Counted from the stretch's first letter, positions 1-64,000 are shown. The stretch: DNA of 64,000 nucleotides from Tubulanus polymorphus (GCF_964204645.1 NC_134035.1:12060451-12124450), one strand, 5' to 3'. Notes: generated by a model not told the origin, from the letters alone. A program made the numbers and translations.

Positions 1-2550
1 CGTTTATATGGTTTTTTCTTCCTTGTATCTTGTAGTTTTGATTGCGAGGGAGATGATGCGGTCGAAGAGCTCTTCGACGACAGTGGAGACGTTGTTTTCT
101 TACCGCGACGGTTCTCTTCCGGTATAATCAGTTTATATTTCTCACCGTACTCTCTTAGACATTTCCTCGCGTCGTTTTCTGTCCAATACCGAATGAAGAC
201 ATAACTGAAAACAAATTTCTTCGTGATCGTTTGCAAATTTTTCAAGCAAACATCCATCCATTTTCCTCCTATTTTCACATCAATATGATCCCTGATGGCC
301 ACTCTCCGTATCGTACTTACCGTGAAGAATTGCCTATTTCTGCCACCTTACCCACTTTTGAAAATATTGCCATAATCTCCTAAAAAAAAAGTAGCAAATA
401 TAAGTAGAACACTTTGAATCTCAAACTGTATTTTGTCAAATGCAGTACAGACTCTTCGATACGGTAACAAAAGCTCAGCACTTCAGTAATTTAAGCAACT
501 TAATAATGTTAGCGAAAATTGTTCTTAGTAGAAAAGTTTTATCATCGAATCCGATAGATTTGATTACTGGTAGGCCTAGATGACTCATATCACAGTAGGC
601 CCTAAGACGACGACAATTTTCAGAAACAACAGATTTATTTGTTCTTATGATTGTGGCTTTTACATCGACACCAAATATTTAAGACTGCTTTTTGTTGTCT
701 CTCAACTTCATACGACGGTTCTTACAGTCAGTGAATCGAAACTCCCCAATTATGCCCTGACCATTGGCTAAAAATTCCCGTATCAGATTACAAGATATCT
801 TCAGTGTGGACTGAGATTCCTTGTGTCACTTGTCACCAGCAAAAACATCAACACACCAAAATTACAAATTCCCTGATTTTCAAGAAAAGTCAGAACTGCC
901 TAATTTTCCCATAATCCCCTGATTTTTTCCTGATCTGTAAGACCCCTGCCTTTTGGCAGTACTCTATCTATTGTTGCATAGATACCTGTTCATTGTTTGG
1001 ACCTTTGTCTTTACTGTATCCAATGGCATACATGCCTTTACAATTAGTGGGAATTCTTTCTGAAAAGCGACAAAATCGGTTAGTTAACTTGAAAACCGAT
1101 GGACTCCAAAAGCTGTAGAAAGGAAATAACCAAATAATATATACTATACTAGGAATCAAATTTCCATATTTCCACATTTTCATATTTTTCATAAGCTTTT
1201 TAAAGAAATGAATATTCCCTGACTTTTCCCATCTTCACCCGTCAGGGGATTCGAACCCACTACGCTAAAGCTGTTCCCCGAACCCCTTGACCTCACGAGT
1301 CGTTGGAGTTGTTACTAGCCGACCAGAATCCGGTCGTACCAATCACAGCGCTCGTAACAAACGACAGTAGACTTCTGTTGGTTTTCCCGTTAAATGGACC
1401 AATCAGCGACCGTTTTACCGAACAAGGGAGTATTTCACAAATCGATATATGACGTCATGCGCAACAGCGCCAGTAATGAAATCACGCTTCGTGAGGCCAG
1501 GTGGCTGGTGGAAGCGAGTTTGGGAGTGATACCCGACCCCTGGCAAGCGAGGATGGACCGTTTTAACTGATATCATTACTCATACTAAAGTAGATATTAC
1601 CATTGGCATACTTGTCTGGAATCAATTCTCCTTGTTCTTGTTGCGGTGAACGAGGAGTTTTCTTGGCATACTTGTCTGGAATCAATTCTCCTTGTTCTTG
1701 TTGCGGTGAACGAGGAGTTTTCCCTTCAGCTTTCTTCGCAGCCGGTGACATGTACGTATTGTCAGCTCCGATACCGAAGAATCGATGTTGCAGCAACGTT
1801 TCGTCATATTCGACCCTGTTGTTTTTAGAAGAAATAAACGTTTTTCAAACAAACTGAATTCTAACTGAATTTCTGACCGATAGTTTTTAGCGTCGTAATT
1901 AAGTAGATATCGATCTGAAGCCGTTGAAGATCATTCACTAAATCTTTCTATTTTTCAAAATGAACTCCAAAACACCAGACATCAGATACACACTTTCAAA
2001 AACTGATCGTCCGCACTTGATGATACGTGTTCGGGACTTCACCTATTTAGTTGGAAATATGCTAATAAAATGTAGAATGTCTGGTGTTTGTTGTGCGTTT
2101 TCAACAAAAACAGGCCTCAGGTGAAATCCTAAACGCATGTAAAGTGTGGACGATCAGTTTTTGAAAGTGTGCTGAAGATTGATACCAGCATAGCCTTTGC
2201 AAATGAATACTATATTAACTGATAATTCGAAACCATCGACCAAATATCTACAGTATTTGAGTTTATTTTATTGTTTACCTCACACAATCCGGGATAGCTC
2301 GCATGAAAGCCAGTAAACTAGCGTAACCGAGTTGTTTCCATTGTAAAGCTGATTGAACTAAATTTCTAAAATCTTTTGCGAACTGATTCTCGAGGACTCC
2401 ACCGATTTTTGACAATAGAACGCCTCTGACCGCCGTTTTCAATTGATCGCCGATCGGTTGAGGTCTGCGAGGCCCGTTCTTCCGAGGCCCGTTCTTCGTC
2501 GTCGTCGTCACGCCTTTTCTGTTTTTTTGGTAACGCGTATTTTGAGACAT
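1..2550 (-). CDS. LOTUS (OST-HTH) plus RRM-like domain protein, multi-exon, 3' end outside the window; candidate germ-granule/piRNA-pathway protein
   Basis: Minus-strand exons 2550-2279, 1815-1672 (or -1612), 1112-986, 379-321 and 204-(104 or window edge) have GT-AG sites and consistent phases. Translation ...LKTAVRGVLLSKIGGVLENQFAKDFRNLVQSALQWKQLGYASLLAFMRAIPDCVRVEYD... fits the LOTUS pattern (LGY.SL..F...IPD.V). Later ...EQEIMAIFSKVGKVAEIGNSSRYVFIRYWTENDARKCL... fits an RRM (helix, FSK.G.V, RNP1-like YVFIRY). Orthology not determined. Confidence 0.8.
1229..1557. mobile_element. MITE-like intronic insertion with imperfect terminal inverted repeats
   Basis: Left end CCATCTTCACCCGTCAGGGG versus right end CCCCTGGCAAGCGAGGATGG. 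Related end fragments at ~30697 and ~42402. Confidence 0.45.
1603..1722. repeat. Perfect 2 x 60 bp tandem duplication spanning the exon-2 donor of the LOTUS gene
   Basis: ttggcatacttgtctggaatcaattctccttgttcttgttgcggtgaacgaggagttttc occurs twice, at 1603-1662 and 1663-1722. Confidence 0.95.
1989..2171. mobile_element. MITE-like inverted-repeat element
   Basis: CACACTTTCAAAAACTGATCGTCC ... GGACGATCAGTTTTTGAAAGTGTG. A related partial copy lies at ~12195-12310. Confidence 0.55.
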
Positions 2551-2997
2551 TTCGTTAAAATTCACGTAGATAATGATTTAAAACTGGTAAACTCCGATTT
2601 AAAATCTACAAAAATCAATTTAAATATCATTTTGAACATGTGATTATCGGGTATCCTACTTAATGCAGTATAGCACTCCATAATGCTGGGGCAGTGAACT
2701 ATATTCAAAAGCTCTACAGGACTTGGACTAGGGGCTGAGAGGAGCTTGCCCCTGGCCAATCAATGTAACCAACCAGCTCATAGTCATACGTACACAACAT
2801 TGTAACTAAATTTAACTTTAAACTGACACTGAATTTGACAGATCAGTCCATTAATGAGTGCAGCCGCTTAGTAAATCTACTGACACTTACAAAATATCAT
2901 CATACTTCTTAATCTTAAGTTAAAATACTTACAGTTTACAAAAAGATTAAAATAAGAAGGTAAGGGTTTTAAGAGATTTCCCGAATTTCTTACAAAA

Positions 2998-3011
2998 GCG
3001 CCACCTAGTGG
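2998..3011 (-). promoter_or_regulatory. CTCF-consensus site
   Basis: gcgccacctagtgg is the reverse complement of CCACTAGGTGGCGC, which matches the canonical CTCF core. It lies ~450 bp upstream of the LOTUS gene ATG. Confidence 0.5.
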
Positions 3012-3553
3012 GAGATTAAATATGAACGCTAAATCGAGGATATGGTCTATATTTATGGTACATCATGGTTCTCCTGAGCTGATAGAGACCGGTAACGGTT
3101 GGTTAAACCAGTGACTTTTTTAATTCAAGGGAAGGTGCAAATTCCCTGTGATTAGTTTCAGGAGCACTTGGTTTATGTTTGCTGAGATATCATGTCAAAG
3201 TCCGTAAAGCAGAAACAAATAAAGTCAGATACGTCACTGTTACGTCATGGAATCCTCAACCTCTGAGAGATCTGAAATATTCCGGACCTACGGAAGTCAG
3301 CAACTAGACTGGTTACCGGTCTCTATCTTCGAATGGGACAGGCAACCAGTCTATATATACCGTGGCAATCTCGATGCCATCAGGTTCGAATCCCTCCCTG
3401 GGGGAAGATGGGCAGAAATCCTCTACCTTTCAACTTCTAGTGAAGAGCTCGTGGTGATTTCAGCGTCTAAATCCAACAAACGATACATCAACCAGATTCA
3501 TCAAATGAACTTATTCTGAGCTTAGCAGAGCAAAATTTGCAGGTCAGGGGCGA

Positions 3554-3640
3554 CTGGCAGGGTCGGGCTATGGGTGATTTACTGGTAGGGTCGGACTATG
3601 GGGTGATTAACTGGAAGGTCGGGATCATGGGTGATTTACT
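3554..3640. repeat. Short degenerate tandem repeat (~28 bp x 3)
   Basis: Units resembling ctggcagggtcgggctatgggtgattta. Confidence 0.6.
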
Positions 3641-3887
3641 GCTGAATAGAGGATGTACAGGGGTGTCCCGGGTTTGAAACCTAGTAATTACTGACACTGA
3701 TTCAGAGTGGTCCTGATGCTGAATAGAGGATGTACAGGGTTGTTCCGGGTTCGAACCCAGTAATTACTGATACTGATTCAGAGTGGTCCAGATGCTGAAT
3801 AGAGAATGTACAGGGGTGTCCCGGGTTTGAAACCCAGTAATTACTGACACTGATTCAGAGTGGTCCAGATGCTGAATCAAGGATGTA
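3641..3887 (+). repeat. Tandem repeat of ~76-77 bp x 3.2 with tRNA-like A/B boxes
   Basis: Unit gctgaatagaggatgtacaggggtgtcccgggtttgaaacc(c/t)agtaattactgacactgattcagagtggtcc(t/a)gat. Copy 2 has a full B box GGTTCGAACCC; AGAGTGGTCC resembles a D-arm A box. Confidence 0.8.
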
Positions 3888-4964
3888 CCGCGGATTAGCG
3901 GATTTTTCATACACTAATATAAATTGTCTCTGGCAACCAAGAGTCTACTGCCAGAGTCAGTTCGTGTTAGTTTATGCAAATCCAAGCATAGTGAATCTTG
4001 AGAATTGGCAGAACATAGCATCACAACCACTGATTGGTGAACTAATTAAGTTCAGAGTAGCTAATTAACTAAACAAACAAAGAGTTTCTAACAATTATAT
4101 TTACTCTCATACAACAATTATACGAAATGCCAGGTGTGCTCGAGGAATTATAACTTAAGTTCCTCAAACACGTGGACTGTATTTCAAAAACAGTCCAACC
4201 ATGGACGTATAAACTATAAACTAGAGTTTATAAGTCCATGGTCCAAGCATAGACTCTAAAAGAGAAATGTCTATAGCACACAACCATGGACTCTAAACTG
4301 TGAGAGTGTGCATGGCTCCCCGCACAAAAACCAGAGATAAACCTGGCCGAATACCCTGGAAAGCGTAAGATTTAATGAATCGTTTACCTGGCCGGCCGCC
4401 TATCTACCTTAGACCTTATATTACCAAGACCTTCATGATCTTAGACCTTCATGATCAAGCTAACCATAACAGACGCGGCAGATAGAAATTAGCTGATTAC
4501 AAATTTCATTGATTTTGAGTTTTCTCGATGTTATTTACGACGTCTTTTCCTTACGTAAAAATTACGTCAATTTCTAGACGTCCTCTAGAATAGGGACCGT
4601 ATTTCATTACAGAAGCTTTAGCCGTTTCAACCTTATCGCATGCCTGTACCTCGTGATGACAAAAAAGAAACGATTTATAGTTTCATTAGCAATCAGCCAC
4701 AATTATTGAACTCATCCAAATTTGAAGACGATTTGACAAAATAACTGGATTCTATCCATGGACGAATAAATGACGACACGCAAAAGGTGAATGCCAATAG
4801 CCCGCTGGGGCTAAACTCCCAAGTGAGCTAAAAAATCCCACACTCCTTTGGTTGAATCAAAATCATGTTAAAAAAAAACAATTTGCATTTTGTTTAATTT
4901 CGATTATCATTCATCAATCATTATTTATAAATATGATGAAATGAATAAGTCAGTTTTCACGCTA

Positions 4965-5110
4965 GTGATGTCCTTACTCCTCAACCCTCCTTTGCGATCA
5001 GGGGCATACTTTAATACGGAAGCTATCGCTGCCCTAGCTTCGACTACGGTTGCATGTCTGTATCGCTTTTGTTGTTCTCCGGCAACTAGTACTTGCTGTT
5101 TTGGTCTTGA
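4965..5110 (-). pseudogene. Fragment resembling the C-terminus of transposon-associated DUF4806-like proteins
   Basis: Translation ...HATVVEARAAIASVLKYAPDRKGG recalls the L..APDR.GG ending of that family. Recognition only; no complete gene context. Confidence 0.35.
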
Positions 5111-6159
5111 GCAAAGAAGAAATAAGTTTTTGTTCAACTTCTTGTAACCTTTTAGATACTGATTCTCTCTATAAATCTTGGCCATAAACACCAATAACTG
5201 TGTGTACGTATTTTTCTGGGCTTGATTTTCTTCTTTTTCACCACCCCCAAACATCTGTAGCCATCATCGAAAAGACGTAATCTCATCGACAAACCGATCG
5301 ATCATGATTAATGAAGTCCGATTGAATTGTAGTGTTTGGCGATGTATGAGAAGGAGGACAATTATCTAATCTACATGTACTTGTAAAGTTAATTTTGTTC
5401 TCATTTCTGATACCTTGTTCGTTAGTTCCTTTAAAGCTCAACGACCAGATTTTTTGTGTTTCTTCATTATATCCATATAGTGCCTGTAAATGGGATCCGA
5501 TCGTTTGAATTTATGTTTACTACCAAGTAGATGCTTATCAACACGTGGTGGGTTAACCACTAAATGTAAATTTTTTTGTTGATCGCACCATTCATATTTT
5601 GGTTTAATGTCAACTGATAGTTCTCAGTCGTTTGCTAACGATATTTGAAACGTGGTCTACTGTATGCATCATGGGATCAAATGAGAGCTATCAAACTGCG
5701 GTGTACTGGTCGTGGCACAATGGGTGAGAGCGTCACGATACTTGGGTGAAGGTGTCAACCTCACTTTTCGAGTAATAGAGTCAGATTCAAGAAATCATAA
5801 ACATTTCAAATCACAGCTACTTGCACCAGTTCAAAGTTGAAAAAACAGTTACGTCTCTAATCAGTTATGTTACTTATTTATTATCTATTAATAATGCTTT
5901 TTACTTTGAAACAATCAACATTGTACAAGAAATATTATTTTACATATATGAAAATAACCCGACAAAAAATTTACTCTGAAGTCTGTCAATTTACAATGGC
6001 TTAGCCAAATAAATGCTGGAAAAATTTATTTTCGTCGGTAACAGCCACGAACATAATCATAACACCTTTTTTCAAGTTTATCGGAAAATAAACATACTTC
6101 TGCATTCAAAAAGATATCTCATATGGCTCTTCATGGGCATTGTTCTTTCTGGACTACAA

Positions 6160-6520
6160 ATCGTAACCCACAGTTTATCAGCGCATTTTGGGCATATATC
6201 TCCGTGTTGTTTTATTAACCTTTCACATATGCACGTATCACAAATCCCTCGGTAACATCAATGTCGATAAACAAGGTAACACAAGTCGTCATCAGAAGAA
6301 ATAACGGAATATTTAGAAAATATTTAAAATATCGAAACCGCATTTATGATTTGCCTTTACCACCGATTATCCATTGGGCATCTCGACAAAAGGGGCACGA
6401 GCGTTTGTGCACGCCATGCGGTTTTGCAAGAGTTGCAAAGTCGTTTGTTGCAACATGAATCTGATGACGATGTTAAATTTTCGCCTTTCTTCTCGCACAA
6501 AAGGTCACACATTCTCCAAT
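6160..6520 (-). pseudogene. Degenerate tandem RING-finger-like coding relic
   Basis: Minus strand reads MCDLLCEKKGENLTSSSDSCCNKRLCNSCKTAWRAQT, then a frameshift, then SCPFCRD. A second module reads *CYRGICDTCICERLIN, frameshift, HGDICPKCAD. Confidence 0.45.
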
Positions 6521-6873
6521 CATTTCTGATTCGCTGCTAAACGGATTTGATCTCGGTTTTTTATCAAACATATAGCACTGAAACCTCGCCAATATCTGAT
6601 ATCGAATTCCTAGAACAAATTACTACAGATCGGGTGCAGTGTGGACACAAAGTACACGACATCTTGGGGCAGCGGTGCCGAACACTTTTGGGAGCGAATT
6701 AATACAGATCCAGAGCGGCCTCTGTGCCCCGGCCCGCCCGCTGTCCCCTTCGATACTAAACAGTCTAATGAAGGAAGCGGTAACCAGTCTTGTTGGCCTA
6801 CGGACTGTTCTCGTGAAACGTTTGATATGGTGCGGTAATAAACTGATCATGTGACCCACCCCGATTAGACAAG

Positions 6874-9800
6874 ATGGTCGACGTGCAGGTAGTGGTTGTT
6901 TTCTTTTAGTAGTTTTTCGTTTTTCGGTTTTATCTGTTTAGACATTGTTTTTTTTTCAATTGAAACTCATTAATTCTAATTCAACTATGGTTATCTCTCG
7001 ACCTGTCGCTATCTACCTATCGATTGTTTTTGATAAGAAGAACTGTCACTGTCAGTGTCAGTCCCGTCCGTCCAGTCCAGTCCAGTCTTGGTACTGACAA
7101 TAATGACAGTTGTGTTGGTTTTGTGACAGTCGTCAGTGACAGCACACAGGGCCTGACACAAAGATTTTGTTTACCCCACCATCCTTATCCTAGGTCCTAA
7201 TTAAAAAAAAACATATTTAGTCCATGTTTTAACCCGACCAGCCCTATGAACCGAGACGAACCGAGATGAAATGAAATATAGCATATTTATTTATTCCTTA
7301 TTTATTCCCCATTTAGAAAATACAGTTCTTTTTTAACTTTAAAAAAACTTTTAGCCTTTTTTAAAAAAGGATGTTCACCACTTTTTTTTTAATTTGGCCT
7401 TAGGGCCTATATAGTTAACTCTATTTTTTGTACTATTTTTTTCTTACAGGCTCAGTGTTTTTATGACTTTGAAGGCAATGCGCCGGACGGTGAACTCACT
7501 ATTTACAGCGGAGAAATTCTCACCATCGTCAATCAGGTAATTTGAGTGAATTTCATCGACCAGGTTTTAGTGTCGGGCGCGGTGACCCCCTAAATCGATT
7601 TGAGACCGAAGCCTTTTTCTGAAACTGGACCGGAAAACTACCACATTCACGATCCGGACCTTTCAATAATCTCGCTTACCCCGGTATGTTTTTTTTTTTC
7701 AGAATATTGGTGATGGTTGGTGGGAAGCCCGGAATGCCTCCGGGCAAACTGGATTAGTTCCTGAGGCATATCTTCAGGTAAGAAAAACGCAAAATTACAT
7801 CTCTAAGCGGGCGATGAATTAGTTTTTTAGGTTGATAAGTATGTTCCGGGAAAAGATATTACCTGGATTATGCGCTTTAAATTCATCGAGAATCAAATGA
7901 AATTGACAGGTTTAAGACGTTGTTTTTTTAAGGTACTCTCAGCGCCGGAGCCGGCAATGGCCCCACCTTCCGCTCCTCTCACCGCAGTTACTAACCATCA
8001 GGAATCTTACAACACGCAGTATCAGCAGCAGCAGCAGCAGCCAGTAGCTGCATCCCAAGAACCGTATGATGATTGGGATGATGACTGGGATGATGATGAA
8101 AGTACTATTCCCGATGTAAGTTTGATATTCTACTCGTCAATTGTTCCTCAATTATTAAGAAATTCTACCCAACAAATTTAAGATACAGTTCCTTATTATT
8201 ATTACAAGCTGAACAGTGTCTGGGTTCAGTTGCACTGGCATGACTTAGGCCTACATAAAGATCAATCTTAACCCATCTTCGATCTATAGCCTGTCTAACA
8301 ACCTCAAACCAGTCATGAGATTTAAGATCATTTTTGGACTTAAGTCACGATTATGCAACCAGGTTCTGGTGATTTCGATGATCGAATCTGAATGTAATTT
8401 TGAATTATTTCGCCGCAGTCCAATGAATTCGATTCAAACAATAGAAACCGTTTCAACGTAAGAATTCGTGTCGTAGTTTTTTTTTCTGCTTCTACTAAGT
8501 TTTTCGAATTTTGTGCAGTGTATTTTAGAATCTGCTTCGTAGTAACGATTGCGTCATTTTTTTTTCGATACTGTTTTCAGTGTTTGCGTGTTGCTCTAAT
8601 CACTGCTTCTCAATTCTGTTGATTCGCGTAGAGACTGGCACTGTTTACTTCACACCATTACCTATTCAAAGTTACACCCGTAGTGAGATGTAAATCTAAT
8701 GAGTAAAAATTCAGTAGTCCTTCGATCCCTGTATCCAGTTCCTCAGCTCTTGAAGTTAGTTTCATTAGTGAATGATTTATTTCAAGATTTGATTCCTAAC
8801 CAAAAATTGATGACTTAGTGTTAAAGTGTTTACTCCAACAGGAGTTGTTAAGTGTTTACCCTTAGAAATAATCATCAGAAAAGATTAGTAGAAAAGATTA
8901 TCATTTGCTTCTTTTTGAAATCGAATGTACATCTTTTTAGTGATGGATTTCTGTTGATTTCGGTTTCAGGATTCGTCCAGCCACACGGGGCACCCAGCCG
9001 GAGATCGTCAGAGTAAATTTGGTGGAACCGTCAGAAAAGGAATCAGCAGCAGGTAAGAAGACTAAGAGATTGTTTGTTTCTTGCTTTTGACAAGTGACTA
9101 TGAATCTACTAAGAACCTCTTTAGTAGAATAGAAATCTGTTTCGTAGTGAAAATTGTATGAATCAGTGTCATTCATTAAGTATGTGGTATGTACTATACA
9201 AAATTTTGCTGATTTTAAACCCGTTCCTATACATGATGTAACGAGTATAACGGAGTCCCCACGACTCCTTCAGTACTTCTAAACAGAAAATGCTAAAAGG
9301 TGCTTGAAACTCCTTTAATTTGAGCTAAATGCCTGAAATTCCTTCAATTTGAGAAATAGGCTATTAGATCTAGACAACTAGTTTAGGTATAGTCATACAG
9401 TAAACTATGCCTTAATTGGGACCCGGATTTTTTGCCCTATTAGACAGTTATTGAGTTAGAAAACGCATTTAGGTAGTGTTAAGGTAAAAGTATGCTTACA
9501 AAACCACCGAAAGAGAAAAACAGTACCGATTTAGGATGAGTCTACTGTATTTGGGATATATGAAAGTTATGCAGACGCTTCCTGGAAATTTGTCTCCTTT
9601 AACACTCCTGATATCCTGGAATGATTGATCTGTTGGGATTGTGTATGAGGTGAAGTGGTCCTGAAGTGTTACCCTCTCCCCACGGATGCCATATATCCAC
9701 ATACAGTAGATTCCTCGTAACTTCCAAAATTGTTCCAATTCAATATTCTTAACTCGATAAGCACAAATCTTAAAAACTATTGCAACAGAATCTGAATTAG

Positions 9801-12800
9801 ATTCCATTGTCTATAACTTGAATCATCGCCTCATATAGGCCTAAGTCTGTACGATCACTGATCCGGATTGATTCAAGTTACGAGGAGTCTACTGTACTTC
9901 ATGAATGGTCGTTCATCCTATCAATGATTAGACTGAGAGAGATTTTAATGTTTCAGCGTTGCCGTAGCACCGGTGCCTAGTACTGGTGCTCTTTCATCGT
10001 CATGGTGGTATGTCATCAGTGATATATAAAGAATACTATTCAATATTCTCTTATTGCATGTGCGGATCGATGTTCATTTTAATCAAGTGAAACATTTCTA
10101 GCTTTTTTCGCGCTTGTTTTTATAGTTCAGGGGTCTGTTTTATGATAATCTGGCATTATCGTGAACCCCAGAGAGGTCAGTTCTATAGACTGGTCTTAAC
10201 TTCAACTCGAGGCTCGAAAATTAGCCCCCAGGTTATTGGTAATACCAATCTATTAAACCCGCGTTTTGACTTATTTCATAGACCGGGTATCAATGGTGTA
10301 AATCCTCGACGTGGGTGACAACCATCAATTAGAAACCATGGCTATAACTCATAAATTTCAGAATGTTCCCGGGGATTATTTCATCCACACATCTATGAAA
10401 CTCAACACTGGGTTTAAGTGGATACCGGTCTATAAAATTGACCCTAGGGTTTTTTCGGCGAGCTCGTGACTTCAAAGATTGTAGCAGTACTTTTCTGTTG
10501 AATTGCATCTCGGCTTCAATCTCTAACTTTGCGCAGTACCGTGGTATATGTTAACTTCGAGCCCGGAGCAGGATATTTGCTCTCATCAGGACAAGTGTTT
10601 TTCCTGTTACTCGTGAATTGCAGGATGTGGTGGTTTTAAAAAAATCAAGGTCTTTGTTGCTCTAACGTGTTCTGATCGACAGTAAATATTGAAACCACCA
10701 GATTTCAACTATATACGACATATATAGGAAATAGGACAATATATTTAACAGGAAAACTGCTGGTTTATTCGATATAGTGGTATGGATGAACCCTGAATTA
10801 ACCCTTTCAGTGCATCTACACCGCAGTGCGGTGTATAAATCAGTGATAGATTTTGCTAGTACACCGCACTGCGGTGTATTGATGTAATTAGTAATTAGTA
10901 ATTATCTCTCTTGAAAAATGGCAGCACCTGTCAAACATAGTGAAATACTAGTAACTAACGATACACCGCGCCGCGGTGTAGACGCACTGTAGTGGTATTC
11001 CCGTTGTTCAACACACTAGGGTGGAATTTTAGAAGCACTCTCCAGCACTATAGGGTATTAATTAGTCAGCACTGAAAGGGTTAAGTTGGTCTGTCGGTCA
11101 GACACATGGAATTAAGTCTCAGTGTGATGACGTTTTTTTTCAATATGGAAGACGTGAGATAAGCACTTGTGCACTGGGTTGCATGAAAATCAGATACACT
11201 TTGGGTTCGGGATACGCATTGTGGCTGAATGACTGTAGATAGAGTAGCTCAAAAATGACATCAACGTGACTATAGTGAACTGATATAAATCTCATTGAAG
11301 AATTAAAGAATAGTTTCTCTGATGATGAGGTTTACAAGTAACCCCGAAACTGTTAGAAAATAAACTTTTCTACATATCTACTGTGGGTTTTTATTCACTG
11401 ACATTAACTTAATAGACTCCATTTCACTTAGTTCTGGCTTGTGTCCAATGCCAGCGATGAAATCCTTCATCGATTCCCAAATTTGCTTTATAATTTTAAA
11501 ACAATTCCCAATTCAAATAGTAGAACAGAATCTACTGGTAAAGACTCATTCACAGCACCAGAGATTTGTTGAATTCATATAAGTTATATATTTTTTTCAT
11601 ACGCTTTTCAGGTTTTCTACGTTTGCTAAAAGTGGTGGTGAGGCGTATTTGTTGGGAGAAGCCACTGGAACACCGAACGATTTACAAAAAGTTACAGTGG
11701 TTGTAAGTGAGGATAATCCAGGGTCCAGCTTCATGAAAAAGTTAAACTCGAATTTTTGGTGTAGTTGCTATTGGTTACTTCATGTTTTCAGTGAGGACAA
11801 CAATTCAAACTTAATAAAAGTGATTTCAGCCTAAAGTTTTTCATGACATCGGAACCAGATCAAATAATTTCAAAATTTCATCTGAAAGAATTGATTGTAT
11901 ACCGATCAAACCGGTTGTACATGGAAATATTGAGAAATTGATGTATGTAGTCTCTGTTTTGTAGGACACTCAATACGGCCCGGTGTGGAGACCTAATGAT
12001 AACCCTTACACGTGCATTATAGCTTCACCGAAAAAAGAAAGTAAATTTCATGGCATGAAAAGTTTTATTGCGTATCAGTTAACTCCTTCGGTAAGTGTTA
12101 CATCTTTATAGTGTTGAAGCAAGTAAGGAATCTGTGTTGATAAAATGTGTAGTGAAGCACTGAACACAAAAATGTGAAAGTGTTTGAAAGTTTTCAGTTT
12201 TTGAAAGTGTGCTGATAAGATATCTAATGTCTGGTGTTTGTTGTTCATTATCAATTAAAATGTCTCAGGTGAAGCTCTGAACTCATGTTAAGTGTGGATG
12301 ATCAGAAATTGGAAGAATGATGATAAATCTAATGTTATTATTATCATTATTGTCTTTATTTCCTGTAAATTATAACAAGATGTCTGAGGGGTTTAGGGGT
12401 ACAGGCAGACTGGACCATGGGTTCTTGCTTCATACTGTCACCTGCATATGATTGAAACCTCTATTTTGTCAATTGTTTATTGTAGTTTAGTAATATCCAA
12501 GTGAGTCGACGTTACAAACATTTCGACTGGTTGTATAAAGTGATGATCGAGAAGTTTCCGTGCGTTTCGATTCCTCCGTTGCCCGATAAACAAGTGTCGG
12601 GCCGTTACGAGGAGGATTTCATTTCGGAGCGCATGAAGTTTTTACAGTATTGGATTAATCGTATGTCTCGTCATCCAGTCGTTTCTCAATGCGATGTCCT
12701 TATGCATTTTCTCTCGTGCACCGATGAAAAGGTTTGTAGTTAAACCATCTAAAGTTTCCTACCTAGTAAACCTTGTAAAGATCCCACCTAGTCCTAGTAA

Positions 12801-15800
12801 ACCCTGTAAAGTTCCTACTTAGTCCTAGTAAACCCTGTAAAGATCCTACCTAGTCCTAGTAAACCCTGTAAAGTTCCTACTTAGTCCTAGTAAACCCTGT
12901 TAAGATCCCACCTAGTCCTAGTTAACCCTGTTAAGTTCCTACTTAGTCCTAGTAAACCCTGTAAAGTTCCAACCTAGTAAACCCTGTAAAGTTTCCTACC
13001 TAGTAAACCCTCTAAAGTTTCTAGCTGGTAAACCCTGAAAAGTTTCCTATTCTTTTCATCCTGGGGTGGATCTAGGGGGTCGTGTTGTAGATCCAAACCC
13101 CTTCCTTCCCATCGAGATTGCCCTTTTCGTCAAGACCAAGTTGATTAAAACCTGCAAATTTGACACTCATCCTCTCGAAATTTGTGTCTTTAAGGAACTA
13201 TTTCTTAAGAGACATGTTAAAACCAAAGGAGGGACTCTTAGCGAGTTGCCTTTGACTCGGCTGCTTCTCTTCCAGACCCCTTACAAGTTTCCTATACCCA
13301 CACCAGTAGTCTTCCAGCCTTCACCGACACGACAATTATATGTCCATCATAGATTTTTTAACATGATGTATGCATTTCTTACACTAAAAAGCATAAGTTT
13401 ATGGAAAATTCATGTTCATTTAAGTACTGGTAATGATTTGATATTTCTCTCTAGTAATATAAAATCACAGCTGTATGTAGATGCATTGAATATCAGTATC
13501 ATTGTACTGAATACATCAGTTTGCATAATGCATAGTTATATCATTCATTAGTATTCAGTTAACATACTGTCACATCTGGCGCAGATACTGGAATTCCGCA
13601 ATTCACTGACTTTTTTTTCCGAAAAGAAAATAATGTTCAGTTTGAATTTTCATTTGACTGGAATTTTGGCCGTCCTGACCTTAACCCTTTCAGTGCTGAG
13701 TAACTAATACCCTAGACTGCTGGAGATGATTTAGAAATTTCAATAAATTCCACCCCATTGTGTTATGTAACGGGCATACAATATAGTGCATCTACACTGG
13801 TGCGGTGTATTGTTAGTTACTAATATTTCACAATGTTTGACTGGCGCTGGGGCTATCTGTATTTCTATGACCCATTATTCAGAAGTCTTGCCACAAATTT
13901 AACCCCAAAAAATTGAAATTTTCAGCGATGGAAAGGTGGCAAGCGGAGAGCGGAAAAAGATGAATTTGTTGGGGCAAAATTTTTCCTCTGCGTCCAAACT
14001 CCGGCTGCACCGATTGAATTACAACAAGTGTAAGTACGCGACTATCCTCATTGCTGGTTTATTTAACCCTCTGTTTCGCTCCTGGCGGGTGTGGTGGGGT
14101 AGTAAGGGGCACCAAAAGAAAAAAAAACAGGATGAAATGAAAAACAAAATGTATCAATCAAACAAGTAACAGGGTCTATCCCTATTCTTAATTCAAAAAG
14201 AAGAAAATTGTGAATATCCGGCGATATTTTATCATTCGATGTTCATTTGTTTTTTCCGATTGATTTCGACAGAGAGAATCAAGTTGAAAACTTCTCTCGA
14301 TTTGTGAAAACGATGGACGATAACGTGAAACATCTGATCAACGTCGGTGAAAAAAATTTCAAAAATCATCAAGGACGTGAGTATTGAGTACCTGATGCCT
14401 GCACCCTTCAGACATTCAATACTTTATGAACACTCTTCTGGTCCACACTTCGCATGTGTTTAATCCTTCACCTGACACATTTTTGATGATGATGATGTAA
14501 TAATTATTATGTATATAATAATAATTATAATTATTATAAACATGTGATCGAGTGTGTGAGGGGTGTGTGTGTTTCCGCGTGCATGCGTACGTCTGAGTGT
14601 GGTATGAATGTAAGGGGCCTTGCATACATAAGCATTCTTTTGCTTCTCCAAGACCCTGCCCTTTTATTACAACATGAATATCACCATGGACGTATAGACT
14701 AGACCTTAACACTAGTCTATGCGCCCATGATGACACTTATATATAACAGTACCCTTGTATTCTTTTATATAATTTTGTATGTATAATCGTGTTGTAATTC
14801 GAGGGAAAATAAAAAAAGTTATAATAGTTCATTCAAATTGGCAAATTGAGCATACATGCATATGTGGCAAAAATTGAATTTTCAATCAGAAATGAACTAC
14901 AAATACCTGACAATAGACATCTTGGCCCAGTTTTACGAAAAAGTTTATGCCTAAAACGATTAAGTTTGAATTGTTGTCCGCATTGAAAACATGAAGTAAC
15001 CAATGGCAATTACAACAAAAATTTGAGTTTAACATTCCGGGAAACCGGGTCCTTATCAGCAAACTTTCAAAAAGAGATCATCATGATTTTATTTAAGATG
15101 ATTAATGTCTGAAAGGGGTGAATCAAGGCTGTAACACTTCTGCTAATGATAAATGCACGTTACATACAAAATAGTTAGATATTATTCATTCTATTGCAGC
15201 ATTCAAACGTGAATTTCAAAGAGTTGGTCACTCGTTTACAGGACTAGCGAATGCTTTCGATCTAGATACAGGAATCTGTACGTATCCCTGCGTTGTGAAC
15301 AGTCTGTCACGTATCCCTGCGTTGTGAACAGTCTGTCACGTATCCCTGCGTTGTGAACAGTCTGTCACGTATCCCTGCGTTGTGAACAGTCTGTCACATA
15401 TCCCTGCGTTGTGAACAGTCTGTCACGTATCCCTGCGTTGTGAACAGTCTGTCACGTATCCCTGCGTTGTGAACAGTCTGTCACGTTCGGATTACAATCA
15501 ATTTATCACTGAAATTTTGCTTCTATTTCTCTCTGTATCTGTAATACTTAGATTCTGGAGGATTGACTGAAGCGATAAAACACACCGGAAAAACATACGA
15601 CGACATCGGAAATCTTTTCTCTTCACAGGTGAATTCAATATCAATTTCTGCCTAGTTTTCATTGCGTAGTTAGTTTCTCCAAAAAAACGTTCAACACAAA
15701 TATGAACCATAAGTCGTAGTTAGACGAGAAGATACGCAATATTCGTGTATGATGATGACGAGAGAAATCCCACAATAACGAAGCCAAGATTGAAAAATTC

Positions 15801-16823
15801 TATATCAGAATGATTTTATTTGAGGAGCGACGTTTCGGCTAACACCTGTTAGCCATCATCAGGCGTACTGATGAGTACAGTACGCCTGATGATGGCTAAC
15901 AGTTGTTAGCCGAAACGTCGCTCCTCAAATATAATCATTCTGATATAGAATTTTTCAATCTTGGCTTCGTTATTGTGGGATTTCTCTCGTCATAAGTCGT
16001 AGTTGCTTGTTATTTTCAATGGTCTTAACAGGTCGATTGACGCTCAGGTGGCCTCTGACCTGGAAAACCGGGAAAACTCGGGGAATTGGAAATCTAGAAA
16101 AAAATCTGGGAAAACTCGGGGAATTTGAAACATTTCACAAGAAACCCTGGAAAACTTAAAGAATGTGGATAATATTATTGACTATGAGTTTTAATTAATA
16201 CGCGATTCAATAAATAAATGAATTGTAGCCTAGAGATTCGTCTGACTCAATTCCGGGGAATTTTATCTAATAAAATGGAAAGATCACTGAAAGCGCCGGG
16301 GATTTTTAGATAGGTGGAAAGTGACCACCCGGCCAGGACTGTTAAACCTAGTCCAGTGTTGGCGCATTAATCATGTATGTTGTTTAATGTTTCAGCCGCC
16401 TAAAGACATGGTACCGTTAATGGACGTGCTGTACGAATATAAAGGAATATTGACCGGTTTCCCGGAAATCATTCAAACTCACAAGAGCGCGACGACTAAA
16501 GTTCGCGAGTGCCAGAAATCGCAAGAAGAGGGAAAAATGACGGAATCGGAAGTTCAAGCGATTGTTTCGAAGTGTGATACGATTTCGTACGCCGTGCTGT
16601 CCGAGGCCGGCTATTTCCAACAGGAACGTGTTCAAGATTTTAAAGTTGCCATGCAACTCTACCTCCAAGAGCAAATACAATTCTATAAAAAGGTAAAGAA
16701 CGCTTGAAATAAACAGAGGGTAAAGGTGTGTGGTTTTACTGTGGTTTTAATCTATTTTTCACTTGACTATTTCAGATAACTGCCAAACTAGAAGATGCTC
16801 TACACAAGTATGACAGCGTATAG
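6874..16823 (+). CDS. SH3PX1: Sorting nexin of the SNX9/SNX18/SNX33 family (SH3 - low complexity - PX - BAR), ~537 aa, 14 coding exons
   Basis: Exons 6874-6888, 7450-7536, 7703-7777, 7933-8115, 8970-9052, 11612-11702, 11965-12090, 12486-12731, 13926-14029, 14273-14376, 15200-15277, 15552-15628, 16396-16692 and 16776-16823 are all GT-AG and phase-consistent. SH3: [14 protein letters not shown]...GDGWWEA...GLVPEAY. Acidic [10 protein letters not shown] motif. [18 protein letters not shown]: [52 protein letters not shown]: [29 protein letters not shown]. Confidence 0.95.
9704..9894. mobile_element. Tc1/mariner-type MITE
   Basis: TIRs CAGTAGATTCCTCGTAACTT and AAGTTACGAGGAGTCTACTG, flanked by TA on both sides. 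Confidence 0.8.
9957..10007 (+). CDS. Candidate 51-nt frame-preserving cassette exon of the sorting nexin
   Basis: tttcag|C GTT GCC GTA GCA CCG GTG CCT AGT ACT GGT GCT CTT TCA TCG TCA TGG TG|gtatgt. Phase 2-2 matches the flanking exons and there is no stop codon. Confidence 0.4.
10798..11084. mobile_element. piggyBac-type MITE
   Basis: TTAA-CCCTTTCAGTGC ... GCACTGAAAGGG-TTAA. An opposite-orientation copy is at 17133-17428 and a partial copy at 13681-~13850. Confidence 0.85.
11314..11400 (+). ncRNA. Minimal type I hammerhead ribozyme motif, Penelope-like end remnant
   Basis: TTTCT-CTGATGA-T-GAGGTT(tacaagt)AACCCC-GAAAC-T-GTT-AGAAA: stem I, catalytic core, stem II and GAAA. GTGGGTTT follows ~25 nt downstream. 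Confidence 0.65.
12752..13050. repeat. Intronic minisatellite, 31-bp period with shorter ~22-bp variants
   Basis: Units agtcctagtaaaccctgtaaagttcctactt, with gtcc at 12791, 12822, 12853, 12884, 12915 and 12946. Confidence 0.9.
13681..13850. mobile_element. Partial piggyBac-type MITE (same family as 10798-11084)
   Basis: Begins TTAACCCTTTCAGTGCTGA and aligns by eye with 17133 onward; the second TIR is missing. Confidence 0.7.
15275..15487. repeat. Intronic minisatellite, 29 bp x 7
   Basis: cgtatccctgcgttgtgaacagtctgtca at 15281, 15310, 15339, 15368, 15397, 15426 and 15455, near-identical. Confidence 0.95.
15722..15990. mobile_element. Fold-back non-autonomous Penelope-like element with a hammerhead motif in each arm
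   Basis: Arms 15755-15870 and 15878-15993 are near-perfectly inverted. A 33-nt unpaired tail occupies 15722-15754. TSD CATAAGTCGTAGTT at 15708-15721 and 15991-16004. Core CTGATGA-T-GGCTAAC(agtt)GTTAGCC-GAAAC-GTC at 15886-15919. Confidence 0.85.
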
Positions 16824-17046
16824 ACAGGGGGATATAATAGGGTCGTCAGTCTAGTCCGAGGTGACGCATTCCTCCCTGATCTAAGAAGCATCAATAATCG
16901 AACATGAACTCCTCACTTCAAACCAATAATGTTTTAACGGCTTGATTATACCAAAGACTGTCATAATTGATAGGAATCAACGAAAATAACGATATTCCAA
17001 ATGTTGTTTCATCATGTGTAAAACTCGAAAATGTAGAATAGATTGT

Positions 17047-17550
17047 GGCTAAAAAGAATGATACCTTGTTTCTCTGTCTGCTGGGCGTAAAAGTTCAACC
17101 AGCCGGCCGCCTATATACCTGGTACATTACTTTTAACCCTTTCAGTGCTGACTAATCAATACCCTATAGTGCTGGAGATAATTTGAAAATTCTGAAAAAT
17201 TCCACCCTAGTGTGTTGAATAACGGGAATAGCACTATAGTGCGTCTACACCGCGGCGCGGTGTATCGTTAGTTACTAATATTTCACTATGTTTGACAGGT
17301 GCTGCCATCTTTCAAGAGAGATAATTAGTAATTACTTATTAAATCAATACTCCGCAGTGCGGTGTACTAGCAAAATCCATCACTGATTCGTACACTGCAC
17401 TGCAGTGTAGACGCACTGAAAGGGTTAAATCGTGGTCGAGCTTATAGTAACAGACCCGGTATCTATAGAAATGAACTGATTACAAACTAAATCGCGATTT
17501 ACAAAAATTACCGCGTCAATTATGAGAAACAAGGTATGATTATTTTTAGC
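17047..17550. mobile_element. MITE with a nested piggyBac-type MITE (17133-17428), downstream of the sorting nexin stop codon
   Basis: Outer TIRs GGCTAAAAAGAATGATACCTTGTTTCTC and GAGAAACAAGGTATGATTATTTTTAGCC. Inner element bounded by TTAA-CCCTTTCAGTGC ... GCACTGAAAGGG-TTAA. Internal outer-element sequence recurs at ~4390-4505. Confidence 0.75.
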
Positions 17551-18887
17551 CTAATTATGAATGTGTGTTGCTGAATAGGGTTTGAAACCACGCACATTTT
17601 GCAGAAATGAATATAAGTTGTGTTTATTTTCATTCCTAACCGGTAGTCTCTCTCTCGTACGATACTGTACCGATATTTATTAGATTTTAAATTCATACGA
17701 GATATTTTTTATGAAATTACGTCGTTGTTGTCTGCTGCCGGTCAGGAATGAAAGGTGCTATTTAGAAACGGTTTTTGTTACGATGCATAAAGCATGTATA
17801 TAGATGTCGAAACGCTGCTGTGCTTATTGCTTACTGCTTGACACTTAACAATTTGATGTTCGGTGTTTTTCCTCATTTTACGTTTTTGTGTATAAATTAG
17901 TAACGACAGAGAGATTGAGCAAAATCAAAGAGTTCCGGATTTAATTTACCCTGAAGGGAAAATTTGGGAATTGTAACTTTCTTGAAAATCTAGGAAATGT
18001 GAGGGATTTCGAGGGTTCTTGTCGGTGACGAGTAGCACAGGAAACACAGCCCCCACTGAGGATATCTTGTAATCGAATCAGGGAATTTTTGGTCAAGGGT
18101 CGGGAAAATCGAATCAGGGAATGTCGGATTGTGTAATAAACCTTTAATGATGTTGAGTAGGAAGTGCCTACTACGTGCGTGATTGCGAAAAGAAAACAAT
18201 TGGAAAATAGAAAAAGAGTTCCGATTTGATCCACAGTTTGAGAATTTCGAATTATTTCTAGCTAATTATTTTCGATGTTGTAACGTTTTGTTTATTCAGT
18301 GGAAACTGCACTTTTTGATAGTTGTAAATACGAAAGCGATGTTACCACCTCGCAGTGCTTCTTACCGATAGAAATCTATCTATATATGATATCTCACTTC
18401 ATAATTCTTCGATTACGTTTATATAAGATAACACTGATGTAGGGTTTTATTATTATGGGTAGGTGTCGCGTGGGGCCAGTACAGTGGTTCAGTTCTCCAT
18501 CATAAGACGATGTTAGATATTTCACTTGTGGTTATGAACTAGGAGTCTGTCACAGCGTGTCGTATTGTGTCCGTCAAACAACGCACTCAACGATTTCTAA
18601 TAGTTTCGTTCATGGTCAAACGCAGCGGTTTTATCTGGAGTTTAAGCGATGCCTCTTCACACTCACTGGAGCGACAAACGATTTCACAGCCCTTATAGTT
18701 CGCCAGGCTTTTGGAAATTTAACCGGATGCGTCCTCTCCGACGGACGTGGCCACACTTCTTAGAATCAAATTTGACGGCCAATATGACGCGCGTGAACTA
18801 TATTTCGATACTATTCTATTGCTCATTATATTCTGTGATATGGAAATATATACATATATGATATATCAATTCATAAAACGATCCATT

Positions 18888-19001
18888 GGGAGCGACTGCA
18901 GTTTAGGCGTCCCTCCCTGTACCCATTAACCTAACCATAACACTATTCCTTAATGACACTATAGCGCCAGTGGAAAGGTGACCTAAACTGCAGTTAGACC
19001 G
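18888..19001. mobile_element. Small MITE-like inverted repeat
   Basis: ACTGCAGTTTAGG ... CCTAAACTGCAGT. Confidence 0.5.
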
Positions 19002-19937
19002 GTGGAATAATCGCGCTATAGCAATATTATTCATATTTTGTCCAACTCGATAATGCTTTCAGGAAATATTCGATTTTACTGACTGGAATTTTCGAATCAG
19101 GTTTCTAATTGAATTGTTCTTATCAAGAGAAAAAGCCATTAATGTTGTACATATTTGATTATATATATTTTGTATATAATAAATTGAATAAACAAATGAT
19201 ATTCCTATACTATAAAACTCTATCGATAGCTTATACATGTATGTTCTTTTTTTATTGGGAACTTTCTGATTTCTAAGGTAAACACTGAGCTGGTTCTGAC
19301 CATTTCTTGGACACACTTCCTGCTTTGTTCGGGTGTCTATTTCCAAATATGAACTAACAAACATGTAAAACCGGTTTGGAGGAATTCACAGGAATCGAGT
19401 GTCTGCGCCGCAATACCAGAGAGAATTCGTTTAAAAAATCTACGTAATATGAATATGATATATATTTGTCGAAATAAATTTAGGCTAAGGAGAAATTGAG
19501 TAAGAAATCTATCGCGTTTATGTGGAAATTAGTGGGTCACTCTCGGACAGGTTAAACAGTAAACGAGCTTAAAATAAATAGAATCGTCAAAGGAATTCTT
19601 CAAAACACATTTCTCTCGCTCCCGCGTGTAAATATGTCTATACATGCAGCATGAATACTTATAAAATATTTTAGATTTGATTCGGAGAATTAGTGCTGCT
19701 TTCTGATTTTCAACCAAAGACAAGCCGCTCTTTTCCAACTCGAGTAAAGGCGCCTTAGTTTTCTGAATTTTGCTGTCCGCGAAATGTCTGTTTTACCGTA
19801 GAATCTGTACTTAACGGGAAACCTAGTTGTGGGAAATGTGAGCGTTCTTGATTCTCTATAATGAATATTTCATCAAACTTTATTCGTGCTTGTATATAAA
19901 TTGAAGAGACGCGTGAATATTGTGAATTAGTTGAAAT

Positions 19938-20046
19938 CAAGTTCCGGCGTTACAGAGGTCTAGCGTAGATCTCAGATTCCCAGAGTTACATAGGTCTAGC
20001 GTGGATCTTAAATTCCCAGCGTTACTGAGCTTTAACGTGGATCTTA
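19938..20046. repeat. Degenerate ~36-bp tandem repeat x 3
   Basis: Units resembling ttcccagcgttacanaggtctagcgtggatctt. Confidence 0.6.
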
Positions 20047-20160
20047 TACGTATACATACATTAAGAAGGTAACTGAACGATACAGGGTTATCTTGTGGTA
20101 CCTTTGGATAGTAATTGTGGAGATTATCGTGGATTAACGGATTAAAACTGTTCAGCTACG

Positions 20161-20754
20161 ATGATTGACGGACCTCCGCCCTACGAAGAACACAATAAAC
20201 CTATCGTACACAGTTATCGTGGACCCCCTCCGCCATATGAGCAGAATATACCCCGTTTTCACTACAGCATTCGCGCATCTCAAACATCTCGACCATCCAG
20301 ACATGTCATTCTTCAACAACCCACGCCTTCTGACGGCGCTACAGCGCCCCCTGGACTACGAGTCAACCGCTTACGGGGTGCTGGGGCCTCGCTATGCCTC
20401 ATGGGAGCATTTCTATTCATCGTCGGAATTTTTTGGCTCACACAATTCTGGAATATAGGCTACGGACTTTGGGGCGGTGCTCTGTACTTGACGTCCGGTA
20501 TAATCGGGATCGTTACTTCTTCAAAACCAACGAAAGCTTTACTAATTAGCTCGATATTTTTCGGTTCATTATCGGCCGCCGTTTCGACTGTTATCGTCGC
20601 ATATTACGCCATCAAAATGACGATAAACGTATATTTTTTACTCAGTGTTATAACCGGTGTCCTGATTTCTGTGATGTCTGTAATATTGGCTACGACTCCC
20701 GCGAAATGCTGTTACTCGAGAAGTACTGTCTCAGCTCCGATTCAACATTGCTGA
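20161..20754 (+). CDS. Intronless MS4A/CD20-like four-pass membrane protein with two N-terminal PPPY motifs (197 aa)
   Basis: Uninterrupted ORF with four hydrophobic segments. IGYGLWGGALYLTSGIIGIVTS resembles the MS4A G..(F/L)WGG....SG signature, and the C-terminus has a CC motif. GPPPYE appears twice; AATAAA at ~20980. Confidence 0.75.
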   Translation: MIDGPPPYEEHNKPIVHSYRGPPPPYEQNIPRFHYSIRASQTSRPSRHVILQQPTPSDGATAPPGLRVNRLRGAGASLCLMGAFLFIVGIFWLTQFWNIGYGLWGGALYLTSGIIGIVTSSKPTKALLISSIFFGSLSAAVSTVIVAYYAIKMTINVYFLLSVITGVLISVMSVILATTPAKCCYSRSTVSAPIQHC

Positions 20755-23313
20755 CGATCAGATGACGACTGGTTTAGACAGATGTGTATTCAATTTTCGC
20801 AGTTTTCGAAGTTGCTAAACGAATCTACGTTAATACTGATGATATGTAAATGTGTTCTAACGTTTTTCTCTTTAGTCAAAATCTCGAAACGATAGAACGA
20901 TTTAACAACACTAAATGTCCATGATGATTGGTTTATACATTTCATCTATATTCTTTTTGTAAATCATTCGGTTTTTTAAAATAAAGATAACTTGACAACT
21001 ATTTAGTGTAGTTATTCATTTTAGTGACAATTATTCAGTGCAGCTTGCAGTACTTCTGAACTATCACCAACGACTGTTAACGCAATTTGTCTCAATTCTT
21101 CACTCGTAATGCAATTTTTCTCGATTATAAATCTATCCATTGAAATATTGTATAAACAAACTGGAAAATCCTTGAAAAAATGCAGCGAAATGAGCTCTTT
21201 CTCCTCCTAAACCTGGACCCGCCCCTGCACAACTGGCTATACAATATCGCAAGCTCACTTGATATACGATGATCTCTTTCGCGTGCAACTCAATCGCAGT
21301 CAGCTGTTAGCTATTTCATTTTCGAAGCAACTCCAAATGAAGTGACGTATTAACTTTCTGTATTCCTATATTTCTTCGTCTATTGTAACACAAAAGAGAA
21401 AATCGCTTTTGTTCGGGATTCGTGGACTGTGGAATTTACAGCTTGAAAAAAAAACGAATTTACTTTGAGAGACTAAGTAATGACTAACGAAGAAAATACA
21501 ATTGATTATTTAAACTCCTACATATATTCATGTTATCAATTAATTGAATAAGTTTTAAGAGAACGTGCTCTTGATTCATTAGCGGTTAGAACGATTCATA
21601 TGTCCGCTAGCCAGGTCGAGCGTCCTGGAGCAATGCCACTCTAATTGGAGCTTGGAGTAATTTAATGATAGTATAGATGCAAATAATAATAATATAATAT
21701 ATTCATTTCCACTAAATATTACAATATATCCTTATACATTATAAAAATGAAGTTAAGTGAAATATTCTAATATTAAGCAGGGGAGACTGATTATTGAAAT
21801 GGCTAAATGTTCATATTATTCACTGAATAGATATCAAATGGTCTTGATTGATTTAGTAATGATGAGGATGGTTCATCGGTGCTGGAGCAATGCATCATCG
21901 ACATCAAAATGTGAAGGTGAACCAGTACTCCCAAGAACATTGATATTTACAAATATTAGTGCGCAGCCTGCCAGCGTATGAAATACAGTAGTATTGAATA
22001 TTCGTACCTTTGTATTTACAACAACGAATTTTTGTTTAATTTCATTCGATAACTGGCTTTATATATGAATGATTAAACCAGATCGGGTCGACATATGCTG
22101 CCCGAATATCGACAAGCGATAGCTCAATCGCCAGTTTGTTTAAAATCAAGTATTGAAGCAAAAATTCACGAGTCTCGATTTCATAAAATTCGCCGGTTCC
22201 AGATGGGATACGTTGAGATGAGCGTATTTATACTAAATATAAATCCCAGCGTTATGAAAGTATCTGAAACTGGATTCAGAGATTTAAGCGTGAATCCGGT
22301 TTTGTGAACACGGATCCTGCGGCTAGTTTGATTCATTAATCGGTTAAGATCGGTAGGCTAACCGAAATTTCCAATTATGTACTTCTGATCACACGACTTC
22401 TTCGATTTCCGATTTCAAAACCAAACCCCCTGTTTCGCTCACGGCAGGTTTCTTGGGTTTACAAGGGACACCATATCAAAACAAATCAAACGAGATCTAC
22501 CATCCGAATAGAACATGGTCAATCCCTATCTTGAGATAAAAATGATCTGTAGGCTAGGTATCTGACCCAAGATGAACATGATTGGTTTTGTGAACCTTGG
22601 CTATTTCCACATCGGCCAAACTACATTTACTGCAAGAGCTATTAGAAAATCGTGATATTGCGGTTGATATTTGGGGTCCTAAGCCTAGTAAACCCTATAG
22701 TGCATCTCCATCGTTACAGAGACAATGGTAATAAATTCAAAATGCGGGAACGGGGCGGGGATGAATGCCCATCTCAGTCCTCACTCAAATACTTTTCACG
22801 GCTTATCGTGTTACTTGGTGGTATATAACGACGGATCGCTCAGCCACCTGTCAATATTAATAATATTCTAACAGTACCGTTTTTCCCGGTGAGGACTAAG
22901 ACATATATATTTCTTGGGTAAGAACTGGACTAATCATCATTTTTGACAAAACTTTATTCTGGTAAGGTTCATAATCTTTTTTCTTTAAATTTAAACTTTC
23001 TGCAAATATCGCTTTTGTTTTCAATCTGCTTGATAAAAAGAGTCGACTTTCGTCGTTGTATCTAAAGGACCGATTTCCACAGTTCTAGATTTAGTTATGA
23101 AACATTGAAAATGAACTAGATTTAACTCCATAAATCGAACTTAACCGACAACACTGCTGCGGGATGCGGGTCCTATAGACACCGATCATTTAAGCTAAGA
23201 CTGGACATATTCTAAAGATCTTTGAACAAAGATACGTTTGAATAAAAACCATTAATGATTATTTCAATTTTCTTTTAAATCATTTTCCAGAGACATTTTG
23301 GTTAGGCTGAACT

Positions 23314-25306
23314 ATGGAAGGTCATCATATGGCGATAGTTTGTGTTCTGAGTGTTTTGCTGTTGCGTGGCATAAAAGCCGTGAGTTGAATCTATCTGAAT
23401 TAAGCATTATCCAACGAAACTCAAAGCTATTGTGAATGATTATTTCCTATGTTTAATCCTCTTGCTATATTCTCTGTTCAATGAATTTTGTATATACTAT
23501 AAATTAGACAGATGAAAATACGTTGTTCTGCGATGATAAAAGGATATGCAAGCCGGGGGAGATTTGTCGAGGACCGTTCGGAGAGATGCCAACAGAGAAG
23601 AGGCTAGATGACTACTGCCAGAGTAAGCGTTATCAAACTATTCTTCTCTATAGAATATAAATATTTGCAGAAAAAAATAACCTGAAACGACCGACTTGAT
23701 AAAGAATCACCAGAGAAAAGCGAGGGAGAATATACGTGCTGCTTTGTTCAAGTAATTTGTACTATGCATTTGTACCGTCCTATGCAGCAAATCATATTTG
23801 AAAATAAAGCGTTGATTCGATGCCTCAAAATTCCGTCATAGAAGAAAATGAGTTTCTGAAAATCATTCCATGCATATTTTCTTTCCCTTCATTTTGAAGA
23901 TGGTTTGCCTTTTAGATACTCCTAGTTTAAAAGAAATTTATTACTCAAGAATTAGAAATAAGAGACACGACGTTCCGGACTCAAGTCTCTAGAGACCATC
24001 GTCATGTGTACTTATTATCTATTCTTTAAACTGAAACTTGTTATAGACAGAGTCTCACACTAAAAATATGAAGTCCAAAAAGTTTCCTTAAAGCTGATAA
24101 TCTATTGATTCGACGTTTAGAATATGACCTAATACTTACCTTCAGGGATACTGAGTTACCAAAAATATGAGATATTTAGATTAAACATTCAATAGTGAAG
24201 CAAACTAGGGGTACTTAATAAGATAAAATCCCACTATTTACAGATTAAAAGAATTTAAAAACCAGAATTTATTTATTAAATCTAAAAAAGATTAAAGATT
24301 TAAGATTTTAGATTTAATAAATCAATTCTGGTTTTTAAATTCTTTTAATCTGTAAATAGTGGGATTTTATCTTATTATCCGTTCACCACGTTTGAGTGTG
24401 GTCATCGTTCTAGGGGTACTTGTTAGAGTGTGGCTATTCTACTGTAGGCACTAGGAAATAGAGGATTAACATCGTTTACGGAATTTGAATAGTTTGATTG
24501 AATGATTTTTGCTGATTTGGTTCTGTGTTATAAGTCTATTTATTAATCACGACACACTTTTTCACCAGCGTGATTATCAATGTGTTTGTTTGTTAGTTAA
24601 TCTCTATCATCTTTGCTTCAGCTAAATGTATCGAGTATAATCATCCGTGTAGAACCTATTGGTCGTGTTCTATAAACGCACAATACAACCCTGAATGCCA
24701 CTGTAATGAATTTGTCTGTAGTAGTAAATCGTTTGGTTCGTGTACAGCTCGAGACGCCGGTGTACTCAAACATTTCACAAATGAGTAAGTAATATCAACT
24801 ACATCAAAACGAACATTATGAACATGTGAACGAACTGAAACCTTAACACGTCGGTATCCAGAAAACCTGTTTTTTTTTTCTCAAATTCATTTCCTATTTG
24901 CAATTTTTAACGACTTCTCAAACAGAAAATTAAGAAAGAATATTTTTATCACAATATTCGAATTTTGTATGAGTAAACGAAAAAATTTGATGACTTTATA
25001 GCGACTTTTTAACAGAAAATCATTTCCTACGAATTATTTCTTTTTCGTCGAATTTTCTGCGACTTTTCTTTCCCACGTGGTGACTTTCCACACAAATCTA
25101 ATATTTCTTTTCGGCATTTTTTTTCGCCTACGTTTTTGTGCCTTTTTCAACATACGAATTGTTCTGGAGTTAATGCTTCATTTTCTCTTCGCAGGTGCAG
25201 TATGGTTACGGAAAATTGCAAAAAAGTTAAAGCAGACCCAGCGAAAGAACTTACCGAAATGAGGTGTTCCCATTTCACAGGCCTCAATTCCGTCAAGTAT
25301 ACGTAA
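23314..25306 (+). CDS. Secreted cysteine-rich protein with a follistatin/Kazal-like C-terminal module (~151 aa, 4 coding exons)
   Basis: Exons 23314-23379, 23508-23622, 24622-24784 and 25195-25306 are GT-AG with phases 0/1/2. Protein: MEGHHMAIVCVLSVLLLRGIKA-TDENTLFCDDKRICKPGEICRGPFGEMPTEKRLDDYCQTKCIEYNHPCRTYWSCSINAQYNPECHCNEFVCSSKSFGSCTARDAGVLKHFTNECSMVTENCKKVKADPAKELTEMRCSHFTGLNSVKYT. The signal peptide sits in its own exon, there are 14 mature Cys, and FTNECSM..ENC resembles the Kazal Y.N.C.M...NC motif. Confidence 0.75.
24217..24409 (+). mobile_element. Fold-back Penelope-like end fragment without a ribozyme core
   Basis: Arms ~24216-24288 and 24306-24377; 32-nt tail with hairpin ACCAC..GTGGT. 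TSD CTAGGGGTACTT at 24205-24216 and 24410-24421. GTGGGATT motif present. Confidence 0.75.
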
Positions 25307-28050
25307 GATTGATTCGTCTATAAAGATCAATGACTTCAGTGCTTTAAGATGAATAATTGACTTCTATGTAAATTTTCATCGATATCAAAATTGCTTATTG
25401 ATAATATTTCTAACGGACGTGGGAACTAATTATTGTAATAGTAATTACGATATCAACATTCGTTGTTAATTTTTTCTCAACTGGGCTGAACAGTCTATAG
25501 AATAGTGAGTCCTCGGTGCACACGGAGTGGACGACATGTTAAACTCGTGAGATTCGTGCAAATTCAACTGCAGCCAATCAGGTTTCAACAGTAGCTACTT
25601 AACAATGATACATTTACGTTGAATTAATACGTAATCAAAAAACATCCCTCGTCCTTCTATTGTCTTTAGACCTGACAGCGTAACAACCGAGGCCAACATT
25701 CTTCGCCAGGAGGGATTGCTGATGCATCGTTTCAATTGAAACTGGGCCCTAATTCCTGTCGTTGGAGGGTCGTCGAAAACGATCGCAACTCCAGCAAGCG
25801 ACAATGCGTTAGAAGCAATAACGCAAAGGTTACATACAATCATTGACGATCTCTACCCAGTTGGTCCCTAGATCCGGCATTCCGCCTGGCAGCGACAGAC
25901 AACAGCAGCGTACGTAGGTTTATCAAAGAGCAGAGCGTTAATTAGCCACGGCGATTTGTCGAGATATTGACGAAGCGATGATTTACACGAAAAACGTTTT
26001 ACGGATTTAAACAACAACGTATCGACAGGTGCGCGCTGAGACCGACAGGTGCGCGTTAGGATCAAATTTGCTTCAATGAGGTGAAACGAGGCCTCCGCCA
26101 CGTTAAATTTCAGATCACTCATACTCATATTTTGCCTACGTGAAAATTGAAGAAGGAAATGAACCCGTGATGCATAGAATGTCTTATACTGAGACGGAAT
26201 AGTTTGTTACACAGGGCGCCCGCATGCCGTGTTCGCGACAACGCCATCCGGTATCAACTAATCAGCAGAGCCAGACAGTTCAACAGTTCGGCATTTTCAA
26301 TTATTTTCCATAGCGACTCCAGGGTTAGGTACTTAAATTGGATTTTGACCCGAGAGTCATATCAACTGTGGAATTGTACTTGACCCTGGTCCAAATAAAC
26401 CCAGCAACTGTGGAACTGGGGTCAAATGAAACATTCGACTGTGGAACTGGAAAATTAGTCAAAATCAGGGGGAGGGGTGTCCAATGAGAAAAAAGGGCAC
26501 TTTTTACGAAACACGACGTACTCCGGATGCTTCTACACAATTTTAGGGGGTGCTTTCGGTCATTTCATTCGTTGAAAAAATATTATAGGTGGAAAACCTT
26601 GGTCAAAAAAATTGTGGGTGACATTTTTGAGGGCACTTCAAAGTTGAGGGAGGGGGTTCCGGACACCCCGACATCCCCTAGATCCGCCCCTGCATCCAAT
26701 AGTCAAACCTGAACTGACTCACAACCTCGGTTCACCAAAGCACGGTTCTCTTTAACTATGCCGAATTATTGATCAGTAATTCCAGGGTAATCGCAGGTGT
26801 CGACTTTCCAATAAAAGAGTGATAAATACTATATTTATCGGTTGAACTCTCGTTGGGGGCAAAACGTAAATAGAATATACAACATTCTCAACACAGACGA
26901 CTTAAGCCCAACACATTTATCAAACACCGTGAATGAAAAGCCTATTGATAAATCGATGTCCGATATCTTCAAAACGTTCTTTTCAATCCATTTATTTATT
27001 GCGTCTTTTCACCTGAGATCGTACAAAATCAAGCTACAACATGCAGCAGTTATTCGTTGCATGTGTTCAGAGCTAAGACTCATGAGATGTTTTCAATAAT
27101 GGCAAGTAAAATCGCCTCGGCAGGGATTCGAACCTGATCGCATCGCGAGACTCTGCCACCGTCCGTCGCGTGGTACACCGCTGGTTTGAATATCTCTAAA
27201 CTAGAAAATCAACTCGTTTTTCAAACGGCAACTACTAAGTCCCGAGGTACTGGGTGAAAAGAGATAACCGAAGGACCTAGAAATCTTTACAAGATAGCAT
27301 CTTGTCAGTGATGAATTGTAATTTGATTGTAAAGCAGTAATTGCTGTATCTTTAGCTTGACATATTTTCATAGCATATGTTTCTAGTTAATACGCGAGTG
27401 TCATATAAACATATCATTCGATACGATTCCTACATCTCAATATTTTGACAGCTAATTTCGTGTTTAACGTCGCAATAAAGACAGCAATGCGGCTTCTGTT
27501 TTGAGCATGACGAATAGCTTTAACGGATAAATTCACATCAAGTGAAATGAAAGCCTGTCACTTGGAAAATGCGATCTTGTCACGTACACGCAGTAACGCG
27601 ATTTGTCTGCGTCCTTCCGCTTATAGTTCAAGACGAAAAAAAGAAAATGGACTTGAAAATACGACTGGGGACGCGTATAAAGAGTATGAACAGACTAAAA
27701 CGTGAATAAGAGCTGACTGTACAGGTTGAATGGTTTGCGTTTTATTCTGAAAATCCCGTGTAAGACACGTCGGAAATGTCGATGAATAGTTTCTGTCATT
27801 AGTTGAAATTTGCTTGAAGTCTTTTAGAACTATTTTGACGTGTATACTTTTTATTCTAACTCAATAAGGTCAATGAGGATATTTTAGATGGATTTCTGGT
27901 AATGAAATATTTCTTAGTCAATGATATTGTTTAAGTCTATATTCATAATGAGTGAAATCATTCGTACGAATACGTTATAATATGACCGATTGTCGGGAAC
28001 CAGTGAATACGGTAAGGAAGTCATTTCAGATTAAAATGTTCAAAGTTCAG

Positions 28051-28188
28051 GGGCCGGTTGCGTAGTCATGGCTTAGACTTAGGACCAGTCTAAGACCAAC
28101 TTAGTTCTATAGCCAATCTAACAACTTAAGACCAGTTTTAAGATTTAAGACCACTTTTGGACTTAACTCACGACTGTGCAACTGGCCC
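28051..28188. mobile_element. PIF/Harbinger-type (Tourist-like) MITE
   Basis: TIRs GGGCCGGTTGC and GCAACTGGCCC with a 3-bp CAG duplication. Family members at ~8220-8365, 29862-30213, 49582-49848, ~56840-56955 and ~61344-61436. Confidence 0.8.
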
Positions 28189-29861
28189 CAGAAGAAAATC
28201 TAAGCCGCGTCACGTGGAACATCTTACTATTGGACAAACTGATAAAGTGTAAATCGGTTGATTTTCTCATTTTTAACAGTTCCTTATACGGTTCTTCGTT
28301 TACAGATATATCCGGGCATTTCGGAGGCCTATCCGGAGAATTCGTATATACATTTCATGTTTAGCTGGCCGTTAACATAAACGGCTGGATGACAAATAAA
28401 TCTGTATTTGTGCAAATACGCGCTGATGACGGTAAATAATTGATAAGGTATAATCCATTATATACTCATAATAATTAATCTGCATCAAACGATTTATTAT
28501 TGACACGAGGAGAAAGTGTTTGCATTGGTGTTTGAAGTGAGTTGTGATACATGTAACAGGCACTGCTACTCGTGTCGTGCGCACCACTGCTGAGCGAGTC
28601 ACCTTCCACAAACTACCACCACCGCAGTTGGGTTCGCTTTTATGAACCTGCTTTCGCAACGTTTCAGGCGCATCGTCGTTTAAAGAATGTCGAATATCCT
28701 GAAAAACATTCGAACAAAAGAGAACGAATTAAAGCGTAAACATTCGCCAATCGAGTCGCCGAGAAGAGAAAGAATATTCTGTAGTGTTGGGTTACCCCAG
28801 AGACACAGAGAAACTAAAACATATTTTCCGGTTTATAAGGATATAGTATTTCATAGTTTTCTGTACAGAGTCATGTAATATTCATAGACCGTGTAATAAA
28901 TGTCTTTTAGCGTGTATACGATTAGACATATCTCTTTCTTATACAATATCAGATTTACTACGAAAAAATACGTAATGTTTAGATGCAAGTTATGTAAGTT
29001 AATTTGTATAGACGGCTGAATCAACCATAAGGCACAACGTGTAAATCTGATCGGAATGAAACAAACTTCCGACTGAATTATTATTTACCTCAGCTGAAGT
29101 ACCTTAAAAGATCGAATGAAACTTTCGTTTTCTTATCGCAAAACCTACAATTTGTGTCTATACATTTTCTATAGCTTGATGCGACCGAGCTCAATACCGA
29201 TAAAGGACGGAGACAGAGGCGATTGGATGTTGCACTTAGACACGATGGGTGGAAATTATTACCTTCGTTATTCCATAGATACGATGCTTACAACCCTCAA
29301 AATCTCCTCACAGTCGCTATCTCTACCCCTTCATATAATAGTATATCATTGTTATACCGACATTGAAGTAAATATGAATCATAATCTCTTAAAACAATGA
29401 ATTAATTTACTACAGTAGAATCCTTAAATACGCACAGAAATATGTCAACACTCGACGACCTTTCACTTTCAGAAACCTCGGATTAAAGTCCTCCCGCAAG
29501 TAAAAAAAAAGAAAGATGAAAAATGATTATATCATAGATGTTTCAGCTCGGTAGATCGCGATAGAGCTGCTTCAGTCGTCGCTGCAGCCCTACGGGTTTC
29601 ACGTTAATAACCGAACTTCAATCGGTCTCAGTAACAGTCACCGATGCAGTGCGCTACATACATGCGAAAGGTAGAATTTTTTTCTTGTCGGTAAGATAAT
29701 ATCAGACGAGTGCCGAGTCGGAAAAATACGGCGATGACTTTTGAGAGAGGAAGATAGAGGAAACGAGATGGAGAAAGGGAGAGGGGGATAGTTGGAGGGA
29801 GGAGATCATTTGATCTATTTTCTTAGTTTTAGTTTATACGAGTTCGAAAATATAAGCTCCA

Positions 29862-30521
<660 letters not shown>

Positions 30522-30814
30522 GGGTATCGGTTACTGAGTCGAGACGTTTTTCTATCGAATACGAAATCTGAAGTTATTGTAGTCGCTGTTAATTGACGGT
30601 TTTTGTCTGATATCAATAGGTGCGAAAATTGGAAAAATCGCAGGAAATGATAATTTATTTATACAAATAGAGATCAATTAACGTCGGTTGAATCGATCCT
30701 CGCTTGCCGGTGTTGGTTCTCACTGGTATTGTGATTTCCGGTTTATGAATGAGGTGTAGAATTACTGTATTAACACATTTTTAGATCGACGATAAATGCA
30801 TTTAACCCTTTAAC

Positions 30815-31175
30815 ATCAGAGCGCATCCTTATAGCGGAGCGTCAGAGCTTTCGACTCCCATACATAACCGAAGTGTCCCCGGGTAAGACACTCATCCTCA
30901 TTTTCTCTCTATAACCAGAGATACCTGGGCTATCCTGAGCCTAGCAGCTGTTCGGATGTCACTTCTCCCCAGGGAGCGATGACTGATAAATGAGTTCGAG
31001 ATATAGGCTGGGGTAATGATACTAATTTGACTTCTCTCTAGAGAAAGAGAGAGAGAGAGAGAGGGAGATTACCTGTACAGAATTTCAGATATATGCTAGG
31101 GGTAATGATACCAATGTCACTTCTCCCCAGGGAGAGATGACGGATAATTGTTAGAGTTGTAGGCTGGGGTACTAC
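30815..31175 (+). mobile_element. Degenerate tRNA-derived SINE-like element with internally repeated 3' part
   Basis: TTCGACTCC B-box-like motif, GTGTCCCCGGGTAAGACACT CORE-like motif, and three repeats of cttctccccagggag...ggctggggtaatgatac. Confidence 0.45.
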
Positions 31176-31699
31176 CAGTTTAATTAAAAGTGCTGTTAAA
31201 CAATGTTGAAAAGGGCGTTATAGAAATTAAACCCCTAACTCGTTAGATACACTCGTAACACCCAACTCACTTATTCAGTGACGATTAAATAAAACATTTT
31301 CCATCCCCGATATTTTTCGGATCTTAGATTTAAACGTGTTCAGGAATTTTCTGTCGCCTTCAAATTGCCGGCTTACCGCAACATTCCAGACATTCGACAT
31401 CGGGCATTCGACATACGCGGTTCTAAATCTCAACAACGATATCTCTACATTTTCACCGTGCAAACAACAGAAAGACTTATCGGCAAAAACGCCGCCAGAA
31501 ATAAAATTCCGAGACTGATACTGAAAGTGGCTCTAGGACATATCCATCAAATGTCGCAGTCGTTTTAAACCATAATGTATAATCCCGTAGATAAAAAGAG
31601 GCATTCGATGTATTTCCTTGAGCTAATATTCATCCGTATCGACTGATAATCATCTTCAGGAATACGAGCGCTATCAAACGAGAAAACTAACTTGAATGT

Positions 31700-32100
31700 T
31701 TATTGACGGCCAGAAGATATAACACATAATATAAAATTGCCTATCATTTTCGACAATGAACAATAAAGTATAAATCATGTAATTTTAAGGATCAATAAAG
31801 TTATTTTGGATTTGAATATCGATGATTGAATTGAATTGTCCGGTAACCAGTCTAGCGCCGATATATTGATGACGTAGTGCACATCTTCGCAAAATAATCA
31901 TCAAAACAATCCAACAAAAATTTATCAGAAATAAATTAAGAGTTATTTGATGATGAAATAAACGCCAACATCCACAATTGTAACTGTTATTTGATGACGC
32001 AGTGAACATCGACTTACATAGAACCCCTTATGAAACGCAAAATACTAGGTATCAATGTATGTGAATATTATTGAAACGGTTTTTACGGCGTCAAAAACAT
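31700..32100. repeat. Unclassified dispersed repeat family
   Basis: Shares ggatcaataaagttattttggatttgaatatcgat..ccagtctagc..gatatattgatgacg..acggtttttacggcgtc with inverted copies at ~44995-45300 and ~62645-63030 and a partial copy at ~54920-55092. Confidence 0.75.
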
Positions 32101-33736
32101 TTTAGATATATTAACAGTGGAGAATAAAATAGGGTAATTAATTAGCGAGATTTGTGTGATACAAACTATATTAGAGGTTACATTCATGGAAAAAACGGTT
32201 ACTTATGAACAACCTATAAATGATTAGCTAATAAAAAATTTCAGACTCTTTTTGTTACGCAGATAGGATTATACTATCGACCTTTTTGCGTAATTGATTA
32301 TTATACAGAACGTTTCTTGCCTAGTCGTGGTTAATCTCTTGGAAACCCGCAACCGAGGATCTTCCGACGTAACATTTTCATTCTTCGTGTGGAATTTCAT
32401 ATTATTCCACATCACGAACATTGTGTTTTTAAGCCATCTTTGCTGAGATCGGAAACTTCCTGTATAACATTGCTAATAGCGAAGCATTTTGCGGTTCACA
32501 AAATTGATTCGGCAATTGATTTCATGCCACGAATAATTCTTTTTAGATAATCGTCCGATGTCGATATAGAATGGGACGTTTTTATATTCGCGTGTTCATC
32601 GGCTAAAAAAATCCGTCGTTAGCCCCTCGGGAAAAAAATTCGAGGACAAATCGGCCTTCTTTATCGATGTAAAGATTAGCGGGCAGTTTTAACGACCGGT
32701 CTATCTCGGGGTGATTTCTTCACGCCAGCATACAAGTACACGACGATGTTCGTTTTGCGCATGATTCGACTGACGAACCTGTTTCTTTTTCTTCAACGCG
32801 GAAAATAAATCTGTTACGCGTTCAATCCCCGCGCGTCTGAAAATCTCTATTCAAATAACGCGTAATGATTATTCATCAAACTATTCACGGAACGAATCTC
32901 TCATCGTCCTCCGCCGTATTGAAATTATATCGTATTACAAACACGACATAGACCGCAGACAACTCAGATACAATTCTATACCTGCTCATTGAAAGGAAGA
33001 ACAGATTACTACTTTTTGGCTCCCGACGGAAGATTAGTGATAATGTTGGCATCGAATGGTATCTGAAACTTTCAGCAAACAACGAGTGAGAGTTTTTTTT
33101 TGGAAATATTGCTGATTTTGCTGATGCTGATTTTGATTTGTCCGAGGGGAATAGGCAGGTATTGATTTTGTCGCTGTGGCAAGCGGTCAATGCTGAACTC
33201 AATAGGGAAGAGAGTTTATTACTTATAAATTACTGACAAATTACAAACAAGTTATTAACAAGTGATTTATCAATTTATGAATTCAGTAGTAACTTTATTC
33301 TGGGCCTCAACACACTCGTAAACTCTTATCCATATTAAATCTAATTTCATCTATAGCTTAACGATAATCATTTTCAGCTTCATGATTTTCACCAAGTGCT
33401 TCGTAAAAAAGGAAATGCTGATGTTGAAAATACACTGAAGTGTGAGATAGAATACGATATGATTAGCGAACCTTTCCAAATCTACGAAATAATAGAAATT
33501 GTGGTTGAATAGTCATTCAATTCCGCCATCCTAAGCCAAAACAAGACAAATTGAAAGAAGGGGGATTTTCACTGGGGAATTTTTACCCAGGGAATGTTTA
33601 CCGGTGGATGGGTTTTTACCTGTTACCCAATGCCTACACGTTTATTGTTTACTCGCGGAGGAGCGGAGTTGTTTTAGGTGTACAAAGCCAATTTTATCCG
33701 GTAGCATGCGGCGGGGCTCTCAATCCTAAATCAATC

Positions 33737-33768
<32 letters not shown>

Positions 33769-36700
33769 TTGATATAAGAAGGTTTGATGATTTAATGCAG
33801 CGACGTCGATTGTAGACATTTACAGTCAGCTGTGTTTACAAACGACGGCCGAGTCTTGTTAGCACTGCTGTGTCTACCACGTGTACAGGTTATGATATTC
33901 ACAATCGCGGGGAAACTAACCATTCAAACTTATTACACTATCATGATAATTCTATCTTAACAATTCAATTTCAATTTTCAATTCAATTGATCTCCATTAA
34001 CTGCACAAATGACACATTTTTTTAGGATCAGAAATGACATGTTTATAAAGATACAATGCAATGCGATGCAATACAGTACGAGAAAATCTGCGAGATGTAT
34101 ATACGTCTAGAAAACTCGCTGAACGTGTGGTTTGAATGTGTGAAACAGAAAGATATTATAAATCTCTTGCGTGGATGGTAGGTCCCTTATCCATACGCCC
34201 TACAACAAGGGTCAAGTCCTCTGAGGTAACGAGGATCAAGTCGTCAGGGTTTATTGAGGGTCAAGTCGTCGGGGTCCTGTCCAGGTTACTGTCGAGTTTT
34301 TGTTTTTGTCGAGTCAGATGAATGAGAAGCTACTGTTGCTGCTATTGGTCGATGCTCTCTCTCTCTCGGTACCGACTGTTTGCGTCGTCGATGTTTCAGA
34401 AGCTTGCGAGAGTAGTCAGTTCGTACGTGAGCCTCGCTGCAGTACCACACAACATCGGCAACAACTCCCATCATCGTCATCGTCATCACTTTCTGTTGTT
34501 AGTTTCGGATTTAACTTGGATTAGAGTTTAAGATAATCGGATTACGAAACTGTATTCATTCGAGAGGGTAAGGCGATATTTAATCAATATCAAAATGTCT
34601 CATAAACGATGTAATGATAATCATACAAAGCACTTTCGGCGGCGGAAAACTTTCACAAAAGTTGGCACCGATTCGTGGATCAGATTTCCTTGTTTATACC
34701 CGATAAAGTAATTTCATTAGAAAATATTCACAGAATTGATATAAAACCGCGTTGATTGATAAACCTGTTGATTTTAGATAAGCGATGAAATCAAAATTCA
34801 TTCTAACTAGAGCTTTAAGAACTTTTACGCCGAAAAAAAAAACAATTGAAAATTACCCTGGACGATTTTATAAAATCCACGCAATAAGATGATTTTAGGA
34901 TATAGTCGAAACGTCGAATAAACTTGTAGTTTAACGAATCTCTTTGGATTCGTTTCATTTCTTCTAAGACAAATTTCATGTAGTTTCACGATGAAGGCTG
35001 CCAAAGACGTCGTTAAAGCTAGAAATACAAATAGTTACCGGTGAAGTATATATTTAGAAAACACGTTAAATCCCTGTCATTATCAACACTGCGATTAATC
35101 AATCTTCCGTGTGAAGAGACACGAGTTTTGTCGATTTTTTTTCTTCTTAACGGAAGGATAAAGAGATTGCGCGATTGATAAAGGTCGTCGCTGCGAACTG
35201 TTGATAACGTGGAAATCTTTATCGGATTAACACGCAATGACGTTTCATCCTACACGTCTTAAATCTTACATATATATATTTATATCCTCCCAAGACGCTC
35301 TTGACCTGTCGCGCACGAAAAAAAACCTGTGTCTACAACTTATCGGGGAAATATCAGAGAAAGCCCGCGTCTGATGCTTTTAAACGTATAATCTCAGCAA
35401 GACTTATAGGAGAATAGCTGAAGAGTCGATTACGTTTTCATGGCTTTTTGATATCTCAATGTTTTGATCTCAAAATAGGGATTGATCCTGTTATTCATTT
35501 GATTGGTAGATTGAGTCGGTGTTCCTTAAAAACCCACCACACTTGCCGGGAGCGAAACAGTGATCGGCGGTCGAGTTTACAGTTTGTTTTAATCAAAGTA
35601 CATACATATCTCAATGTTTCATCGTACCCGCCCCTCCACAGCTCAGGACAGCCCGTCCCGTCACCTGTTTTTGGACAGCGCATTCAGATATAATACCGCT
35701 ACCATTTACGAGTCGCTATAAAAATTCACAATCCTGTCTTATCATGTAAGCGAATCATGTCTTATCGAATTGTGTTTGACGCGCCATTATGACGTCACTG
35801 ATCCGTTTTGACCTTCTTAAACGTAGAATGAACTAGCTTCTTAGTTTTCTGTGTATTTTCATCCAATTAATGAAACTCGTTAATTGTATACATATAAAGT
35901 GTTAAAGTGAAAGAGGTGGTTTACGAGTTTTGCGGTTGTTTATATTTCGGGTATAGAGTTAGGCTAAGCCGTATTATCACCTGCGCAGGTATCGTGTGCA
36001 GCACGTAAACTCGGTGCTCGATCGGTAATTCTTTTTTATTGCCTACACAGACGTCGCACCGGGTAATTCGTCGCAGAAGTTACCGCCGTCTTGGGTTCAA
36101 TTTTCATCGGATCAAATGGGATTCCTCGTTTCGGCGTTGACCGTAAACGTGTCATCGCTTTCCTGGACAGTACGGTTTAACTTTATCATTAAACCTTACG
36201 ACCGCTTTATCGCCGGCAAATGACGTTGTATCTTGTTTTTTTCTTCGATCGACGAATCGGATATTAAGCAAACAAACGCTGACACAACCCACACTCGCTC
36301 GACAGCGAAAATAATCATCGTTTTCTTCGAAACGAACGAATACGTCACTCTTGTTTTCATTCATATGTACATTAAGTCTGAATTTACCCGGATTTCAGGG
36401 GCGGACCCAGGAGCTAATTTTGAAGAACATTTGGTGTCCTAAAAGGCAATAGTAGGCGCACTCCAGCAGCTGAAATGCACACAGTCAAAAACGCGATGGA
36501 TCTGTACAAGTCTCACTTGTCCGCCTGCATTTTAGCGCCATGTTCACAACATTTTTGAGCGAATTTCTTCATTCTAAAGGTTTATTATTTGGAAATGAAC
36601 TGATTTTAATTTCAGAGTTTATCTTAGCCGACAAATTAAGTCATCTAAAAAACCCGATTCCACAGTTTTCTCAGTTGGATTTAGTTTAACAGTTAAAATA

Positions 36701-39700
36701 AGCCCGTTTTCAATTACATTTTTAGCGGAAGACCGAAAATTCGTTTCTTTAATATATTTTTCGTAGTTTTATTTCTTCAGTATTTTATTGTTGCTTTTTA
36801 CATCCAGACCTAACGATTTCCAGTCCGCAATTCGGAGCATGCTAAGATAACTGCGGTAATAAATAGTTTTCCTATAATAGCCATGATTTCTCGTTCTTAC
36901 AAAAAGTGTCCGAGCAATCATTTCAAGGATTTTCCGCTCAGTTTAACTACAGATATCGCGGTCGTACAAAGATCGTTGGTTTCAGTATTGGACCAACGAT
37001 CATACAATATGTAATGGAGTCATTTTCTAAATGTCAGTGAAATCGATTCAAGTACGCCAGAATGTCTGATGTTTAAACAAGATTCGTTAAAACCTATCAC
37101 CACGGGAACTGTAAATTTCATATTTGACTAATTCGACGAATGTATTCTAACCACAGCTGGTTCAATTCTTTCGAATGCATACAGCGAACGCGTCGTGAAA
37201 TATACAGAAATCGTACATCTGTGCGTCTATTCTCAAACTCGCAATTTCCGACTACCTATCAATATCACATATCAAACAGTGAAAGATTACCGGCTTCTCA
37301 TGCGCAGTTTATTTTTTTATGATACATTTATTCATAAACGGATTACGATATGAAATCGTATACGCCAGTTTGAATACGCCCTAATCCCGAACAACAAAGC
37401 GTCTGATCTTTTGAAACTGTATTCAGGCAAAAATTAGACGCGACATCATTAATTTTTTGCGTCATTGGCAGTTTGTATCGGAGATTCCCTTTATTAGAAA
37501 TGAAATGTTTTACACCAGCTTCTACATCGTTTCCCAGTACCAGTGTATCCTGGGAAGGCAATCAGTCCTCCAGCAATCACCAGGTCTTGTGCTGCCACTC
37601 TCAAGAAGGACAGGTGGCGTTTGGGCTTCCGTTAACCTCGGTTTTGGCAGGTCGGCTCTGAGTTGCAGCTACAATTAGTTTATGGCTCTATGAAGAATAG
37701 CACTTGCACAGAGCACATCGACGACCAAAACTGCATGGCGAAAACCACTCGGCCAATGCACCCATAGCATATGTCGGTTATCTTGTGCTATCACGTCTCT
37801 ACGAATCGTCCTCCTAATGTCCCTCTCCCCGCGCGAGGCCGAGCGGTGAAAAATGACGATACGATGCTGTGACTGTGATTAATGGGCAAAGCGTCAGAAG
37901 TAAAGTACTTATACGTGAGAAAATCACATTCCAAACTCGCGCACACAACATCCTTCATTCTACGCGCACCAGTTTATAGATTGATTTTTACCGCGCACCG
38001 ACTGTAATGGTCAACACTCAGTAAACCCGGTCCGTCGCGCTTAATGTCTTCATTCTTATCAATCTATAATAATACATGAAGATCGTGATGGCGCCCGTCG
38101 TTAAGCGGACGACGGTATTGTTACTGTTTGATTATTTATAGACGTGGTCTACGTGTTTTCGTTTGATCCGGTTAGATTTAGACTGACCAGCGGGCACACC
38201 GAAACGACAAATCCTCTGTCATCAGCCCAAATCGCATTGATAAATATTCTTCGACAGACTCGCGTTTCTTGGTGAAGTTTGTTGCGTCTTCCATTTATTG
38301 CGCGTAATGCCTCACATGATTCGCGCGATTCTGCCTGTCTGCTGGATAATGAACGTGTCAGTTACTTCTTTACCTCAAAATGTCTAAACATTTCATTATT
38401 CTGCTACTTTTCTGACAATTGATACACGGAGAAGATACAAAAACCTAGTATGTTAAAAACACGACCCTCAATCAGTCGCTTGCCGGTTCAGGCTACGTGA
38501 AAGATTGTTTGAATGAACCGGAACCGAATTTCCACGTATTTCGATTTAAACAAAATATTCTGTAAATTCGACCGCCGATCCCAAAACTACATTTGTACTT
38601 CAATTACCTACTTCGAAATCAAACTCCTTGTTTCGCTCCCGACAGGTGCGTTGCGGCACCAAATCGAAACAAATCAGAATAAATCTACCAATCTAATTTA
38701 ATAACTAGGACAATCCCTCTATTAGGATATGAGCATATAACGACCTTCTGCTTTTGTTTATAACTCAATAAATAACCATTCAATTTCTGCACCATTTCCC
38801 TTCAGTTTTTCTATGCTTCCCTCACATGTTTAAGCTTTTCATTATTTTCTGAGACGGCTCTAGAAATATTCAACCGCAATCTCCTCTCGATACAGATACA
38901 TACAACGCTAACATCGTATCCTATATAGATATTACGCGCTCTACTATATCCATAAGCGAAATAAACACGGGAAGTTTTTAACGCTATGAAAACGATTAAT
39001 TGCTTTTACGTCTAATGTAGCTAGTTAATTTACGTTTCCCCGGTTGTCGTTTAACCCGCGCGATTTTTTTCCGATGGATATTGCGATATGGGAAAACGAA
39101 TCATCAGGTCGCGATTTGATGATTTGAATATTTCGGAAATTTACGACGTTTTAAAAATGCATTATCGACGATTGAAAAGCTTCGAAACATCGTCGCGGAT
39201 TATCATGAATTAATTCAAAATAATCAATTAATTATATAGAATTCGTTTGGATTTACGAATATGGACCTTTCAGCGCATTTTTCAACTCCTCGAAATAGGG
39301 AACTGTCACTGACTTACTCACTTGATATGATTTATCTATCTATTGTATTCATTGTATCTATACAATCTAAAATATTTGTTTATTGCTGTGGGCTTATATG
39401 CCCTTCTGTAGAGTTTCATTGAGTTATCATACCTGATGAGGTTTTGAAGTGAATCAGTGGTATCGATCGTGTTGGATTTATTATTATTTTTCAAAATGAA
39501 TTTTTCTTATTGTTATGATTTTGTCGTGTTTTTCTCTCCCTCACAAACCCACCACTCCAGCTGGGAACGAAACAGGGGTTTGAATTTGAGTTACACAGTT
39601 GGATGGTCGGTCGAATTAACGGATGAAGCCTAAGCGACGCTCAAAGCTTGTAAATGAAGTATAGCAGATTATTAGGTTCACAGGCGCTGCGAAATTCCCT

Positions 39701-41945
39701 ACTGAATAGAAGTATTATTTTTCTTTTCCTTTGGGCTTCATGCTATAATTGGATTTACCTGTATATGATCGTAAACAAGGATTACATCGAACACGTTCCG
39801 TTTACAAATATTATAATCTATAACATCATAATACAAATACACACACGTGGAACTACTGGAACTATTTGCCATACGCAGAACCAATACACGCAGACGACTG
39901 TTTACTCTCTAAATCCCCAGTCACATTAATGTTATACTAGGTCCAGACAGAGATGAGAATTTGACCAAAATCTAGAGTTTTATTAAACCGATAAAACTGT
40001 TGAACGGGGTCCAGTTAGCTGAACTCTGAATTTAGATTAGTTCATTATCAAGCAAAATTTGAAATGTTGATCCAGGTCCTGGTTCCATCCAGTTTCACAA
40101 GAAGACTTAATTGATTGAAGATAAAACTGATGGCCCCTTGGCCCAGAATCAAATTCAAAAGCGCATTCTGCGTCTCAATATGCATCTTCGAATCAATATG
40201 CGCGCGTAATGACGTCATCTCAATTACGGCTAAAGGAAACAGTCAATGTGAAGGTCACTGATTCTCGAAATTCGACCTCCATAAGTTTTGCTCATTAATC
40301 ATAACTTAACGAGCGATTGCGCGGTAATTTTTCACAATTACGCTCTGAACTTCACTACGAGTAAATATTGCCCTCCGACCCTGAACAAATATCATTTGTT
40401 ACAGATACACAAACACTTGTTACAACCATCCGACAAAACAACATTCCGCCCGGAAAGATGATGTTCGTCGTAAGAGAAAGTACAGACATCCCCGGATAGA
40501 ATTTATGGATTATTGAAATATTCATTGCAATCTAAAAGACGGTCGACGATTCTATTCAATGTATTTATGAAGTTCGTTTCGGTTTTATCGGTTTTTCTGT
40601 CAATTTTTCCGCTTTGAAATGTAAAATATTCGGATGATTAATTAACGAAAAATATAAGATCGATAAACGTTTGAATCTCCGTAAGTGACATAATACGCGC
40701 CGTGTAAGAGGTTTAATAGATCGCTTATTAACGGATAACCTTGGGAGAAAGTGGCTTCGAATCCCGTAATAACCTTGAAACCGCAATTGTACGATTTTCG
40801 GTTTAGTCATAAACGCAGCGTCTAATATTGGTTCACAACTGTAGTTGTCGTAGGGACTGGAATTTGTATTCTGGTTTTCGAATAGTTACAAAATTAAGAA
40901 GAATTTCTCTGATGCCAAAATTCACCATGAACTGTGGAATCGATTCCTGTATCAGTTTTTTCTTTAGTTGGGTCTTGTCTTGCATCTCTCTGTAGCATTT
41001 ACGTCTTTGAATAAACCAGTTCTTATACAGTGCTACTTACGCGGACGATCCTTCCTCTGGCAATGGAACGATTTATAAAGGGGCACGAGAGAGTGAGAGA
41101 GTGAGAGATAGAGAGAGGGAGAGAGAATTCTATCTGCGATTTTTCTCTATATTTGCCTCGAGAAACTACAGGTCTCCTTCATTCACAGAGCGCGAATAAA
41201 GAGACGAATAACATTCTACTCTCCTTCACTTAATGAATGTTGACTTTACTGGCGATCGCAACGACGGCACTCGACGCTTTTCAAGCGGTCAGTGTCAACC
41301 CGTAAAATAATTAGGATCTCTCTCGTCTCGGAGAGAGAGGTAAGTTGTTTTTCCGTCCCCCGAAGAGCTTCTTTAGAGCGCCCGGTCTGAACGTGTGTAT
41401 ACATAACGAATTTCAATCTCCCGATGCGATTTGTTTTCTCGTAAAATCTTCTGCAACTTTAAAAACCCTTTTAGCCGATAAAATCTACACATCGAATTTT
41501 AACACGGATAATCCTTGGGAATGTTTTGTTCATGAACGTGCCTGACAGGTTTGACACGGAATCGGGGCTTTCTTTTCACTCGAGAAAATGTACGGACTAA
41601 AGGAGTCCATCTGAAACGCGCGAGTGCCCGCCGCGGGGCGAATACCGGTCGAAAACTAGTACTGTCTGAAACTAGCAATTAAACATTTATCTCATGTCGA
41701 GATAATAAAAGATAGCTTGTTGCTCGGTTTACTGACAGACTATTATTCGCCGGAAGGTAAATTCTAATTCGGAGGAGTCGATGAAGCCCCTGGTTTCAGT
41801 AGAAGCGCTGTGGTTTTCTAATCATTCACCCGTCAGAGAAGATGTTGCTCAATTAAAGTGAAAAGTTAATTATTTTCTGTCTGTTGAACTGTATTCTGTT
41901 TTCAAGTTTAAACGAGTCGCTAACTTTAACTTAAACGGATTGAAA

Positions 41946-42108
41946 TCTCCCTCTCCCTCTCCCTCTCCCTCTCCCTCTCCCTCTCCCTCTCCCTCTCCCT
42001 CTCCCTCTCCCTCTCCCTCTCCCTCTCCCTCTCCCTCTCCCTCTCCCTCTCCCTCTCCCTCTCCCTCTCCCTCTCCCTCTCCCTCTCCTCTTCCTCTCCC
42101 TCTCCCTC
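41946..42108. repeat. (CTCTCC)n microsatellite
   Basis: Seen directly; explains the SP/GE ORFs. Confidence 0.99.
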
Positions 42109-44477
42109 TTATTAACATCGGGTCGCGCAGATTTTCTGATTTCATAAAAGCGAGGGTGTTGAATTCAATGGCTCTGACTAGCTAATCGGAATCGGATGAA
42201 TCCTTCCGCAACATTCAGCCAAATGGTTATCTTCAACTGGCTTTCTCCTCCAAACGGCAGTCGGTTAGTCAAGGTCAAGGTCTTGGGCTCTGATTTATCT
42301 GTTTTTCGGTATAGTTGCGCCATATGTTTTTTTTAAACTAAGTCTCAAAAGTCGCATTAAAGCGACGTGTATGAATTATTCGGAGCAACTTTAAATTATT
42401 ATCGCTCGCCAGGGGATTAGAATTCAAATTAAGGCAACGTTGAATATCTAATTAAAAATCTAACTTGCAAATTTACTATTCTTCAAAGTCCGGCACAGCG
42501 GCATCGGGGGTATCGGTCGCATTGATTCCGCAGAACTTGTCAAAATCTGAATTGCACGCAAAGAAACTGACGGAAAACTGTTGAAGTGGCAGTATGTATA
42601 GTTTGTACCGAGATGAAAGAACGCGTCGATAAACTAGTAAAATGTGACGTGTGAATAAATGGGGTCGAAAACCGGACCAACGAGATATCGCTGATAGCTA
42701 CGAGGGAAAACATCTTCCGTAGGAATCCGCGAGAGGTTTGTCTTTTCGCTTTGCAGTTGCGTGCGCCGCGTCAGAAGTTCACGCCGCGTCACATTTCTTT
42801 ATTCATTTATTCGGAACCTAAGAAAAATGATGTTGTCTGTAGACGGTGCCGGCAGTGAAGACGGTGTCGGCAGTCACGGCTGCGGTCAACGAATAAAAAC
42901 GAGATATCAAAACCGCAGAGAATTCATAATGAGATTCTCATTAATCAGTGCTATTATCGAGGGATTTATTTACGTGATTCGCCGGTTTTTCTCGCACTGT
43001 TTTCGCGTGTGTTTGTTTACACGCTGGTTCTCACACTGTTTCATGCGATATAATCCCGCCCGTTTTAAAACGCTGCCACCAGTTTCCCTTCAGTGGTTGT
43101 TTATGGTAGTTTTGTTTTAGAAGCGCCTCGTCAGGGGACGACGCGCAAAATTAAGGTGGATTTAGATCTGAATTTCGTAGACCATATCTAAACAACCAAC
43201 CGCACAAATTTATCCCCGACAACTACCTGTAAGGTCGCAAGCGACTTATTACTGAGACGAGACTGGCGTTCATATTACAATTAACCCTTAGACACAACCA
43301 GTGCGTTGTCAGTAACCCAATATACTTATCCGATATAGAGCTACAGAGTGTGACAGGGGCTGCCGGGCGGAAATACCTGTCTAGACTTCAGTCAAGAGGT
43401 TATGTAACAGATTCTTCGCAGTAGACAGGTCAAGATTTTATCCAGATTTTTAATGCCCACTGATGGTTTAGTAGTAGACCGTTTTACGAGTAGCGAAGTG
43501 GTCGTTCTTATCGCGTCGAAACCAGAGAGATAACAGAATATTATCTCGACTAAGATATGCCGAAAAATTCATTTTTTCCATATCGAACCGAACTGTGGGA
43601 CTAAAGCTGAAAACATTCGCGTAAAATATATGAACCTCTGCACCAAGTTCCACAGTATTTACTATAAGTTCAATACCAATGTTGATCCACGGTAACGTAT
43701 CCAAAAAATGGTTTCATCGTCGGCAATTTTTCTCTGTAAAAGAATGAAGAAAATGACGATTATCTAGAACCGAGAGACATTTTGTTTCGCTTGTTACTTC
43801 ATCTTTTCCACGGTTTCATTGTGTAGTTATTGTTTTTTTTTTGTTCGGTTCCGACGAAGTCTTTACTCGAGAATATTGAGACGATCGAATTTTCCCAGCA
43901 ATTTAACACTAGTTAAGAGTTGTAAGATGTCTCCTGCGTTGTTCGACCGTGCGGTATATTTTTTGTACGAGTAAATTGCGATCATTATTACAGGCACTGG
44001 ATGATGTTGTTGATGGTGACAGCGGTTTTTGCTCCCCGCACAGATTATTTCGATACATCATTTAGCCGCGACAAACCGACTCAGCGAAAACGGCGACAAA
44101 TCGGCCAATTAACTGCATCGCTACCAGGCATCATCGCTATCACAATAGACTGAAATTATCATCTTCGATGTCTCAGTAGTTATAAACCGGCGAATCGCGG
44201 TGACTTAGACGACATTCGTGAGCGACAACCTGTACCACAGCATCAAACCCCGAACCCGATACTAAACCATTCGGGCCGAAACCTGAGATGTATCTAATTC
44301 GTCGAGAAGTTGCATTCTAAATATCTCCTCATAACGAATTCTAATCGTTCTAAGAAACGGGTAAATTATGTAACTTTTCCTTGGGCGTGTGTGATTGATA
44401 CGAAGTAAAGGGAAATATTTGCGAGAGACTATTTCCTGTCTTGAATCTTATTCAGTGAAAACACAAAATGTAGATCT

Positions 44478-44572
44478 AAACAACAGCTGTTTTTTTATTC
44501 CTCCTTATAAATTCTGAAGATGGGTGGAAATATTCCACCGAAACGTAAGGAATAAAACAAAGCCGTTGTTTT
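44478..44572 (+). ncRNA. Hammerhead ribozyme core in a short fold-back remnant
   Basis: CTGAAGA-TG-GGTGGAA(ata)TTCCACC-GAAAC-GTA at 44514-44547. 44478-44502 is an inverted copy of 44548-44571. Confidence 0.6.
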
Positions 44573-47500
44573 CGATTTTTTTACTCAATAACAGAAGGAA
44601 ATGTATCAGTTCGTCGACTCGGTCTTTCTTTCTAGCTATTCCTGGAAGTGTTTGTATCCTCACCTTCCCTTTCTATCCATCGTCTCTCGTCACCTTATAC
44701 CGCAAGTTAACATCAGACACTAAGGTTCTTGGTATCTCTAAACCATGGAATGTCCTTTTTCTCAATCTCAGTAAAAGACAGAAGTAGGTTTTGTATTCGA
44801 GTTCAACAGTCGTGATTTTTAAATCGCTTTTATCTGAAGACGTTGATGAAGTTAACTATCGGTGACTATCTATCGTGGTGGTATTTATTCATTAACGCAC
44901 GGGACACTGGTTCGCGAGTTGCCTCGCAAGCAAACACCAGGACACTGACACACGGCTAGAATCCTCGATTCGTCTAATTTTTTGCGCGTGTTCTTGTTTT
45001 TTTACGCCGTAAAAACCGTTTCGTTAATGTTTATATACATTGACGTCATCAATATATCGGGGCTAGACTGGTTGCCGCTCAATTGAATTGAATTATCGAT
45101 ATATTCAAATCCAAAATAACTTTATTGATCCTTAATATCATCATCATCGTCATCATTTCGGTTACGCGAGGAAAATTTTCCTTTCAACTGGTATCAAATA
45201 TATCTTATTATCATATAATTGACTGTTGACAATGTTAAGCAATTCATGTGTTATTCTTTAAGGCGTCAATAAACTTTTAAGTTAGTTTTCTTGTTCAAGA
45301 CTAGTTGCAGTCCTCGGTAAAACCAGACTCCCCGGGAACTAAAATAAACTTTTCAGTAATTTCACAAAGTTATGCGTATGTCGGTCGATCTTCAAGGTTG
45401 AATATTATGTCTTCGTCACCCGAGCCCAGAGAGTGCAAGGATTGATGATCGAGTCAATACAATACGGTCTCTATATACGACGCTGATTTCTGCATTGAAT
45501 CTGATTGAACTGGGACTCGAGAAATAAATCGACTTAACGATGGTTTTTGAATGGAAGTAATTTCGTTCAGTCGAACAAACTCCACAATCATACCGTCGAC
45601 AGTTCACGAATAAAATAGCAATTTACCGACCGGGTCCCCGCGCGGCCTTGCGTATCGCGCTGCACTCTGAACGATTTCATTCCACCGAAAGTATCCAATT
45701 TATTCGCAAGCGTTCTCGATTTTGAGTTGATTTGAAATTAAAATTTCACGGCAAATCTTTGCATTGAGACGATTAATGTTCCGGCGGAGTTTGAAGAACG
45801 CACTCGAACTCACCCCCCAATGAACGAATGATTATAATAACGACGGATCGGATTTAATTCGATCCCGCGGTAAATTCAGCTGCGATGACTCTCTCAAAAT
45901 ACAAACACTCACACACGAGTCCCCTTTGTAACAAATCACGATCTGATTGTTTCGAATTCAACGCGAAATTATATTTATACAAAAGTGATTTGATTAGAGA
46001 AACATAAAGCATCAAATCACACAGCGGGTGCTAATCAACGTGGAATTGTCGTCGAATTCAATTAACATTTAGCACTCTTAAATTTCGTCGGAAAATTTCG
46101 AATGAAATTCGTGATGAAAGTTTCAGACTTTTGATTTACGTAGAATAAGCCACGCTCAGATAGAAAATGTGATATTTGGAAACTTGATCCGTTCGTTTAA
46201 TGGCAGATTGTTCCGGGTTCTATTTATCAGAAGATATTATATTACTCGTTGTGCGAGTCTGTTTGTGGGAACGCGATCTTTTAATCGCCCTCACATGAGA
46301 GTATTTCTTCTCAACTTCCTCAGAGTAAAATATCACGTTTTGTTCTTCGAAAAACCTGGACACGAAAGTCGGGGTTAATAGATCGTTCAAAGCGTTCAAA
46401 GCGGAAACTGTTTGGAATTAACCGAGGAAAATGTGAATAATTTTAGATAAAATGTGATATAAGAGAACTAATTCGATCTTGAACCATCGGAGTCGGTTAT
46501 TCGACAAAAATCATGGAAATTGGTCCGATGGTGGACTATGAATTTGCATAGCGCCTTATAAATAATAGAACTTTTATCACAAACGCGCTGTCCAGAAACA
46601 GGTGATGACTTGAACAGAAATGTGTTGAGCTGCTGTTTGAATGCGCGGAGACAATATCACAACATCAATCAAAACGTTTGTATTATCCTTATTTTAATGA
46701 CCATTCTTTAGTTCATCGTCAATAAATGAAATGACGGCCATCAGATTGTCGTCTCACTTTCATTTAAACTCAATGCACCACTGGTGCAATGACCGCGGAG
46801 TCTTTTAAAACAATCAATCTTTTATCGGAGTCCATAAAAATATCACAGAGGGGCACCGCCGTGGAGTCTTTTATTGGAGTCCATAGATATATCACGGAGC
46901 GGCACCACTGGTGCAGTGACCGTGGAGTCTTATATTGGAGTCTTATATAATGTCCCTCATGCGCGTCCGCCAAATGCCTTCAAACGACGTGATCGAACTG
47001 AGAGAAGATTCCCTTCATTCGAAAAGTATTCAATCTCGTAGCCTTCAAACGATTTCGAACTATTACGATATAAATCGAAACAACTCTGGAATAGGGTATA
47101 ACCCAGGTTACTTTGAATATCGAGCGATTGGAAATTTTATGAGTATATTAGCCATGTGCTTATCTCTCGATACCACGTGTAAAACCATTTAATACTTCCT
47201 TATCATTAATCCATTCACCTTCTGTTAATGTATTTATTGCGCCGACTACGAAAGTACGAAATTTATGGAGGATTTGCACGATTTATGTCTATTTTGATGA
47301 AGATATGAAACAGCGCTTGGGAGTTGTTGAAATTTGAGGATATTTACTTTGAGAGATTTAACGCCTGGATAGCGTTGTTGTACACATTATTCACCTTGAC
47401 TTCGAACATGTTCTCTGGATACCAGAAGATTATAAGTTTTCAAATTCCACCCGATTCCCGGTACAGATTACACGGTTGATTATCAGCTAGTTTCTCTACT

Positions 47501-49581
47501 ATTATTTTGCCAACAGACAGATGAGCTGACGATACAAAACTTAATTCTTCCTTTTCAAGAAATGTGAACTAAGTTTAGGGTAAAGGGAGGCAACGTTCGG
47601 CGTTCTATTTTTGATAATAATGCGTGTTGAAGCATGGTTCGCTGAGCGGCGTGAACCCCGTTAAATTGCGGTAAATTCGACGGCTGTTGAATTACGTATA
47701 GTGTTCGCCTTTCGTCGAAGCGACAGATTTTATATCCATTTAGCGCTAGATTCGACGACCGTGAATAAATGAATGACGGCGCTATCTCGTCATTAGTATC
47801 ATTAAAAACAGCGGAAACTACAGCAATTCGAGATTGGAACGTCATCGTAAAACTAACTGAACTGTGAATGATCGAAAATGTGCCGACAACCGACACCGAA
47901 TCCGTCATAGTCTCAAATATTCAACCCACGGGGCTCATACCATCAATAACATTCGATTATTAAATCATTCCACTGATATAGGAAAATAATAAGAAAATAT
48001 CTTTTGAAAAATTGATTAAATCTTTAATTTTCCGCGGCGGTTTTCGTTGATGATTAGCGCGAGTCAGAATTCTATCGAACGAGACAAAAAAGTAAACGAA
48101 AACGCTTCGAATCCCAGGATGAAAAAGTCATCGGAGTCGGAGAGAAATGATGACACATTCGCCGCGCGAAAACTTTTAAAAATGCGTCGTTTGTCGTTCG
48201 GAATCAAAGCACAAATTGCTGGTGGGATCTTTACTCGCGAACGCGTCGAAGATTAAACATAAAGATTTCTGGACGCGATTCTTTCGATTTTACGTCACAA
48301 ATCGAGCGCAGATTTGTAGCCGATGAAAACTAATGTCTATCGGGTTATGACGATCAACTCCATTCCTCCCCTTCCCTCCCCTATATCTCTCTCTCTATAC
48401 GAGACAATACGAATCGCGTACTCGATAATCAAATTAATGGCTCGCTGCTCACTGACAGATACTGCCTTCCGTTTATCAAATTAATTTTTCAAGATAAATC
48501 GACGCTACGGATATTTTTATTTGTCGATTGATTGATGGATTAGATGTTATGACTATACCACGGTCTTATAATCGAATAGAGGACTGATTTGGAAGTTTCT
48601 CATTAGACAAAGCGTAAACTTTTGCGGAAAGCAGAACTTTCTAAGGTCAAATATCTACTATTTCGAAAATAGGCGCATCGAATCAAGTAGAGGACTCGGT
48701 AATCCGCTCAAAAAGGCGTCATTAATTCTTCTCCATAATCCCGTGATAAGTTTGATAAGCAGTAACTAAACTCGTAGGTCAATACCCCTGCAATGTCAAA
48801 CGAAGGACACGAAAAGGTTACGGAAACCTTTTCTAAAACTCTTTTGATCGAATATGGCGCTTAAGTGCATCGTTACTGACAGGACGTGGATTTAAAAACC
48901 ATCGAAAAGCTATTGATTGTCTACCGTCATAATCCGCGCGGATTATTTCAACTGCGGAGCGTCCTCCTTGAGATGCGCGCGGCGGTCGGTAATTAGGTCA
49001 GTGACGTGTATAATATCCCGGATGTAAGCGTCCGTCGTTCAATATCCGGTCGGCTAACTATGTCAATCAGAACCGTCGTAAAGATTAGAATCCAGTTCTC
49101 CTGTCTAGTGTAAAATACAAGAAAATAACAAGCTTCCCGTTAATAGCAAATAAGACGTTGTACGCACGATTTTATATGCATTTATGCATGCACTAGTTTT
49201 GATCATCAGTGATGGGCACTCATCCCTTTGAAAAGGGTTCCAGTGAAAATCTCGTCTAATGGATGAGTGATCGACTGGAAAAAATCTCCCGCACGTAGGA
49301 TTTTTTATCACTTATCAACTCTTATAAATAAAGTCATGTCTCCAGGAAGTGTAAAGTGCGCCGGTGCTGCGTGAACGACAATTTCTCAGAAATAGAGATT
49401 TCTTTCATCAGAAAAAGTTTCTCAGTCACATGTGGGATTGTCGGCGTAACGCCGTTCGATAGATCTGTCAGCGTTTTTTTTCTCCGGCTCGAAACTTTAT
49501 GGCTGGAATTTTGTGTCGTCGTCCGTGATCTCCGAGCAATGTAGAAAAAATTAAATAAGAAAACGAGTGTTCGAAATTCAG

Positions 49582-49848
49582 GGGCCAGTTGCTTAAAAGA
49601 TGGTTCAAGATAATAACAGTAGAAACCATAGACGCAATTTATTGTCACTATGTCCACTATACACTCAAACCAACCTTTGCTCAAACCAACCTTTGAGCAA
49701 CTGGCCCCAGGGGATGGTTGCATAGTCATGGCTTAGACTTAAGACTACTCTAAGACCAACTTAGTTCTATATCCAATCTAACAATTTAAGACCGATCTTA
49801 TGATTTAAGACCACTTTTGGTCTTAAGTCACGACTATGGAACCGGGCC
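49582..49848. mobile_element. Two tandem Harbinger-type MITEs sharing a CAG target site
   Basis: cag-GGGCCAGTTGC..GCAACTGGCCC-cag-GGGATGGTTGC..GGAACCGGGCC-cag. Confidence 0.75.
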
Positions 49849-50841
49849 CAGGAGTAGCTGTTTAGGGATTGAGAGCTGACCTGGTTGGAAAACCGTTTTA
49901 TTCCCAATCTGTGACAGAACATTCGAAATGGATTACCATGTTTGCTATTTTGTGCATATAAACCGCTGAAATCCTGATTGATTTTTTGACAGTTATCGGA
50001 GAAACAAAGGAAACAGAGGCTTAATACAAAGAATATTCATTCGAAAATAGCTTTTAGCAATAGCTTTGCGCGAATCGTTTGTCTTTCAATAAACATCTGG
50101 AGCCAGTTCCACAGTTATGAGTTCAATCGAGTCGTGTTGATGATCGCATAACTATTAAACCGAAAACCCAGACAAATTACTAGTGTGTTTTGAAAATAAA
50201 ACGGCTCAGTCACTTATCTAGCTTAATATCTGAATCTTGTCTGAACACAACGCACCAATAGAGCGCACAGGATCCCTCGATAACAATATTTCACTCGTTT
50301 CAATTTCGAGTTGTGTTTTCATCAGATAGTCTCATCAAGTGCGTTTGGGACACAAATACAAAAATTTAAATATTCGCTTTCTTGCCAATGTTCCGGCCCG
50401 GGTAATTTTTTCCAATTTGATTCTCAAAGGGGAGTGGTGTGCATATTCAAGTTTCTCATTTATAGCGCGAGGACATTTGACATCGTTAACCGAACTGTTT
50501 TCAATATCAGGCGTCGGTGTTGAGACTTCGTTAGATCAGTCGGATTTTTCCACGGTTTCTTGAAGTACTTTGGCCGAGACGCGCACGATAGAATCCAAAC
50601 TGAATTTCATCAGGCGATATTTTAAACCCGTTGGTAATTCAATTCATAGGGAAAATCCATCGCCGAGGAATCGCACGCGATTGTTGATAACTTCCGAATT
50701 CGCTGCACGATCATGGCGAACGAAAACGCAAGAAATATATATGTATTCGTTTTAATCGGGAAAGACGTCAAATTGCATACGAAATGGGTAGAGAGAATCC
50801 GACAATAATAACGGAAAAACAAAGTCCGAAAATGTAACTGA

Positions 50842-51312
50842 AGCTAGTGCAGAAAATTCAACGTTTCGACTACATCCTGATAGTCATCTTCAGGAATACT
50901 GTATTCCTTGAGCTAGTGCAGTTTATTCAACGTTTCGACTACATCCTAATAGTCATCTTCAGGAATACTGTATTCCTTGAGCTAGTGTAGTTTATTCGAC
51001 GTTTCGACTTTATCCTAATAGTCATCTTCAGGAATACTGTATTCCTTGAGCTAGTGTGGTTTATTCAACGTTTCGACTATATCCTAATAGTCATCTTCAG
51101 GAATACTGTATTCCTTGAGCTAGTGTAGTTTATTCGACGTTTCGACTTTATCCTAATAGTCATCTTCAGGAATACTGTATTCCTTGAGCAAGTGCAGTTT
51201 ATTCAACGTTTCGACTACATCCTGATAATAATCTTCAGGAATACTGTATTCCTTGAGCTAGTGTAGTTTATTCAACGTTTCGACTATATCATAATAGTCA
51301 TCTTCAGGAATA
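50842..51312 (-). ncRNA. Seven tandem 69-bp units, each a minimal type I hammerhead ribozyme motif
   Basis: acgtttcgac recurs at 50861, 50930, 50999, 51068, 51137, 51206 and 51275. The minus-strand unit reads TATTC-CTGAAGA-T-GACTA(ttaggatr)TAGTC-GAAAC-GT(T/C)-GAATA. Confidence 0.8.
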
Positions 51313-51324
51313 ATGAAGATGACA

Positions 51325-51370
51325 TTATTCCTGAAGATGACTATTAGGATATAGTCGAAACGTTGAATAA
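51325..51370 (+). ncRNA. Eighth, inverted hammerhead motif copy
   Basis: TTATTC-CTGAAGA-T-GACTA(ttaggata)TAGTC-GAAAC-GTT-GAATAA. Confidence 0.8.
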
Positions 51371-51510
51371 ACTACTCCAGCTTCACTTACATTTTTGGAC
51401 TTCGTTTTTCCGATATTATCGTGGGATTCTCTCTACTTAGCTTCAACACGATTATAGTGTTTTATCAATCGTGTGCATACAAAATGATACATAAAAACAG
51501 CTTTTCTTTC

Positions 51511-51658
51511 AGACGAAAATATACGCAATATCCGTGTAAGATGATAACGAGAGAAATCCCACAATAAATTCAGCCAAAACGAGAAACTTGAATAGAAGAG
51601 TTATATATATTTGCGCCACGTTTCGGCTAAAGACTATTAGCCATCATCAGGCGTACCG
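51511..51658 (-). mobile_element. Diverged single-arm copy of the 15.7-kb hammerhead element family
   Basis: agacgaaaatatacgcaatatccgtgta..acgagagaaatcccacaataa..cgtttcggctaaagactattagccatcatcaggcgtac aligns with 15722-15868. Confidence 0.75.
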
Positions 51659-54600
51659 ACATCTCACCTCTCTTTCATTTGGTTTCACTGCGTTAACGGC
51701 ATGTAATGGCAAGGCCCACGTGGAAGCGCGCTCAAATACTTGTAAATTTGTTTGGTTCTCATTTTAAATCGGTTTTTTCTCCCTGATTTCATTGTTCTAC
51801 TTTTCCGTATGATAAATATTGAACTGAATTGAAGGGACACTGTTTGTGTGCACTATTCTCAACATACGTTTAATTCTATTATTCCGTGTTTGATATTTGA
51901 TGCAGAATATCACCTTGTGAAATACCGAACTGCGGCATCGAAATAAATTATCACACTTCACCCACCCTCAATTGTCATAACTGTCGACGTGTAAATGAAA
52001 TCGGTCCGAGCTAATTACTATTTTCATTTGAACGATACCGTAAACCAATCACGACTGTATCATGTAATCATTCCTTTTTAATTAGAAATCGCGAATAGAT
52101 GAACAGTTCTTATATAAAACTGAAGAATTGAATACTCCGATCATTTTGAAATGCTGCGTCACGAGAAACCAACTAAACACATTTTGTGAAATGAATAACA
52201 ATTTAAGGCGCTACCGCTGCGGGCCTATCTTTCGCTAATAAACATCGTCAGTTCTGAATTGTTTATCAATGTTTCTAGAACAATTCGGCGGTAGATGTAG
52301 TTTGTCAATGAATAACAACCTATTTCATCCTAATTATTTGCTATTGTTTGTATACGGACCACGTTAATCATCACAGCAGGATATTAAAGCTGTGTCGAGC
52401 CTGAAGCCTTGCACTGATGATGACGCTTTGCACAGACAATAATCAAATGACGATTCCCTCTTTAATATTTGTACACACGTGACGTCTAGCAATCCCGGCG
52501 GCGGCGGTGGCTGGTAGTGGTGGTGTATGTAGAGAGTAAGAGAGCTAGTCTAGAAGCGTTAGACACCAGCACCACCGTGTAATTAGCCATCGTAATCACG
52601 CACTTGACGGCGAGAGAAACGCCTAGCGCCTCTCTTAGTATATTTGATCGTCGAATCGTTATCGGTAAACATCGAGCAATCTGCTCGCGCGATATTCCTA
52701 GAGAACAACTGCCGAAAAACGTCCCCCGACCGGAAACGCCGTTTCCTTCATTAACGCGTATTTTATGTGCGCCGCGCGGACGCTCTGACGTTTTTACACG
52801 TCATCATACTTCCGGTCACTCGTAAAGCGACGTCAGATGCCCGCTAATTTGCAATTTTATGGACGCGTATTATTGCTGTACATGAGTCCAATAGCAACAC
52901 GGCATTATTTCTGTCTGGCATTCACGAAAAAACACACAAAATAAAGCCCCTTACCTGTTGAGAAAAAATATTATGAATGATTATGAGAGATCGGAATATA
53001 ATCGTGATTTATCAAAACTATACAGAGAAACAAAATCAATCTTCGTGAACAGAATATCTTTAGATACAAAAGCTCGGTTTCTATTCGAACAGAAGCCGAT
53101 GGCGCTCCGATGATTGAAGCAGTAACAGTAAATTTGTTAAACCGATTGCTAAATCGTTTTTATCAAAATTAGACATAGGGCTCCAGTTTTAGACGTAGGG
53201 ATAAAATCCAACATCAAAAAAGTGCGTTCGAAAACTATTCGTGAAATAATGTATCATTCGACGCGTGGACTTTATCCTAGTTCACCTTCTTCCTACCGTC
53301 GGATTCTATCTTATCCCTCGATACCAACACACCGACTAACGGTGCATCAAAGTTAACTTAATGTCGGTTTTCATACACGGAAATTCGTCAATTCGATGTC
53401 CGTGACCTTCAATGTTTCATTGCGGATGTTTTCTGTGTTTGTCAGCGGAAAAATTGACTCGGTGTCCTTGGCGACGACGACAACGACGTCGACAATGTCC
53501 ACTTTTGATCAAAGCCTATTCCCAGTATGTGACAGGGAGCAATTTCTTTGCGCATGTATATTTATACCTATTGACAGTTCAAGTGGATAATGTTGTCGCG
53601 ATTGTGTCGTCGCAAGAATCATCGCCAAACAGCCTGAATCATAAAGCTTATCATTTCTAGCGCGTGGATGCCCGCGTTGCGCGTCAACTTGTTTCTGGCT
53701 CGTTAGCGGATACCGCATCATTAACATCTAGTTCGTAATTGGCCCACGATTCGTGTGACAGAACCCATTTCCTTATCGCTACCGTTACTGGCGACACGTA
53801 AATAAATCTTCAAATATTACCACATTCCATCGTTTGAACTAATCCGCGACTGAAATATTACGAAAACGACGATAAAGGCATTTTTTCAGCGAGGTTGTGT
53901 GTTAATACTGGCCACGGGGTGTTGATGCAAATCATATACATTTCGTAGTCCTCGCCCCCTCACCCCCAATATTCCGGCACAAGATAATGAAAAACTAGAT
54001 TTTAAGTAAGTGACTTATTTATGTACTTAATGAAGTACATGTATATACTGAGTGACAAAAATCTTGGTCCATGTTTTACCAAACCATGCTTAATCTTAGG
54101 ACCGCATATGAAAGAAAAGCTTAGCTCTTCCTATTGTATTGGTTATACGTCAGATTATACTTCACGTCAGAGAACGGAACGTAAGCGTTATTGCGTTCTC
54201 TCACGAATTGTGGCCCGAAGACAGGGAAGAAAAAACTAAGGTCAGAGGAAACTTCTTTGCCTTTCGGACACGTATTAAAATGACTAGTTATAGAAATCCG
54301 CCGCGACAGTTTACCGCGTTGCGAGCCCGGGAAAAAATTCGAACCAGATGTTAGCGATTAGAAACCAGGCACTATTTAAAGAGCTGATACGACGTCCAGA
54401 TCAGTTAACGCGCCGACCGACAATGAGCCGTGGTTCCAATGAATTCGTTATTAATTCTGTCGATGGCCGACATTTTATCGAAAGAGAAAGAGGTTTTTCT
54501 CTGTCTGTGTAGAACTTCATCAATCATGGTCAACGTGTTTATAGTGTTCTCCGCGTTTATTTGTATATCTGGTTTATGCAAGCATGAAAAAAAAATAAGA

Positions 54601-55736
54601 CGCATTACTCGCAGGGGCCATTGGTACTGTTCAAATCTCGCTAAATCTCATTCATATCACGCGCTACTTCGCATTCGTCGAAGGAAACACGTAACATATT
54701 ACAGAGTATTTTTCGATCGATTTTGCCGCCGTTTGCGACGAATGATCAGTAAAGTACAAAACTTGAGTCTTGCAAATTAAGTAACTCAAAATTTTAGTTT
54801 TTAAGTTCTTTGTTCCGGGGTATAAATGAGAAATGGTCCACAAAACTTGGCAGTTAGTCATGACACGATCTTTGGATCAAGTTCCAGTAGTCTTTGAACT
54901 TGAATTGTGCGCATTTCATGACATGAAAATTTGATATTTATTTACGAAATAAACGCCAAAATTCACAATTGCAATTGTTATTTTAAACGCCAATTTCGAT
55001 GACGTAGTGCACATCGACTCACGCAGAACCCCCTCAATAACGCAATTTATATATAAACATGTGACATGTAACGGTTTTTACGGCGTCAGAAACTTTGGCG
55101 AAAAATTTCGAAATTTCAGAAAATGACAAAAACAAATCCGTCCACGTCGATGAGGCCTGATGAAGTCTGGACCGAAATCCAGACTGTCAACGATCGCCAG
55201 AGTATGATTAAAACGGGCGATCAGTCTCCGGATTAAAGTGTGTCACAGTTTAAGACATTAAGACTGCTTAAAGATAATCTCAACGGAGCGCTTCCCTGGA
55301 AACTGCGCGCGCACGGATCGAGGTGTATACGCTTCGCGTTTAATCCTATCTGATCTCTCTACACAGAATTCATCTAGAATACTGCGAACTTGATGACAAC
55401 ATTTACTGCTATAAAAACAACCTATTAAATTCTCAGTATACCATGCGTCGCACAGTGTGGATTTTTTTCATTCCAAGTTTCACACTTTTGTGCTTCCACT
55501 AGACCCAGTTCCACGCTTCTGCGGGTTTATCTTTGGATCGAGTACCAATGCTCTTGGAAGTTGAGATCAAGGGTCAGCGTTGCGCAGTTCTATACCCAAT
55601 CTATCAACTTACGACTAGTCTGATGATTTAAGACTACTTTCGGACTTAAGTCACGTTTGTGCTGTTGAATACAAAAATCTACAGGGCTAAGTAAGGAGAC
55701 AGCTTCTGAGTGGCTACGAATACACGTCGCTTTATT

Positions 55737-55970
<234 letters not shown>

Positions 55971-58187
55971 TATGTAGAATACATTTTTTGTCGTGTATTA
56001 TCGGTTGAATATGTTTGAATATTGATAATAATGCACTAAACGAGGAAATCACATCGCGTGCAATAAAATCTCAACGATATACGGATTCGTTTTTCGATTT
56101 TCCTTATTCTAGAACAGCCCGTCGTCACGAATCCAGTGCACAACGAAAAAAGAAGTACTCTACTCTCAAACGCATATTTCGTCGATAAAATCGGCCGTAA
56201 AATTCTAGTGGGAATGCGCGATTTTCGTCGTTACAAAATGTGTTTTTCTCGTTTGCGAAAATATTTTTTCTCTGAAAATTCAGCCGGAAGTTGTCGTCGG
56301 TAAAGAGTAGAGCCGCCATGTTGGATTTCTCGAATAGACTGTTTAAAGTGCTTCTTTCAGGGTATTTAATTTTTTTTGATATCCCTATCACAACCGTTTA
56401 AGTGGTTCTGCCAATCGAATTCCCCGGTTGTATTCGCTGAGTGATATTTCAGGCGAACGCCTAGCTGATTTTTTAACAGGAATTATTGTCTCGGGAATTT
56501 CCTCCGTTTCGTCTCTGTTTGAATGAAAACAGTTTCATCGTCGTTCGTTCGTCGTAAAATCTGTTTGATGCGTTCCCGCGTGTCGTGTGTCTCGTGAAGT
56601 GGCCATCATTTCACCTTACAGTTAACTGACTAATACCGACAAGATGAGTGCCGTCATTACCTGTAACACGATACTTTATTAGCTGTGTGCTGGACCGGTA
56701 GCGGTACAGTCGGTCAACCGTGCATTTTAAAGGCCGCATTGATAAACCTTGACTCTCAGTATACCTACTATACTCACTAGTGTTAACGCAGTCAGAGCCA
56801 AATTCGGAGTCGTCAAACAGCTGGAAACAGTTCAATAGTTGGGGCGAGTTCCACAGTCACGAGTCGGACTCAAGACCAGTCTGAGCCAATGTAACGACTG
56901 AAGACCAGATTTTGAGATCATTTTTGGTCTGAAGTCCCGACTATGGAACCAGACTCCAGACTCGAATCATTTACAGATCTAAAATAAACTGATACTTATT
57001 ATGGGCCTGGTAAGTCGGGAAGATACACGGTATCCGCGTAGGATGAATATACGACAGAAATCCCACAGTAAATTCCGCCAAAAATGTTAAGTTCTTGAAT
57101 AGAAAACTGACGCAGGCGCACTACGCCTGTGATGATGGCTAGCAGTCTTAAACCGAAACATAGCTCAAATATATATACACTATGGGTCCTATGGAAAGAA
57201 ATGGGAAAGTGAACTATTTTGATTCCGTTATCAGTAACACGCGACTGACCAACAGAAAAACTCAAATGTACTCTTGTTCTACTCAGAGATAATCGATCTG
57301 TATCGGTGTGCAACGCAGATCGCGTATAGATCAGCGACGAGCTGGCGGACAGCAAAATAAGAAATGTTAAATCCCCGTCGTTACTTCTCTGATCATATAG
57401 AGCTGTATCTGACAATGCACATAATACGTACACGTCATGGATTCCCGCTGTAACATATTATTGATTGTCAGTCTATAATCATCATTCGTGATGAGATCCA
57501 ATATTCCTTTCTAATTACCAATTAATTAATTAATTAATTAATTAATTACATTGATATTAGGTTGAATTCCGCAAGTTTCCAATAATACATACAAGGGATT
57601 CTATATTAGGATGTGTAGATAGATAGAAAAAGTAAGCGTTATGTGGTGCCTGGAAAAATGATTGGGGGTAGGGTAGATTGAGAGTTGTTATTCGGCGAGC
57701 AGAGTGTCACTCATCCAAGGATAGCCCAATGAGGTAGAAAACGATCTGCCTGTGCACAAATACTGATGACGTTTTAGAATCAGGCAGTAAAGGCTTTTTA
57801 ACGTTTTGATAGTATATGGTTTCGTCTGATATGGCGCCAGAAATGATCCGCCAGGAGGAGCCGAATCAGTAGACACGATATAGATTCGTATAAAAATGTT
57901 TTGTGGTGAACATGGGTTTATCAACTTCAGATCGCTTTAAAATCGCCTTCGTCGTGATCGTGTACGCTTTGTTTTCTCAAGAACGCTGTAATTGATGACT
58001 AGAGAAATTTCATTCCGCGAATGTTTTGAAAACATAAGAAATTAATGACTCGCTAATGACTGAAATACGGTGAAGTGCGCGCGTGCGTTTTTGTGTTGGT
58101 AAAATCAGAAACTCTTTTCTCGACGTCTCATCAATTCACTGAACGCATTCGTTGAACTTTTGATATTTACAACCAACACACAATCTT

Positions 58188-58534
58188 TCCTCTCTTCTCT
58201 TCTCTCATTTCCTCTCTCCTCTCTCCTCTCTCCTCTCTCCTCTCTCCTCTCTCCTCTCTCCTCTCTTCTCTCACCTCTCACCTCTATCCTCTCTCCGCAC
58301 TCCACTCTCCTCTCTCCCCTCTCCTCTCTCCTCTCTCCGCACTCCTCTCTCCCCTCTCCTCTCTCCTCTCTCCGCTCTCCTCTCTCCTCTCACCTCTCTC
58401 CTCTCACCTCTCTCCGCACTCCTCTCTCCTCTCTCCGCACTCCTCTCTCCTCTCACCTCTCTCCGCACTCCTCTCTCCTCTCTCATCTATCCTCTATCCT
58501 CTATCCTCTATCCTCTCTCCTCTCTCCTCTCTCC
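58188..58534. repeat. Polypyrimidine (CTCTCTC-like heptamer) low-complexity tract
   Basis: Seen directly; explains the LSPL/ERGE ORFs. Confidence 0.95.
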
Positions 58535-61154
58535 TGGAACGGACCGCTTTAATTGCGCTGTATAATTATCGTTAATCAAACTCGTAATCCCTTTCAGTTC
58601 TAATCTCCTCTCTCGACGAATTTGTGTGGTTCTTTTTACGAAGGAAAGCTAATAACACCACTAAAGTTGTTGGTAAAGATTAATGATAATAGTTGAGGAA
58701 TAGCTTTTTATTTCAATTTCCGATTCGAAACAATCATTAAACCTCAAATAAATTACCAGAATAGATAATTATACATATAAAAATGAATCTGCAACATTTT
58801 AGTATTACGTGATTTATGAATAAGCTGCTCTTATAGTAGGGAATTGCTATCTTACTTAGCGGTCGATGCTTTTGATTTGAAGTTAAGCTAATTTTTGTGT
58901 GACCCAAACAAATCCACATCACCGGGAATGAAACGGGGGGGGGGGTAAGCTTGACCAGCTCCTTGTGACGTTGATCTTACAATAAACACCTAATGAAGAT
59001 CACAGCATGTCTCGGGTATGAAACTCTGTCGAACTAATGTTTGAACATCGATCAAATCGAATAAAAACCTACTGCATTCAGTAATCGTGTGACAGGAACA
59101 GCAAATGAAGTAGTAATGTCTCAATGCGTGGGTGAATACTCGATGTAAACATCATCGGTCACTGCGCTGAAAAATATCTCGTCAGAAATACCTCGAGTCT
59201 AGAGTCAATCGACACCCCAACAGTTCAGTTCTACTATGAGATTGATTTTGGATCCAGTTAGTCAATTCGCAAGTTCGAGAGTGAATTTGACTGAAACCAA
59301 ATCGAAGTACTTCATTTCAATTCTAACTTCGGATTCAACTGCTTTCCGAACCAGTTCAGGACTGGCTTTAGATTAGATTCAGACTAGTTGAAAATGAACA
59401 ATTTTTCAAGTACTGGCAGTGCCGGATCCTGTGGTTTGCAATTATAGTGTTCGTTACCGATTCTTTACAGCTTTGTCTCGTAAAACTCAATTCATGAATC
59501 TCTTCCAGACACGAGAACAGAAACCTTACAACTGGAAAAATGGCTTGCGTTATAATATATCATGACTAATAAAATCTACCCAGTCGAGTTGTGGGCTATT
59601 TGTAATTCTTCATAATCGTTTTTTAATTTTGCAAAATCTAAAAAAATCGCTAATATTTCGTTTACGATGATTTTATAACAATACCACTTGCACGCGTGCT
59701 TCGAATAAGATTCCAATTACTTGGTAGGTGTAGTTATTCTAAAGTAATGTCATTTGAAATGATCGAACATTGAAGAAGAAGAGAAATTAGGAGAGGGTTC
59801 AATTCCACGAGCCGAACGTCGATCTCCTCTTGTTTTTACACTGTGCGGGTATTTTCTATTGGATCGGACCGGTCCTGGAGACCACTTTCACCGAACAAAA
59901 CCATCATGATCAAATTATGAAACCAATATAACTTTATTCGACTGTTTATGAAATCTATTGATGACGAAAAGAGAGACTCTCTATCTCTACATACGTGAGG
60001 TATGAAGGTATTTCTCCCATTAAACATCTGTTGCAAGTCGCTTTCGTAGACCGACCAGATGCACGTACATCCAATACAATACAACAACCTATTGATTATA
60101 ACTGGATTTTTCTAAAGGTTAGTGGCATAAATATTCGAAAAGTAATTTAGTGAAATTTGAATTCGCGTGTAAGACAAGGACTGGATATTCAGTATGCGTT
60201 CTACTTGTGTTACTGTTAGTTTACATTATTTAGGTTAATTGGATAATTTTGCTTCGATACTAAACGGAATAATCAGCTTATTATCATTGAAGGTATCACT
60301 TATTCCATACATCGTATATGCACTATTGCGATCAACCTGACAGAAATATTGAAATTATCCTGCATGATTACTATATAGTTACCAGAAAATGCTTCTTGAT
60401 ATCGCAGAAGAAATAAGGATAAACCTTGATAAACAGAATTGATGAATCTTTATTCATCAACGTTGTAATTATGTATACATGACATTTACAGTAAGTGTTT
60501 TACACTTGATAAATATCGTTTAAATTTAGAACCCAAAAAGCAATTTCCGTCACTTAGAGGCAATTTGCCAATACACTTTATGAAACTGTTGGGTATCGTA
60601 ACCATCAAATTAAAAGGTTCATCCGATTGATCGAACTAATAATTGAAATTTCACCGTTCACCCCTCCATCCTATTTTCGAGACGTGCCGAATCTGCCACA
60701 TGACACCAGTGAATCAACGACCTATGATTCCCGACCGGGTGATTTTTCGCGTCCCCGAAAATAAAAAGCAAAAAACCTGACGACGCTGATGGCGTGTAAA
60801 TGATTATACGTGATTTAGGCTCGGGCTCGGGGTCATTACGTATTGATCTATGACAAAATAATGACCAATAACCGTACAATTTATTGCATGAATGTCACTA
60901 GGTTTGATTGATATGTCAGTAGTGTATTTATTACATTAGGTCTCACTCTCTCTCTCTCTTTCTCTCTCCCTCACACAGTCACAGATCCGGTTCATTCAAA
61001 TTCTCTTTCACTCTGTTTTCTACTTCGTTCGCATTAGTTGAAATAGATACGGTAGGATCCATTTTCACATCTCTGTTAATATAAATCAGTTCGCTAAGGC
61101 TGCATATTGCATATTGAATTGTTCTATTTGAACGGCTTGCTTGATCAATGATTG

Positions 61155-61303
<149 letters not shown>

Positions 61304-64000
61304 CTTTTAAATTATAGCAAGATAGTTGCATGCACATGTACCAGGGGTCCAGTAACACGGTCAAGGCTTAAACTTAAGACCAGTCTAAACTCATTCCCGA
61401 TGGTTCAAACTCGTTTACGACTGTTCAACCGGGCCCTATATATATATTGGACATAATTAGCATAACATTACATAGCTTATGAACTGAATGCATGAGCCGT
61501 TAATGTCACATTCAAAATATCATTTCTTTTTAAAAATACGCCTCCACGTTCTAGTCAAGATTTCGTCATGTTCGCTGTAACCTTGATCGGCTAGAATTAC
61601 TGTTTTTGTTTTGGTTCATACTCGTACGGTGATATGAAACGTGCAGCGAGCGATCCCAGACAGAAACCTAACCGAAAAACGAAACTTTTAAAATCTTGAA
61701 AGTTGATACCGCGCAATCTTCGGTGTCGCCGTTTGCGTGGTGGTTTGAGGTTAGAAACATTTCACCGGAGACCTCTCGACTTTGTGGGGGTAGTTACTTA
61801 CAGCTTTGACGATATCCTATACATTCACTAGCCGAAATCTGCTATGCACTACCGAGTTAGCATTTCTATATTGAAAAGTATCGCTACATCTCAGCTCAAA
61901 ATATGAAATCCCACGGTACAAAAAGATTAAAAATAGAGCCTGAAGTTTTATATCGCTCTACACATTTCAAAGCGGTTTACAATAATAATATTTGAAGTAA
62001 TTTAAACATAATATTCTGATCACTGAATATTTCAGACTCGTTTCATGAAAGGATATATCGACTAATCGCCAATCAGTACTGTATGGTGGTTTAAACGGAC
62101 GCTTAAGACTTGAAAATTTGTTTTCTTTTAATCTCTAAAAGTTTTAGTAAATAACCATGAATATGTAATACGAACTTAGCCTTGAAACTGAATCTGAAAA
62201 CTTCTGCAGATAAAATCAATGACGTGCAAGTGAGTTATTAATATTTGAACTGAAGTTTAAATATATGGCATTAAATCTGAGTGGGAAGATCAGTGCCGCA
62301 TTTGGTGATTTTTATGTGACAGTGTTCCGCCCGCGAAGACTTTAATAATACAAAGTAACACGCTATAATCTTCTGTTTCTAATAGTATAACCATCATTTA
62401 GTGTCTGAAAAGACGAGAATAATTCATAGGATTTAACTGTGAATCGCACGCGAATGACTTCACAATCTGCAACCATCGTCATCATCACCGACCGCTCAGT
62501 TGATTGATCAGTTATGACTTAATCCCAACCGCTAGAGTTTGACTTAAAATTCGGTCGTCGGTTTGTACGACGCGCATCAAAATGGCGGCTTAACATTAGA
62601 CGTTTATGTTGCATAGTGAAATATTGATGATTATAGGTTTAAGAAATGTTTTTTGACGCCGTAAAGACCGTGACAATAATGTTCATATATACATTGATAC
62701 CTAATATGCGTTATGAGTGGTTCTGTGTGAGTCGATCGCACTGCGTCATCAATATCAGCGTCTCAAAATACGTAAGAATTGAAATTGTGATTTTTTGCGT
62801 ATTCATTATATTTCGCGACTCTCATCTTATTTTTGATACATTTCAATAATTATTTTGAGAGGATGTGCACTACGTCATCAATATATCGGGGCTAGACTGG
62901 TTGCCGGTCATTTCAATTCAATTATCGATGAAATACTAAAATCCAAAATAAGTTTATCGATCTTTGATATAATATAATCTATGTCACATTATCTATTGTC
63001 GACAATATCAAGCAATATGTGTTATTTTTCAAAGATGGTCGACTTCCGCACGTTGTACAGAGCACTGAACCCCGACCTTCACCTATTACGCGGACAAAAA
63101 TTATAGCTATCGTATGACAATGAAGTGAAAACATTTATACAAAACCGAAGAAAACTTTGACGAGAGGCTGTGAAGTGTATGAGAGCGCTGAGCTGTCGTC
63201 ACTGTCCTCGGTATCTATCAATGCGAGTTAAGATTTTCTGAGCGCATTTTTAGACTCGTACAGATTCGTGCTCTCGGGGTAACATTACAACTCTCAAAAT
63301 CATGTTCGTTCTATTCATACGCGTTGAATGTTTATTCAAGATTTCACCGACAGTAGAGTTTACGACTAACGAGGATTTTATTGTGATTTTACATTTCCCA
63401 CAGTACCCGTACCGGCTTCGTGTGTAGTTTGAGAATTGGTTTTTTTTCTACTGCCAGATATTTCAAAAGAAGAAAGCTATTCGTCACGTATAATAGAGAA
63501 GTCGATTTTAAGGATTCTTGAAGGAATCTGTTTTTCGAAATGAAATATATAGAAAATGGTGAAGCGACTATTATGTTTAAAGCGGTCTAAATCAAACTGC
63601 TATAAGGATTCCTCTTCTAAAGTCTATACGTCTTAAGCAAGGCAGTTTCATATTATGTTTGACGTAGAATACCTCGTTCTAATCACCTTTTTTTAATGCA
63701 ATATGGATACATCGAAAAATCATAAAGACCATCCAAAGCCTGAACGATCTAGAATATACACAGTTTATATAGTTTATTTGCTCGAGAATAAATACAATTG
63801 CAAAGAACACAAAATGTACGAATTCGATGCATGTTATACAAATACTTATAATTAATATGATAACAATAATTCTAAGCGAAGGATGATTTATTCAAGAATA
63901 TGGCTAATCTTATTAAAGTTTTCTGTCTGAATTTAGTAGTAGCAGCTGTAGTGTAACGTCAGTTCGATACCGTCAATAGTAACTTGTGAGATATTCACTT

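Follow-up and report, generated by a model that had tools for sequence, protein, structure and literature searches.

Tandem 69-nt minimal hammerhead motifs in a putative insertion derived from a Penelope-like element of Tubulanus polymorphus

Penelope-like elements (PLEs) carry minimal type I hammerhead motifs (min-HHRs), which have been defined by a long helix II, a short helix I, a bulged base, a G10.1-C11.1 pair and a palindromic 15.2-16.2 position (PMC4209133). The published motifs of this kind cleave weakly even as dimers (PMC4209133), and in one case cleavage is protein-assisted (PMC11167929). Insertions of PLEs are typically strongly truncated at the 5' end, with an inverted 5'-truncated copy next to them and a tail of 30-40 bp at one end (PMC8557442). 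In vitro, a PLE protein cuts and extends both DNA strands, and the reverse transcriptase (RT) has two internal start sites, which are situated around an AC-rich stem-loop and delimit the tail (PMC11167929). The non-LTR retrozymes have been described as non-autonomous derivatives of the pseudo-LTR (pLTR) of PLEs, with consensus units of 51-972 bp and multimers enriched at chromosome ends (10.64898/2026.07.22.740005), and the animal retrozyme RNAs that have been demonstrated experimentally are 170-400 nt in size and form circles (PMC7229834).

The window analyzed here, a stretch of 64,000 nt of the Tubulanus polymorphus genome (C11:12060451-12124450; 268 Mb in 77 contigs), is located 1.85 Mb from the end of its 13.98-Mb contig and contains a short array of 69-nt units with hammerhead motifs. 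In our assessment, the locus is very probably an old insertion that was produced by the PLE machinery from a non-autonomous RNA of the pLTR 3' end. The comparison of this locus with its relatives in the same genome and with the described systems is presented below, together with the competing explanations of the array.

Anatomy of the locus and its hammerhead motif

An initial annotation, made from the sequence of the window, described the locus as seven minus-strand 69-nt hammerhead units and one inverted copy, enclosed between fold-back arms with a tail and a 13-bp target duplication with one mismatch. This description is borne out in all these respects by the following features.

50774..50786, no strand: left copy of the target-site duplication, identical to the right copy at 12 of 13 bases (read directly)
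50788..50860, minus strand: tail-less 3' module of the minus-strand arm, terminating ...GGATTCTCTCTAC; inverted-repeat arm I1, homologous to the PLE pLTR downstream of the hammerhead
50842..51312, minus strand: array of the 69-nt unit, 6.8 copies (Tandem Repeats Finder and core pattern)
50861-50893, 50930-50962, 50999-51031, 51068-51100, 51137-51169, 51206-51238 (helix II broken) and 51275-51307, minus strand: min-HHR cores
51316..51322, no strand: head-to-head junction, a 7-nt spacer between oppositely oriented copies (inverted pair I3)
51331..51363, plus strand: the sole plus-strand min-HHR core, a perfect match to the family core (core pattern)
51364..51436, plus strand: 3' module of the plus-strand arm (inverted-repeat arm I1)
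51437..51473, plus strand: 37-nt PLE tail extension with a small AC-rich stem-loop (AACAC...GUGUU), at the right end only
51474..51486, no strand: right copy of the target-site duplication (read directly)

Tandem Repeats Finder detects a single array at 50842-51312, with a period of 69, 6.8 copies, 92% matches and no indels. The pattern of CUGAAGA, helix II and GAAACGU has seven minus-strand matches and one plus-strand match (51331-51363), the chance expectation being 0. The inverted arms span 115 nt each (50788-50902 and 51322-51436) and show 87% complementarity, and the innermost arms (51256-51315 and 51323-51382, pair I3) are 60 nt long and 95% complementary, with the 7-nt spacer between them. 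The tail-less arm terminates with ...CUCUCUAC, and the tailed arm extends 37 nt beyond this point, past the AACAC/GUGUU stem-loop. An inverted 5'-truncated copy, a one-sided 37-nt tail and a target duplication are all encountered at the locus; the ORF is absent from this PLE copy of the window. The choice of the seven units as the sense copy and of the single unit as the inverted one is arbitrary, and by the logic of PLE insertion the locus is better read as seven units on the tail-less arm and a single copy on the tailed arm.

The arms of the element differ from each other by 13%, the units by 8% and the two copies of the duplication at one of 13 positions, and the locus copy is an old, decayed and probably inert insertion. 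The neighboring ORFs of at least 100 aa within 7 kb have no Pfam match, so that the element appears to lie in non-coding DNA. The sole ORF of at least 180 aa in the window (20161-20754, plus strand) has a weak CD20-like (MS4A) Pfam match, with a score of 23.9 bits against a curated cut-off of 27.9.

A repeat-rich structure of this type could also be produced during assembly, by a mis-join of dispersed repeat copies that would create the array or the fold-back. Comparison of the locus with three public runs (short-read contigs from one study) gives some ground for this suspicion, in that no contig extends across the array and the depth of the repeat k-mers in these runs is thousands of times that of the flanks. 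The flanks, however, are single-copy and bear the matching 13-bp duplication, and the same architecture is found at many loci, so that an artefact appears extremely unlikely.

Nor does the central near-perfect 60-nt palindrome seem to be functional in its own right. If it were transcribed into a hairpin RNA, miRNA-like or a source of siRNAs, the 95% complementarity of its arms and the 7-nt spacer would be suitable, and permissive Rfam searches yield matches to plant MIR hairpin families with E down to 1e-13. Yet these matches are below the gathering scores (66 vs 94 bits and 64 vs 249) and appear on both strands, as befits a generic long hairpin, and PLE integration accounts for the palindrome itself, which is found again in many copies with varied spacers; we consider this function highly improbable. 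Identification with a plant MIR was rejected, as the matches are sub-gathering, arise from the central palindrome and concern plant families. The suggestion of the initial annotation that the inverted copy serves as a silencing device is likewise superfluous, since inverted copies are a routine by-product of PLE integration that is seen in many members of the family.

Each minus-strand unit contains helices I (UAUUC/GAAUA) and II (GACUAU/AUAGUC, preceded by a bulged U and with a 6-nt loop), the CUGAAGA and GAAA boxes, and the palindrome ACGU, which occupies the position of helix III. The order of stem I, CUGAAGA, stem II and GAAAC had been recognized from the outset, together with the cleavage triplets, in which N17 is C (that is, GUC) in two units and U (GUU) in the remainder. 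The catalytic boxes CUGANGA and GAAA, with C3 and G8, are present in type I order in all eight cores of the locus. In the unit at 51206-51238, helix II is lost, and two other minus-strand units have an A.A mismatch in this helix.

A scan with hammerhead models, which had been proposed as a check on the initial annotation, returned nothing: the Rfam models of hammerhead types I, II and III, HH9 and HH10 gave no match at the gathering score or at E up to 10, an expected failure given that these models include helix III, which the motif does not have. A generic descriptor (CUGANGA, then 8-30 nt, then GAAACGU) was used instead, and it yields 12 matches in the window against 0.08 expected and 4,468 sites genome-wide against 89 in the reversed control. 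The families differ in their helices while retaining complementarity throughout, with helix II represented by GACUAU/AUAGUC, GGCUGUU/AACAGCC, GAUCUC/GAGAUC and GGCUAAC/GUUAGCC, and helix I by UAUUC/GAAUA, CCAC/GUGG, ACAC/GUGU and CGC/GCG.

Covariation was assessed on an ungapped alignment of 12 representatives from five families, in which no column varies in the catalytic boxes, at the bulged U, in the G10.1-C11.1 pair or in ACGU. In this alignment, 80.4% of the cells assigned to helices are paired, compared to 26-51% when the partners are slid, and for helix II the value is 90.9%; both sides are changed in 10 of the 13 pairs, and none of 500 shuffles reaches the observed covariation score. 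Helices I and II covary between families, in line with the stem covariation among homologues on which the initial annotation had made the hammerhead reading depend. On the strength of its sequence, the motif is a Penelope-type minimal type I hammerhead without helix III and with an ACGU palindrome; this was the original assignment, and the motif matches the published criteria (PMC4209133).

Relatives in the genome and the proposed course of insertion

A search of the genome for the GIY-YIG domain revealed many open frames of 817-841 aa. The autonomous PLEs with a hammerhead core identical to that of the locus are ~2.86 kb in size and encode RT and GIY-YIG in open frames of 828-841 aa, with matches to RVT_1 and GIY-YIG and with the endonuclease at the C-terminus. 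The identity with the plus-strand core of the locus was established in five fetched autonomous copies (L045, L047, L049, L051 and L052). In three of these (L045, L047 and L049), the core is found on both sides of the ORF with a spacing of ~2856 bp, which places the hammerhead within the pLTR. In the autonomous PLEs, the hammerhead is located ~110 nt upstream of the ATG of the ORF, and the end of the element is immediately before this ATG. The arms of the locus are 86-91% identical to the pLTR end of the autonomous copies (86-87% for the minus-strand arm and 86-91% for the tailed arm). The genome search that the initial annotation had called for, namely one for a PLE with RT and GIY-YIG that ends in this sequence, was thus successful, recovering the exact hammerhead along with a homologous 3' end, and, judging by this homology, the locus is an insertion derived from a PLE that encodes both enzymes. 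Between the short family and the present-day autonomous PLE, the 3' module has diverged by 9-14% plus indels, so that the current autonomous partner may not be the original mobilizer.

A third type of autonomous PLE was observed in L046 (C4:49001-59000), with an 820-aa open frame, a spacing of ~5.5 kb, a shorter hammerhead-like motif, in which helix II (GAU/AUC) has just 3 bp, and another open frame, of 656 aa, between the copies. Many short copies start 0-3 nt from the 5' strand of helix I, and the full-length pLTR contains a pyrimidine-rich run that ends in AG 12 nt upstream of the same strand (both at L047:2150-2190 and equivalents). In Drosophila virilis, the end of an intron coincides with helix I's 5' end. 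By analogy, the start of the short copies near helix I may correspond to an RNA 5' end or a splice site.

With the 119-nt arm as query, at least 1003 first-look candidates were obtained genome-wide. The fetched loci of the family are of three forms: solo modules, which comprise the hammerhead, a 60-nt region and the 37-nt tail; head-to-head inverted pairs; and copies in which 69-nt units form an array on one arm or on both. The numbers of units per arm in these loci are 0.3+5, 2+1, 2+2, 4+4 and 5+5, compared to 7+1 in the locus of the window. Target duplications of 12-14 bp occur in copies of the family (for example, L004 and L012), and the two-armed copies with a detected tail have it at one end only. 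Some arrays (L043 and L073) have no recognizable PLE module at one end or at both. At three loci, L012 (C8:1.40 Mb), L013 (C11:13.10 Mb) and L017 (C6:21.22 Mb), the two arms carry the same number of units (5+5, 4+4 and 2+2, respectively), and this equality suggests snap-back self-copying of the cDNA, and not two independent primings, as the origin of some fold-backs.

Insertion of PLEs next to pre-existing copies has been reported. Here, a second PLE family is represented by a solo fragment (51497-51656, minus strand; core at 51618-51650; helix II GGCUAAU/UUUAGCC) that is located ~25 nt rightward of the element, with the two tail ends facing each other, and the position of the locus beside this fragment accords with the reported behavior; the autonomous copies of this second family, with 817 aa, are represented by L044, L048 and L050. 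Further min-HHRs of other families are present in the window at 15830-15918 and 44514-44546, of which one is a head-to-head inverted pair (helix II GGCUAAC/GUUAGCC) and the other a solo motif (helix II GGUGGAA/UUCCACC, with a 2-nt bulge). Different PLE families have in common a 3' signal that consists of UUGUGGGAUUYCUCUC and, ~10 nt further on, a small stem-loop of the ACACGGAUAU type (window 51400-51473; L047:2280-2330; window 51497-51560, minus strand), and two alternative element ends flank its stem-loop. This shared signal is probably the region of RT recognition and start.

For the insertion itself, we propose the following course of events. As the template, we assume a non-autonomous RNA that descends from the 3' end of a PLE pseudo-LTR and whose basic module would consist of the minimal type I hammerhead (~47 nt), a 60-nt region ending ...GGGATTCTCTC and the 37-nt stem-loop tail. 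Staggered cuts made by the PLE endonuclease would account for the 13-bp duplication, and initiation by the RT inside the RNA, at either of the two sites that flank the stem-loop, would generate one tailed and one tail-less end. Copies primed in both orientations would then meet head to head, one of them spanning a single hammerhead and the other seven 69-nt units. The seven-unit arm would have been started at the inner site and so be tail-less, with the single plus-strand copy on the tailed arm. Given the seven units on one of the copies, the lineage of the template would already have possessed tandem repeats of a 69-nt PLE deletion derivative. Two-ended priming and a multi-unit RNA template are adopted here by analogy with the published biochemistry, and the same applies to dimeric cleavage, in which hammerheads without helix III would attain an active core only when paired as dimers through the ACGU palindrome. 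Dimeric PLE hammerheads were reportedly also treated by Lunse, Weinberg and Breaker in RNA Biol 14:1499, as cited in PMC6765202.

Origin, spread and possible activity of the 69-nt unit

The 69-nt unit is made up of the hammerhead (~47 nt, from UAUUCC to GUU), the first ~18 nt past the cleavage site and a 12-nt junction that holds a short inverted copy of the beginning of the hammerhead (the helix I strand). In terms of sequence, the unit can be regarded as in effect a deletion derivative of the 2.86-kb PLE unit. Only natural copies were used in this analysis, and the majority string of the non-coding 69-nt unit is identical to a natural unit. The identical 12-nt head-to-tail junction occurs at 915 places in the genome, compared to 0 in the control, and the equivalent junctions in other hammerhead families number 0 and 1. 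Because the same junction recurs at 915 places, the unit arose once and then spread, and was not remade at each insertion. This finding argues against the formation of the array by repeated template jumping at the site, one of the routes considered in the initial annotation.

Among the first 100 matches listed, most of the junction places lie no more than ~1 Mb from a contig end. The 69-nt unit forms long arrays (at least 23 units; for example, L043, C2:31466460-31468010) that cluster within ~1 Mb of the ends of C1, C2, C3, C4 and C5. At the two contig ends that were inspected, none of the seven simple telomere-type repeats searched for was found, and the array closest to an end is 3.4 kb inside. 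Two types of unit, with ATAGUC and AAAGUC in helix II, are common to arrays on different chromosomes, so that the arrays are mosaics. In the array of the window, two variants are common to units 3 and 5, and others to units 2, 6 and 7.

The sharing of variants between units of the same array is what would be expected from local duplication, and the clustering of long arrays near contig ends is satellite-like. Both observations fit an ordinary minisatellite, where insertion of a short PLE fragment of one or two units was followed by expansion to seven through slippage or unequal crossing-over. The same variant types, however, are found on other chromosomes, down to the compound of AAAGUC and GUC, which recurs in L013, and this indicates that the variation among the units predates the insertion at the locus. 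Moreover, independent insertions with target duplications carry from 2 to 7 units, as would fit variable 5' truncation of a multi-unit template. Expansion in place is, all in all, a rather unlikely source of the array, and we favor insertion of a PLE-derived copy from a template that was already multi-unit, although part of the copy number at the locus could come from later unequal exchange.

The array might instead be an active element, in which dimers of neighboring units self-cleave to release 69-nt RNAs that are converted to circles and then copied by the PLE RT in a rolling-circle mode to yield new arrays. Every unit contains a complete min-HHR with a GUH site, the tandem layout is the condition that permits such dimers (PMC4209133), and published animal retrozymes do make circles, although these are 170-400 nt in size (PMC7229834). 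In addition, short arrays are formed by this hammerhead family only, with its 915 junctions, which implies that something specific drives the amplification.

The composition of the arrays does not agree with this scheme. Instead of uniform copies of one circle, they are mosaics in which the ATAGUC and AAAGUC types are common to different chromosomes, and for the same reason rolling-circle reverse transcription of a single 69-nt circle, the other route put forward in the initial annotation, is unlikely. Over 55 units, the core is variable at 2.1% and helix II at 4.8%, compared to 1.2% for the linker, so that the ribozyme is no better conserved than its surroundings, and the commonest variant of a long array (that of 23 units) has the A.A mismatch in helix II. 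Folding predictions point in the same direction: a junction hairpin, GGAAUAC/GUAUUCC, takes up the 5' strand of helix I, and the active-like fold is predicted to be less stable by 8.1 kcal/mol, whereas in the context of the full-length PLE the predicted minimum-energy fold contains helices I and II. This is a local comparison, chosen because the minimum-energy folds of the whole array are dominated by palindromic-junction pairing and because the dimer is a pseudoknot. Furthermore, the RT start region is outside the 69-nt unit, and the min-HHRs of PLEs cleave weakly in vitro even when dimeric.

Taken against the evidence of ribozyme layout and specific amplification, these observations make an active cycle of cleavage, circularization and copying improbable, and the hammerheads in the array of the locus are probably poor or inactive ribozymes. 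It is similarly doubtful that the array represents a working minimal retrozyme, with double hammerheads paired through ACGU, possibly with the help of a PLE protein, with the junction hairpin as an on/off switch and with 69-nt RNAs that circularize. If this were true, no smaller hammerhead circular RNA and no smaller ribozyme-bearing mobile unit would be known, and the unit would be a parasite of an identified, apparently intact PLE of the same genome.

Comparison with known systems

Under the favored reading, that of an old PLE-mediated insertion, the locus adds no new principle, and the genome offers a compact system for the study of how hammerhead tandem repeats are mobilized. Apparently intact autonomous PLEs, thousands of short derivatives with the same ribozyme and a 69-nt unit of single origin are found in it side by side. 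The dispersed arrays that retain the PLE start region, the one-sided tail and target duplications provide direct structural support for mobilization by target-primed reverse transcription of PLEs. The locus also supplies small, easily synthesized constructs for tests of dimeric and protein-assisted cleavage.

With the PLE min-HHRs (Cervera and de la Pena 2014, PMC4209133), the motif of the locus shares the type I layout, the CUGANGA and GAAA boxes, the bulged base before helix II, the G10.1-C11.1 pair, a helix II of 6-7 bp, a helix I of 4-6 bp, the lack of helix III and the palindromic 15.2-16.2 position (ACGU). The thousands of copies per genome, the frequent pairs on opposite strands and the location of the motif in the pLTR of elements with RT and GIY-YIG are shared as well. 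The difference is that here the motif is also packed in 69-nt head-to-tail units, whereas the relevant passages of the publications stress dispersed single motifs or a spacing of ~3 kb. Newt satellite 2 and Sm-alpha of Schistosoma, as outlined in the parts of the literature that deal with them (PMC4209133, PMC7229834), are similar in being tandem or SINE-like repeats with type I hammerheads that work as dimers through a weak helix III; unlike the locus, they are described there as having a true, though short, looped helix III and units of ~330 bp.

The architecture of the insertion closely resembles that of PLEs (Craig et al. 2021, PMC8557442; Frangieh et al. 2024, PMC11167929), with severe 5' truncation, an inverted truncated copy, a tail of 30-40 bp at one end, an AC-rich stem-loop at the RT start and a neighboring PLE fragment in common. 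The locus differs in that its body consists of only the last ~145 nt of the pLTR plus the mini-repeat. Also, the tail ends just before the ATG of the ORF in the family of the locus, compared to start sites 111-118 nt within the ORF in the Anolis element (PMC11167929).

The locus can also be compared with the non-LTR retrozymes of animals (Cervera and de la Pena 2020, PMC7229834; Li, Clavereau and Pollet 2026, 10.64898/2026.07.22.740005), which are likewise non-coding tandem repeats with a type I hammerhead in each unit, range from monomers to long multimers, have multimers near chromosome ends, co-occur with PLEs and show homology to the pLTR. The arrays described here are non-coding head-to-tail repeats, each with a type I hammerhead, as in this class. 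From canonical retrozymes they depart in that helix I is open, helix III and contacts between loops 1 and 2 are lacking, and the unit is 69 nt, not ~170-400. This unit is far smaller than the 170-400 nt RNAs studied experimentally (PMC7229834) and lies within the range of the computed consensus units, 51-972 bp (10.64898/2026.07.22.740005). With units of pLTR origin published over this range, the very small retrozyme-like unit of the initial annotation is not unprecedented. The putative ribozyme of the locus is minimal, without helix III or recognizable loop-loop contacts, and the arrays are capped by a PLE 3' module with a tail and target duplication, in both of which respects they differ from the published retrozymes. 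With these differences, the locus fits the published non-LTR retrozymes as non-autonomous derivatives of PLEs and belongs to an already described kind of element.
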